A stretch of DNA of 47,472 bases from a virus (IMGVR_UViG_3300020003_000003:1-47472); one strand, 5' to 3'; shown: positions 1 to 47,472, numbered from the stretch's first letter. Notes: generated from the letters alone by a model not told the origin. Program-made: numbers and translations.

Positions 1-140
1 ATCCTCCCACCGGAGGCATCTCGACAACAACCTCCTGGGTGTTCTCCAAGATAATCCAGCCGTTCAAAGACGGCACCCTCAAGCATGCAAATGTCTTTGG
101 AGCGTCCATCTATGATAACCCAGGAATATCTCGTGATGAG
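1..140. repeat. Terminal direct repeat (assembly circularisation overlap), left copy
   Basis: Identical to 47332-47472 except for one missing G (CCGGAGGCATC here vs CCGGAGGGCATC at the right end). Confidence 0.95.
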
Positions 141-893
141 ATCACACGACTTGAGGCTATCTACCCCCTCGGGAGTCTATCCAGACGTATCCGACTTGAA
201 GGTGAGTGGCTTCCTGGCATTGGAGGTGCTCGTGCCTACGGGTCGTTTGAACGTGGTCTCCATGTTAGAGAACAGCCTGAAATTGCAATCAGGCGTCCGC
301 TGTGTTGGACCTGGGACTTTAACGTCGAGCCTATGGTTAGCCTCGTCGGACAGGTGGATGGAAGTGTCTATAGGGTTCTCCGAGAGCTTATCCTCGACGA
401 AGGAAGCATTCCTGAGATGTGCGAAATGTTCAGGCACCACTTTCCGAGCCATGAAGCTGAAATCTGGCTCTACGGGGACGCTTCTGGCGAGCGTCGCACA
501 GGGCAGACTGGGAAATCCGACTATTTCGTGGTTATGCAGGAGATGCGGAACTTTAATCTCCCCCTAAAAATGAAGGTTCCTCCGGATAATCCTCGTATTC
601 CTGATCGTGTAAATGCAGTAAATCGCCTCTGCAAGGATGAAAAGGGCCTAATTCGCCTTCAGATTGACCCTTCTTGCACCGAATTGATAGGCGACCTCGA
701 AGGGGTGCTTCGGGACCAAAAAGGGGGCATTTTTAAGACTAGAAACAAGAAAGACCCCTATTTTCGACGTACCCACACCTCAGATGCCCTTGGATATTGG
801 CTTTCTTTTGAAGAGCCAGTGCGTCCGCCAAGCCAGCATATCCGATCTGACATCAGAATAGGGGCTCCTGGCTATGCCTTTGGACGACGATGA
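39..893 (+). CDS. terL: Terminase large subunit, C-terminal (nuclease) part; continues from 46750 across the circular junction (about 491 aa in total)
   Basis: RNase H-like terminase motifs WDFN, YGDASG and HTSDALGY; in frame with the ATPase half at the right end; followed by the portal gene. Confidence 0.92.
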   Translation: MFSKIIQPFKDGTLKHANVFGASIYDNPGISRDEITRLEAIYPLGSLSRRIRLEGEWLPGIGGARAYGSFERGLHVREQPEIAIRRPLCWTWDFNVEPMVSLVGQVDGSVYRVLRELILDEGSIPEMCEMFRHHFPSHEAEIWLYGDASGERRTGQTGKSDYFVVMQEMRNFNLPLKMKVPPDNPRIPDRVNAVNRLCKDEKGLIRLQIDPSCTELIGDLEGVLRDQKGGIFKTRNKKDPYFRRTHTSDALGYWLSFEEPVRPPSQHIRSDIRIGAPGYAFGRR

Positions 894-1077
894 GATTATT
901 CAGCGTAGATATGGCAAAGTCCTAACGCCGAGGAAGCGCTGCAAAGTGTGCCAAATACCCATGAACTCCGATACTGAAAACCGCCTTGGGGTCCATGTCC
1001 GATGCGTGTATGATACGACCACTAGAATGAAGAAGTACAAAATCCCAGGACCCCGATATGGCAGAGCCCGCAGTTAA
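874..1077 (+). CDS. Small basic protein with CxxC...HxxC (possible Zn finger)
   Basis: Fills the TerL-portal gap, overlapping both genes; CKVC...HVRC. Confidence 0.55.
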   Translation: MPLDDDEIIQRRYGKVLTPRKRCKVCQIPMNSDTENRLGVHVRCVYDTTTRMKKYKIPGPRYGRARS

Positions 1078-3049
1078 GGGTAAGCAGCCTGGAGCCGACG
1101 AGCCAGTTGGCGAAGAGGAGGGCCTCTCCGTCATCCAGGCAGTTAGAGCCTGCTTCAACGAGGCTGAAGAGGGGAAGCGGCAGCGCCTGGCCCAAAACCG
1201 CATCAACCGGGACGCCTACTTCGGCAGGCAGGACTGGTCCCATAAGCAGGAGGGTCAATCATCTGAATTTCTACCTAAGGTTTCGACCTCCGTAGAGCAG
1301 ATGACCGCCTTTATCAAGCGTGGCTTGATGAAGTTCGGAGACTGGTATTCGGTTGATCTAGATCAGACCATATCCCAGGTAGTTTCGGGGCAGCAGATTA
1401 GATCGGTACTGAACTGCTTTCTCAACGATCTCTGGACAGGTAACAATAATGCCACCTCTATACCACTCGTTATCGCCGATGCGGTTAAGATGGGCCTCCT
1501 AGAGAGCCTTATGATCGTCAAGGTGCATGGAGGCATGGTTCCCGTGCGCCGGTACGCATATAAGAAAGGAGACATGATGGTTCCCGAGGAGGGGGGCCAA
1601 CCTGAACAGTCCCATGATCTTCAGATGGAAGAGAATATGGAGTGGAAGCTCCGTATTGATCTAGTTCGACCTGAAGATTACTATCCCGACCCCACTGGCA
1701 ACGGTCTCTACGAGATACACCGTGTTGAAAGGGATCTCCACGAAATACTAGATGCTGCAGAAGCAGGCGTCTACGATACTGCGGTTGTAAAGGAACTGAT
1801 TGACACTGATTATAAACGGCCGGAAGATGAAGAGCGCAGCGATAGTGCCCGCAACCAGCCAGAGACGACAACTCCTGCTTTTAGGAAGAGGGTCGTCCTG
1901 GATGAGTTCTGGGGGACCCTCCTCAATGACGATGGCACTGTTGCTCACCGTAACTGTGTCTGTACTGTCGCCAATGATAAGTATCTGATCCGCCCTCCAG
2001 AATTCAACCCGTTCTGGCATCAGGAGAGCCCCTTTATAGCGGTGCCCCTGGTTCGAGTACCGTTTTCAGTCTGGCACAAAGCTCTATATGATGATGCCAG
2101 CAGTCTGAACCTCGCCCTCAACGAGATGTTCAACCTAATGCTTGACGGCGGACTTGCAGCTGTTTGGGGTATCAAGCAGCTGCGCATCGAAGATTTGGAA
2201 GATCCAAATCAAGTTGCTGGCGGAGTACGCCAAGGCATGACCCTCGCCGTCAAGCAGACTCTTCCCCACAACGCAGACGTTATGAAGAATGTTAGCACTG
2301 GCAACGTTCCTCAAGATGCCATGGCTGTCTTCTCTGCGTTGGATAGAGAGTTCACCCAGGCCGCTCTAACCAACGAACTGAAACTGGGCTCCCTTCCTCC
2401 GAAGCAGGTCCGTGCCACCGAAGTAGTGGAGGCATCCCAATCTCAGGCGGTCACTCTTGATGGCTTGACGGCTGATATCGAAAATAGCTTCATCCAAGTC
2501 CTCTTGTATAAGGCCTGGCTGACTATCCTGCAAAATGCAGATGATCTGCCCGAGGACGCCATGCAAAGCGTTGTTGACCGCTCCGTGGCGTTGCTGTTAA
2601 TGAGAGCCAGCCCGGAAGAACGGTTTGCCATGTTCGCCGGCAAGTCAAAGTTCCGGGTCTTTGGTCTGTCAGGCACAATGGCTAAGGCTCTGGACTTCCA
2701 GAAGATGATGTCTATGATGCAAGCTGTTCAGATGAACCCAATGCTCTTCCAAGCCTTCATGCAGCGGTTCTCGCCCGAGAAGGCCCTACGGTTCATCATG
2801 AACAGGCTGAACCTTAATCCGGACGATCTAGAGAAGAGCCAAGACGAGTTGAAGCAAGCTGCTGAAGAAATGCAACGTACTCAAGAGGCGGCCAATATGC
2901 TGAACCCGCCCGGAGGGGGCCAGGCGGCAGGCCAGTCAGCCCCGGGTGCTGCTGCTAAGGGCGGCCCTCCTCTGGGCGGGGGTAGTCAGGTTCCTGCCGA
3001 AGTCAATCAGCTGACCAACCCTAAATCAGGATTACCTCCCAATGCGTAA
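1058..3049 (+). CDS. Portal protein
   Basis: 663 aa directly after TerL; podovirus/P22-like portal features (DYYPDP, NPFWH...PF, RATEV) and a Gln/Gly/Pro-rich C-terminal tail. Confidence 0.88.
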   Translation: MAEPAVKGKQPGADEPVGEEEGLSVIQAVRACFNEAEEGKRQRLAQNRINRDAYFGRQDWSHKQEGQSSEFLPKVSTSVEQMTAFIKRGLMKFGDWYSVDLDQTISQVVSGQQIRSVLNCFLNDLWTGNNNATSIPLVIADAVKMGLLESLMIVKVHGGMVPVRRYAYKKGDMMVPEEGGQPEQSHDLQMEENMEWKLRIDLVRPEDYYPDPTGNGLYEIHRVERDLHEILDAAEAGVYDTAVVKELIDTDYKRPEDEERSDSARNQPETTTPAFRKRVVLDEFWGTLLNDDGTVAHRNCVCTVANDKYLIRPPEFNPFWHQESPFIAVPLVRVPFSVWHKALYDDASSLNLALNEMFNLMLDGGLAAVWGIKQLRIEDLEDPNQVAGGVRQGMTLAVKQTLPHNADVMKNVSTGNVPQDAMAVFSALDREFTQAALTNELKLGSLPPKQVRATEVVEASQSQAVTLDGLTADIENSFIQVLLYKAWLTILQNADDLPEDAMQSVVDRSVALLLMRASPEERFAMFAGKSKFRVFGLSGTMAKALDFQKMMSMMQAVQMNPMLFQAFMQRFSPEKALRFIMNRLNLNPDDLEKSQDELKQAAEEMQRTQEAANMLNPPGGGQAAGQSAPGAAAKGGPPLGGGSQVPAEVNQLTNPKSGLPPNA

Positions 3050-3215
3050 ACCTGTCGCCGTGGTCCTGATAGGGGACGAGACTTTCACAGCCAGGATCGT
3101 TCGCTGGCTTAGGGAGCATCATATCCTCGAAGATAAAGGAACGGTTATGCCTATCCTAGCCAAACCAAAGCGAAAGAAGGCTAAGAAGAAGCCTAAGAAG
3201 AGGAGGTCATACTGA
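3042..3215 (+). CDS. Small 57-aa protein with Lys/Arg-rich C-terminus (not in the ORF track)
   Basis: ATG overlaps the portal end; TGA overlaps the next ATG (TGATG); MRKPVAVVLIGDETF...KPKRKKAKKKPKKRRSY. Confidence 0.6.
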   Translation: MRKPVAVVLIGDETFTARIVRWLREHHILEDKGTVMPILAKPKRKKAKKKPKKRRSY

Positions 3216-3490
3216 TGGCCAAATCGTCAGGCATGGCCAACCATGATGGCCATATGCCTACAATCCAAATCGGAAGCCCAGGAGGCGGCATGTCAGCATC
3301 TGAAAATAGGATGGTCAATCACAAAGGAAGGACCATCGGCAGCAAGAGCGGCCCCAAAGCCACCAACGACGGCAAAGACCTTGGCCCCAATGCCAAGAAC
3401 AAGATCAGCGGTCCTGCTGGCCTTCTGACCAAGGAACAGAGCCCGACGAGCTGGCCCCAGAGTCGCAATAGGGGAAAGCACTACAAGTGA
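3215..3490 (+). CDS. Hypothetical protein, low complexity and basic
   Basis: GGAGG RBS; coupled to both neighbours. Confidence 0.6.
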   Translation: MAKSSGMANHDGHMPTIQIGSPGGGMSASENRMVNHKGRTIGSKSGPKATNDGKDLGPNAKNKISGPAGLLTKEQSPTSWPQSRNRGKHYK

Positions 3491-3795
3491 AGAATGGCAA
3501 TTCCGAAGAAACCCTTATCAAGGAGCTGATGCACAACGCCCAGGCCTCTGGCAACAGGGTTCTGGAGCAGCGCATGGCTGACCTGACAGTCTGGTTCTAC
3601 AACAACCGCAATAGGGTGCCCAGAGACAATCTGGCCAGCCGTCAGGCCCTCTTGGAGAAGGCCTTCTGGACTCTGCTGGAAGTCAATGCCCTGCTGCTAG
3701 AACGCAATCATGAGTTGGAGGCCATGCGTAAGGGCCGTTCCAAGCTCTGGCTGCCTAGCGGCATAAAGGTCAGTGGGGATCAGCAGTATGGTTGA
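3487..3795 (+). CDS. Hypothetical helical protein
   Basis: GTGA overlap with the upstream stop; lies in the head operon. Confidence 0.6.
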   Translation: MKNGNSEETLIKELMHNAQASGNRVLEQRMADLTVWFYNNRNRVPRDNLASRQALLEKAFWTLLEVNALLLERNHELEAMRKGRSKLWLPSGIKVSGDQQYG

Positions 3796-4081
3796 TCGCA
3801 AGGAACAGGACAGACGGCTTCGACGCTTCGACGCTATGGATGCAGGCAGAGATGCTGCTCTTGTATCTTCCATTGTTGTTCCTCTCATCAACGGCAGAAT
3901 AACCACCTACGTTCAGCAGTTGGCGGGTATGTATCGAGGCGGACAGGTTAATCATGACATGCTGTTGGGCAAGGTCGCTGAGATTACAGCGATGCTCAAC
4001 TTGATAGCCGATCTGGAAGGAGCCCAGCGGCAGGGCGATATAGCGGCAGAGAAGGAGCTTGGTGATGGCCAGGAGACCTAA
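3788..4081 (+). CDS. Hypothetical head-module protein
   Basis: ATG at 3788 overlaps the previous gene end; a small helical gene between portal and scaffold is typical of podoviruses. Confidence 0.6.
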   Translation: MVDRKEQDRRLRRFDAMDAGRDAALVSSIVVPLINGRITTYVQQLAGMYRGGQVNHDMLLGKVAEITAMLNLIADLEGAQRQGDIAAEKELGDGQET

Positions 4082-4760
4082 GAAATCAGATCAGGGCGGT
4101 TTTCCGGAGGATGGCGATCAGATGAATGTCGATCCGCCAGAGCCTCGTCCTGAAGAGGAACCGCCGGAGGAAGAGGAACCTGAGGAAGAGCCTGAAGACG
4201 ATCCGGTCGCCACTATGCAAAAGCAGATCGACCAGATGAAGTCCGATCATGCTAAGGAGATGGCTGACCTGAGGCGAACCATTCCTCCTGTCACTCCCAA
4301 GGAACCGAAGGAAGAAAAGCCCAAGACCAGCTATAAAGATCTGATCTTCACTGATCCTGATAAGGCAGTTGAACAGATCCAAAGAGATGCCGTAGAGCAG
4401 GCAACTACTCAGCTTCGCGGTCAGTATGAGCGGGACCAGGGTCAGAAACGCTTTTGGGAGGGTTTCTACGAGAAACACAAGGACCTCAAGGACGATAAGG
4501 ACCTTGTGGAGCTGACCTTGAACAGCAACCTGCCCAGCCTGGCCAATATCCCCGTTGACGACGCTATGAAAAAGCTAGCCGACTTGACGCGGGAGCGAAT
4601 TATACGATACTCGGGCGGGACGAAGCGAAATGGCAAGAAGGCCGTTGTGGAGGGAAATAGTCCTCCATCTGAAAGACGAGCCCCTGCTATTGGCGCAGAG
4701 GTGACCAGTCTTGGAGACGTCATCAGAGCCAGAAGGCGCAAGCGTGCCTCTGCTGCTTGA
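4065..4760 (+). CDS. Capsid scaffolding protein (putative)
   Basis: Acidic Pro/Glu-rich N-terminus, coiled-coil middle and basic C-terminus; immediately upstream of the MCP; GGAG RBS. Confidence 0.72.
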   Translation: MARRPKKSDQGGFPEDGDQMNVDPPEPRPEEEPPEEEEPEEEPEDDPVATMQKQIDQMKSDHAKEMADLRRTIPPVTPKEPKEEKPKTSYKDLIFTDPDKAVEQIQRDAVEQATTQLRGQYERDQGQKRFWEGFYEKHKDLKDDKDLVELTLNSNLPSLANIPVDDAMKKLADLTRERIIRYSGGTKRNGKKAVVEGNSPPSERRAPAIGAEVTSLGDVIRARRRKRASAA

Positions 4761-4772
4761 TGGGAGAGCTAA

Positions 4773-5717
4773 ATGCCACAGTTTACCTGGACCTTTGATG
4801 CCCCCACAGGCACCTACAAGAACCATACCCTGGCTCAGAAGTTGTATGAGGCTGCCGTCGAGAACTCGGTCTTTGTAGACCATGTTAGGACGGTCGATGG
4901 GTATGGACGGAACAAGGGTGAGTCTGTCACCCTGACCAGGGTCCAGAACATTACCGAGCCAGTATCGGCCGACCTCGAGGAAACCACTCGCATCCCTGAG
5001 GACGAGTTCAACCTCTCGACCAAAGTGATCACCGTCAAGGAGATCGGCCGGGCTGTCCCCTTCACCAGCCTCTCCCAGGACCTCTCCCACTTCGACACTG
5101 AAAACCCAATCCAGCGGAAGCTGCGGGACCAGATGCGCCTGGTGCTGGACACCAAGGCAGCGGTGGCCTTCAAGAAGGCAAGCGTCAAGTACGTGCCTAC
5201 GGGAGCGGCTACCAACAACATCACTACCAACGGAACGCCTGGTGCAGCCGCAACTGCCAACATGAACGTCTTCCATGTCGAGGAAATCAGGGACTATATG
5301 TTCGACACTATTCAGGTTCCACCCCTGGAAGGCGACGACTACCTTGGTATCTTCCGCACACTCGGTCTAAGGGGCATCAAGCGGGATGCTAAGTGGGAAG
5401 AGTGGCACAAGTATCAGGATGCCCAAGCTAAGTACAACGGCGAAGTGGGCCGGATCGAGGGCATCCGCTTTATCGAGACCAACCATGCGAGGGCGTTGGG
5501 CAAGATCGGCACCAGCTCCGTCCTCGGAGAGGGTGTTATCTTCGGCGAGGATGGCATCGCTCTGGCAGAGGCTATGACCCCTGAGCTAAGGGCGGCCATC
5601 CCTGGCGACTTTGGCCGCTCCAAGGCAGTTGCCTGGTACGGCATCCTGGAGTTCGATATCATCTGGGACACTGGCAACCCTGGCGAGGCCAGGATCGTCC
5701 ACGTCTCCAGCACCTAA
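4773..5717 (+). CDS. Major capsid protein (HK97 fold, resembles the N4-gp56-like family)
   Basis: 314 aa after the scaffold; motifs GESVTLTR, GEVGRIEGIRFIET and DFGRSKAVAWYG; strongly biased codon usage; tandem TAA TAG stops. Confidence 0.88.
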   Translation: MPQFTWTFDAPTGTYKNHTLAQKLYEAAVENSVFVDHVRTVDGYGRNKGESVTLTRVQNITEPVSADLEETTRIPEDEFNLSTKVITVKEIGRAVPFTSLSQDLSHFDTENPIQRKLRDQMRLVLDTKAAVAFKKASVKYVPTGAATNNITTNGTPGAAATANMNVFHVEEIRDYMFDTIQVPPLEGDDYLGIFRTLGLRGIKRDAKWEEWHKYQDAQAKYNGEVGRIEGIRFIETNHARALGKIGTSSVLGEGVIFGEDGIALAEAMTPELRAAIPGDFGRSKAVAWYGILEFDIIWDTGNPGEARIVHVSST

Positions 5718-5728
5718 TAGGAATGTAG

Positions 5729-5995
5729 ATGGCCTTTAACCCTGCAAATCTGACGCTTATCAGTAGGACCACCATCGCAGGGGTCGGCCAGATACATCTA
5801 TGGGCATATTCTACTGCGGACAACCTAAGCGTTGTAAACTCTGGAAGTTATCTTCCAAATCCCCCTACAGCATCTCCTCTTCGGAACGGGGACATCTTGG
5901 GAATAACTGCAGGCAACGGTAACGCCTTAGGAATGGTGCACGAGTCTGGAATAATCGAACTAGGAAACGGTATCGACAACTTCTGGGCTATCTAA
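5729..5995 (+). CDS. Small virion protein (possible capsid decoration)
   Basis: Directly follows the MCP; small beta-rich sequence. Confidence 0.5.
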   Translation: MAFNPANLTLISRTTIAGVGQIHLWAYSTADNLSVVNSGSYLPNPPTASPLRNGDILGITAGNGNALGMVHESGIIELGNGIDNFWAI

Positions 5996-6006
5996 GAGGA
6001 ACTGCC

Positions 6007-6429
6007 ATGTACGACCATCAGAAGATGGATATTATGATCGCTATGAATGCAGCGATCGAGACTCTCGCCGATCCAATACCTGCGGCTCGATGGTTCCCTG
6101 GATATCAGCCAGTCCTAGTTAGAGCAGTATGGGCGGTCATTACTGTAGCTAATACGGTGGCTCCAACAATCTTAACCTATAAGTTTAGGCCAACTCCGGG
6201 AAGTGCTTCTGGCGAGATTGTACTGGGTACTCTAACTATCCCTATCAACGCTGCTGTAGGCAATTGCTACTACGAGAAAGTAGCAGTGGAGCCAACCAAG
6301 TGCACCCCTGGTGGAGAGATAATCGTGTCCACTGATGGAGGCGGCACTGTAGGAAATGCTTCTGTAGGCGTCTTCGCCGAACACAGCTGGGATACCCCAG
6401 GTAACAACACTCGCATGATCGCTGCCTAA
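6007..6429 (+). CDS. Virion structural protein (beta-rich, possible decoration/cement)
   Basis: GAGG RBS; position in the head cluster. Confidence 0.55.
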   Translation: MYDHQKMDIMIAMNAAIETLADPIPAARWFPGYQPVLVRAVWAVITVANTVAPTILTYKFRPTPGSASGEIVLGTLTIPINAAVGNCYYEKVAVEPTKCTPGGEIIVSTDGGGTVGNASVGVFAEHSWDTPGNNTRMIAA

Positions 6430-6662
6430 TGGCCTTCTCCCTCAAAACCCATATCCCCAAGAGGGGAGACGCCGAGGGTAAGATCGGCCGCTATCAGCCC
6501 TATGTGCGGATCAACCATGTGGATGGTCCACCTCTCTTCATCCAGGGCGGCAAGTACTACAGTGAAGGCGGCGAGCTTATCAAAGAGCTGCCCGACTGGG
6601 TAGACGACGAAGTCGCCAAGATGAGCCCCACTGCAAAGCGAGAGTGTGGCCTGGAGAAATAA
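6429..6662 (+). CDS. Hypothetical protein
   Basis: TAATG coupling with the upstream gene. Confidence 0.6.
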   Translation: MAFSLKTHIPKRGDAEGKIGRYQPYVRINHVDGPPLFIQGGKYYSEGGELIKELPDWVDDEVAKMSPTAKRECGLEK

Positions 6663-7007
6663 GTGGCAGTCGGTTTAGTCACAACACTTCCAGCAGCAGG
6701 CGTCTGGGTTGCCGAGTGGGCTGCCCTGGCTAACGCCGAGGCAGGCCTCCCTGCATCTATTCCTGTCGAAGCTGCCACCCGATCTGTGCAAGTTAGTGGC
6801 ACCTTTGGAGCAGGCGGCAACTGTATCATAGAGGGCTCCAACGACGGAACTACCTGGGCCACTCTAATGAACAGTCTTGGAACAGCTCTAGCTACAATCA
6901 CAACAGCTGTAATCCATGACATCCTACAGAATACCCGCTTCATCCGGCCTAGGATAAGTGCTGGAGATGGAACAACAGCCTTGAAGATCACTATAGTAGC
7001 GGTATAA
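6663..7007 (+). CDS. Small beta-sandwich virion protein
   Basis: VQVSGTFG...IEGSNDGTTW...RFIRP pattern, common in phage structural clusters. Confidence 0.6.
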   Translation: MAVGLVTTLPAAGVWVAEWAALANAEAGLPASIPVEAATRSVQVSGTFGAGGNCIIEGSNDGTTWATLMNSLGTALATITTAVIHDILQNTRFIRPRISAGDGTTALKITIVAV

Positions 7008-7008
7008 A

Positions 7009-7962
7009 GTGCCCCTAGCCAATGCCAGAGAACTCAAGGAAGATGTACTGTTCCGAGCTTCTGAGCCGATAAACGGCTCTTCGGGCTGGGACAGCAAGGT
7101 TATGGATTACATCAATAGGGTCTACCGTACCCTATCCACTGGGGCTTCCGAATTCCTTCCTGAGTACGTCGAAGATTGGTGGTGGATGCGTCAGGATGCG
7201 ACGCTTCTTCTCGAGCCGGTCTACTCAGTAGGCACTGTTGCAGTGGTCCAAGGATCAGCTGCAATTACCTTCACTCCAGCTCCCGCCGACTCGCAGGCAG
7301 GAAGGCGCCTGCGTATCAAGTCCGGGACGGCTCCTCCTGATGTATTCGTGATAGCTGCCCACACTGGAGGAGCTGGACCGGCGACCCTGGATGGCAACTA
7401 TACAGGTGAGACCAACGCCCTTGCCTCCTTTGACAGTATGAAGATCGAATACGCTCTATCCTCGTCTGTCCAGGTCCTGATGAGCCCAATCGTAGCCTTC
7501 CAGATGCCAGATCGTATCTATGGTGTCCCTCCTGAGCGCATGGACGAGCTGTTTCCCCTGGTTAGGTTGCGACCTGGTATCCCTCAGGCCTTCGCCCTCG
7601 AGGACGAACGGACAGTAAGGTTCTCCCACGGAGGGAAGAACGACGGGAAGCATATGCGTGTTGAGTATCGCTTCAGACCCTTTGTCATAGACCTGACAGA
7701 CAGTATTGGCTCCATCCCACTGGTTCCAACACAGTGGATGCACGTCCTCTCAGACATGGCCCTGGTATATGTCCTACTCGACAAGAATGATGATCGCAGC
7801 AATGCTGCAGCGCTTGGTGCAAGGACTGGACTGGCTGCAATGCTCAAAGAAAACCGGCGCCGGAACGTCAAGATGGACTATCTGGCTGGCCACATCGCCC
7901 CTCGTCAGAACAGTCAAAGCAAAGGTCCGCTCCGTACTGAGTCGGGGCTCATCATAGGATGA
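7009..7962 (+). CDS. Head-tail adaptor / tail tubular protein A-like
   Basis: Helical N- and C-termini (MDYINR, PLVPTQW...L) around a beta insert; precedes the nozzle-like gene. Confidence 0.65.
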   Translation: MPLANARELKEDVLFRASEPINGSSGWDSKVMDYINRVYRTLSTGASEFLPEYVEDWWWMRQDATLLLEPVYSVGTVAVVQGSAAITFTPAPADSQAGRRLRIKSGTAPPDVFVIAAHTGGAGPATLDGNYTGETNALASFDSMKIEYALSSSVQVLMSPIVAFQMPDRIYGVPPERMDELFPLVRLRPGIPQAFALEDERTVRFSHGGKNDGKHMRVEYRFRPFVIDLTDSIGSIPLVPTQWMHVLSDMALVYVLLDKNDDRSNAAALGARTGLAAMLKENRRRNVKMDYLAGHIAPRQNSQSKGPLRTESGLIIG

Positions 7963-7965
7963 TCG

Positions 7966-9579
7966 ATGGCCTACCGGGGCGTAACAGCAAGGCTGCCCGT
8001 TGGCAGTCAGGGCTTTACAGGTACTAAGAACCCCAGCCAGGCCGGCCCAGGCCATCTTACCCTAGTCGACGGCGCTGAACTTGATGGAGGCATCATCCGT
8101 AAGGAGGGTGGTGCCCAGAAGATTAATGCTGCCGCCCTTGGTGCTGGCTCCGTCATTGTCAGCGGTATCAACTGGGACCCTGTTTCTGGGGTCAGGCATG
8201 ATGTTGTCTTTCTAAGCGATGGCACTGTCCGACAGGATACTGGAGCGGGCACCTTTCCCACTACTATGGTAGCGGGCCTGACCAATGTAAGGGAGCCTCC
8301 CCCTTACTTCATGCCTGCAGGTGGGGAAGCAGTTGGAGGCGTTCGTAAGCTGTTTATGTTTAGCGGCCCTAACCAGGTGCATGTTGCCTTGGCCGCTGCA
8401 GGCACAATGGCCCCTATTGGCGCTCCAGCAGCCGACTGGACGGCCGGGGCCTTTCCCACCTTTGGGGTCCAACACGGTGCCAGGGTGTTTGCAGGGGGCA
8501 ACGCCAGCGACCCCCATCGCATCTACTATAGCACTGTCACCGATCACGGAAACTTTACCGGAGCTGGCAGTGGAACAATAGCGATCTATCCTGGTGAGGG
8601 AGAGCGTCTGGTAGGAGGCTTATCCTTCAGAGGCGCTTTGGTCCTCTTTAAGTACCCTTTTGGTATCTACATAATCAACACTGCCGACCTAACCCCAGCC
8701 AACTGGATTGTGGCTAGGATGACCAGGGCGGTAGGCACCCTAAACCAACATACCATAGTCCAGATCGAGAATGATGTTCTCTATATGGACCATGTAGGCA
8801 ATATTCATCTATTGAGTGCAACCCAGGAATTTGGAGATGTTAATACAAGCGATCTTAGTAAGGTCGCTACCTTGGAACCCTTTATTCGCACTGAGATCAA
8901 CAGAACGGTCATCCGCCGCATAGTGGGGGCATGGTATGCTGCCAAAAAGCAAGCGTGGTTTACTCTCCCTCGCACTGGCGCTACTGATAATAACCTACGT
9001 CTTATCATCGGTTTTGAGCAGCAGCCCAGTCAACAAGGAGCAGCCCCGCCTCGCTTCTTCATGTCCCGCAGAGACGTCTGTGTATCGCTGTGGATGAAGC
9101 CTGATGCAGCCCTGATACCAAGGCCAACCATAGGAGATGCCTCTGGCTTTATATGGCGCCTAGATGATACTTCCAGAAATAAAGATGGAGTGGCTTATCA
9201 GATCAATTTCGAGACGGCCAATACAGACCTCTCTTTTATAGATGAAGCCCTGGCCACCAGAATGAAAGCGGGCCAGTTTCTCGAGTTGGCATCTGAGCCT
9301 CGGGGCGACTGGGACTTGACAGTTAACGTCTTCTGGGATGATATCTTGACGGATACCCTCCAGTTTAGCATGGGTGGAGGAGGGGCTGTGTTAGGCGCCT
9401 TCATCTTAGATACAGATGTCCTTGGAAGCGACGTTGTTGCCTCTTCGAGACAAAGACTAACCGGCAGTGGACGACGTATCAAGCTATCTGCTCTCAATGG
9501 AGGTCTTGATCAGGACGTAAGTATATCAGAGTTCCATCTGAGCTTCACGCCGATGGATGAGAGGATTAGAGATGGCTAA
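7966..9579 (+). CDS. Tail nozzle / packaged-DNA stabilisation protein (P22 gp10 / T7 gp12-like beta-propeller)
   Basis: 537 aa with propeller-like repeats (HGARVFAGG, RIYYS, GALVLFK); podovirus gene order. Confidence 0.72.
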   Translation: MAYRGVTARLPVGSQGFTGTKNPSQAGPGHLTLVDGAELDGGIIRKEGGAQKINAAALGAGSVIVSGINWDPVSGVRHDVVFLSDGTVRQDTGAGTFPTTMVAGLTNVREPPPYFMPAGGEAVGGVRKLFMFSGPNQVHVALAAAGTMAPIGAPAADWTAGAFPTFGVQHGARVFAGGNASDPHRIYYSTVTDHGNFTGAGSGTIAIYPGEGERLVGGLSFRGALVLFKYPFGIYIINTADLTPANWIVARMTRAVGTLNQHTIVQIENDVLYMDHVGNIHLLSATQEFGDVNTSDLSKVATLEPFIRTEINRTVIRRIVGAWYAAKKQAWFTLPRTGATDNNLRLIIGFEQQPSQQGAAPPRFFMSRRDVCVSLWMKPDAALIPRPTIGDASGFIWRLDDTSRNKDGVAYQINFETANTDLSFIDEALATRMKAGQFLELASEPRGDWDLTVNVFWDDILTDTLQFSMGGGGAVLGAFILDTDVLGSDVVASSRQRLTGSGRRIKLSALNGGLDQDVSISEFHLSFTPMDERIRDG

Positions 9580-9982
9580 ATACGACCATGTGAAGAGGTC
9601 TAAGTTCGTCCGCTTTGGTCCTAATGGCGAGCTGGAAGAGTTGTTCTGTAAGATGTGTGGAACTGCCATTGGTGGTATGACTGAGAAGGTCAAAGGAAGA
9701 CGCTTCGAGAATGGTGTCTGGATCGAGGAGCGCATCCTTCAGTTTCGGCGCTTTCACAACTATGTTGAACTAAAGATGGAGTTCTGGGATGGTTCTGCCC
9801 ACGTTACCAGCGGATGCAGGGATTGTCTGGGTGAAAGTCTGACGTCAGATCAGATGTATGAGTTGCATCTGGCTGATATGGAGATGGATCTGGAAGGGGG
9901 CGGCTCTCATGCTGGGATATGTAAGACACGGGTTCCTCGCAGGGTGGTTGCTGTTAGATCGGACGGAGGAGGTTTAGCGTGA
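9572..9982 (+). CDS. Hypothetical protein with two CxxC motifs
   Basis: CKMC and CRDC; GAGG RBS before ATG 9572. Confidence 0.6.
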   Translation: MAKYDHVKRSKFVRFGPNGELEELFCKMCGTAIGGMTEKVKGRRFENGVWIEERILQFRRFHNYVELKMEFWDGSAHVTSGCRDCLGESLTSDQMYELHLADMEMDLEGGGSHAGICKTRVPRRVVAVRSDGGGLA

Positions 9983-10065
9983 GCTGGCTAGGACTACTGA
10001 TCGTACTAATAATCATAGCAGCGATCATAGCTCTCTGTGTGTTCGCCATAACAGACGGACCTTAA
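9979..10065 (+). CDS. 28-aa single-pass membrane peptide (not in the ORF track)
   Basis: GGAGG RBS and GTGA overlap; MSWLGLLIVLIIIAAIIALCVFAITDGP. Confidence 0.5.
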   Translation: MSWLGLLIVLIIIAAIIALCVFAITDGP

Positions 10066-10068
10066 GAG

Positions 10069-11526
10069 ATGTCAGTCGGCCTCTATAGCCATACCACGCG
10101 AGGCACTGGAACGGTGCTGACTGCGGCTATCTATAATGCCGATCACATTAATCATATTACTAATCAGAACCCCGCTATGACTGGCGGCTATGCTGATAGC
10201 GTTGGGCAGTACCAAACTAAGGTTGATCCTGGTGGAGTTGGAACGGAGTCTCTATCACCCAATCTGGCAGGTGAGTTGGAGAGGCTTAGGTTCTGTATAG
10301 CTAGGATCACCGGCAAAACACAGTGGTACGAAGCTCCCCAGAGCAGCCTGCAGCAGGCCTTAGGTGGTACTGTCCCTGGCACGATAGCGACGGCTGGCGG
10401 CACGCCGCTGACCCTCCGTCGAACGGAGAACGACGCTGTCGACAGGACAGTTCTGTCTCTCGAAGAGGGATCAGGAGCTGGTGCAAAGGCTGAGTGGAAG
10501 GTCAAAGGAGGAACAGCCAACGACGTTACTGAGGTATCCCTGTTCCTCAACAACATAGAGCAGCTCAGATATGCTTCTAATATCAAGAATAGATATGCCC
10601 CCCAGGGCTACCTGACGCCAACCACTGGCGTTCCAGTGATAGTGGCCGACGCATCTGCTCAGACTTCCCTATTCTACGAGCCATTAGTGGGTAATCTGGT
10701 TCCGATTATCCAGAATGGCGTCATAGCAATGAGGACTTTCGCTCCCTTTACGCTGGCCCTGAACAACCCCAATCACGCAGCAGCGACTCTCTACGATGTG
10801 TTTCTGTGGGATATTGCAGGGGTGGTCACCATAGGAACTGGACCAGCCTGGGCGAACTCAGGCGCAGGGACCAGCTCTAGGGGAGCTGGGGCTGGTACAA
10901 CTGAGCTAGTTCGTACCAATGGCCTATGGGTCAATGCTGTCTCTATGACTACAAGGAATGGAGCCGGCACTTTTGCAGTAGGTGCGGGGCTGGCTACATA
11001 TCTTGGTACAATCCTGATTGACGCAGTTGGCACTGTTACCTGTCACCGCAGCTGGGGCCAGAACCGCAAGTGGTGCGTCTGGAATGCCTATAACCGGCAG
11101 CCTCTGTATCTAAAGGCGGGCGACTCTACAGCAACATGGAACTACCAGGGTGGCCTACGAGCATCAAACAATCTTGCTGCTAATAGTCTAACAGTACTAT
11201 CGGGACTTGCCGAGGAGTTTTATCATCTCGGACTTGCACAGAGACTTCTGATTACGGTAAATGCAGCGTCTGACATAAACGTAGTCAATGGTATTGGCTG
11301 GAACTCTGTAGCAGCTATAACTGGCCGACGGGGTACAGGTGGAACGTCCACCGCAGCCGCTGCGGCTGCCAGTGTCTATCAAACTGTCACGGCTGAACAC
11401 ATCCAGGAGCCTACCCTCGGTATCCATCTTGCAACTGCTCTCGAGGCTGCTCCAACAGCAGGCGGCACCGCTCAGTGGAATGGCGGTGAGGATGACATGA
11501 TACTCCACGCGAAGTGGAGGGGCTAA
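10069..11526 (+). CDS. Tail fibre/spike protein 1
   Basis: Gly/Thr/Ala-rich; carries the phage-tail block TYLGTI...VWNAYNR; N-terminal motif shared with the next gene. Confidence 0.72.
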   Translation: MSVGLYSHTTRGTGTVLTAAIYNADHINHITNQNPAMTGGYADSVGQYQTKVDPGGVGTESLSPNLAGELERLRFCIARITGKTQWYEAPQSSLQQALGGTVPGTIATAGGTPLTLRRTENDAVDRTVLSLEEGSGAGAKAEWKVKGGTANDVTEVSLFLNNIEQLRYASNIKNRYAPQGYLTPTTGVPVIVADASAQTSLFYEPLVGNLVPIIQNGVIAMRTFAPFTLALNNPNHAAATLYDVFLWDIAGVVTIGTGPAWANSGAGTSSRGAGAGTTELVRTNGLWVNAVSMTTRNGAGTFAVGAGLATYLGTILIDAVGTVTCHRSWGQNRKWCVWNAYNRQPLYLKAGDSTATWNYQGGLRASNNLAANSLTVLSGLAEEFYHLGLAQRLLITVNAASDINVVNGIGWNSVAAITGRRGTGGTSTAAAAAASVYQTVTAEHIQEPTLGIHLATALEAAPTAGGTAQWNGGEDDMILHAKWRG

Positions 11527-11529
11527 CTT

Positions 11530-13206
11530 GTGGCAACTATTGTCCCACATACGACTAGGGCTATCGGCACTGTTCTGACAGCTGCTATCTACAACTTTGA
11601 TCATGTCAATCATGATAGCAATGATAATGCTCTTAACGTAGAGCTGGCCGCTATTGGCGGAATAGGATCGTTCGTTACAACAGATATTGCTGCCGCTGCA
11701 ACTTGCGATATTGGAGCAGCACCAACATCTATAGTACGAATTACTGGAGCTGTAGGACCTATTACCTCCTTCGGAACAGTCGCCAATTCCAGAAGGTTTG
11801 TGTTCTTTAACTCAACCCCACAGATCAATCATAATGCAGTATCGCTAATCCTGCCAGGTGCTGCAAATAAAATTGCAGCGGCTGGCGACTGTGCAATCTT
11901 CATATCGGACGCCGCAGGCAATTGGCGCTGTCACAACTATCAGGAAGCAGCCACTATTGGTGGTGCCCTTTCAATTGGTACAACTCCAATTACAGGTGGA
12001 GTGGCTGCTCGTATTCTCTATAACAACACTGGATTTCTTGGAGAGTACACTATCAGTGGTACTGGCAGTGTTGTCGCTATGGCCACTTCTCCCTCTCTTG
12101 TCACTCCATTACTAGGCACACCGGCATCTGGTAACCTAGTAAATTGTGTAGGGCTGCCTATAAACGCTGGTACAACTGGAGTACTAGAGCCAGATGCAGG
12201 TGGTACAGGGGTTTCTAATAATAATGCTAGCACGCTTGCCATCATTGGAAGCTTTTCAACTTCATTAACTGTCACCGCCGTAACAAGCGTTACACTGCCA
12301 GTTTCAGGCACACTCGCTACCCTGGCTGGCTTGGAGGAGCTAACCAACAAAACACTCAATGCCTCGGTTGCCAAGGGAGTCTGGTCGACGTCAGGCGTCT
12401 GGACTGTGCCAGCATTTACTCTTGCCGGCACTATTTCTGGCGGCGGTAATCAGATTAATAATGTTATCATAGGTGCAGTAACACCACTCGCTGGCAGCTT
12501 TACAACAGTTTCCCATAGTAGCTATGCTGAGTTTGACGAAATAGCCTCACCGTCAAATCCAGCTGCTAACAAGCTCCGAGTGTTTGCCAAGGATGTAGCG
12601 GGCGTCACACACCTATTCACACGGGAGAGTGGTGGTGGCGAGGTTGATCTATCTGCCGCAGCGGGTGGCTCAGCGGGCTTGATACTACTAGCATCCGGCT
12701 CCATATCCGCCGCCGGCAATCTCGATATCGTACTGACAGGCTATACCGGCTACCGAGCGCTTCTCTTTGTGCTACAAAGTTTCGTGCCGGTAACGGACGA
12801 CACGATTTTGTATATGCGCTTCAGCACTGATGGAGGTTCAAGCTACATCGCCTCTGGGTATGCCTATACGGGCATGGGCATCAACGACGGCGGCGGTTCG
12901 ATAAACAGTTCTAGCGGGAGCGCAGCCCAAGCAGCGATTACCTCGGCGATTGGGGGCACCAATGGCGTGAGTAATGTGGCAACCGAGGGTGGCGCTCACG
13001 CAGAGATTTGGCTTTTCGACCAAACCGCCGCGGCAAACTTCGCTAAGGCAAAATGGCATTCGACCTGGTATATCGCCGCTGCGCAGCACGCCCAACTTAT
13101 AGGTAGTTGCACACAAGAGGTTGTGGGCGACGTGGATGCTATTCGCTTTCTGTTTTCGAGCGGTAACATCGCCAGCGGCAAGTATGCCGTCTATGGCCTC
13201 TCGTAG
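11530..13206 (+). CDS. Tail fibre protein 2 (probable receptor-binding protein)
   Basis: Fibre-type repeats (SPSLVTPLLGTPASG, GGTG, LTNKTL) and a globular C-terminal domain ending IRFLFSSGNIASGKYAVYGLS. Confidence 0.75.
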   Translation: MATIVPHTTRAIGTVLTAAIYNFDHVNHDSNDNALNVELAAIGGIGSFVTTDIAAAATCDIGAAPTSIVRITGAVGPITSFGTVANSRRFVFFNSTPQINHNAVSLILPGAANKIAAAGDCAIFISDAAGNWRCHNYQEAATIGGALSIGTTPITGGVAARILYNNTGFLGEYTISGTGSVVAMATSPSLVTPLLGTPASGNLVNCVGLPINAGTTGVLEPDAGGTGVSNNNASTLAIIGSFSTSLTVTAVTSVTLPVSGTLATLAGLEELTNKTLNASVAKGVWSTSGVWTVPAFTLAGTISGGGNQINNVIIGAVTPLAGSFTTVSHSSYAEFDEIASPSNPAANKLRVFAKDVAGVTHLFTRESGGGEVDLSAAAGGSAGLILLASGSISAAGNLDIVLTGYTGYRALLFVLQSFVPVTDDTILYMRFSTDGGSSYIASGYAYTGMGINDGGGSINSSSGSAAQAAITSAIGGTNGVSNVATEGGAHAEIWLFDQTAAANFAKAKWHSTWYIAAAQHAQLIGSCTQEVVGDVDAIRFLFSSGNIASGKYAVYGLS

Positions 13207-13218
13207 GAGGAAATAGCA

Positions 13219-13425
13219 ATGGACTGCGGCGGACAGAGTTGCGTTGTTGGGTGGGACGGCGTAGCTCGTGCTGTGCCTATAACTGAGGCGGATTTGGCGC
13301 AGAGAGTTATAGATGAGGAGACGCAAGCCAACAAACGTGATCCAACGCCACAAGAGAAATTTGACACCTTACTACGCTCTATTGGACTTACGAAGGAGGA
13401 ACTAAAGGCGTTTATCAACGGGTAA
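13219..13425 (+). CDS. Small tail-fibre-associated protein
   Basis: AGGAGG RBS; the PTPQEK...GLTKEELKA C-terminal pattern is often seen after tail fibre genes. Confidence 0.55.
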   Translation: MDCGGQSCVVGWDGVARAVPITEADLAQRVIDEETQANKRDPTPQEKFDTLLRSIGLTKEELKAFING

Positions 13426-13471
13426 AAATCGTGATAAAGTCTCCTGGGGTATAGAGGGCGGGAGACTGGGA

Positions 13472-14086
13472 ATGCCTACTCGCGGAAAGCCAGCACAGCC
13501 AGCAACGGCGCAAAACTTCGTTCCAGTTCCTGATCCTACTGTTCTCACTACTCAGCAGTTGACCAGGGAAATCCTGGCTATACGAGAGCTTATAGAGGCT
13601 CGTCTGGACGGTATGGATAAGGCTATAAACCTTATTCAGGCTCAGTCTGACAGAGCCCCTGCACATATTCAGACAACTATCGAGGCAGCGGTAGGACGTC
13701 TGCAGGAGCTGCATAATGAGAAGTTTATAAGCATCGAAACTCAGTTCAAAGAACGTGATGTTCGTACTGAACAAACCTCAAAGGATAACAAGGTCGCCAT
13801 CGACGCGGCCCTTCAGGCGCAGAAGGAAGCTGTTGGCAAGCAAAATGAGTCCAACTCCCAGGCCATCGCTAAGTCTGAAGCTGCCTTCATCAAGCAGATC
13901 GACCAGATAGGCATGTTAATCACAACTATGGGTAAGGGGACTGATGACAAAATCAGCGACATCAAGGATCGTCTTACGACGATTGAAGGCTTGAAGAAAG
14001 GAGGAACCGACGCCTGGGCCTACGTGGCTGCTATAGCAGGTCTTGCAGTTGCCGTGTTGGCTGTAATTTTTAAGATAGCGAAGTAG
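13472..14086 (+). CDS. Coiled-coil protein with C-terminal transmembrane helix (lysis-region)
   Basis: Heptad-rich body ending AWAYVAAIAGLAVAVLAVIFK. Confidence 0.6.
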   Translation: MPTRGKPAQPATAQNFVPVPDPTVLTTQQLTREILAIRELIEARLDGMDKAINLIQAQSDRAPAHIQTTIEAAVGRLQELHNEKFISIETQFKERDVRTEQTSKDNKVAIDAALQAQKEAVGKQNESNSQAIAKSEAAFIKQIDQIGMLITTMGKGTDDKISDIKDRLTTIEGLKKGGTDAWAYVAAIAGLAVAVLAVIFKIAK

Positions 14087-14141
14087 CCTGGCCGGCGACG
14101 GTCGGCCGTGATATCGTATCGGCTGCACAAGGAGGACAGCC

Positions 14142-14507
14142 ATGTTTGGAATTGCTAAGGAACAAATCCTGGGCCTAGTCAGGCACGTCATCACCTTTGT
14201 CGGTGGGATACTAGTGGCTAGAGGTAAAGTCGATCCTGCTCAGCTCGAGACTATAGTGGGGATTGTTGCTACTGTGGCAGGGTTCCTCCTATCCATGATG
14301 TCTCCGGAGAAGACCCTAACTCCAGAGAAGATCATCGCCGTCATGGAGCCGGCCAAGGCAGCGGCAGTTGCCAATATCTTGGCCCAACCCGAACCTCCCA
14401 AGCCGTTGCCGGAGATGGGAATGGTCGGAGGTCCTGCACCTCCGGAAGGCATCGTGAAGGAGCAAGATAGGGTAGCCGCTATGCCACCAAGAGCCCCTAT
14501 TCGGTGA
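14142..14507 (+). CDS. Putative holin (two TM helices)
   Basis: KEQILGLVRHVITFVGGILVARG N-terminus resembles the Pam3-gp28-like putative holins; GGAGG RBS. Confidence 0.65.
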   Translation: MFGIAKEQILGLVRHVITFVGGILVARGKVDPAQLETIVGIVATVAGFLLSMMSPEKTLTPEKIIAVMEPAKAAAVANILAQPEPPKPLPEMGMVGGPAPPEGIVKEQDRVAAMPPRAPIR

Positions 14508-14728
14508 GCTGGGCATCTATCATCCTCGGCGGCCTTAAGCTGCTCATGTCAATCATGAGCTACTTGAACGATCGCAAGATGATCCAGGCCGGCGAGGACC
14601 GGGCTATCGCTAGGGCATCTCTGGAGCTGCTGGAACAGACACAGGAAGGTAAAGCCCTTCGAGAGCATGTTAAGGGACTATCGGACACAGAAGCAGCAGA
14701 CCTATGGGACAGGATGTCTAAGACATGA
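14504..14728 (+). CDS. Putative i-spanin (Rz-like)
   Basis: N-terminal hydrophobic helix plus helical periplasmic part; follows the holin. Confidence 0.5.
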   Translation: MSWASIILGGLKLLMSIMSYLNDRKMIQAGEDRAIARASLELLEQTQEGKALREHVKGLSDTEAADLWDRMSKT

Positions 14729-14970
14729 GTGGAGATGGGATATTCTGCTTCATCGTCTGTTTCGGCATGAGCAGCCCACCTCCCTCCATTGTCGTTGACA
14801 GCTTCTGCCAACGCTACGACAGGCAGGTTCTAAGTAATGCAGATATCAATGCAATCAAGAACCTTCCCCCGGCACTGGCTCGTCGTATTCAAGGTAATGA
14901 AGTGGACTATATGTGCAAGTGCCTGGGTTGGGAAGATCCTATCTGTAAAACTGGCAAGAGGAAGAAATGA
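14725..14970 (+). CDS. Putative o-spanin (Rz1-like)
   Basis: Cys-containing hydrophobic N-terminus, Pro-rich linker, DSFC...Y and C-terminal Cys; ATGA overlap. Confidence 0.45.
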   Translation: MSGDGIFCFIVCFGMSSPPPSIVVDSFCQRYDRQVLSNADINAIKNLPPALARRIQGNEVDYMCKCLGWEDPICKTGKRKK

Positions 14971-15359
14971 CTATAGGCTATAAAATAGCCGAGACCCCTG
15001 CCGACTTCCATGAGGCCCATGCCCTTATGCGAGGAGAGGGAGTGCCAGAGCAGACCCTTGGTTTTCCTACTATGTTGTTGATAGATGAAAATGAAATAGT
15101 AGGAATGATTGGCACTGATATACAGAAGGGCATAATTGTAGCTGGTCCCCTGGTAATGAAGTCTGATAGGAAGAGGATACAGTCGGCTATCAAGATGGTC
15201 GAGATGTATGAGATGGCTCTTAGGGGAATGGGCATCTCAACATTCATCTTCCACGTTGAGGAGGGGACCTTCCTCGATAGGATGATCTCTCGCTACAGCG
15301 AATATCAGCCCTATGCCGTAAGGGGAACTAAGAAGTTCTTCATAAGGAGGCTCAACTAA
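14967..15359 (+). CDS. GNAT-fold protein (possible internal virion acetyltransferase-like)
   Basis: Size and beta/alpha pattern (EIVGMIG, GPLV, A...GI); position before the ejection proteins. Confidence 0.5.
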   Translation: MTIGYKIAETPADFHEAHALMRGEGVPEQTLGFPTMLLIDENEIVGMIGTDIQKGIIVAGPLVMKSDRKRIQSAIKMVEMYEMALRGMGISTFIFHVEEGTFLDRMISRYSEYQPYAVRGTKKFFIRRLN

Positions 15360-16285
15360 TGGGCGGCGGTGATAGCGCGGTTCCTCAGCCAAGTGCAGCT
15401 GAGATGGCACTGCAGCAGGCTCAGGCCAGCCTGCTCCAGCAGCAAACCCAGATTATTCAGGAACAAAGGGATCAACAGAAGATCCTCTTACCCTTCCTGG
15501 CCGAACAGGAGGGCTTCGATGTCGAGATGAATGAGAATGGTACTATCAAAAGCATCAAGAAAAAAGACAATCCAGAGGATGCCAAGCGCAAAGAGCTTGA
15601 GGGCATGTATCTGGATCGCAGCCTCAAGGCTATGCGTGGCGAACTAGAGCTTGATCCAGCCCTTGAGGAGAGCCTTAAGACCGGCGAGCAGCAACTCAGA
15701 GAGAAGCTCCAGAGCCAGTTTGGCCCTGGCTATGAAACATCTTCGCCGGCTATCGAGACGTTGGGTCAGTTTATGCGTTCCTCTGAGATCCTAAGGGAAG
15801 GTGCTAGGACAGGACAGCTGACCCTTTCGGAGCAATTAGGCATAACCAGGGAACAGCAAGAGCAGTTTAGCAGGGGGTCTTCTCAGGATGTTCTAAGAGG
15901 CTCCGCAGTAGGCGATCCTATGTCCTTTGCAGGCGCCTTTGGACAGGCTGCTAGAGGATATGGCCAGGCCCAGGTTCCCTACCTGCAACAGAGGCAGATG
16001 CAGGCTCAGGCCAACTCTTCTAGCTCAGATCGTCTCTATCGACTGCTTGGTGCTGGTATCGGAGCGGGAGGTCAGATTGGTGCTTCCTACTTCTCCGACC
16101 CCGAACTGAAGGACGATCTAATACCCATCAGCGCGACGATGGAAGGTATAACCATCTACGAATATACCCGAAAGGATACCGGCGAGAGAATGATAGGTGT
16201 CCTATCAAGTGACGTCGAAGAGAAAATGCCCTGGGCAGTCCTATCCCGTGGTGGATATGACGTTGTAGACTATGAGAAGGTCTAA
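15359..16285 (+). CDS. Internal virion (DNA ejection) protein with C-terminal peptidase S74 / intramolecular-chaperone-like domain
   Basis: MGGG start and Gln-rich helical body; C-terminal FSDPELKDDL...IYEY...IGV...DVE...P.AV...VDY. Confidence 0.7.
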   Translation: MGGGDSAVPQPSAAEMALQQAQASLLQQQTQIIQEQRDQQKILLPFLAEQEGFDVEMNENGTIKSIKKKDNPEDAKRKELEGMYLDRSLKAMRGELELDPALEESLKTGEQQLREKLQSQFGPGYETSSPAIETLGQFMRSSEILREGARTGQLTLSEQLGITREQQEQFSRGSSQDVLRGSAVGDPMSFAGAFGQAARGYGQAQVPYLQQRQMQAQANSSSSDRLYRLLGAGIGAGGQIGASYFSDPELKDDLIPISATMEGITIYEYTRKDTGERMIGVLSSDVEEKMPWAVLSRGGYDVVDYEKV

Positions 16286-18228
16286 TGGACCCATTTCTTG
16301 AAGGTGGCGGTTTCAGTGGTGGCTATCAGCCGCAGGAGCCGCAGGCTCGCCTGCCTCAACCGCCAGAGCAGGTTCCCCTGTCGCCGCAAGCTGCTGATGT
16401 AGCCCAGCAGTATCAGCAGAACCAGGAAGAGTTCAAGCGTCGCCAGGCTGAGATTGAGAGCAGGAAGCAGGACCTTGTTCTAGCTGAGCGGATGTCCAAG
16501 CTGATGGACCCACGAGTGCCTAAGCCGGCACGTCAATTCCTATATGATGAGCTGTCTAGAACTTCTGGAGTTGATCCTAAAGGAGAGACTTCTAGAAGCG
16601 TTGGCAAGATGCTTATGGGCCTCGACCCTGAGGCGCTAGAGGGTCTCGGTCGGAACTTTGCTGCCAAGCTGAAAGATGCCAAGCCTGGCGAGATTAAGCA
16701 ACTGATACAGTCAGTTCTAACAGGACAGATGTCCGGTATGGAACTGTTGAAAGTGGCGCAGGCAGGGCCGGCCGCACCAAGTCCAGCCTCGCCATTAGCT
16801 GGGGCGGCTCCTCCGCCTCCTCCTCCCGCCGCCCCAGCGCCCCCTCCTACACAGACGCCGCCATCAGCGATGCCTCCCGATGTAACCCCTCCCACGGTCA
16901 CCCAGCCGCCCCCCATCACAGCTACAGGCGAAGAGGTAAAGCGTCGCCGTCTCAAGACGGTTGGTGAGACTCCTGCTCCCTATGGCATCGTGGAGCCCGG
17001 TCTCCTAAAATCGCTGGGCCTGGACTATAGCAAGCCGGTCAGACACGATGATCTAGCCAAGATGGGCTTTGCTGTTCCTCAGGATGCCAAGGAACAGCGA
17101 GAGCTGGCTAAGGAGATGGATCAGATCGCCGCTGGGACCGTTGACGTAGCTGTCAATGCAGCCAGGGTCCATCAACTGTTCGCTGGAAAGCCGGAGGTTC
17201 TGGGTGCCGTAGGTGCTACTGCTCGTACTATCGACCAGGCTATGGATCAAATTAAGGGCATTGCACAGGTTGCCGGCGTTGATTTAAGCAAGACCCCAGG
17301 TCCTGGAGAGGCTGGATTGAAATCTCTGGCCGTTAGCGCTGCAAGCAGGGTACAGGCTCTGTATCGGGCCTCTGGAATAGAGCACACTGCTGTAGAGAGT
17401 GCCAAGCTGCAGGGGGCCATTCTGGATATGGCCTATAGTATGGCTGTCGCTAGAGGCATTCCTGGCAACCGACTGACAAATGCAATTATAGCTCAACATC
17501 TCAATACTCTGGGACACAGCCAGTCGGTTGCTCAATTTGAGTCGACACTAGCAGATGCTACCGCTAGAGCCACCGAGCGCTCCGCTCGACAGATGGCCTC
17601 CCGTGTTGGAGGAGCTGAATGGCAGCCTAATTTCAGTTTCGCATCTATGAGTGATCTAGAAACTATGGCCAGCGCTTCTGGAATGCTTCCTAAAGGTATT
17701 AGAGATAACGTCGCGGCGGAGGTTCAGAAGAGACTAGATGTAGCTCAGGGTAAGCCAGCTACCCTTGGAAAACCCGTTACTCGACAAGAACCAACCCTCG
17801 AGACAGAACAGGCTGATGTGGCGAAAGAGGAGGCTCAGCGCCAGAGGCATCTGGACTTCGCTGAGAGCCGAGAGAAAGATCGCCTCGCGATGGAGAAGGA
17901 GCGCGATCAGCGTGCTGCTCGTGGAGAGACCAGAGCTGAGGCCAGAGCCAAGGAACAGACAGAACACACTAGGTTTATGGAAAACATGGCTATTCGCCGT
18001 GAGGCCAGGTTGGAGAACCAGCAGAAGAAGGACAAAATCGGAGAGGCCTTTGTCAAGCTAGGCCAGATGATTGGCCATGGCAGCACCCATCAGATAAGTG
18101 CAGGATCGGGAGGAGGCGGCGGTGGAGATCAGGACGCTGGAGCCTTCAGAATAGCTCCGCCCCCCAGACGTCAGGCACCCCAGCCTGTAGACGCATCCAG
18201 GTATCAGAGAGGAAAGAAGGGTGCCTGA
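16285..18228 (+). CDS. Internal virion / ejection protein
   Basis: 647 aa, helical, Ala/Gln-rich with a Pro-rich linker; lies in a run of large genes after the tail module. Confidence 0.6.
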   Translation: MDPFLEGGGFSGGYQPQEPQARLPQPPEQVPLSPQAADVAQQYQQNQEEFKRRQAEIESRKQDLVLAERMSKLMDPRVPKPARQFLYDELSRTSGVDPKGETSRSVGKMLMGLDPEALEGLGRNFAAKLKDAKPGEIKQLIQSVLTGQMSGMELLKVAQAGPAAPSPASPLAGAAPPPPPPAAPAPPPTQTPPSAMPPDVTPPTVTQPPPITATGEEVKRRRLKTVGETPAPYGIVEPGLLKSLGLDYSKPVRHDDLAKMGFAVPQDAKEQRELAKEMDQIAAGTVDVAVNAARVHQLFAGKPEVLGAVGATARTIDQAMDQIKGIAQVAGVDLSKTPGPGEAGLKSLAVSAASRVQALYRASGIEHTAVESAKLQGAILDMAYSMAVARGIPGNRLTNAIIAQHLNTLGHSQSVAQFESTLADATARATERSARQMASRVGGAEWQPNFSFASMSDLETMASASGMLPKGIRDNVAAEVQKRLDVAQGKPATLGKPVTRQEPTLETEQADVAKEEAQRQRHLDFAESREKDRLAMEKERDQRAARGETRAEARAKEQTEHTRFMENMAIRREARLENQQKKDKIGEAFVKLGQMIGHGSTHQISAGSGGGGGGDQDAGAFRIAPPPRRQAPQPVDASRYQRGKKGA

Positions 18229-20596
18229 TCCAGATGCTAGGCCCTGGTGGGACGTTCCGAAGCCGACGTTAACAGATGACGTTGACTATACCTATGGTAA
18301 GTCTCAAGCGGAGATGGAAACTGAACGGGTAGCCAAGCATGCTGTCGATGCAGCTATGGCTTCTATTGGAGGGGGTGATACCCGCAAGTGGGCAGAGCCA
18401 ACCCCGGAGAAGCGTGGCTTCTTGGCTCCTGTGATGGTTGAGAAAGGGTTCCACGATCCAACCCCCGCAGTGCCTGAAATCCTACACGGTCCCTACAAAG
18501 CATTTAGTGAGATGTGGACCCTTCTGGCCACTGGTCGACAGCCCAGTGATCCAGAAGTAGTCAAGAAGTCTTTTGAGGTTGCATCAGCTCTAGCTGGTGG
18601 TGGGATGGTTCTAGAAGGAGGAGCCGTTGTAAAGGCGCCTATCAAGGCTGCTGGCAGGGCGGTTGAGGATAGGGTGTCCTCCCTAAGAGAGGCTGGCCTA
18701 AGTGAACAGAGACCGCCACCCGATCCAGCCAAAGCGCCCAAGGCGAAGAATGTGCCTTCTAAGGGGGTTGAAAGAGAGATAGATGAGTCTGGCTACTACA
18801 GTCAGCTTCGAGAAACCGTTGCCGGCCTCCAGAAGTCTGAGGCCCATCCCTCTGAATACATGGCCCTCCTGGAACCGGGCCGATCAGGTGTCAAAGAAGG
18901 TGAGATAAGGGCAACTGGCCTAGATAAATTCCTGCTTGGCGACGAAGTGGGAGAGATGAGAAGATCGATTATAGATGTTAAGGAGGGGCTATCGACGCTT
19001 ATAAAGACGGAGAAGGATCTGCAGATAAAGCTATCTAAGACGACCAACTCCCATGATCTGAAAGTTCTAGAGAGAGAACTGGCAGAAGCCCAGTCCCAGG
19101 TAACAGAGGGAAAGGAGCTGGTACAGAAGGGTGTTGCTCACTATAATGACAAGCTTAGAGGCATAAGGGAACAGCCTGGGAGCAGGACGCGGGAAGAGTT
19201 GTCTAAGCATGTAGAAGAGAATAAGACGATTATAGAAGAAGTCCGGCACCAGGTGGGTGATAGACCGGATCCAGGAGAGGCTCCGATAGGAGCTGGAGAC
19301 CTACCCCATTCCTCCTACACCACAGACCCCTCCAATCCTACTATGCGGGAGGTCCAGCTGACCGTCCGCAATCCTGAGGCGGAGGCGAAGCTCTTTGCTG
19401 TGGAGAAGAAGATTGCAGAGGCCAACACCAAGATCGGGAAACTAGTAAATGAAGAGCGTGCTGATCCTCGCAAGCGTATTCTTGGTGAGGATTACTTCAA
19501 CGAACCTCTTAGCCCAGAGGTAAAGAAGATATTCGACGAGAAGGAAGCTCTATCGAAAGAAAGGGCCGATATCCAGGATCGCTTCTACCACAGAGGCGGT
19601 CACTTCACCTCGAACACAGCAGCATGGTATATGGCGTCTATACAGAAGGGCAAGGACGGTAGGAGTTCCTTAGTAGTTCATCAGGTGCAATCGGACTGGG
19701 GACAGTCTGTCAAGGCCAGAGGATCACAGTCACCTGCTGAAATTAGGAAATTAGAGGAGGCAGTTAAGACTGCTAAGAACAAGGTAGAAGAAATTGAGAA
19801 TAAAGACCTGTGGAAACTTAGCGAGGGGGGAGGAAAGAACGCGGATCATCAGAGAGCCTTAGATATAGCCGACAAGATAAAGCCTATAGCCGCGCTGACA
19901 GATAAGGAAACATATGGTCTACAGGTAGCTATAATCCGATCTAATCAAACCGGCCACTGGCAGGAAGGTCTAGAACAGATACTGAAGGCTGGCCGAGATG
20001 ATCTAATAGATCACGGCACAGCTATCAGACTTATAAAACAGATAGATGCCAGTCCAGCCGCTCAGGACATCCTGAGGACTGTTGAGGAGGACTTTAAGAA
20101 GACCTATGCAGAGAGGATAGCCAAGGAGCGCCTAAAGGAACATCTAGACCTGCCTCCCCACCATCCTATGGTTGGCAGCACTCCTCAGTGGGTCGACCTC
20201 GCTGTCAAGCGGATAATCAAGGATGCCATCGACAGCGGAGCTGACACTATAGCTATTCCCCACGGCCAGACGGTCCAATCCTACACTGGTGGCACACCAG
20301 AGGGTCAGAAGAAGTTCTACGAGGTCATCCTGCCAAAGCGGTTGGAGAAGGCTCTAAGGGAGATGGACCCCTCTATAGAAGGGCAGGCTGTCAAAGACTT
20401 GCTGTCACATAAAGGTAAACCGCTTAAATATAGACTCAGAGACCCCAGTGGTGAAGAGGGAGGAATACCCTATCCAGCCCGCTTCACCGAGTTTCCTATA
20501 ACAGATGCTGTTCGAGAGGGCCTGAAGAAGCAGAAGGGTCAAAAGCTGTATACGAAGGGGCCAGTAGCTCCACCTCAATCCGAGGAGAATGAGTGA
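18221..20596 (+). CDS. Large internal virion protein with a domain typical of phage large polyvalent proteins
   Basis: Motifs GYYSQL, GVKEGEI, REVQL, GGHF, QVQSDWGQ, WVDLAVKR...A...GAD.IA and KFYE.ILP. Confidence 0.6.
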   Translation: MPDPDARPWWDVPKPTLTDDVDYTYGKSQAEMETERVAKHAVDAAMASIGGGDTRKWAEPTPEKRGFLAPVMVEKGFHDPTPAVPEILHGPYKAFSEMWTLLATGRQPSDPEVVKKSFEVASALAGGGMVLEGGAVVKAPIKAAGRAVEDRVSSLREAGLSEQRPPPDPAKAPKAKNVPSKGVEREIDESGYYSQLRETVAGLQKSEAHPSEYMALLEPGRSGVKEGEIRATGLDKFLLGDEVGEMRRSIIDVKEGLSTLIKTEKDLQIKLSKTTNSHDLKVLERELAEAQSQVTEGKELVQKGVAHYNDKLRGIREQPGSRTREELSKHVEENKTIIEEVRHQVGDRPDPGEAPIGAGDLPHSSYTTDPSNPTMREVQLTVRNPEAEAKLFAVEKKIAEANTKIGKLVNEERADPRKRILGEDYFNEPLSPEVKKIFDEKEALSKERADIQDRFYHRGGHFTSNTAAWYMASIQKGKDGRSSLVVHQVQSDWGQSVKARGSQSPAEIRKLEEAVKTAKNKVEEIENKDLWKLSEGGGKNADHQRALDIADKIKPIAALTDKETYGLQVAIIRSNQTGHWQEGLEQILKAGRDDLIDHGTAIRLIKQIDASPAAQDILRTVEEDFKKTYAERIAKERLKEHLDLPPHHPMVGSTPQWVDLAVKRIIKDAIDSGADTIAIPHGQTVQSYTGGTPEGQKKFYEVILPKRLEKALREMDPSIEGQAVKDLLSHKGKPLKYRLRDPSGEEGGIPYPARFTEFPITDAVREGLKKQKGQKLYTKGPVAPPQSEENE

Positions 20597-22734
20597 TGGG
20601 CGGTTATCTGCCAGATACCCTGGACGATATGGAGGGCCTAGTCGAGCCAACTGCCGGCAAGGGCAATCCAGAAGAGGCGGCTCGTCTTCAGAAGATGCTG
20701 GAACAGCTAAAGGCTCCTGCTGCCCCTGGAACACCTGCGGCCCCAGCCCAGTCAGCCACCGCTCCAGGCGGACCTATAGGGCAGGGCATGATAGCCGGTG
20801 GATCGACCCTTGAGGCTGAACCCCCAGACCCCCTTGGGATCAAGGGAATGGGCGTCAATATGCCCGTTGAGAATATGTCTCCCGGCAGGATCGGCCTTGC
20901 TCGATCAGTGCTGGGTATGGGCGAGAGGGGATCTGCTACACTGGGCAGGGCAGGGCAGGCGATCCAGGAGACCGTTGATGATCTTCCCAGGACACTGCCT
21001 GAGTTCATGGAGAAGGTCGGCAGACCTCAGAATGCCAGAGCCATTCTAAGGGGCACCATGGGTGCTGCTGGAGCAATGGCAGGAGCATCTGGAGGCCCTC
21101 CTGGCATCGTAATAGGCACTGGGGCGGGAGCTGCTGCGGGCGGCTACATAGCCAATATGTACGAAGATGTTCGGGATTACGTACAGAATAATCCTGGTGT
21201 CACCAATAAGGCTAGCACTGTCGAAAGGATGATGCAACCAGCCATAGATGGCTTACACGATGCTACTTTTACAGGCGGTGTCCTTGTGCTGCCGGGAATG
21301 GCCAGATCAACGCGACAATTTATAGCCAGCCGCGTCCTTAAGTTGCCTCCCGACAGCAGGGAGATGATGGAGGCTGCTGCCACTCTCGGTGTAGATATAG
21401 GCGTGGCCAACGTAGCCAACGGCGGCGTTGGTAAGGGCGCTGTCAACGTCTTTGGGCGAATGCCTCTCCTTGGCGGATCAGCCAGAAAGGCTTCTGAACT
21501 GCAGGGGAAGTCAATAGTCAAAGCATATGAAGATATGTTTGAGAAGGTGGCTACTCCCAGCGCCACCGCCGAGGTCGGAGAGGCAGCCATAACAGCTGCC
21601 AGATCGAAGTTCGGCGACTTCGCTGCCAAGGCACAAACCCGCTACGAACATGCCCTTCGTGTTGGAGGGGATGCTGGTCCAATTCTACCGCCCGACCAGA
21701 TACTAAGAGCTACCGGCAATGTTCTGCAGAATATCAGCAGCAAGTCGGGCAAATTGCAGGGCGTTGCTCCTGCCGAGATGCGAACCTGGCTCAACGGCCT
21801 TCAGAAGAACGTAGACGGTCCCATCTCGACAGTAGATGCTAACAATATCCTGATTGGCGTTGAGAACCTCCTTCGTAAGAGTCAGGGGCAGCATGGAGTG
21901 CACTATCAGAAACTTGAGGAGGTGCAGAAGGCAGTTATTAAGAGCCTAGAAGGAGCAGATCATCCTGCAGCGAGGCTATTGCTAGGAGCCCGATCTAATT
22001 TCCAGAGCGGCATCAAGGAATTTGAGGGCAGCATATATAAGAAGATGGTTGGTACTGTAGATAGGAATATCTTTGCCATAGGCAAGATCAAAGGCGGCAC
22101 TATGACCGCCGATGAGCTGATGGAGACTGCTTCCAAGGTCAACTCGGCTGGCGGTGTTAGGGACCTCCGAAACGCTGCTGGAGACGATACAGTTAGACAC
22201 GTTGCTCGAGCCAGGATTGATGATGCCTGGCTCAAGGCGACCAACAAGGAGCCCGGAACCTTCTTTGTGGGAGATAAATTCTCATTTAATCCGCAGAAAT
22301 TCAACGAGGCCCTCGGTCTCAATAATCCTAATTCCAACAAATATCTAGCTATGAAGGAGATGCTTCGGGGCACTGAGGTCAGCATTGCAGACGTACAGAA
22401 GCTGGCGGAGGTAGCTAAGATGGTAACCAACGCGCCTATTGCTGACGCCTCCACATTTATGGCTAGGTCTGCCGTCCTACGGGGTGGGGAGGGTGTGGCC
22501 GAGGCAATCCGGTCCACCATGACGGTGGGAGCGATGGGCAAGACGGCCGGCACGATAGGTCTCCCCGCCGCATACGCAACCGTCGTCCTTAGTAGATGGG
22601 GCCTAGGGCAGATGATGAAGCCAGGCCTCTTAAAGATGATGACCACCGCGATGGACCCTTCTTCTACTAAAGAGGCATCAGCCGCAGCTATCGTCCAGAT
22701 GACCCGCCACTATCCCAGCTTGTTCAATGAGTGA
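20596..22734 (+). CDS. Internal virion / ejection protein
   Basis: About 712 aa, Gly/Ala-rich hydrophobic segments and a helical body; GAGGAG RBS. Confidence 0.6.
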   Translation: MGGYLPDTLDDMEGLVEPTAGKGNPEEAARLQKMLEQLKAPAAPGTPAAPAQSATAPGGPIGQGMIAGGSTLEAEPPDPLGIKGMGVNMPVENMSPGRIGLARSVLGMGERGSATLGRAGQAIQETVDDLPRTLPEFMEKVGRPQNARAILRGTMGAAGAMAGASGGPPGIVIGTGAGAAAGGYIANMYEDVRDYVQNNPGVTNKASTVERMMQPAIDGLHDATFTGGVLVLPGMARSTRQFIASRVLKLPPDSREMMEAAATLGVDIGVANVANGGVGKGAVNVFGRMPLLGGSARKASELQGKSIVKAYEDMFEKVATPSATAEVGEAAITAARSKFGDFAAKAQTRYEHALRVGGDAGPILPPDQILRATGNVLQNISSKSGKLQGVAPAEMRTWLNGLQKNVDGPISTVDANNILIGVENLLRKSQGQHGVHYQKLEEVQKAVIKSLEGADHPAARLLLGARSNFQSGIKEFEGSIYKKMVGTVDRNIFAIGKIKGGTMTADELMETASKVNSAGGVRDLRNAAGDDTVRHVARARIDDAWLKATNKEPGTFFVGDKFSFNPQKFNEALGLNNPNSNKYLAMKEMLRGTEVSIADVQKLAEVAKMVTNAPIADASTFMARSAVLRGGEGVAEAIRSTMTVGAMGKTAGTIGLPAAYATVVLSRWGLGQMMKPGLLKMMTTAMDPSSTKEASAAAIVQMTRHYPSLFNE

Positions 22735-22737
22735 CCT

Positions 22738-23919
22738 ATGCCACTGATGCGTGTTCCTGAGGGAACCATTCCCAGACATCAAAGCAGAGATCTGCTGGGA
22801 GACCTCTATAAGAGGCAGCAGCTGCAGCAGGATTATGCTAAGTCCATAGGGCGACTGAGAAAGGAGCGACAGCTGGAGACACTGCCAGACGAAGGAGCTG
22901 GTAAGTTCTCCCCAAGAGGGCTCCAGCCGGAGGGACCTAAGAACGAAGAGATGGAGAACATCTATAGGAAGGGAGCTAACCCTATCAGCAGAACAGCTGC
23001 TGGCGGCGAGGGTCCTGACTTTACAGGACCTCGACCTCAGGGATATTGGGGCAGAGACTCCCAGTGGCAGCAGCTATCTCCCTATCAGAAGGCCGCTGCA
23101 ATGTCCCTCCTCGAAGCGGACAGTAAGCAGGGTCGGATTAACTTCATGGATGCCCGCAATGCTATGGGAGCTATGATCAATAGGGCTGACAAGGAAGGCC
23201 AGGATCTGGGTGACCATGTCAGTCGGAAGATCTACCAACCGACCATAGAGCCGGAACAGTACAGCAGGCTGGCAGCCATCGTTCAGATGCCGCAATTCAA
23301 GGCCCTGACCGACCTGGCAGAACAGCGTGCCACAGGCAAGGTGGGGGATTGGGTAGATGGAGCTACTCACTTTCTGGCCAAACCTCAGACGATGCTCGCC
23401 CTGGAGGCGAACGAACCGGAGAAGTACAAGAGCTGGAGGAGGTGGACCGGCTATGACGACGCTACGGGGAAGTACAAGAACGAAGTTATGGCTGATAGCA
23501 GTCATGTCTTTCTGGCCCCAGAAGGCAAACACAGCGCCGGGAGCTACGCACCCACCTATGGTGCCGGGGCCGAAGTGTCTGGTCCATCGGAAGCCCTTGC
23601 TCCTCCGCCATATCCGGCAACCCAAGATGCATCTGGTCAGCCACAACCCCAACTCCCGAAGCTGGCAGAGGTGCTGGGTGGAGATGCCGGAAATCTACTG
23701 GCGCCGAAAAGGTCGGGAGGAGGGGGAGGGGGTAACCCTCTGGCCGACCTCCAGTCAGCTCCATTCAAAATGACTGGGTTTGAAGGCCTTCCTGAGCAGG
23801 ATGATCGGGCGTTTGCTCTTCTTCCAGCACAACAACGCCGCCCGCCCCCTCCGGCAGCGGGGCAGCCTCAGCTACCAGTGCCTCGTAGACCTCCCGGATT
23901 TGGCCAGGTCCCTGGATAG
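22738..23919 (+). CDS. Virion-associated cell-wall hydrolase (SleB / Hydrolase_2-like lytic transglycosylase domain)
   Basis: LLEAD...AMGAMINRA...DGATHF...HVF matches the Hydrolase_2 pattern (catalytic Glu, NR, GATHF, HVF). Confidence 0.68.
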   Translation: MPLMRVPEGTIPRHQSRDLLGDLYKRQQLQQDYAKSIGRLRKERQLETLPDEGAGKFSPRGLQPEGPKNEEMENIYRKGANPISRTAAGGEGPDFTGPRPQGYWGRDSQWQQLSPYQKAAAMSLLEADSKQGRINFMDARNAMGAMINRADKEGQDLGDHVSRKIYQPTIEPEQYSRLAAIVQMPQFKALTDLAEQRATGKVGDWVDGATHFLAKPQTMLALEANEPEKYKSWRRWTGYDDATGKYKNEVMADSSHVFLAPEGKHSAGSYAPTYGAGAEVSGPSEALAPPPYPATQDASGQPQPQLPKLAEVLGGDAGNLLAPKRSGGGGGGNPLADLQSAPFKMTGFEGLPEQDDRAFALLPAQQRRPPPPAAGQPQLPVPRRPPGFGQVPG

Positions 23920-24733
23920 ACCGCATATCTCCCCAGTTCAGGCCAACCTTCATGTCTACCCCGAGGGTGAACTTGTAGCCGTTATACTCTAAGGTAGGGC
24001 TCATATACTGGATAATCTTCTTGCAGACATGCTCCACGACATTCCAATCGTGAGTAGGCATCTGGATCATTAGGGAGTCGTGAACCTGAGCTCCCAGATG
24101 CCACTGGGCCTGCTCCATATCAGGGTCCTCAAAGGCCAGGCACATTGCTTCCAAGCAGATGTCTACCACTGTTGATTGGGGCACGAAGGAATAGGCCTGG
24201 TCGAACAGATCATTCCCCCACTCCCCCATTAGCCGCACCTTACGGCCAAAGCAGTTGGTCAGGGTGCGGTTCTTTCTGAGCTGCTCGACAGTTCCCTTCC
24301 ACCAGTCCTTGAGACCGGGATATGCTACGTCGCTGTAGTAGGCGACGATAGGCTGGGCCTCGGATTCCTGGATTTCCCATTCCAGTGCGGCTCGTCGGAA
24401 CTTCATGTTGTAGTTGAGGCCGTGGTTGGATTTCTTGCCCATCTGTCGCAGGGACATAGAGCGAGGTAGGAAGATGGCGTCCTTCTCCTGAAGGTCTACC
24501 AGTTCTGGCAGGTATTCCACCCGCAGGGCCATTATGTCCACTGCGTTAGTGTTGTTGCCAAGGAGCTTATGGTCGGCCAAGACCAGCTCCTCAGGAACGC
24601 TGCTGATAAAGGATGCAGTGGCGACGTGGGGACTCTTTCCACTCTCAACTACGCCTATCATGTTCTTGTCGCCCGATAGATAGGCAACAACAACCCACTC
24701 TGCACCGGCAAGATCGAACTCAATCAGGATCAT
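23765..24733 (-). CDS. polA: DNA polymerase family A, C-terminal subunit (palm/fingers)
   Basis: Motif A EFDLAGAE, motif B RQMGKKSNHGLNY, motif C QVHDSL; also FGRKVR and PQST. Confidence 0.92.
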   Translation of the reverse strand: MILIEFDLAGAEWVVVAYLSGDKNMIGVVESGKSPHVATASFISSVPEELVLADHKLLGNNTNAVDIMALRVEYLPELVDLQEKDAIFLPRSMSLRQMGKKSNHGLNYNMKFRRAALEWEIQESEAQPIVAYYSDVAYPGLKDWWKGTVEQLRKNRTLTNCFGRKVRLMGEWGNDLFDQAYSFVPQSTVVDICLEAMCLAFEDPDMEQAQWHLGAQVHDSLMIQMPTHDWNVVEHVCKKIIQYMSPTLEYNGYKFTLGVDMKVGLNWGDMRSIQGPGQIREVYEALVAEAAPLPEGAGGVVVLEEEQTPDHPAQEGLQTQSF

Positions 24734-24918
24734 GCTATTAACTTCTCCACAGGCACTTTAAGCTTTTTTGCCAGCTTAAGTGCTATACCTTTTGACACAG
24801 AACGCTTACCGTTTACAATCTCAGATGTTCTGCCTCTTGCACCAATAGTTTTCACTAAATCTTTTTGGCGAAGACCCAATCGCTTCATAGCGTTCTGTAT
24901 CTCTTCTGATGCGCTCAT
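24730..24918 (-). CDS. XRE-family HTH protein, HigA-antitoxin-like
   Basis: MKRLGLRQKDL..IG.RGRTSEIVNGKR.VS...LAKKLKVP..KLI; about 41% GC by hand count; ATGA overlaps on both sides. Confidence 0.78.
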   Translation of the reverse strand: MSASEEIQNAMKRLGLRQKDLVKTIGARGRTSEIVNGKRSVSKGIALKLAKKLKVPVEKLIA

Positions 24919-25781
24919 CTGCTAGAGTTCCAGTCCTCAAGGGCCATCAGGAGCTGCTGACAAGTCTCCTGATCAAAGAGACCAGTAGCCATAACGTCGT
25001 GCTTGGTCTGCCAGTCCTTCAGGGCGGCCATTGTTCTGCTGCCGTGAGAGCCGTCCATCTTTAGTGGGGGGTTAGCTCCGAACATATTCAAGGTGGCCTG
25101 GCCCCATGCAGTAATATTGCCCTTGGTTGGCTCGTAGGGGCCTGCCGGAAGGGGTGTACCTGAGGCATCTCCGCCGCTCCACTGCTCTGTCAGCTCCTCG
25201 ATTGTGCCATAGAAGCGATTTATGTCGATGTTGTTTCCCAGGCCAGGAACGCTATGTGGCTGAGGTCCCTTTCCGTCGCCGGTGAACTGGTGAAGCCACA
25301 GGTCCTTCCAGCTGGCCTGGTGCGTTGGGCTGCTGTCCCACTCAGCAACCCACAGACGACAGCTTCCCAGGTAGTCGTTAACCTGATGGCCCAGCTGCTC
25401 CTTGATCAGATGGCCACTATACAAGACACCCTTCCGGCCGATCTTAGTCTCCAGCAGACGGAGGAACTTCTCAGCATCTGCTGCACTGCATCCTCGCTCT
25501 TCGTGGTCGAGGGCCATTAGGGTGCCAGCAGATGGCTTAGCGTTCTTGACGAAGTGGTTGACCTGGGCCTCGATATTGCCAGGGCGGAAGTAGTGGTAAG
25601 CGCCCCAGAATATCCCGCTGCCCTCGCACTTCTGGCGCATCGGAGCGTAGTGGGGGTCTACATAGGATACCCCCTCGGTAGCCTTGTGGATGACTCCCCT
25701 GACGCCGAAGTTGAAGGCGGCCTTGAAGTCAGTCGGGCTTTGATAGTGACTCAGATCGACTACGTAGATTGGGTTTGCCAT
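24915..25781 (-). CDS. Endolysin: GH25 muramidase plus C-terminal peptidoglycan-binding domain
   Basis: VDLSHYQ, HKATEG, GAYHYF, ALDHE, LWVAEW, LHQFT, DIN; C-terminal DG.HG.RT.AALK.WQ......TG. Confidence 0.92.
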   Translation of the reverse strand: MANPIYVVDLSHYQSPTDFKAAFNFGVRGVIHKATEGVSYVDPHYAPMRQKCEGSGIFWGAYHYFRPGNIEAQVNHFVKNAKPSAGTLMALDHEERGCSAADAEKFLRLLETKIGRKGVLYSGHLIKEQLGHQVNDYLGSCRLWVAEWDSSPTHQASWKDLWLHQFTGDGKGPQPHSVPGLGNNIDINRFYGTIEELTEQWSGGDASGTPLPAGPYEPTKGNITAWGQATLNMFGANPPLKMDGSHGSRTMAALKDWQTKHDVMATGLFDQETCQQLLMALEDWNSSR

Positions 25782-25782
25782 G

Positions 25783-25998
25783 TTACACCTCTATCATGAA
25801 AGCTAGGGCCATTGCGGCTACCTGCATTGCCTCTTTCTTAGCATGGGCCTTATCATCCTTTTTGACAGCATCCCATAGCTCTTCCAACTCCTCGAGGATG
25901 ACGGAATATCCCTCATGGGCACTTTGCATAGGCCTATGCTTTTTCCTGGCTCGATAGTACTCCTGCAGAATAGCGTCATTTACTTGTTCCGGTGACAT
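25783..25998 (-). CDS. MazG-like / all-alpha NTP pyrophosphohydrolase
   Basis: HEGYSVILEELEELWD...KEAMQVAAMA (EExxE...ExxQ pattern). Confidence 0.72.
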   Translation of the reverse strand: MSPEQVNDAILQEYYRARKKHRPMQSAHEGYSVILEELEELWDAVKKDDKAHAKKEAMQVAAMALAFMIEV

Positions 25999-26014
25999 GC
26001 CTTGTCCTTTCTTG

Positions 26015-27640
26015 TCAACCTGCCACTATAAACCCTTTGAACTCGGGATGCAAGTTCTGGAGGTTCATCCCTGTTCCCATAAGGGTCTGTGAAGACGAGA
26101 GACGACCCGTCCAAGTGCCTCGAGGGTTCCAGCTGCAACGTAGACGACTATCTTGGTCGAGTTCAACGTCGATGTATGTACCTTTAAGCTTCTTGAGTGC
26201 CCTGATCTCCTGGACCAGTTTAGCCTCCTTTGCACCAACGCCAGCTTTGCGTACGATCCTAGACATAGCCTTGTCATCTGTCGTCACTCCCCCCATCTGG
26301 TTTTTGTACGGAGGAAGCCCCAGGGTGTCGTAGAAGTACTGCTGGCACTGCTTGGGGCTGGTCGGATTGAAGTCCCACTGGGATATAGCTGTTAGCTCCG
26401 CCTCCTTGGTTGCTATCGACACCTCTAGGCGTGCCTTCGTACTGGCCAGGCCTTCTCGATCCACTGCGAGACCATGAGCCGTCATATATGTAAGAGGGCC
26501 GGCCAGCCTGGCGGTTCTGTTGTATGTGGGCCAGTAGCCGCCATCGGTCATCTCCTTCGATAGTACGTCCCACGCTTCTAATGCCACACAGGCGTCGCGG
26601 CCGCAGTAACGCTGAAAGGTTTCCCAGTCTATGTTTGGGTTCTTCCATATCTTTCCATCATCCTTCCAGTAGGGCTCTCGAGTGTGGATGCTGGCTATGA
26701 AGTCCAGGCCCTTGTTGAAGTCCGGGTACATGATATGCTGGGCAATCATAGGGTCCCCTAGAAAGCCCTTGGTGTGGATATTACACTGCATGAACAGAAA
26801 GGGAGCATCGAAGCCAACTATATTCTGATTGATCTTCATTACCGAAGGGTCGCTCATCAGAGAGGCGTATTCCCTCCAGACGCAGACCTCATCTTCCTCT
26901 GTCCAGTAATCTGCTCCAGAAGGTGACAAGAGTGGTATAGTCATCGCTTCTGCTGGGTCGCAGCTCAGGCTGAAGCACGACACCTGATGGTTCATCACCT
27001 CTATGTCCGTGCATACCCTCCCTGCTTCGCGGCATTTCTGTATGTAGTGGTAAAAGTCTGCGTAGGTTGGCCTGATTAGGAGGTTCCTCTTGGGAAGGAT
27101 CAGCTCCCGATCCTCCAGCTCTCCCTTCACCTTCTCCATGTCGGCTATTATCAGGTAACGCCAGAGGTACGTTCCGTGAAGGGTAGCCGCTGGGTGGATA
27201 GTCGGGATGAACTTGCGATCTATGATATCTGACCATAGAGGGGAGCCGCGCCACTTCATCATTGGGCGCTCGTCCCCCGTTAGAAGACCCATTGCCTGCT
27301 GACCCATAGGTAAGATGACCGAGGCAGACGATGACCTTATTCGGTCCAACGTAGGGGCAGCTGCATCGAGGCCAGCCGCAGTATACCCTTTTCCTCTGTA
27401 CCATAGACACTCTCCGTTGAGATAGCAGTTGCCACGCTTGTCCTTCTCAACCGGCTCCTGCCAGACGTTTAGGATATAGCATTGCTTGCGGATCAGGCCA
27501 GCGGAATGGAGGCAGTCGTTAAACACATCGCCGCTGGGTCCTACGAGGGGCCGACCTAGACGCATCTCAACGCGAGCGGGAGCCTCGGCCAGGACGAGGA
27601 GCCTGCTGGAAGGGTCGCCTTCTTCATAGGGAGAGGTCAT
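26015..27640 (-). CDS. polA: DNA polymerase family A, N-terminal subunit: UDG-like domain + 3'-5' exonuclease + thumb
   Basis: UDG family 4-like AEAPA...PLVGPSG and HPAA; Exo I TDIE, Exo II N...FD, Exo III YCGRD; FNPTSPKQ, TGRLSS and NLQN. Confidence 0.9.
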   Translation of the reverse strand: MTSPYEEGDPSSRLLVLAEAPARVEMRLGRPLVGPSGDVFNDCLHSAGLIRKQCYILNVWQEPVEKDKRGNCYLNGECLWYRGKGYTAAGLDAAAPTLDRIRSSSASVILPMGQQAMGLLTGDERPMMKWRGSPLWSDIIDRKFIPTIHPAATLHGTYLWRYLIIADMEKVKGELEDRELILPKRNLLIRPTYADFYHYIQKCREAGRVCTDIEVMNHQVSCFSLSCDPAEAMTIPLLSPSGADYWTEEDEVCVWREYASLMSDPSVMKINQNIVGFDAPFLFMQCNIHTKGFLGDPMIAQHIMYPDFNKGLDFIASIHTREPYWKDDGKIWKNPNIDWETFQRYCGRDACVALEAWDVLSKEMTDGGYWPTYNRTARLAGPLTYMTAHGLAVDREGLASTKARLEVSIATKEAELTAISQWDFNPTSPKQCQQYFYDTLGLPPYKNQMGGVTTDDKAMSRIVRKAGVGAKEAKLVQEIRALKKLKGTYIDVELDQDSRLRCSWNPRGTWTGRLSSSQTLMGTGMNLQNLHPEFKGFIVAG

Positions 27641-28116
27641 TCTAGATCCTCTATTATTCTTAGGATATCATCATCTCCAAGTTTACCTAGCAGCTTAGTT
27701 TTTCTGTGTAGATGTTTCCTGCTAAGCGCAGCCTCCTCTGAATAGTACAGCTTATAGTGCTCGCTCCATTCTTCCTTAGTTCTTGGAGGTTTATAATCAT
27801 CAGGTCTTCCTCGTCTCCTGGCCCTAGCTCTCTCAAGATAATCACTAACCATAGCATGATGTGCAGTATTCTGCAGGTAATCTATAGCACGCCTGATTGT
27901 GTCTATATCCTCGCCTAACATACCTATAGCCAGATTACACCTATGTTCCAATATTCCTCTATGACAACCAGTGCTTTTACTGTGATCGGATACTGGTCTC
28001 TCGGGAGGCTTATTAGATATAGGACATACTCCTCCTTGCAAGTTTTCTAACACATAATTAACGTCATCAGGAGATATTCTAAACCTAGCCCAGCGATATA
28101 CTCTATCTTCGGTCAT
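27637..28116 (-). CDS. Endonuclease VII-like (His-Me finger) protein, possibly a free-standing homing endonuclease
   Basis: QGGVCPI...DH...G..RGIL..RCN.AIG.LGED...AI.YL; AT-rich; ATGA-coupled start at 28116. Confidence 0.75.
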   Translation of the reverse strand: MTEDRVYRWARFRISPDDVNYVLENLQGGVCPISNKPPERPVSDHSKSTGCHRGILEHRCNLAIGMLGEDIDTIRRAIDYLQNTAHHAMVSDYLERARARRRGRPDDYKPPRTKEEWSEHYKLYYSEEAALSRKHLHRKTKLLGKLGDDDILRIIEDLE

Positions 28117-28322
28117 TTCTTCTTTCCTCCTCTCTGCCGCACACAACTCATAATCTCCACATACAGCTCATTCTGAGCCGTCCTAGCCAGCTGTCTTAGC
28201 TGGAGGGATGTCTCCTGACAGGTCCGCATATCCCTAAACTGTATCTGCACAGACTTCTGCCAGATCATTACAGGAACACCGAACTTGACGACGATGAAGA
28301 GGGTAACAGGATCAGGGATCAT
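28113..28322 (-). CDS. Hypothetical protein
   Basis: ATGA-coupled start MIPDPVTLF at 28322. Confidence 0.5.
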   Translation of the reverse strand: MIPDPVTLFIVVKFGVPVMIWQKSVQIQFRDMRTCQETSLQLRQLARTAQNELYVEIMSCVRQRGGKKK

Positions 28323-28600
28323 TCGGCTATCCTCAGACTGTGGTACATAGCTCCCATGCCACATCTCTCACAGACAGTCTCACCTCCCCCTCCATGGGCA
28401 AAGGCACGCCAGCCTTTGAAGTTGTGCTCGCAAGGACCAGTTGGACAGGCACAATAGCAGGCATCAAAGTCGAAACTATGCCAGACCAGTTCAGGCTTCT
28501 CAATATCGAGCTTCTTGGCTAACTCATCAAGTTGCGCCCTTACAGATGCATTACGTAGGGCCCTTAGCTCCTCAAAGTCAGGCTTTGTCGTGCTCGACAT
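28319..28600 (-). CDS. Cys/His-rich putative zinc-binding protein
   Basis: CYCACPTGPCEH...CERCG. Confidence 0.6.
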   Translation of the reverse strand: MSSTTKPDFEELRALRNASVRAQLDELAKKLDIEKPELVWHSFDFDACYCACPTGPCEHNFKGWRAFAHGGGGETVCERCGMGAMYHSLRIAE

Positions 28601-29873
28601 CCTCTTGTATCCTTCTTAAGAAGCTATCCTTGTGCTGCTGAGAGAGGTCCCAGCCTATTCCTGTATGCTTCTTCCTATAGGCGGCCCGCAGGGTCACCCC
28701 CGATCCTAGAAAAGGGATCAAGATGTGACTCCCCGGATCGAGGCACAGGTCCAGTATCTCCTCCATCAAGGCTATGGGTTTCTCAGTGGCATGATCCTTC
28801 TTGCCCAACGGTGGGAAGTCGAAGACGTTACCTCTGCCCCGACGGGGCAACTTCGGCTTGCCCTTCCTAGCAAGGAAGAACGGTTCGTAGCAGGAGCCCA
28901 GCGTGGTATAGGGACTGGCTGTCTGCCCACTATCCCCCTTCGTCCAGACCGCTGGAATGTCAGGAACGCCGAAGCCCACCTCCCTTAGGATACGTAGGAC
29001 ATCGCAATGCCAACTCATTCCGTACCAGAAGACAGCGAACTTATTGTCCTTCAGGCGATCATAGACCAGCGCAGCCGTATCGAAGAACAGACTGGGGTAG
29101 CTGTCCGGGGTCCACTCCTTATATGTAGCCATTGGCCTAGTATTGGTATTCCTGCCCTTGCGCTTGTCCAGATCAACACCGTAGGGAGGGTCTACCTCAG
29201 CGAAGTCGAAGATATCCCTCTTCATAAGGGACATCTCCTTTAGGGCATCTCCTATCAGGTAGTGCTCCTCAGCATCGTTGATGGCTGTCTTGATGTGGTC
29301 AGGTACTTTCGCCCTGGCCGCTTTGATAACAACCTCCTCTTCAAGGCGCTCAACGTCCTTAAAGGCATGATCCTCATGCTCGAACTTGTCTAGTTCCAGC
29401 TCGGGAGACTCCTCCATAACACGAGCCAGGTGTAGGCTTCGGTTCACAGCTGGTTGAGACCTACCAACCAGGGTTGCCTGCTGATGCTGAGACCAACCCT
29501 TCTTTGTTACAGGGTTATACTCCCCAAACTCGGCTATCTTTAGGTTGTAGAGCTTCAACTCCAGCCTGTCACGCTCATGCCATAGGAGATCCTTCCGAGC
29601 AATGTTCTCGACAAGCTCGATCTCAAAGCGAGTGGTATCAGTCTTGATATCGTCACGAATTATGCCTTTGATAGTATCTGCGCCTATTAGGCGGTGTGCT
29701 AGATAACGGCGCTCACCAGCTATCAACTGGAAGTTGCCATCTACCGTAATAGGCTGTATCAGGCCGTGCTCTTTAATAAGAGCCGCTAGGCTCTCTATAT
29801 CTCCCTTGTCCTCTCTTGCCCGATCCTTGACCTTAATCTTAGCGAGTGGTATCTCCTGAACTTGCATCCCCAT
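28578..29873 (-). CDS. ParB-like N-terminal domain + HTH fused to a beta-class N6-A/N4-C DNA methyltransferase
   Basis: GLIQPI and AGERR (ParB), ENIARKDL, HTH SQ..A.LVG.SQ..V; MTase DPPY, HATEKP and PFLGSG. Confidence 0.85.
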   Translation of the reverse strand: MGMQVQEIPLAKIKVKDRAREDKGDIESLAALIKEHGLIQPITVDGNFQLIAGERRYLAHRLIGADTIKGIIRDDIKTDTTRFEIELVENIARKDLLWHERDRLELKLYNLKIAEFGEYNPVTKKGWSQHQQATLVGRSQPAVNRSLHLARVMEESPELELDKFEHEDHAFKDVERLEEEVVIKAARAKVPDHIKTAINDAEEHYLIGDALKEMSLMKRDIFDFAEVDPPYGVDLDKRKGRNTNTRPMATYKEWTPDSYPSLFFDTAALVYDRLKDNKFAVFWYGMSWHCDVLRILREVGFGVPDIPAVWTKGDSGQTASPYTTLGSCYEPFFLARKGKPKLPRRGRGNVFDFPPLGKKDHATEKPIALMEEILDLCLDPGSHILIPFLGSGVTLRAAYRKKHTGIGWDLSQQHKDSFLRRIQEDVEHDKA

Positions 29874-30099
29874 CCCCTTCTAGCTCGGCTAGCAGTGCTG
29901 CTAGTTGATCCGGCGTCATCTTGTCGATCGCCTTACTGGTCTTCCCCTTGGCACTGCTACTACGCCGTGCCGTGGCTTTCTTCTCTCTCCGAGGCTCCTT
30001 ACTTACACGGCGATCTCCTCTCATCTTGCGAACATGCTCACGCAGCTCATCCAGGCTCATGTGTTCGATACTCTTACGCAGTTTATCTAGATGAGACAT
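29839..30099 (-). CDS. Small basic helical protein
   Basis: AGGA RBS 7 nt before ATG 30099; overlaps the ParB-MTase start. Confidence 0.55.
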   Translation of the reverse strand: MSHLDKLRKSIEHMSLDELREHVRKMRGDRRVSKEPRREKKATARRSSSAKGKTSKAIDKMTPDQLAALLAELEGDGDASSGDTTR

Positions 30100-30116
30100 A
30101 ACCATGTCCTGTTGAA

Positions 30117-30153
30117 TAAGAGACCCCAATCAAATTTTGATCGAGGTCTCTTA
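30117..30153 (-). promoter_or_regulatory. Long hairpin containing the 24-bp element (terminator- or operator-like)
   Basis: Minus strand TAAGAGACCTCGATCAAA-A-TTTGATTGGGGTCTCTTA pairs along its length with G-U pairs; follows the DUF669 stop. Confidence 0.6.
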
Positions 30154-30162
30154 CATGAGGGT

Positions 30163-30561
30163 TCAATCCTTCAAGCGAGGCAGTCTCAGGCGGTTATAGA
30201 CGTTGCCGTCATCGCCTTCTTCTTGGTAGAGGAAACTCCTTCCCACGGCACCCAGCAGATCATCTGAGTTGAAGCCGTTGCTTTCCTGGGCTACACCGAA
30301 GCAGGTTAGGAAGCGCTTGATGTCCAGGAGGCGCATCTGCCTCTGGTCAGCCGGAGTGTCCCTATCGGGATAGGTGATCCAGTGCCGCAAGAGGGCCGCG
30401 TTGGGATAGGCACTATCCTCGATCTTGATATAGACAGTAGTCATGGCGTTGCCCTTCTTGGACTCGCCATCTTCGGCCTTGACGATCCTAAGATCGTACT
30501 CACCCTCCGGCACTGGCTCAGCTTCTTTCGCATCGTCCAGAGGTACGCTGATAAACGGCAT
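30163..30561 (-). CDS. DUF669-like single-stranded DNA-binding protein
   Basis: EPVPEGEY.L.I..AE..ESKKGN.M...YNR pattern; adjacent to the AAA_24 ATPase. Confidence 0.72.
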   Translation of the reverse strand: MPFISVPLDDAKEAEPVPEGEYDLRIVKAEDGESKKGNAMTTVYIKIEDSAYPNAALLRHWITYPDRDTPADQRQMRLLDIKRFLTCFGVAQESNGFNSDDLLGAVGRSFLYQEEGDDGNVYNRLRLPRLKD

Positions 30562-30571
30562 CTTGTGTTCC

Positions 30572-31492
30572 TTATGGTCTCAGTTGGGTTACCTTGGAGC
30601 CTGGCACCTGTCTCGCTCGTGCAAGGAGTGCTCCTATCCCGCCAGATGCCAAGTCTCCAAAGCCTCGGATAGTCACATCCTCAATCGTCTGGAGACCTTG
30701 GATGCTCGACCTCACGTCTTGCAGGCCACGCGGGTCTGGTCGAGTTCTTATCTCATACTTCACCGTTCCTTTCTCCCCTTCAGCAGTTTGGGCTAGCCAG
30801 ACATTGGTGAACATCAGGGGAAGGATGTTCCTAGCCTTGCCTGGCAACATTAGCTGGGTCTCGATCTTCTTGGTCTTCTCATCCTGGAAGGTCGTGAAGT
30901 GGCTGGTGCAGTAGAGGCTGATTGGTAGGGAGGAGATACTTCCGAAGACGTCGGCCATCTTGCTTCCCACCACTCGATAGTCGCCCAGCTCCTCAATATC
31001 TCCATAGCGATTGTTAATAAATAACTGCCGGTCCATCACTGATTTAGACAGGAAGGTCAGGCTGTCCAGAATAAGCCAGTCGTAGTCATTGAAGAAGCCC
31101 TTCTCCACCTTCGCGTTGATATCGTCTATCCACTTCATGTAGACCTTGGGCTCGAGCTTCTTGCCAGCTCTAGGTACGTCCGACTTGGAACCCTTGTTGA
31201 AGCCTTTTAGAGTAGCATCCATCTCTAGGAAGTCCGGATAGAACTCTTCATAGTCGACGTTACATCCCCTGAGTGTAGACATAGAGTTGGGATCGAAGAT
31301 GTAGGCGAACTTCCGACCGGGCAGGGTCCATATCTGGGCCGTCTTACCTGTTCCCGTCTTTCCAGCTACCAGTATTCGTTCTTGTGTACTTAGGGTGGCG
31401 TCTTTGGCGTTGGGCATCTCTGCTAGCATCCTCCAGAAGTCAAGGCGCTTTCTCTTGAAGAGCAGTGGCTCTTCCATGTGCTTATCTAGCAT
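30572..31492 (-). CDS. AAA_24 / Sak4-like ATPase (recombination); alternative start at 31417
   Basis: Walker A GKTGTGKT, Walker B ILDSLT, and TSH; lies between the exonuclease and SSB-like genes. Confidence 0.78.
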   Translation of the reverse strand: MLDKHMEEPLLFKRKRLDFWRMLAEMPNAKDATLSTQERILVAGKTGTGKTAQIWTLPGRKFAYIFDPNSMSTLRGCNVDYEEFYPDFLEMDATLKGFNKGSKSDVPRAGKKLEPKVYMKWIDDINAKVEKGFFNDYDWLILDSLTFLSKSVMDRQLFINNRYGDIEELGDYRVVGSKMADVFGSISSLPISLYCTSHFTTFQDEKTKKIETQLMLPGKARNILPLMFTNVWLAQTAEGEKGTVKYEIRTRPDPRGLQDVRSSIQGLQTIEDVTIRGFGDLASGGIGALLARARQVPGSKVTQLRP

Positions 31493-31512
31493 TGTATTCC
31501 TCTTGTAGGAGT

Positions 31513-31538
31513 GGTGCAGCTGGTTGCGCAGCTGCACC
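31513..31538 (-). other. Intergenic 10-bp perfect hairpin
   Basis: GGTGCAGCTG-CGCAAC-CAGCTGCACC; no U-tract follows. Confidence 0.5.
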
Positions 31539-31611
31539 GTGCTCTAGTATGAGGGAAACGCTCTCGCACTACTCCTCTATATGGTGGATCGGCCCACCTG
31601 CCATGCTGGGA

Positions 31612-31842
31612 TCACTCTTGCCCCGGCATCTTGGTTATAGCCCTAACTGCCCACATGCAGCTATTCTGCAGATCGGTCTTGGCCATCGAGATATCCCTGC
31701 TGGAGCCGAAGGCCATCTCGACCGCAGTAAGTGCCTGCCAGGAATTCTCATAGACTGTCTTGGTAACGTCCATCATACGCTTCTGGTCATCGCTCAGTGT
31801 ACCGTAGTTCTTCCGAAAGGGATCACCCTTTATCGTTGCCAT
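31612..31842 (-). CDS. Acb2/Tad1-like cyclic-nucleotide sponge (anti-defence) candidate
   Basis: Y.TLS..QK.MM..TK...SRDISMAKTDLQ...MWAVRAI parallels Acb2 (YRDLS..E..MM..VK...R...GKTDIQ..MM..IRAI). Confidence 0.68.
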   Translation of the reverse strand: MATIKGDPFRKNYGTLSDDQKRMMDVTKTVYENSWQALTAVEMAFGSSRDISMAKTDLQNSCMWAVRAITKMPGQE

Positions 31843-32839
31843 CTGTCACTCCTTCTATAGGTCCAATGTGTTCAAGAGGATCCCAACGCTTCGCTGTAAA
31901 GCCTGCCGGAATAGGTCGGTCGATGGGATTGGGCCACGCCTTACAGAGACCAAGATACGCACACGCACTATTGAAGTCCCAGCAGCTGTTGGTATTTTTA
32001 GGGAATGCTCGTAGGTAAGGGTCGGACGCCTTCGACCTTTTATGCTCAGATTTGTCTTCCTCAATGCGCCTGATCCAGTCTTGGACTTCCCAGAGCCAGC
32101 CGTCGAGGTGCTGGAGCTGTCGCTCGACTGGGATGAACATAAATCCTTCGTCGCTTTTGTGGACAAGCGCGGCATCTACCCAGACTCCTCCTACCTGGTC
32201 AGGAAACATCATGTGGAGAGCATACAGATAGCCGTCCACCTGCGCGTTGGGACTAAATGAGTCCAAGAAGGTGGATCGAAACTTCCCTTCCTTCCGGTAG
32301 GCCGTTGTGGTCTTGTGCTCAATGCCAATGATCTTTCCTCGCCGCTTGACAACCTTGTCGATTTTCCCTACATAAAACAGAGTGGGGTCCTTTGGGTCGA
32401 GCGGAACAGCGAAGGGCTTCTCCATTGACACTAGCTCAAAGTCATCCCTATTCCGGGACCTATAGTCGATATAGGCAACGATCATCTCTAGGGCCTGACT
32501 GGGCGTCCTGGGAGATAGCTCCTTCTCCTCCTCATAGCCGATCTCGTCGGGAGGAGGCATCCCTTCATCTTGCCAGTACTTGCAGAAGGCGATATAGGCC
32601 GCTTTGGCCAGTATCTCCTTGGAGGGCATAATCGCAGGAGGGGTCATCCCTGCCCAGATGACCTCCATCGCTGCGTGCCAGCCGCCTCCAAACACTAGGG
32701 GTGTCCTGGTTCCGTCGGGACGCCAATCTCGGACATGGCGATAGTAGAACAAGCGAGGACACCGCTTGTAGTCGGATATCCTCGTGTTGTCGTATAGCCT
32801 CAGGACCCTGTCGGCCCTCTTGTCATGGTTGCAGGTCAC
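31823..32839 (-). CDS. PD-(D/E)XK exonuclease (RecB/Cas4-like)
   Basis: YKRCPR, G...H, MEKPF, GKIDKV, IEHKT, Q..GY and a C-terminal C.....C.Y..LC cluster. Confidence 0.82.
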   Translation of the reverse strand: MTCNHDKRADRVLRLYDNTRISDYKRCPRLFYYRHVRDWRPDGTRTPLVFGGGWHAAMEVIWAGMTPPAIMPSKEILAKAAYIAFCKYWQDEGMPPPDEIGYEEEKELSPRTPSQALEMIVAYIDYRSRNRDDFELVSMEKPFAVPLDPKDPTLFYVGKIDKVVKRRGKIIGIEHKTTTAYRKEGKFRSTFLDSFSPNAQVDGYLYALHMMFPDQVGGVWVDAALVHKSDEGFMFIPVERQLQHLDGWLWEVQDWIRRIEEDKSEHKRSKASDPYLRAFPKNTNSCWDFNSACAYLGLCKAWPNPIDRPIPAGFTAKRWDPLEHIGPIEGVTDGNDKG

Positions 32840-33063
32840 TTGCCATCTCGTTCGTATAGGGTCTGACGTAGATAGACACAGGCGTCTAGCAGCTCAGCAT
32901 ATAAGTCCTTTAGAGCATCCCGTCCGTTGTGTGGCTGCAGAGGCGTTCCATAGCGCTCCCTCCCAACGGCATCTCTGTTTGACATATCAGCCAGCACCAA
33001 GTCCCAAACTGATGGAAGGTTGTTTGATCTTGGTGCTGGCTGTTCCAAGTTATCCGATGCCAC
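32836..33063 (-). CDS. Small all-alpha NTP-pyrophosphohydrolase-like protein
   Basis: G.ERYGT.L...DLYAELLDACVYL. Confidence 0.55.
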   Translation of the reverse strand: MASDNLEQPAPRSNNLPSVWDLVLADMSNRDAVGRERYGTPLQPHNGRDALKDLYAELLDACVYLRQTLYERDGK

Positions 33064-33247
33064 GCAGTCTACCTCCGAAAGTTTGCCACAGAATTAGAAG
33101 GGCAACTAGCAACACAACAACCCAGATGATGTTCATAATAGGCGGTGGGATAGCAATGCCGATCTGGCCCAGTACATAGATGATCAGATAGATCACCCCT
33201 ACCAAGATGCAGAGGTAGATCAGCATCATTATGACCGACTCAACCAT
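33050..33247 (-). CDS. Small two-TM membrane protein
   Basis: Two hydrophobic helices joined by IAIPPPI. Confidence 0.65.
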   Translation of the reverse strand: MVESVIMMLIYLCILVGVIYLIIYVLGQIGIAIPPPIMNIIWVVVLLVALLILWQTFGGRLRGIG

Positions 33248-33542
33248 CACGAGCCTCCTTTTCTGCTCTGGCTAGGTCGTCTAGGGTAGCGTTATGCATC
33301 TCCAGCAGGTAGTTGCAGCCCTGCTTCTCAATGTCCGTTACCGCCCCACACTGGTCGCAGGAGCCCGTCTTGTGAAAGACGTTGGGCGTCTCCATCGTTA
33401 GGCGTTGGCCGCACTTTGAGCAGCTGAATTTCTGGTAGCAGAGGCGGCCCTTCTCCGCGTGCAATCTTACCGCTTCGCACACCGTCTTGAATGGGTGATC
33501 CGTTGGCGGCTTTAGCACTGCCAGTACGTTCTTGTCCTTCAT
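33240..33542 (-). CDS. Zn-ribbon protein
   Basis: CSKCG...CDQCG; GGAGG RBS before ATG 33542. Confidence 0.62.
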   Translation of the reverse strand: MKDKNVLAVLKPPTDHPFKTVCEAVRLHAEKGRLCYQKFSCSKCGQRLTMETPNVFHKTGSCDQCGAVTDIEKQGCNYLLEMHNATLDDLARAEKEARDG

Positions 33543-33993
33543 TGTGTAGTCCTCCAAAGAGGGTGAAGCCTACCAGCAGGCCACCCAGCACTATCATCGC
33601 TATGCCTACATCTACCCGCTTACGTAGACTGGACATACCTTCAGCTAGGCTTTCCCCAGTGTCCCTGACCTTGTCTCGCAGAATGCGGGGAAACTCTGCC
33701 TTCTTGGCCTTGAAGTGGTCCATAGTCTTGGCCTCTACGAAGCCCATAATCTCTTCCATCGTAGAGGCAGCGAAGGTGCCTATGCCTGGGATGGTGACCA
33801 GGAAGCCCCCACAGCCACACTGCATGATAGTAGGAACGATCGTCTTGACGATGCCGCCCGTAGACAGTTGTGTATCTATAGTCTGCTGCATTGATTGTGC
33901 CTCTCTACCGATAGGTGGCAATCCGTCCCAGGCCCTCTCACTCTCAGTTGAGGGCTTCCAATCTACGTCTATGTCATCCTCTTGCTTCGACAT
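33328..33993 (-). CDS. Hypothetical protein with one TM helix; C-terminus overlaps the next gene
   Basis: GIAMIVLGGLLVGFTLFGG; the last ~70 codons overlap the Zn-ribbon gene. Confidence 0.5.
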   Translation of the reverse strand: MSKQEDDIDVDWKPSTESERAWDGLPPIGREAQSMQQTIDTQLSTGGIVKTIVPTIMQCGCGGFLVTIPGIGTFAASTMEEIMGFVEAKTMDHFKAKKAEFPRILRDKVRDTGESLAEGMSSLRKRVDVGIAMIVLGGLLVGFTLFGGLHNEGQERTGSAKAANGSPIQDGVRSGKIARGEGPPLLPEIQLLKVRPTPNDGDAQRLSQDGLLRPVWGGNGH

Positions 33994-34330
33994 TCCCCGT
34001 CTCCTCTGCTTGACTTAGGACTATGGGTCTAGACACATATCGGGCCATAGCACCGTCGTAAACGAGGTAGTTTATACGTCCGAACTTGAATGCTAGGATG
34101 CTAGCTGCAATAGCATTGACTGTGCTAGGCCCACTGATCAGTAGATAGTCCCCCGGCCCTGCGTTGGCTAGCTTACCTTCTATACGCCTATATAAATCGT
34201 TGATCTTAAAACGATCTTGTACGCCTTCTGTCAAGAATACCAGTTCCCCGAAGCGGTTGGCATCGGAGAAGTCATGATAGGATTTGTTAGGAACGAACAC
34301 CTTAGGGTGTCGTATTTCATGGAAGGGCAT
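33974..34330 (-). CDS. Small alpha/beta (Rossmann-like) protein
   Basis: VFVPN...HDFS.A.RFGELVFL...DYLLISGP...LVYD. Confidence 0.65.
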   Translation of the reverse strand: MPFHEIRHPKVFVPNKSYHDFSDANRFGELVFLTEGVQDRFKINDLYRRIEGKLANAGPGDYLLISGPSTVNAIAASILAFKFGRINYLVYDGAMARYVSRPIVLSQAEETGNVEARG

Positions 34331-34447
34331 TTCTACCTTGTTCTCTTGTCAAGCGGGGCTCCAGAGGAATGAGGGATACCCCCGGAGCCCCTATTCACCC
34401 AGTCAACGCTGCGGGAAGCGTGAAGAGCTGACTGGGTGAGTTCCTGG

Positions 34448-34789
34448 TTAGTTAGCTCTAGCCCTGATCTCCTTGGCCAGAGCGGTCCTGTCAGCCGGAG
34501 ACATGCGGGCGATCTCTTCCCGAGCACGCTCTAGCGGCGACTTTGCCGCCTTTCTCAAGCCGGGCTTCCACTCGGCAACGGCCGCTTGGATTTCCTCAGG
34601 CGACTTCCCCGCGTCGAGCATACCTCGCATGAATGCCTGAACGGCAATAATCAGACTGCGCTTGACGTGACTGAAGATCACGTCCTCGCCAAACTGCTCT
34701 TGGAGGGCGGCCACTGTGTCGCCCAGCTCCCAGTTTGCAGTCACTGAGTTGCCGTTGGTACGCTCTGCTTTCACTTCGATAGCTGCCAC
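34448..34789 (-). CDS. Hypothetical protein
   Basis: AAGGAG RBS with GTG start; biased codon usage. Confidence 0.68.
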   Translation of the reverse strand: MAAIEVKAERTNGNSVTANWELGDTVAALQEQFGEDVIFSHVKRSLIIAVQAFMRGMLDAGKSPEEIQAAVAEWKPGLRKAAKSPLERAREEIARMSPADRTALAKEIRARAN

Positions 34790-34862
34790 TTTTTCTCTCC
34801 TTTGTTAGGCGTGCCGCATGGCACAACCGACACGCCATTTATGGCACCGGCAGCGCCATATT

Positions 34863-35147
34863 TCAATCAGTTTTTTTAGGCAGATCATTGTCTCCTTTCA
34901 ACTTGGCTTGGCTCTTTCGCTTCTGTTCACGCCATCTAGCACGAACCTCTTCAGATGACTTGAACTTTCCCTTCCTTGGTCCTGTCTTGTAGGTATCATG
35001 CACAAGTGCAACTTCCCGAGCCACAGCTACCCACTTCATCTGATAGTCGTGGGCCAGGTTGTCGAAGAAAACCTGAGGCTGCTGCTGATAAAAGGCGTTG
35101 TAAGCAGCCTCAGCCATGAGGTAGTCCTTAGGTTTCTTGTCTGCCAT
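34863..35147 (-). CDS. Hypothetical protein with basic C-terminus
   Basis: Start MADKKPK follows the AGGCAACACA motif. Confidence 0.55.
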   Translation of the reverse strand: MADKKPKDYLMAEAAYNAFYQQQPQVFFDNLAHDYQMKWVAVAREVALVHDTYKTGPRKGKFKSSEEVRARWREQKRKSQAKLKGDNDLPKKTD

Positions 35148-35158
35148 TGTGTTGCCTA

Positions 35159-35485
35159 TCAGTAGGGACAGCCCACTACCAAGCCACCCGCAGTAACCCA
35201 CTTACCCATATCAAGCGGATGGAGGGCATCTGGCTTTAGGGTGATCCTGTCGGCAGGAACGACTAGGATATTATAGGGAGAACCATCCCGCTGGAACTCG
35301 TCTCCATAGGATAATCCATATGTAAGAGTTCCATGATGGCTTGTATTCTGCCAAGGTCCTTGGTTGGAAGGATAGTACATGATGGCACAGTTTCCTACTA
35401 CATGCAGGTCACCGTATAGCGTGCGAGGAGGTTCTGATTGGTAGTTAACCAGAAGCCTGCAGCCAGTCTTGACGATTGTGCTCAT
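35159..35485 (-). CDS. Hypothetical protein
   Basis: AGGATAACACA-ATG start context. Confidence 0.55.
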   Translation of the reverse strand: MSTIVKTGCRLLVNYQSEPPRTLYGDLHVVGNCAIMYYPSNQGPWQNTSHHGTLTYGLSYGDEFQRDGSPYNILVVPADRITLKPDALHPLDMGKWVTAGGLVVGCPY

Positions 35486-35545
35486 TGTGTTATCCTACTG
35501 TGTATTTGTAGTACCTTATCCAGTGTCGCCAGGCATACCGAAAGA

Positions 35546-35761
35546 TCACTTCTTGACGAGCCTCCATTCTAGACCAACAGCCGCCGCTACTCCCACCATA
35601 GTCATATGGTTAGGATAACGGGTCTTGCCCGACCGAAGCCGGGCAATGGTCCCTCTGCAGAGGAAGGTCTTGTGGTAGATGTCGGCATCGGAGTAGCTAT
35701 CTGTCTGGGCAACTAGCTTCTCGATGTCGTTGTCCCGCTTGGGTTTCTTAGGCCTGGTCAT
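35546..35761 (-). CDS. Cro/XRE-like HTH protein
   Basis: SDADIY.KT.LCRGTIARLRSGKTRYP...T...VA.AVGL. Confidence 0.65.
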   Translation of the reverse strand: MTRPKKPKRDNDIEKLVAQTDSYSDADIYHKTFLCRGTIARLRSGKTRYPNHMTMVGVAAAVGLEWRLVKK

Positions 35762-36017
35762 GACCCACCTCCGGCTTCTCGTCGTTAATCTTATGTAGTT
35801 GTTCCATAATAACGTCAGGCGGTTCCATTACTGTGATTTCGTAATTAGGAATATTCATAGTTAGCTCAGTTACATTCACTGGATCGCTATGAGGAATAGG
35901 GATAAAGCCAAGTCGCATCTCCTGTACTCGGCTCATGTTGACCCAGCACGATCTACTCGTGACCGCTCCAGCGCCATCCACCGCTACCTCGGTCAGTTCT
36001 ACAAAGATATTCTTCAT
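35748..36017 (-). CDS. Hypothetical beta-rich protein
   Basis: AAGGAACACAAG-ATG start context; FVELT...WVN...V...V.EP...I pattern. Confidence 0.6.
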   Translation of the reverse strand: MKNIFVELTEVAVDGAGAVTSRSCWVNMSRVQEMRLGFIPIPHSDPVNVTELTMNIPNYEITVMEPPDVIMEQLHKINDEKPEVGHDQA

Positions 36018-36030
36018 CTTGTGTTCCTTG

Positions 36031-36150
36031 TTACGTTGTTGGTAGACCTACGAAGAGGACTATGAAAGCCAGGTAGGTTAGGCTAAGCCATGCTAGCGTT
36101 AGCCAGAACCAGAGAGATATCCAACTCTTAGTTTCAGCGTCTATATCCAT
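36031..36150 (-). CDS. 39-aa membrane peptide (not in the ORF track)
   Basis: MDIDAETKSWISLWFWLTLAWLSLTYLAFIVLFVGLPTT; fills the gap exactly. Confidence 0.5.
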   Translation of the reverse strand: MDIDAETKSWISLWFWLTLAWLSLTYLAFIVLFVGLPTT

Positions 36151-36359
36151 TCTGCCGCCTTTCTCTCCTTCAGGAATATCTTAAGTTCCTTGACTTCATC
36201 CAAGGACTTTATCATCTTGGTGCTGTCAAGTTCAGGAGCACAGAGTTTAGTTAGAAGATGCATCAGGATGATTGTGCCTTCTTCTCCATCCCCGTCGGTC
36301 AGGAAATCAAGAAGGTTCTGCATCTTGGCGACCTTTACCATAGTCGGGTCTTTTGTCAT
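36141..36359 (-). CDS. Hypothetical protein
   Basis: ATGA-coupled start MTKDPTM. Confidence 0.5.
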   Translation of the reverse strand: MTKDPTMVKVAKMQNLLDFLTDGDGEEGTIILMHLLTKLCAPELDSTKMIKSLDEVKELKIFLKERKAAEWI

Positions 36360-36496
36360 GTCCATACCCATAGGAGGTTAACAATCAAGCCTGCTACTGC
36401 GATGATCCTATGATCGTGGTCGAGGATAGCCAGCAGGGTTACCACTACCAGACCAAGGGTGACTAGCCAATCATGTTCCTTGTGTCGCACGATCAC
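36356..36496 (-). CDS. 46-aa two-TM peptide (not in the ORF track)
   Basis: GTGA and ATGA overlaps at both ends; MIVRHKEHDWLVTLGLVVVTLLAILDHDHRIIAVAGLIVNLLWVWT. Confidence 0.5.
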   Translation of the reverse strand: MIVRHKEHDWLVTLGLVVVTLLAILDHDHRIIAVAGLIVNLLWVWT

Positions 36497-36720
36497 TCTC
36501 CCTCTCCAATGAAGATAGATATAGCGATGAGGAAGGCCAGGAGGGCGGCAGCCCCCACATACATCTCCTTAGCTCCGATGACTATGGCGCTGAAGTAGAG
36601 AAAGTGGAGAAGGCCCTCCCAAGCATGGACCTTCTTCCATGCCTTGGAGGTGATCCAGTGGCGGATCAGATCATATTCGTAGCGATATAGCTTGATCCCA
36701 TGTAGGAGGAGGCGTCGCAT
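36493..36720 (-). CDS. Small membrane protein
   Basis: AAGGA RBS; two hydrophobic segments. Confidence 0.55.
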   Translation of the reverse strand: MRRLLLHGIKLYRYEYDLIRHWITSKAWKKVHAWEGLLHFLYFSAIVIGAKEMYVGAAALLAFLIAISIFIGEGE

Positions 36721-36858
36721 CTTGTTTGATCCTTGTGGATATTGTACGTGGGCGGAGGATCGCCTGGGAGGCCTGTGGATGGCCCCACGGGTGGGGGGCA
36801 TAGCCCCCCGTCCCCGAGGCCGGATCGCGACGGCCGGGCAGCCTGGGCAGGCCCGCGA

Positions 36859-37068
36859 TCATTCCGGGTCATCGGCCTCCCCCGCGAGCTTCTCCCGCGC
36901 TGTGTCAATAAAGACAATGGCATCTGTGACATTTCCAAACTTAGTTTGAGCCTCCTCTGACTCATCTCCATCACCCTCCATCTCGTCAGCGATGGATTGC
37001 AGTTCGTCTGAGTGTACTGCTAGTGACATTATGATACGCTTCAGGATAGTATCGCGATCGTCTGCCAT
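36859..37068 (-). CDS. Small acidic helical protein
   Basis: GGGAG RBS; start MADDRDTIL. Confidence 0.55.
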   Translation of the reverse strand: MADDRDTILKRIIMSLAVHSDELQSIADEMEGDGDESEEAQTKFGNVTDAIVFIDTAREKLAGEADDPE

Positions 37069-37087
37069 TTTGGAACTCCCGTGTTGA

Positions 37088-37125
37088 CAACAAAAAGGGT
37101 CTGCCCCGGCGCAAGAGGCAGACCC
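37088..37125 (-). terminator. Rho-independent terminator
   Basis: GGGTCTGCC-loop-GGCAGACCC followed by TTTTTGTT, after the 37140 stop. Confidence 0.75.
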
Positions 37126-37139
37126 CATGCTAGTCTAGG

Positions 37140-37367
37140 CTAGGCAACGGCCTCTTCGGCTTGCCGCTCAGCCTCGTCCTCGTTCTCCGGGTCGATGTAG
37201 CCGGCCTCGACCGCCCAGTGGGCAGCCATGGTGCAGGCCATGAACTTGGAGAGACCGACTGCCTTCAACGCCCTGACGGCGACGTTGAGAGCCTCAATAG
37301 CATCCCCTTCTTCGATACCGGAAAGGAACGTCTCCTTGATGGTATTCACATCTGCGATCTTGGTCAT
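37140..37367 (-). CDS. Small acidic protein
   Basis: AAGGAG RBS; biased codon usage. Confidence 0.65.
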   Translation of the reverse strand: MTKIADVNTIKETFLSGIEEGDAIEALNVAVRALKAVGLSKFMACTMAAHWAVEAGYIDPENEDEAERQAEEAVA

Positions 37368-37477
37368 TGTAGACTCCTTGTAGGCCCCGCTGTGGGAAGT
37401 GGGGCAGGCCAGGACGCGGGGTGTGACCCAGCCTGCCCCTATGGTGGAGAACCGAGAGAGAACTCCACCAATCTGGG

Positions 37478-37744
37478 TTACTTCTTGGAGGGCTCTGTCT
37501 TGACAGGGGCGCTGGGCTTCTGCTGCTCCTGCCGCGTTGGGCTAGTGCCTGGCTTACCTGCGTCCTTGGACTCAGGCACCGTGCCAACAGCAAGGTCGAA
37601 CATCCTCTTATAGTCCTCCAGCTCACCTGAGCCGGTGGCCCTCAGTTGATTGTTCTCCTTGACAGTGACCTGCATCTTGCCGCCACCCCTCTCGAAGGCG
37701 ATCACATAGTTGTTACTCAACTGTATGATATGCTGGGTCTGCAT
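37478..37744 (-). CDS. Hypothetical protein
   Basis: AGGAGACACAAC-ATG start context. Confidence 0.62.
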   Translation of the reverse strand: MQTQHIIQLSNNYVIAFERGGGKMQVTVKENNQLRATGSGELEDYKRMFDLAVGTVPESKDAGKPGTSPTRQEQQKPSAPVKTEPSKK

Positions 37745-37874
37745 GTTGTGTCTCCTGATCCTGCGAGATGGTTCTCGCCTTGTTAGCTTTGTTTAGGAGC
37801 ATTAGGGTACGTACTATCAAGTGGATGAAGCTCAGCTCCCGAGCAGTCAGTCGTAGCTCGAACTCTTCCTCCAT
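37713..37874 (-). CDS. 53-aa hypothetical protein (not in the ORF track)
   Basis: GGAG RBS; MEEEFELRLTARELSFIHLIV... Confidence 0.45.
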   Translation of the reverse strand: MEEEFELRLTARELSFIHLIVRTLMLLNKANKARTISQDQETQHADPAYHTVE

Positions 37875-37888
37875 AGCAGCAATTCTCC

Positions 37889-37924
37889 AAACGCAAAAGG
37901 CCCTCGGCCTTGCGGCCGAGAGCC
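37889..37924 (-). terminator. Rho-independent terminator
   Basis: GGCTCTCGGCC-GCAA-GGCCGAGGGCC followed by TTTTGCGTTT. Confidence 0.8.
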
Positions 37925-37933
37925 CAGTGCTTG

Positions 37934-38137
37934 TTAGTCTTGTACTTTCTCAACCCTAATGTAGGTGCCGCTCACGCCTTTCTGCTCAGCTACAAGACGA
38001 TAGCCACGTTCTTGCAGGTTCACAGCTAGGACCTCAAACAGGCGAGGATGTGTGCTAGCATGTTGAGATAGAAGTGTTACTAAACCCTCGACTACATGAA
38101 GGTCTAGCAGATCGGAGCGTTTAAGAGCAGTTGTCAT
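37934..38137 (-). CDS. Hypothetical protein
   Basis: GGAGG RBS. Confidence 0.55.
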   Translation of the reverse strand: MTTALKRSDLLDLHVVEGLVTLLSQHASTHPRLFEVLAVNLQERGYRLVAEQKGVSGTYIRVEKVQD

Positions 38138-38209
38138 GTTGTGCCGCCTCCTAGAACGGCGATCCAGTGGGAGGCATCGGGGGACGGGCTTGACCGTCCC
38201 CCTGGCTTG

Positions 38210-38461
38210 TCAGTCTTGTAGCCGGGCTCTATAACGACGGGAGGCCGCTGCCCGACAGATGCGGCACTCCACCTTGCCATTTCGCCGTCGATAGGCATTC
38301 CTGCCCTCAACCCTGTGCCCATGGCGGCACAGACGCCCCGGTCTCAAGAGACCGAGATTGGCAACCACTTCCATGTCCTCTTGGGAGGCCCCAACATGGA
38401 AGTCGGCAATGGGTGATGGCTCTGGGGATGGGAGAAGCCATCTCTGTAGGGATGTAAACAT
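38210..38461 (-). CDS. Protein with CxxGH...CxxC Zn-finger of the type appended to HNH nucleases
   Basis: CRHGH....NAY......ECRIC; GGAGG RBS before 38461. Confidence 0.55.
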   Translation of the reverse strand: MFTSLQRWLLPSPEPSPIADFHVGASQEDMEVVANLGLLRPGRLCRHGHRVEGRNAYRRRNGKVECRICRAAASRRYRARLQD

Positions 38462-38641
38462 AGGTGCCGCCCTCCTTTCGCGGCCTTCCATTGCGGTAGA
38501 GGGCGATTGTACTCTCATAGAACGCCTCACTGTATCCTTGACTAGGCTCGACTCAATGCAGGGGATTTAAGCGGACTTCTACCGCACCTAGTCTGCTCCC
38601 TTTGTCCACAATTCAGAACCGCTGGCGCGGTTGAAAGGGCG

Positions 38642-38680
38642 GCCCTGGCAGGGATGCTAGGCGGGGCGCCTGCCAGGGCC
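38642..38680 (-). other. 12-bp GC-rich intergenic hairpin
   Basis: GGCCCTGGCAGG...CCTGCCAGGGCC just after the 38687 stop. Confidence 0.5.
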
Positions 38681-38686
38681 TAGACG

Positions 38687-38932
38687 CTACTCCGGGGGGT
38701 TTGGAGCAGCGTCAACTGGGTCCTCTTCTGCCAAGGGCTCAACAGGAGGTTTCCAGTCATGCAGTAGACTGGCAATAGCCGCCAGCTTATGATGCGCCTC
38801 TGAGTCCTTGTGGACGTAGAAGCACAGATCAACGGTCTCTTCCATATCGAAGTAGAAGGTGAACCAGTTGGTATCTCCGTAGCCGGAGACGTCCTTCAGG
38901 CGGATGTTATTGACGCTGTGAAGGGATATCAT
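38687..38932 (-). CDS. Hypothetical protein
   Basis: ATGA-coupled to the upstream gene. Confidence 0.55.
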   Translation of the reverse strand: MISLHSVNNIRLKDVSGYGDTNWFTFYFDMEETVDLCFYVHKDSEAHHKLAAIASLLHDWKPPVEPLAEEDPVDAAPNPPE

Positions 38933-39108
38933 AACCTGCCCCTTACGATCCGAAAGGACCCGTTGGTGAAGTAGTCTGAAGCGGCCCATCTGTTCTTGAG
39001 GGCCACCAGTTCAACCCTGGCCTGGAGTTCAGCCTCCTGGGAGGAACCAACCATGCGAAAGGTCAGGGTCTCCCAGTCAGTTCCCGTCTTAACCTGTAAG
39101 ATCAGCAT
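38929..39108 (-). CDS. Hypothetical protein, first gene after the sigma70-like promoter
   Basis: AGGAGG RBS; start MLILQVK. Confidence 0.55.
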   Translation of the reverse strand: MLILQVKTGTDWETLTFRMVGSSQEAELQARVELVALKNRWAASDYFTNGSFRIVRGRL

Positions 39109-39148
39109 AGGCCCCTCCTGATCCTGGCGTGATGTCACTGAAAAAACG

Positions 39149-39177
39149 ATCATAACACATCATGGCGGTAGGGACAA
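39149..39177 (-). promoter_or_regulatory. Sigma70-type early promoter
   Basis: TTGTCC-17 nt-TATGAT with an extended -10 TG, intergenic and upstream of the small-ORF cluster. Confidence 0.68.
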
Positions 39178-39186
39178 GCGATTTAT

Positions 39187-40626
39187 TTAGTGGGGTTCCG
39201 TTGTCTTGCTGGGGCGAAGAGGCACTACCTTGTCGGACTCCTCTACTCCACCTATCAGGGATATTCCTGTATATAGCCTGGCACGACTGCCAGTGCCAGC
39301 AGGTCGGCATTCTCCCAACTCGGGCAGAATAGCCCGTAGATCACGCCCAAATATCTGCGTTGATCCAGCTTGAATACGCTGCTTCATACACCAGTGTTCC
39401 CATGCCAGGAACAATCTCGACTTCTCAATGGAAAGACCAGCCCTGACGTCACAGCGCTCTTCGAGGAAGTCAGCCAGAGGGCTAGATATCTGACGGATGG
39501 CTGCAGCTGTTTCTACAGAGGATACCGGCTGTCTGAAGCGGCCCTGCTCTCTCAATCGCTGATACCCCACAATGGCCCAGTTGAGGATGCCTGGAGCCTC
39601 TTGGGAGAGACGGTCAAAGAGGGTTGGGTCCTCATGGCCGGCGAAGGTTCTGGTTAGCTTCAGAATAACAAATCGTTCCAACAGAGCCCCAGACATATCT
39701 GCTATGGCTGGCAGCTCATTGGTGAAGACGGTGAACCTGGTTGGGAGAGCGCCTATCCACATGCCAGAGAACTTGCGATTGATAGGTATGGCGTCTTCAC
39801 CTGATATTGACAGAAGACGCTCGGCGATGATAGCAGGGTCCATTCGCTTTGAGAACCTGGCATCAGGTATAATGCAGGCAGGCCGTCCTATGAGATGCTG
39901 AAGGCCGAAGGTTTCTCCTAGAGAGGCTAGAGTCAAAGCGGCCACAGAGTCCTTGCCCAGAATTAGGCGCATGATCCTGCCAATAGTGCCCTTTCCTCCA
40001 CGACGAGGTCCAACAATCAGCATAATCTTCTGAAGGCTAGTGTCTGGTGTTAGGTTGTATCCAAACCAGTCTTGGAGGGTATTCTTAGCCTCAACATCAG
40101 TCATGAATACCTCATCCAGAAACTTATGCCATTGACTGGGTCTGGGGGCCCCTGGATCATAGCGGACATCGGAAGCATAGAGATTGAAATAGGTAGGAGT
40201 GTGTGGATACAGTCTGGCTGTGGGGACATGCAGGAGTCCATTGGAGACGGATATAAAGTCTCTAGGGGATAGAGCAGAAAGCTCCGGCGGAGCCCCTGGT
40301 AGCCAAAATGGTGCCTCCTTGCCGTCGTCGATAGAACATACAGCCTTCATGGCGGACAGGATGGAGTTGACTTGTGATTGCTTTGGCTTCACAGCGATCC
40401 TCTTAGTTTTGCCACTATCAATCTCAACAACGCGGTCTGACTCTTCCAAGGTGAGCCAGATATGCCCCCTGACAAACTCGTCTGGAATAGTTCGAAATGT
40501 TCCCTTATAGAAAGCCCAAAATGATCCTCTGTAATAGTGGCCCTCTCTGGGCTTCTTAAACACGATATCTATGATTTTTCTAGCAGATAGGATATGGTCA
40601 TGAGAGTCTATTACATATCGTGACAT
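39187..40626 (-). CDS. P4/D5-type SF3 helicase (D5_N + SF3 ATPase + C-terminal wHTH); no primase domain
   Basis: VSNGLLH, WFGY.L......QK, Walker A GPRRGGKG, ISGED.I.INRK and FTNELP. Confidence 0.87.
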   Translation of the reverse strand: MSRYVIDSHDHILSARKIIDIVFKKPREGHYYRGSFWAFYKGTFRTIPDEFVRGHIWLTLEESDRVVEIDSGKTKRIAVKPKQSQVNSILSAMKAVCSIDDGKEAPFWLPGAPPELSALSPRDFISVSNGLLHVPTARLYPHTPTYFNLYASDVRYDPGAPRPSQWHKFLDEVFMTDVEAKNTLQDWFGYNLTPDTSLQKIMLIVGPRRGGKGTIGRIMRLILGKDSVAALTLASLGETFGLQHLIGRPACIIPDARFSKRMDPAIIAERLLSISGEDAIPINRKFSGMWIGALPTRFTVFTNELPAIADMSGALLERFVILKLTRTFAGHEDPTLFDRLSQEAPGILNWAIVGYQRLREQGRFRQPVSSVETAAAIRQISSPLADFLEERCDVRAGLSIEKSRLFLAWEHWCMKQRIQAGSTQIFGRDLRAILPELGECRPAGTGSRARLYTGISLIGGVEESDKVVPLRPSKTTEPH

Positions 40627-40654
40627 ACTGGTTGCCCTATTTTGAACACAGTCC

Positions 40655-40762
40655 CCAGTCCCATCCGGTCCACGGTCGGGTCCTTATTGTACCCCCCATT
40701 ATATAGGCCTCAATTTAATCGATACCACAAGAAGGGCAAGACCGCGGACCGGGCGGGACCGG
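40655..40762. repeat. 36-bp imperfect inverted repeat around an AT-rich spacer (candidate replication origin)
   Basis: 40655-40690 vs the reverse complement of 40727-40762 match at 28/36 positions; GGTCC-like units. Confidence 0.6.
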
Positions 40763-40841
40763 ATATAAATTTAGGAGCCAATAGGCCACATATGGAGCTG
40801 ATATGCTGCATATCTAGGTGCCAATTGCACATAGTGACGAT

Positions 40842-40873
40842 GATCAAAATTTGATTGGGGTCTCTGGTTGACA
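40842..40873 (+). promoter_or_regulatory. 24-bp repeated element abutting a TTGACA -35 box
   Basis: GATCAAAATTTGATTGGGGTCTCT (40842-40865), then TTGACA at 40868-40873. Confidence 0.6.
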
Positions 40874-40999
40874 CCAAAACGCCGATATGGCTGTCATACC
40901 AGATGCATCCCAAGATCACACACACCAGATCCACTTTGAGCCCCGACGTTCTGCGTGTCTGGGCGGCCATTCAGGCAGCCATCTCTAAGGAGATCAAAA

Positions 41000-41386
41000 G
41001 TGCCCAAGACAACCAACCCCGAGAGATGGGCCGAGATCAGGAAACATCTGGGAACAGACCAATTCAGGCTGTTGTGGATAAAGCCTGAGGAGAATGTACT
41101 GCTGGGCTGGTGGAAGATTTGTGATTATCTAGGGGTAAAGGACAGGAAAACACTGCAAATTTGGGTCGATGAGTGGGCCCTACCAGCCATCAAGAGGCCC
41201 GATGGAGTATGGATGACCACTATGACCAGTATCGATCAGTGGATTATGCTGGCCAGTCAGACACAATACGAGAATAGGACCAACAATGGCGAGACCACCG
41301 GCCAAAGACGGGCACTTAAAGCACAGCTTAAGGCACAAACCAAGATGGAACGGGGACCAACTCAGGGCCCAGTTGAGCCTGTATGA
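41000..41386 (+). CDS. Excisionase/MerR-like winged-HTH DNA-binding protein
   Basis: LLGWWKICDYLGV..RKTLQ.W.....LP; TAAGGAG RBS before GTG 41000. Confidence 0.65.
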   Translation: MPKTTNPERWAEIRKHLGTDQFRLLWIKPEENVLLGWWKICDYLGVKDRKTLQIWVDEWALPAIKRPDGVWMTTMTSIDQWIMLASQTQYENRTNNGETTGQRRALKAQLKAQTKMERGPTQGPVEPV

Positions 41387-41669
41387 TAGGAGGCCTTTCC
41401 TCGATCTGTTGGCTGAGTGGCTGGAGTGCTCTCCAGACCCAGAAGACATTAAGCGGTTTGCCTCTAAATATCCAGATAGATATGCAGGCGCAATTAGGCA
41501 GCTGGCGCAGATAGGCGGCTTTACTGAGAAGAGGGAGGTCTCAGTAGATGTCCATGTCAACATACGTACTCTCAGTGACAGTCAGCTGGAGGATAGGCTG
41601 AAACAACTAACTGGTGAACTGGGAATGCCTCAGATAATAGACGAAACTGCTGAGGTGATTGAAGAATAA
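41286..41669 (+). CDS. Terminase small subunit candidate
   Basis: C-terminal GGFTEKREV...LSDSQLEDRLKQL resembles TerS oligomerisation/C-terminal segments. Confidence 0.5.
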   Translation: MARPPAKDGHLKHSLRHKPRWNGDQLRAQLSLYDRRPFLDLLAEWLECSPDPEDIKRFASKYPDRYAGAIRQLAQIGGFTEKREVSVDVHVNIRTLSDSQLEDRLKQLTGELGMPQIIDETAEVIEE

Positions 41670-41918
41670 GATGAAATAAAATGATCTGATTTGAAATCTT
41701 AAAAGCGTCAGCGGAATGCTTATATTAATAGAATAAAAATCTGAGATGATATCGGCCACTTGGCCAATATACAGCGTCTAATTCGATCACATTAAGTTGA
41801 TTGAGAATTCGCACTAGCTGCCATCAAAATGCCACAATCATAGCGCATATTGGTCTGGTCAGACGGGCATCCCGCCCATCTGGTCGACAAGGGACCATCC
41901 GCAAGGGTGGACAATACA

Positions 41919-42380
41919 ATGTCTAATATCGACCAAGCCACTGTTGCCAATGAGACACCAGTTGCCGAGACGACACCTCGTCTTCGTGAGATCCCGGCAG
42001 GTGAAAACTTTTCGGCGGTGACCCAGTACCTCGGCGATAAGAAGGTGAACGCTGTCTTCGCCATCCGCCGCGCCGAGGGCAAGCCGCGCTTCGAAAAGAA
42101 GTGTCTATTCGACTTCAGTGGTGTGACCGAGGAGCAACTGTATCTCCTCGCGATGTACGGTGCTAAGGTGAAGATCCAGTCACGACTTCGTGATGTAGGC
42201 GAAGCCGAAATGCTGGACCCCAACACGTTGGCCACAGTGGACGTGCTAGCAGACGTGGTTCAGGCGCCACGTAACAGTGTCGACAGCGTCACTGCTGCAA
42301 TCCGGCTACTCGCCCGGAAGTCCGGCGCCACTGAGGATGACGTTAGGGAGGCCTTGGCCTCGTTCGTTGCAACCGAGTAA
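41919..42380 (+). CDS. Hypothetical protein (monocistronic, host-like codon usage)
   Basis: Start MSNIDQ after an AT-rich region; followed by a hairpin. Confidence 0.65.
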   Translation: MSNIDQATVANETPVAETTPRLREIPAGENFSAVTQYLGDKKVNAVFAIRRAEGKPRFEKKCLFDFSGVTEEQLYLLAMYGAKVKIQSRLRDVGEAEMLDPNTLATVDVLADVVQAPRNSVDSVTAAIRLLARKSGATEDDVREALASFVATE

Positions 42381-42404
42381 CAGTGCCCTAAAAAGCCCTC
42401 GATG

Positions 42405-42432
42405 GAAGTGGCCCCTTGAACGGGGCCATTTC
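42405..42432 (+). terminator. Hairpin, probable terminator
   Basis: GAAGTGGCCCC-TTGAAC-GGGGCCATTTC downstream of the stop. Confidence 0.55.
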
Positions 42433-42700
42433 TGCGTGTGTTCCCCATCTGTCTCGGTGTGTCATGCCTACCATAGGGGCGTAATTGACACTAACGGAGG
42501 CAATAAACACTGCTCAAGGCAACACTGTCACCCCAAAACAGCGTAGTAAAAATGTCACTCTTAGGAGGGGGGCCGTAGGGTGGGATGTTCGTAGGGCGAA
42601 TCAGTAGGCCATGGACACTGGCGCCAGCGCATATACCACCAGTCATTTGTAGATGATTGCTGTTGGTTGCACTGCACCATTCTGCGGTCCAACCCGGCTA

Positions 42701-42729
42701 TTGACATGGCCCCCTGGCCATGCGAGGCT
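42701..42729 (+). promoter_or_regulatory. Possible sigma70-type promoter
   Basis: TTGACA-17 nt-GAGGCT with TG extension; the predicted start site falls near ATG 42736. Confidence 0.4.
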
Positions 42730-42735
42730 GCCAAA

Positions 42736-43056
42736 ATGGGACGATGGATAGACATCCCCGGTCAACTCAGCCGGATTGAGCGCAAGATCAATCTTCTGCT
42801 GCAAATGGAGCATCGCATGTCACAGGAAATGGACGAACTTAAGGCGGCAGTCGCAGCTGAGACGACTGTCGGCGACTCCGTTGTCGCTTTACTGACGGAT
42901 ATCAGCGCCCGACTCAACGACGCAGTCAACAACGGCGACACTGCCGCCATCAAGGCCCTCACTGCCGAGCTGACTGCCAATAAGGAGAAGCTCGCAGCTG
43001 CCGTTCTGACGAACACCCCCGCCGCCAAGGTGGAACCTCCGGTTCCCAGCCCCTAA
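42736..43056 (+). CDS. Ala-rich coiled-coil protein (alternative start 42817 with GGAG RBS)
   Basis: MDELKAAVAAETTV.DS..ALL...LAAAV.TNTP helical hairpin. Confidence 0.65.
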   Translation: MGRWIDIPGQLSRIERKINLLLQMEHRMSQEMDELKAAVAAETTVGDSVVALLTDISARLNDAVNNGDTAAIKALTAELTANKEKLAAAVLTNTPAAKVEPPVPSP

Positions 43057-43373
43057 CGATTTCTACCCTTGGGGAGACCAGAAGGCCAGGCAGGTTCGCC
43101 CTGTCTGGCCGTTCTTGTTTTGGGCGGCAGCAGGTTGGCCACGCTGGCTGCAGATTGAGCCCAGGGGCCATCCCTTGGGGGAGTAGCCCCCAGGGTATCC
43201 GCTGCCCAGCGGCGACGCTTCCCCTTGGGAGCCCCCATCTTGTCGTGTCTGGCCAGCATGGCCCAGGGATTGGCCCCTCCCGCTCCAATCGACTCCAGGG
43301 GCTTCGGAGGTTTCTCCTCCGGGTTGTCCCAGGGCTTGATCTGGACCTTACTTCCAGTCGGTTTTAGTTCCAT
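43053..43373 (-). CDS. Hypothetical Pro-rich protein (uncertain)
   Basis: GGGAG upstream; low complexity; overlaps a terminator. Confidence 0.35.
   Translation of the reverse strand: MELKPTGSKVQIKPWDNPEEKPPKPLESIGAGGANPWAMLARHDKMGAPKGKRRRWAADTLGATPPRDGPWAQSAASVANLLPPKTRTARQGEPAWPSGLPKGRNR
43084..43121 (+). terminator. Rho-independent terminator
   Basis: GGCCAGGCAGG-TTCGC-CCTGTCTGGCC followed by GTTCTTGTTTT. Confidence 0.7.
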
Positions 43374-43391
43374 CGGTCGCTACGCTCCCGA

Positions 43392-43649
43392 TTAGCTCAG
43401 GGCATGGAGGTCTGCCTGCAGGTAGCCTGGTCTAGGTGTCTGCTGGACCCCAGCAGCCACCGGCCTCTCCTGGATGATATGGTTCAACTCAGCGTCGATC
43501 TCTTCATATGTCGCAGCGGCACAGGTCGCGTTGGCCAGCTGTATCCCTCCGATAAGGGCCCACTTGACACAGGGACTGTTGACCAGGCCAGCTGCCTGCA
43601 AGGTGTTGATAGAGGTCAGGATAGCTGCATTGAGGGCGGGATTGATCAT
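43392..43649 (-). CDS. Hypothetical protein
   Basis: GGAG upstream; amphipathic helical pattern. Confidence 0.5.
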   Translation of the reverse strand: MINPALNAAILTSINTLQAAGLVNSPCVKWALIGGIQLANATCAAATYEEIDAELNHIIQERPVAAGVQQTPRPGYLQADLHALS

Positions 43650-43977
43650 CTTCTTCGATCTCCATAGCTGTCAAACCACCACATCACCAGAGCCAGCAAA
43701 ACACAGGCCCCTGCGAGGAAGCATAGAGCCCCCCACAGTTCGAGGCTGGCAGCATCTGCTACCTCCTGCTGTCTAGCGATGATCCATGCTATCTTGTGAT
43801 CCATCGCCTTGACTATATACCAGCCGGCGATGAAAGTCCCAACGCGGCGTCCCCCACCCTCCGGGTTGGATCACCACAAAGGTCCTGGCTGATAACCAGG
43901 CAAGGGGACAGTCTCTGACAGGGAAGAACCCGCGGCAGGCATCAGGTGAAATGACCGATGACAACGAGGAGATAGCC

Positions 43978-44020
43978 GGGGTGCTGGTTCAGCGACAATT
44001 GCTGGTTAAGCCAGCACCCC
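43978..44020 (-). terminator. Hairpin after the outer-membrane-protein gene
   Basis: GGGGTGCTGG...CCAGCACCCC 10-bp stem with an inner stem; no clear U-tract. Confidence 0.45.
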
Positions 44021-44027
44021 ACCTATA

Positions 44028-44630
44028 TCATTGAAACTTGAAGGCAATGCCAAGACGGCCGATTGTCTGATCTCCCGCCTCCCCGCTGAAGCGGTATTGC
44101 AGCACTTCCAACCGTAGAGCCGTATTCTTCGTCATGTCCATCTCGACGCCGGCTCCATAGACACCGCCCATTCCGTCTGCTCTGTCAGACAAGGCCGCTC
44201 CTCCAGTGACGTAGACCATCGCCGCTATGGTCTGTACTGGAAAGATACCAACGCGTAGCCGGCCGCTGGCATTCCAGTCACTGCTTAGGGACTCAAAGAA
44301 AGAAGGAGCGACGGCCACTTCACTGAAATGTGTCCTGACATAGTCGACTTCGACGCCGAAGGCAAATGTCTGGTTCGGCCTGACCATATATCCAGCAAAG
44401 CCGCCCCAGACAAACCCGCTGTCTCGAGCATCTAAGAAGTCACCCTCCAGATCGGCCCGCCCCCAGCCAGCCAGCAGCCCGGCGTAGCCATAGGCGGTAG
44501 CCTGAAAGGTGGTGTTGATTGGGTCGAACTTCGACATTCTCCTGTCTGGAAGACCATCTGCCCTTCCGTGGCAGCTTGTGCATGCCAACAGCGAAACTGC
44601 CATTATAGCCGATGTCATGATCTTCAGCAT
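44028..44630 (-). CDS. Outer-membrane 8-stranded beta-barrel protein (Omp25/Omp31/RopB-like)
   Basis: Signal peptide; GYAGLLAGW, GGFAGY, FGVEVDY, SGRLRVG, VYVTGG, GAGVEM, LRLE; C-terminal RLGIAFKF. Confidence 0.87.
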   Translation of the reverse strand: MLKIMTSAIMAVSLLACTSCHGRADGLPDRRMSKFDPINTTFQATAYGYAGLLAGWGRADLEGDFLDARDSGFVWGGFAGYMVRPNQTFAFGVEVDYVRTHFSEVAVAPSFFESLSSDWNASGRLRVGIFPVQTIAAMVYVTGGAALSDRADGMGGVYGAGVEMDMTKNTALRLEVLQYRFSGEAGDQTIGRLGIAFKFQ

Positions 44631-44802
44631 AGTTGTGTTCCCTTCTGAGGGGGACAAGAGGTTCCCCTCCCCCTCTCCACTCCATCAACGCGCAGTAGAC
44701 CCCATGGTGCATTCCATCTAGTCCGTCCAGACGATACCAGCCTGCCCTCCGGTGGTCATCGACTTGGGCGTGCGGCACGTATTTTACCCAGGTGTGTGTC
44801 AT
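44440..44802 (-). CDS. Hypothetical protein; C-terminus overlaps the OMP gene
   Basis: ATGA-coupled to the RNR stop; KYVPH..V...GW...HHG.Y..LMEW. Confidence 0.45.
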   Translation of the reverse strand: MTHTWVKYVPHAQVDDHRRAGWYRLDGLDGMHHGVYCALMEWRGGGEPLVPLRREHNYAEDHDIGYNGSFAVGMHKLPRKGRWSSRQENVEVRPNQHHLSGYRLWLRRAAGWLGAGRSGG

Positions 44803-46502
44803 GCGGAGCACACCCCAGATGCGCACTCCATCGGCTGCAACAAACCAGCTCGTTTTCCGCCATCCTGGAACGTCGCACATCCCTTGGCTCCTCTCCTCCA
44901 TGCTTGCATGTAGAGCTCCTTAAAGTCGGGCCAAGGCATATCAGATGGAACGTTGCATGTCTTAGAGACGGCACTGTCGACATGCTTTTGAACTGCTGTT
45001 AGAACGGCGATATGATCCTCAGCAGTGACCTCGAGAGCTGTCTTCGGGACAATTCCCAGGTTGCGGAAGCCATAATCGTAGATAGTGTGAGTCTCAGGCC
45101 CTTCCGTCATCTCAACAATCCGCTGGCTCTTAGTCGAGAATGTCGGTTCTATGCCAGAAGAGATGTTGTCCATGCACATAGAGATGGTGCCAGTAGGGGC
45201 GATGCTGGTCAGATGACTGTTTCGGAGACCATGTTGATTGATCGCGTCCTGTACTTTAATAGATAATCCCCTTATAAAGGGTCGAGCCATATAGGGTTCG
45301 TGTTGATAACTAGGAAATCGCCCCTTCTCCTTTGCCAGCATAGCGCTATGATGATAGGCCTCATTCTTCAAAACTGTCATAACCCTATCTGTCTGGTCGA
45401 TAAATTCCGTCGTCCCGTAGGGATAGCCGCACGCCTCTACCGCATTGGCCAGCCCCATTACACCTAGACCCATCCGCCTTGTCCTGATCGCCATCTGCCT
45501 CTGTTCTGGGAGAGGATAAGCCGCAACATCTACAACATTGTCCATTGCTCTTACAACAGGGCCAACGTCCTCCGCAAGCCGGTCCAATTCTAGAGTATAC
45601 TTGCCTCCTCCTACAATGCTGAGCCCCACAGGACCTGCCTTCGGCCTCAAGTATTTCACCAAATTGAAGGAGCCCAGCAAACAAGCTCCAAACGGTGGGA
45701 GGGGCTGTTCTGAACATGGGTTGGTTGCTCCTATAGTTTCGCAGTAGCTGAGGTTGTTCATCCTGTTGATGGTATCTATGAAGATCACCCCTGGTTCTCC
45801 CCAGTCCCAGGTACTCCTCATGATGGTCTCCCAGAGGGCCCTAGCATCTACATGCCGAAAAGTGCGGCCCTCGAATTGCAGGGGAAAGTCTTCCCCCCTC
45901 TCAACCGCCGCCATAAAGGCATCAGTAACAGCAATACTTAGATTAAATCTGTTGAGCTGGTTGGTGTTCTGCTTGGCATGGATGAACTCTTCAATATCAG
46001 GGTGATCAACTCTAAGAATGCCCATCTGTGCTCCGCGACGTTCTCCAGTGCTGGCGATGGTGGCTCCGGCAGCGTTAAATATAGCCATAAAAGCCACAGG
46101 CCCAGTAGAATGACTATCCAAACTGCGGACCAGGCTGCCACGCGGGCGAAGAGTGCTAAAATCGTAACCAATGCCGCCTCCTCTGCGCATAGTCTCGACG
46201 GCCTGGTCTAAGCGGTCCATAATGGAGTCTGGACCTCTCAGCTTATCCTCAATAACCCCTGATACGAAGCAGTTATAGGGTGTAACTTTCTTAGTCGTCC
46301 CCAAGCTAGATAGGATACGGCCCCCAGGCGAGAAGCGCCCTTCCAGCATGATCGACCGAAAGGCCCTATAGTGACCGTCGTTGTCAGCCAATCCAGAAGA
46401 GACCCGATTGCATACATCCCTATAGGTCTCACCCTTCTGGGCGTACTTCTGCTGGAAGATGGCTAGCGAAGAAGCGGTCTGTGGGCCATTCGATGAGGGC
46501 AT
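44799..46502 (-). CDS. nrdJ: Ribonucleotide reductase, class II (adenosylcobalamin-dependent)
   Basis: NCF, GGGIGYDFS.LRP.G, RRGAQMG, TNPCSEQPL, CLLGS, APTGTIS, GIEP and C-terminal CxxxxC; no ATP cone and no beta subunit in the genome. Confidence 0.88.
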   Translation of the reverse strand: MPSSNGPQTASSLAIFQQKYAQKGETYRDVCNRVSSGLADNDGHYRAFRSIMLEGRFSPGGRILSSLGTTKKVTPYNCFVSGVIEDKLRGPDSIMDRLDQAVETMRRGGGIGYDFSTLRPRGSLVRSLDSHSTGPVAFMAIFNAAGATIASTGERRGAQMGILRVDHPDIEEFIHAKQNTNQLNRFNLSIAVTDAFMAAVERGEDFPLQFEGRTFRHVDARALWETIMRSTWDWGEPGVIFIDTINRMNNLSYCETIGATNPCSEQPLPPFGACLLGSFNLVKYLRPKAGPVGLSIVGGGKYTLELDRLAEDVGPVVRAMDNVVDVAAYPLPEQRQMAIRTRRMGLGVMGLANAVEACGYPYGTTEFIDQTDRVMTVLKNEAYHHSAMLAKEKGRFPSYQHEPYMARPFIRGLSIKVQDAINQHGLRNSHLTSIAPTGTISMCMDNISSGIEPTFSTKSQRIVEMTEGPETHTIYDYGFRNLGIVPKTALEVTAEDHIAVLTAVQKHVDSAVSKTCNVPSDMPWPDFKELYMQAWRRGAKGCATFQDGGKRAGLLQPMECASGVCSA

Positions 46503-46657
46503 GGTACACTCCCGGAGATGAAATGGCTGGATTGTGGCGGCTGGGCGACCATTATATGACGGACGGTGTGTCCTTCCAAACACATTCGTCAGAAAGGCCC
46601 AGAAAATGGGACAAAAAATTTAGTTTGGGCGTGTCAAGTCTGCCACATGGAGGCACC

Positions 46658-46753
46658 GTGGTCCGAGATATCACCGCTGGCATCATCCTAATCAGTATAG
46701 TCCTGGTCATTGCACTAGGTCTATACGAGTTCATGGGATGGGTCTTCCGATGA
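46658..46753 (+). CDS. 31-aa membrane peptide upstream of TerL
   Basis: GGAGG RBS, GTG start, ATGA overlap with TerL; one hydrophobic helix. Confidence 0.5.
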   Translation: MVRDITAGIILISIVLVIALGLYEFMGWVFR

Positions 46754-47472
46754 ACCGCTTTGAGAAGGAGCAGTTGCTAGCAGTAGCAGAGGAACTGGCT
46801 GCTCGCAGAGGGGCAGACCCCCTGATGACCTATCCCCTGCACGAAAAACAAAGAGCCTTCGTCAACAGCGTCCTTCAGATGAGAGCGAAGGAGAACTGGT
46901 TTATAGCCGCCAACCGATCGGGGAAGAGTGATGCAGGAGCTTATCTGGGAGCCCATCTGGCCAGATTTGGAGCACCAGGGGTTCAGGAGGGACCCAGGGC
47001 AACATCTGGCTGGGTATCAGCCCTCGACTTTCCAACATCAAGGGATGTCATCCAACCCAAGTACTTCAACAACGGCTTCGTCCCTCCGGGACAGGTACAC
47101 GCACCCTTTATTCCTGATCGAGAAATCGAGCAGTGGAGGGTCGACGACCAGATTTTGAAGCTGAAGAACGGTTCTATAGTCGGCTTCAAGAGCGCTGACA
47201 GCGGCCGGCGGAAGTATCAAGGCTCTGAAAAAGACTGGTTCCACATGGATGAGGAGCATCCGTGGGAAATCTATGAAGAGGCGGTAATCCGGGTTGGGGC
47301 CAGGCCCTTGCTTTTCTTTTGTACCGCGACGATCCTCCCACCGGAGGGCATCTCGACAACAACCTCCTGGGTGTTCTCCAAGATAATCCAGCCGTTCAAA
47401 GACGGCACCCTCAAGCATGCAAATGTCTTTGGAGCGTCCATCTATGATAACCCAGGAATATCTCGTGATGAG
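46750..47472 (+). CDS. terL: Terminase large subunit, N-terminal ATPase part (continues at the left end)
   Basis: Open from ATG 46750 to the end of the window; HEKQ, Walker A AANRSGKS, Walker B WFHMDEE and coupling motif TAT. Confidence 0.92.
   Translation, partial: MNRFEKEQLLAVAEELAARRGADPLMTYPLHEKQRAFVNSVLQMRAKENWFIAANRSGKSDAGAYLGAHLARFGAPGVQEGPRATSGWVSALDFPTSRDVIQPKYFNNGFVPPGQVHAPFIPDREIEQWRVDDQILKLKNGSIVGFKSADSGRRKYQGSEKDWFHMDEEHPWEIYEEAVIRVGARPLLFFCTATILPPEGISTTTSWVFSKIIQPFKDGTLKHANVFGASIYDNPGISRDE
47332..47472. repeat. Terminal direct repeat (assembly circularisation overlap), right copy
   Basis: 141 nt matching 1-140 with one extra G that keeps the TerL frame. Confidence 0.95.

What the first reader, a model, noticed from the sequence alone, without database searches (positions are those of the whole stretch)
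23765..27640. Family A DNA polymerase cleanly split into two genes with three unrelated genes in between
Seen: the N-half (UDG-exo-thumb) ends ...TGRLSS...NLQNLHPEFKGFIVAG-stop and the C-half begins MILIEFDLAGAE (motif A). In contiguous PolA these segments are adjacent (NLQN...F.A..G..L...D), so almost nothing is lost and all catalytic motifs are intact. The 1284-nt gap keeps both halves in the same frame and is fully occupied by MazG-like, GH25 lysin and HigA-like genes with overlaps or gaps of 16 nt or less. That leaves no room for a group I/II ribozyme core, and there are no intein motifs. Inference: a heterodimeric PolA whose palm is assembled in trans, with the catalytic subunit translationally coupled behind a lysin and a regulator. 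This could be a regulatory or anti-defence arrangement and is the best candidate for an undescribed system here.
Basis: partly seen in the sequence, partly recalled or inferred. Interest (0 to 1): 0.85.

Follow-up and report, generated by a model that had tools for sequence, protein, structure and literature searches.

The report
Two-gene phage DNA polymerase holding lysin
An uncultured soil phage encodes its family A DNA polymerase as two separate genes cut just before the catalytic motif A, with its cell-wall lysin and two small genes in between; the two products likely assemble into one enzyme, and the same cut is already visible in published phage genomes, so this is a widespread, little-studied arrangement and not a new system.

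Summary
On the minus strand a 541-aa UDG-exonuclease-thumb gene (26015-27640) and a 322-aa palm/fingers gene (23765-24733) are separated by three tightly packed genes: a weakly MazG-like 71-aa gene, a GH25 endolysin and an XRE-type HTH gene. No intron, intein or misassembly was found.

The same cut occurs in 31 of 46 evaluable related viral contigs. Their gaps span 54-3427 nt, and the cargo turns over: three or more lysin families, ThyX, MazG-like genes and small ORFs, but no homing endonuclease. More than 1100 stand-alone C-half clusters exist in metagenomes.

Both halves are under purifying selection (dN/dS 0.09-0.23). A complex model scores 0.79 against 0.00 for controls, though that pass may rest on solved single-chain polymerases.

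Best reading: a two-subunit polymerase whose palm sheet is completed in trans, with the junction acting as an ordinary intergenic cargo slot. I found no evidence for a regulatory or anti-defence role.

New here:
- Fused forms nest inside the split clade, so the state is evolutionarily labile.
- Some relatives are cut instead inside the exonuclease domain.
- Some relatives carry inteins.

The parts
26015..27640 (-). PolA N-half gene (541 aa): family-4 UDG-like domain, 3'-5' exonuclease, thumb and the first palm strand. It ends ...NLQNLHPEFKGFIVAG, with the stop at 26015-26017.
   Evidence: ORF. Pfam PF03167 and PF00476 positions 3-126. phrog_17. Profile matches to Klenow and to family-4 UDG structures.
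27176..27622 (-). UDG-like domain of the N-half (residues 7-155).
   Evidence: PF03167 E 8e-13. The A2 profile hits solved family-4 UDGs at E 6e-24 to 1e-16.
26549..27046 (-). 3'-5' exonuclease region (residues 199-364). Invariant residues: D212/E214 (Exo I), N273/F277/D278 (Exo II), Y345/D349 (Exo III).
   Evidence: Invariant columns of A2. Alignment to Klenow across the exo motifs. PF01612 is below its cut-off. The motif names are recalled, not from a call.
26018..26041 (-). Last strand of the N-half (FKGFIVAG, residues 534-541), predicted to join the palm sheet of the C-half.
   Evidence: In the complex model residues 535-541 touch C-half residues 264-269 with expected error of 0.7-1.0 A in the pairs listed. 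This is a model only.
25783..25998 (-). 71-aa cargo gene, weakly MazG/PRA-PH-like (all-alpha NTP pyrophosphohydrolase type). An AAGGA Shine-Dalgarno lies 6 nt before its ATG, and the gene starts 16 nt after the N-half stop.
   Evidence: phrog_25385 E 5e-11. Sub-threshold MazG/PRA-PH match, E 0.015. Homologues sit in the same gap in L014, L017, L025/26/51, L027 and L034. Sequence.
24915..25781 (-). Endolysin cargo gene (288 aa): GH25 muramidase plus a PG_binding_1 domain.
   Evidence: PF01183 E 1.3e-29 and PF01471 E 2.3e-6. phrog_291 endolysin. Orthologues sit in the same gap in L014, L016, L017 and L018.
24730..24918 (-). 62-aa XRE-type HTH cargo gene. It overlaps the lysin stop and the C-half start by 4 nt each.
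   Evidence: PF01381 E 4e-6. phrog_1373. No homologue in any of the 47 related loci.
23765..24733 (-). PolA C-half gene (322 aa): palm and fingers with motifs A, B and C. It is the last gene of the leftward replication arm.
   Evidence: ORF. PF00476 positions 205-381. The A3 profile aligns to Klentaq from motif A onward.
24698..24715 (-). Motif A (D7...E12, FDLAGAEW).
   Evidence: D7, A11, E12 and W13 are invariant in 23 sequences. The stretch aligns to Taq LLVALDYSQIELR.
24410..24448 (-). Motif B (R96 QMGK100 KSNH104 GLNY108). His stands where Taq has F667 (the Klenow F762 position).
   Evidence: Invariant columns.
24074..24082 (-). Motif C (H218 D219 S220). Ser replaces the Glu of the usual HDE.
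   Evidence: qvhDsil aligned to QVHDELV.

Best explanation
The phage's family A DNA polymerase gene is split into two separately translated genes, whose products likely associate without covalent joining into one working enzyme; the inherited junction behaves as an ordinary intergenic slot in which accessory genes, here the endolysin, come and go.

Shown directly:
- The cut lies in the turn between the last strand before motif A and the motif A strand. No residues are lost.
- Each half has its own stop or start, and the C-half start overlaps the preceding stop (ATGA).
- The five genes are packed with no terminator-like site on their strand.

Inferred:
- The five genes are co-transcribed.
- The C-half is made by coupled or re-initiated translation.
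- The N-half's terminal strand completes the palm sheet of the C-half in trans.
- The cargo has no role in polymerase function.
For: 1. Real and clean split, with both halves matching PF00476 above the cut-off.
2. Independent contigs bridge both junctions, and no deleted or joined form was seen.
3. No RNA family matched. The ends are flush with contiguous homologues.
4. The same cut occurs in 31 of 46 evaluable related IMG/VR loci plus the window. N-half identity runs from 36 to 88% and the gap from 54 to 3427 nt.
5. 1113 protein clusters of 177-564 aa match the C-half at E<=1e-10, and the best 120 are 282-379 aa. Only 85 longer forms were found.
6. Purifying selection acts on both halves. Window vs L014: N-half dN/dS 0.09 and C-half 0.19, at dS of about 0.9-1.0.
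7. D7, E12, K100, Y108 and D219 are invariant in 23 C-halves, and R96 is kept in at least 90% of them.
8. Complex model: median score 0.79, best of 3 controls 0.00. That mark was reached by 116 of 157 solved complexes and 2 of 215 mismatched pairs. The runs agree in at least 76% of contacts and the partner's pLDDT is at least 84.
9. In 25 of 28 distinct split loci the C-half start overlaps, or lies within 15 nt of, the preceding stop.
10. No terminator-like site lies on the minus strand within 23400-28700, and promoter-like sites are at chance level: 4 found against 3.4 expected.
11. Cargo families track sub-clades and are replaced by unrelated genes. Every hit of the 16 cargo queries lay inside the gap, and none lay elsewhere in the +/-8 kb held.
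Against: - There is no biochemical or expression evidence. No listed sequencing run is on record as RNA, so splicing or another kind of joining at RNA level is excluded only by sequence arguments.
- The complex score may reflect the model's memory of solved single-chain family A polymerases rather than binding of these two chains.
- Motif C has Ser for the usual Glu, and motif B has His at the Klenow F762 position. Activity is therefore assumed, not shown.
- dS is saturated for all but the closest pair.
- Lysis genes recur in the gap: 5 rows with GH25, 5 with M15_4-type lysins and 4 with a third lysin-like family, out of 32 split rows. That could mean the position is not neutral.
Confidence: 0.8

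Rival explanations
1. The halves are joined after transcription or translation, by a group I/II intron carrying ORFs, RNA trans-splicing, a split intein or translational bypass. The real enzyme would then be one chain.
For: Phage DNA polymerase genes are known intron and intein targets. The MEP401 authors raise the possibility for the same cut (PMC10580990, passages read). Relatives here do carry inteins: L060 in motif B and P0130 at GTG|TN.
Against: - Rfam gave 0 matches at E<=1 over 5.6 kb.
- The 1281 nt between the halves are filled by three conserved, selected genes.
- The N-half ends, and the C-half begins, within 0-3 residues of the contiguous alignment. That leaves no room for intein fragments.
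- Gaps from 42 nt to 3.4 kb with unrelated content share no common RNA core.
- Each C-half has its own start codon.
Confidence: 0.04
2. The arrangement is functional. Placing the lysin and a regulator between the halves ties production of the catalytic subunit to lysis or to regulation, or it serves counter-defence.
For: - Lysis-type genes of at least three unrelated families recur in this exact slot: GH25 in 5 rows; M15_4-type in L020, L047, L048, L052 and L053; a third family in L023 and L025/26/51; and small membrane proteins in L018 and L019.
- All detected copies lie in the gap.
- Stop/start overlaps would couple translation.
Against: - Cargo is absent in L031 (42-nt spacer).
- In 7 distinct loci (9 rows with near-duplicates) the gap holds a 69-83-aa protein of one family of unknown function: alone in L022, L032, L035/36, L037/38 and L039, with one more small ORF in L021 and L028.
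- The window's HTH gene has no homologue in any relative.
- The ParB-MTase/polymerase junction varies as well.
- Tight overlaps are the rule in phage operons.
- No defence or anti-defence family was identified; PADLOC was not scanned.
Confidence: 0.08
3. The gene is disrupted and decaying, or the halves now work separately (for example the N-half only as UDG/exonuclease), and replication relies on another polymerase.
For: Motif C Glu is replaced by Ser, and His occupies the Klenow F762 position. No activity data exist.
Against: - Both halves are conserved with low dN/dS across a deep clade.
- The unusual residues are also invariant in relatives that are contiguous at this site (row L011).
- No other DNA polymerase turned up in the PHROG scans of 59 window ORFs (which do not cover every ORF). 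One weak 'DNA polymerase/primase' family matched the primase gene.
Confidence: 0.05
4. Assembly artefact: a chimeric contig, or cargo inserted by misassembly.
For: The window is a metagenome-assembled virus record.
Against: - Contigs from several runs bridge both junctions without differences or joints.
- The closest relative, L014 from another record, has the same order: N-half, MazG-like gene, GH25, C-half.
- 31 related loci share the cut.
Confidence: 0.01

Closest known systems
MEP401/MEP402-type OM43 phages (Zobellviridae): PolA encoded by gp13 and gp15 with a small gp14 between them (PMC10580990; passages read)
   Same: The position of the cut is identical. gp13 ends ...TGRLSSSSPNLQNFDGEIKTLFLSRYGE-stop and gp15 begins MILNADAKALEWV. 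BLASTP aligns these ends to the window's ends. One gene lies between the halves. The function of the arrangement is unknown there too, and the authors considered an intron.
   Different: The polymerase lineage is very distant (20-22% identity) and has no UDG domain (gp13 is 387 aa). There is a single 77-aa intervening ORF, with no similarity to any cargo here (best E 0.6), and no lysin.
LUZ24-like Pseudomonas phages: 'DNA polymerase part I' and 'part II' (PMC3890496; table passages read)
   Same: A family A polymerase in two genes with many small ORFs between them: UFV-P2 ORF32 at 16151-16666 and ORF43 at 18765-20405.
   Different: The cut lies at the exonuclease/polymerase boundary (171-aa exonuclease plus 546-aa polymerase), not inside the polymerase domain. 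I did not compare the sequences here.
S-SBP1-like T7-type cyanophages with an exo/pol split (Czernecki et al. 2023, PMC10201439; passages read), and the UDG-PolA group described there
   Same: Gene fission of PolA, with an AlphaFold2 complex that superposes on an uninterrupted relative. [quoted passage not shown]
   Different: That split lies between domains and the two genes are adjacent. The paper calls the exo/pol split the first seen in PolAs. In the passages I read it does not describe a cut before motif A or cargo.
Aeromonas phage Aeh1 NrdA, split by the homing endonuclease gene mobE (PMC3045599; listing and start of the abstract only)
   Same: A phage enzyme gene in pieces whose products assemble into a working enzyme.
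   Different: That split holds a homing endonuclease gene. None was found in 3 window cargo genes or in 54 cargo ORFs of relatives.
'Fractured genes' with split inteins (PMC2677866; listing and start of the abstract only)
   Same: A conserved gene broken into two ORFs with another gene between them.
   Different: Those halves carry split-intein fragments and are ligated. Here the ends carry no extra residues.

Membership tests
Family A DNA polymerase (PF00476) | Significant match to the family profile | tested here: met
   N-half 57.5 bits and C-half 82.9 bits against a cut-off of 34.3, covering profile positions 3-126 and 205-381. Profile hits to Taq, Klenow and Bst structures.
Family A DNA polymerase (PF00476) | Motif A Asp and Glu; motif B Arg, Lys and Tyr; motif C His-Asp | tested here: met
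   D7, E12, K100, Y108 and D219 are invariant in 23 sequences. R96 and H218 are kept in at least 90%. All align to the Taq motifs.
Family A DNA polymerase (PF00476) | Phe, Tyr or Leu at the Klenow 762 position, and Glu after the motif C Asp | tested here: not met
   H104 aligns with Taq F667, and S220 with the Glu of QVHDE. The surveys I read list only Phe, Tyr and Leu (PMC6302109; PMC10201439). This is a divergent feature, not a reason to exclude the protein from the family.
Family A DNA polymerase (PF00476) | Proofreading 3'-5' exonuclease motifs Exo I-III | tested here: met
   D212, E214, N273, F277, D278, Y345 and D349 are invariant in 24 sequences and align to the Klenow exonuclease. PF01612 itself is below its cut-off. 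The motif names are recalled.
UDG-PolA (family-4 UDG fused to PolA) | [quoted passage not shown] | tested here: met
   PF03167 at 49.1 bits against a cut-off of 24.3. The profile hits TM0511 and Thermus family-4 UDGs. I did not examine the catalytic competence of the UDG domain.
MEP401-type split PolA | Cut between the NLQN...F strand and motif A | tested here: met
MEP401-type split PolA | Same polymerase lineage and a homologous intervening ORF | tested here: not met
   20-22% identity, no UDG domain. gp14 has no match among the cargo proteins.
Group I / group II intron in a phage polymerase gene | Ribozyme core recognisable by covariance model | tested here: not met
   0 Rfam matches at E<=1 over 23000-28600 on both strands. 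The gap is filled by three genes.
Intein or split intein | Intein blocks at the junction (N-terminal Cys/Ser block; C-terminal Asn followed by Cys, Ser or Thr) | tested here: not met
   The N-half stops 0-3 residues, and the C-half starts 0-3 residues, from the contiguous alignment. For contrast, L060 has an in-frame insert of about 290 aa, GKK|CMPGD...VTGN|SNHG.
Genes-in-pieces made by a free-standing homing endonuclease | Homing endonuclease gene (HNH, GIY-YIG, LAGLIDADG) in the gap | tested here: not met
   None in the window's cargo and none in 54 cargo ORFs of relatives at Pfam E<=0.01. An EndoVII/HNH-type gene lies just upstream of the N-half, not in the gap.
HigA-type antitoxin | HTH antitoxin paired with a HigB-like toxin gene | tested here: inconclusive
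   Only a generic HTH_3 match. The neighbours are the lysin and the polymerase, so no toxin partner is seen. I did not scan PADLOC.

The most novel reading that the evidence does not exclude
The turn just before motif A is a reversible breakpoint of phage family A polymerases. In this clade the gene has repeatedly switched between one-chain and two-chain forms, and the open junction has become the preferred home of the lysis cassette and nucleotide-metabolism genes. Production of the catalytic subunit would then be translationally chained to lysin production, giving a built-in link between replication capacity and lysis. A second breakpoint inside the exonuclease domain, and inteins at two conserved motifs, would mark the same gene as a long-term battlefield of mobile elements whose endonucleases have since been lost.
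Probability: 0.12. Interest if true: 0.7.

Novelty: new variant of a known kind. Interest (0 to 1): 0.45.

Why it matters
Family A polymerases are textbook single-chain enzymes and major biotechnology tools. Here a natural version is cut inside the palm, one strand before the catalytic aspartate, and is conserved in over a thousand metagenomic protein clusters. That points to a permissive split point usable for split-polymerase engineering.

It also means that virome surveys which demand a full-length PolA domain will miss or mis-score this abundant soil and freshwater phage group. One example is the 762-position typing of PMC6302109, which requires E. coli residues I547-Q926.

The lineage also carries an invariant His at the 762 position, which governs nucleotide-analogue discrimination in known enzymes. 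The comparative data further show that a split enzyme gene can serve as a stable cargo slot, and that the split state can change over evolutionary time.

Tried and rejected
- **Intron:** Rfam scan with permissive filters, nothing found.
- **Intein or split intein:** rejected from the flush ends.
- **Homing endonuclease in the cargo:** none in 54 cargo ORFs of relatives at Pfam E<=0.01, and none in the window's three cargo genes.
- **RNA evidence:** no RNA holder was listed among the 10 runs that hold the stretch, so expression and splicing could not be examined.
- **Same frame of the two halves as a signal:** rejected, because relatives differ.
- **MazG identity of the 71-aa gene:** only sub-threshold matches, and no convincing solved relative (best E 0.04).
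- **Single origin of the split:** this looked right with 42 rows (28 split rows formed one clade, SH-aLRT 93). It was overturned once 13 fused proteins were added.
- **DNA context of the nested fused form P0124:** not found in viral contigs or metagenome contigs, which gave only one spurious weak match. The fused forms are therefore known only as protein records.
- **Promoters or terminators inside the gap:** counts at or below the shuffle expectation.
- **Similarity of MEP401 gp14 to any cargo protein here:** none.
- **Not done:** direct repeats flanking the cargo were not searched, PADLOC was not scanned, and no single-chain structure prediction or fold search was run.

Full report
**The window**

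The window is a complete 47,472-bp IMG/VR virus record. It has two convergent arms. The plus-strand arm, 39-23919, is structural: portal, major head and virion proteins. The minus-strand arm runs from about 47.4 kb down to 23765 and holds replication genes: RNR large subunit, primase, exonuclease, a Sak4-like annealing protein, a ParB-N/methyltransferase fusion, an EndoVII-type nuclease and the polymerase. Sequence identical or nearly identical to the stretch is held by 10 soil-metagenome runs from 5 studies.

**Observation**

The minus strand carries, in this order:
- a 71-aa gene (25783-25998);
- a GH25 plus PG_binding_1 endolysin (24915-25781);
- a 62-aa HTH_3 gene (24730-24918);
- a 322-aa gene (23765-24733) with PF00476 positions 205-381.

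The N-half ends ...NLQNLHPEFKGFIVAG, and the C-half starts MILIEFDLAGAEW. Relatives that are contiguous at this site read ...FKKFLVADEGKVLIEFDKRQAEW across the same point, so no more than about three linker residues are missing.

Profile alignment to Klentaq puts the first residues of the C-half on the motif A strand (LLVALDYSQIELR). It aligns motif B as KKsNHglNY over AKTINFGVLY, and motif C as qvhDs over QVHDE.

Intergenic spacings are 16 nt, 1 nt, a 4-nt overlap and a 4-nt overlap.

Contigs of three runs bridge the first junction and contigs of two runs bridge the second. They show no differences, no joints and no loose ends. One of these runs may be the source of the record.

**What it is not**

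- Rfam finds nothing at E<=1 in 23000-28600.
- The ends leave no room for intein fragments.
- Neither the window's three cargo genes nor 54 cargo ORFs of relatives match a homing endonuclease family.
- The shared reading frame of the halves is coincidence.

**Relatives**

A scan of IMG/VR with an alignment of C-halves returned 47 loci. One (L015) lacks the N-half because its contig ends. Of the other 46:
- 31 are cut at exactly the window's site;
- 15 are contiguous there.

Several are near-duplicates: L025/L026/L051, L035/L036, L037/L038 and L056/L058.

The distance from the N-half stop to the C-half ranges from 54 to 3427 nt. L031 has only a 42-nt spacer with an AAGGA Shine-Dalgarno. L052 and L053 hold seven or more genes.

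Cargo:
- GH25 lysins in 5 rows, including the window.
- Peptidase_M15_4-type lysins: L020, L047 and its homologue L048, and L052/L053 with a PG_binding domain.
- A third lysin-like family: L023 and L025/26/51.
- ThyX: L023, L052 and L053.
- The MazG-like small protein, in 7 clustered rows plus L014 by tblastn.
- A 69-83-aa family of unknown function in 9 rows.
- Small membrane proteins: L018 and L019.
- Many singletons, among them the window's HTH gene.

Every tblastn hit of 16 cargo queries fell inside the gap, and none fell elsewhere in the +/-8 kb held.

The next junction upstream, between the ParB-methyltransferase gene and the polymerase, also varies: 12-1013 nt in the loci, and 937 nt in the window, where it holds the EndoVII-type gene. 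The split site therefore behaves like another intergenic cargo slot. It is, however, a slot in which lysis genes recur.

In the large protein collection, 1113 clusters of 177-564 aa match the C-half at E<=1e-10, and the best 120 are 282-379 aa. Only 85 longer proteins do so, and the closest of them is 51% identical.

**Function of the halves**

- dN/dS is 0.09 (N-half) and 0.19 (C-half) against the closest relative, at dS of about 0.9-1.0. It is 0.11-0.23 for more distant pairs, where dS is near saturation.
- Catalytic residues are invariant.
- A complex model built with my own alignments A2 and A3 gave a median score of 0.79, with a best control of 0.00. That mark was reached by 116 of 157 solved complexes and 2 of 215 mismatched pairs. 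The runs agree in at least 76% of contacts, and the partner's pLDDT is at least 84.
- In the model, N-half residues 535-541 lie on C-half residues 264-269 and 1-3. The last strand of the N-half therefore completes the palm sheet.
- Many single-chain family A polymerases have been solved. The pass may show likeness to them rather than binding.
- In 25 of 28 distinct split loci the C-half start overlaps, or closely follows, the preceding stop.
- No terminator-like site lies on the coding strand.

Co-transcription and coupled translation are inferences.

**Evolution of the split**

A first tree of 42 concatenated polymerases placed all 28 split rows in one clade (SH-aLRT 93). I then added 13 fused proteins and removed one long-branch row (L003).
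- The fused P0124 became sister to the 12-row sub-clade that holds the window (supports 100, 96 and 95).
- The fused P0140 became sister to L047/L048 (support 98).
- The split state then needed three changes on the tree.
- An AU test rejected a single split clade (p 1.2e-20). The group was defined after the tree had been seen.

The fewest changes are one fission and two re-fusions. A fission-only history needs six or more events, counted by me on the tree.

The junctions do not settle the direction. P0124 reads FLVADDGYMLIEFD. Its DDGY linker is typical of fused forms, but it has a Met where one split sub-clade starts its C-half. The basal fused P0142 also has GYM. I could not fetch the DNA of these fused forms.

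**Other breaks in the same gene family**

- Eight loci (L033, L042, L043, L044, L046, L049, L054, L060), and also the GenBank phage Caulobacter phage Kuura, are cut elsewhere. The first gene ends ...YWKD.VKF..IK.E., and the second begins about 5-15 residues before the Exo III Tyr (...YNALDSA...). That cut is inside the exonuclease domain, with 0 to about 1.4 kb of other cargo. MW202554 is also a two-gene polymerase cut near there, but its first gene runs on past that motif.
- L060 also has an in-frame insert with intein ends inside motif B. Pfam did not flag it.
- P0130 has such an insert at GTG|TN. Four more proteins show the same ...TGN|TN.QN end. That point is 17 residues upstream of the window's cut.

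**Literature**

- The same cut is described, without explanation, for OM43 phages MEP401/402 (PMC10580990, passages read). I confirmed it on the record OP830906. That polymerase is only 20-22% identical and lacks the UDG domain.
- LUZ24-like phages have 'DNA polymerase part I/II' separated by about ten small ORFs (PMC3890496, table passages).
- Czernecki et al. 2023 describe UDG-PolAs and an exo/pol split that they call the first in PolAs (PMC10201439, passages).
- A marine cyanophage lineage has a 'split DNA polymerase' (10.1101/325100, passages).
- The Aeh1 NrdA and 'fractured genes' papers were seen only as search listings.
- Searches turned up no paper describing a lysin between polymerase halves, or fused forms nested among split ones. 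This is a limited search of an open-access library, and I opened no supplements.
My checks were made independently before I saw it.

**Verdict**

The 'regulatory or anti-defence system' reading is unsupported. The arrangement is a variant of a known but unstudied kind of split phage polymerase.

Noticed in passing
window 27637-28146 (-): A 169-aa Endonuclease VII / HNH-type gene (PF02945, E 1e-10) overlaps the N-half start by 4 nt. tblastn found no homologue in any of the 47 related loci. The sporadic presence next to a conserved gene is what a free-standing homing-endonuclease-like gene would show.
   Followed up: partly
window 23765-23919: The 3' end of the C-half gene overlaps the 3' end of the convergent plus-strand ORF 22738-23919 by 155 nt. 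The C-half's last 50 or so residues are not conserved in relatives, so one of the two ends may be shorter than the ORF suggests.
   Followed up: no
window 24410-24448 and 24074-24082 (-): An invariant His stands at the position of Taq F667 / Klenow F762, which is Phe, Tyr or Leu in the surveys I read. An almost invariant Ser replaces the Glu of motif C (HDE). Both hold in the split relatives and in those contiguous at this site.
   Followed up: partly
L033, L042, L043, L044, L046, L049, L054, L060; GenBank OQ067476 (Kuura) and MW202554: Some relatives are contiguous at the window's site but are cut inside the exonuclease domain, just before the Exo III motif. The gap there runs from 0 to about 1.4 kb of other cargo. 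L042 holds 79-aa and 381-aa ORFs, which I did not scan against families.
   Followed up: partly
L060:7209-8078; proteins P0130, P0132, P0134, P0141, P0145: In-frame inserts with intein-like ends occur in this polymerase family. One lies in motif B (GKK|CMPGD...VTGN|SNHG, about 290 aa). Another lies at GTG|TN.QN, 17 residues before the window's cut. Pfam did not flag the L060 insert.
   Followed up: partly
proteins P0124, P0140, P0142: Fused full-length UDG-PolAs nest inside, or at the base of, the split clade (AU test p 1e-20 against a single split clade). Re-fusion and repeated fission could not be told apart, and the DNA of these forms could not be fetched.
   Followed up: partly
L016:5690-5834: In one relative the N-half ORF runs on for about 50 extra residues past ...FIVAR and overlaps the start of the GH25 gene.
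   Followed up: no
window 28578-29873 (-): A ParB N-terminal domain fused to an N6/N4 DNA methyltransferase (431 aa) lies upstream of the polymerase. The same order is kept in most related loci and in Desulfofustis phage LS06-2018-MD01.
   Followed up: no
window 39-893 (+) and the record ends: The first ORF gives only a weak, partial terminase-large-subunit match (E 6e-6, 284 aa). The record may be linearised within or near the terminase gene.
   Followed up: no
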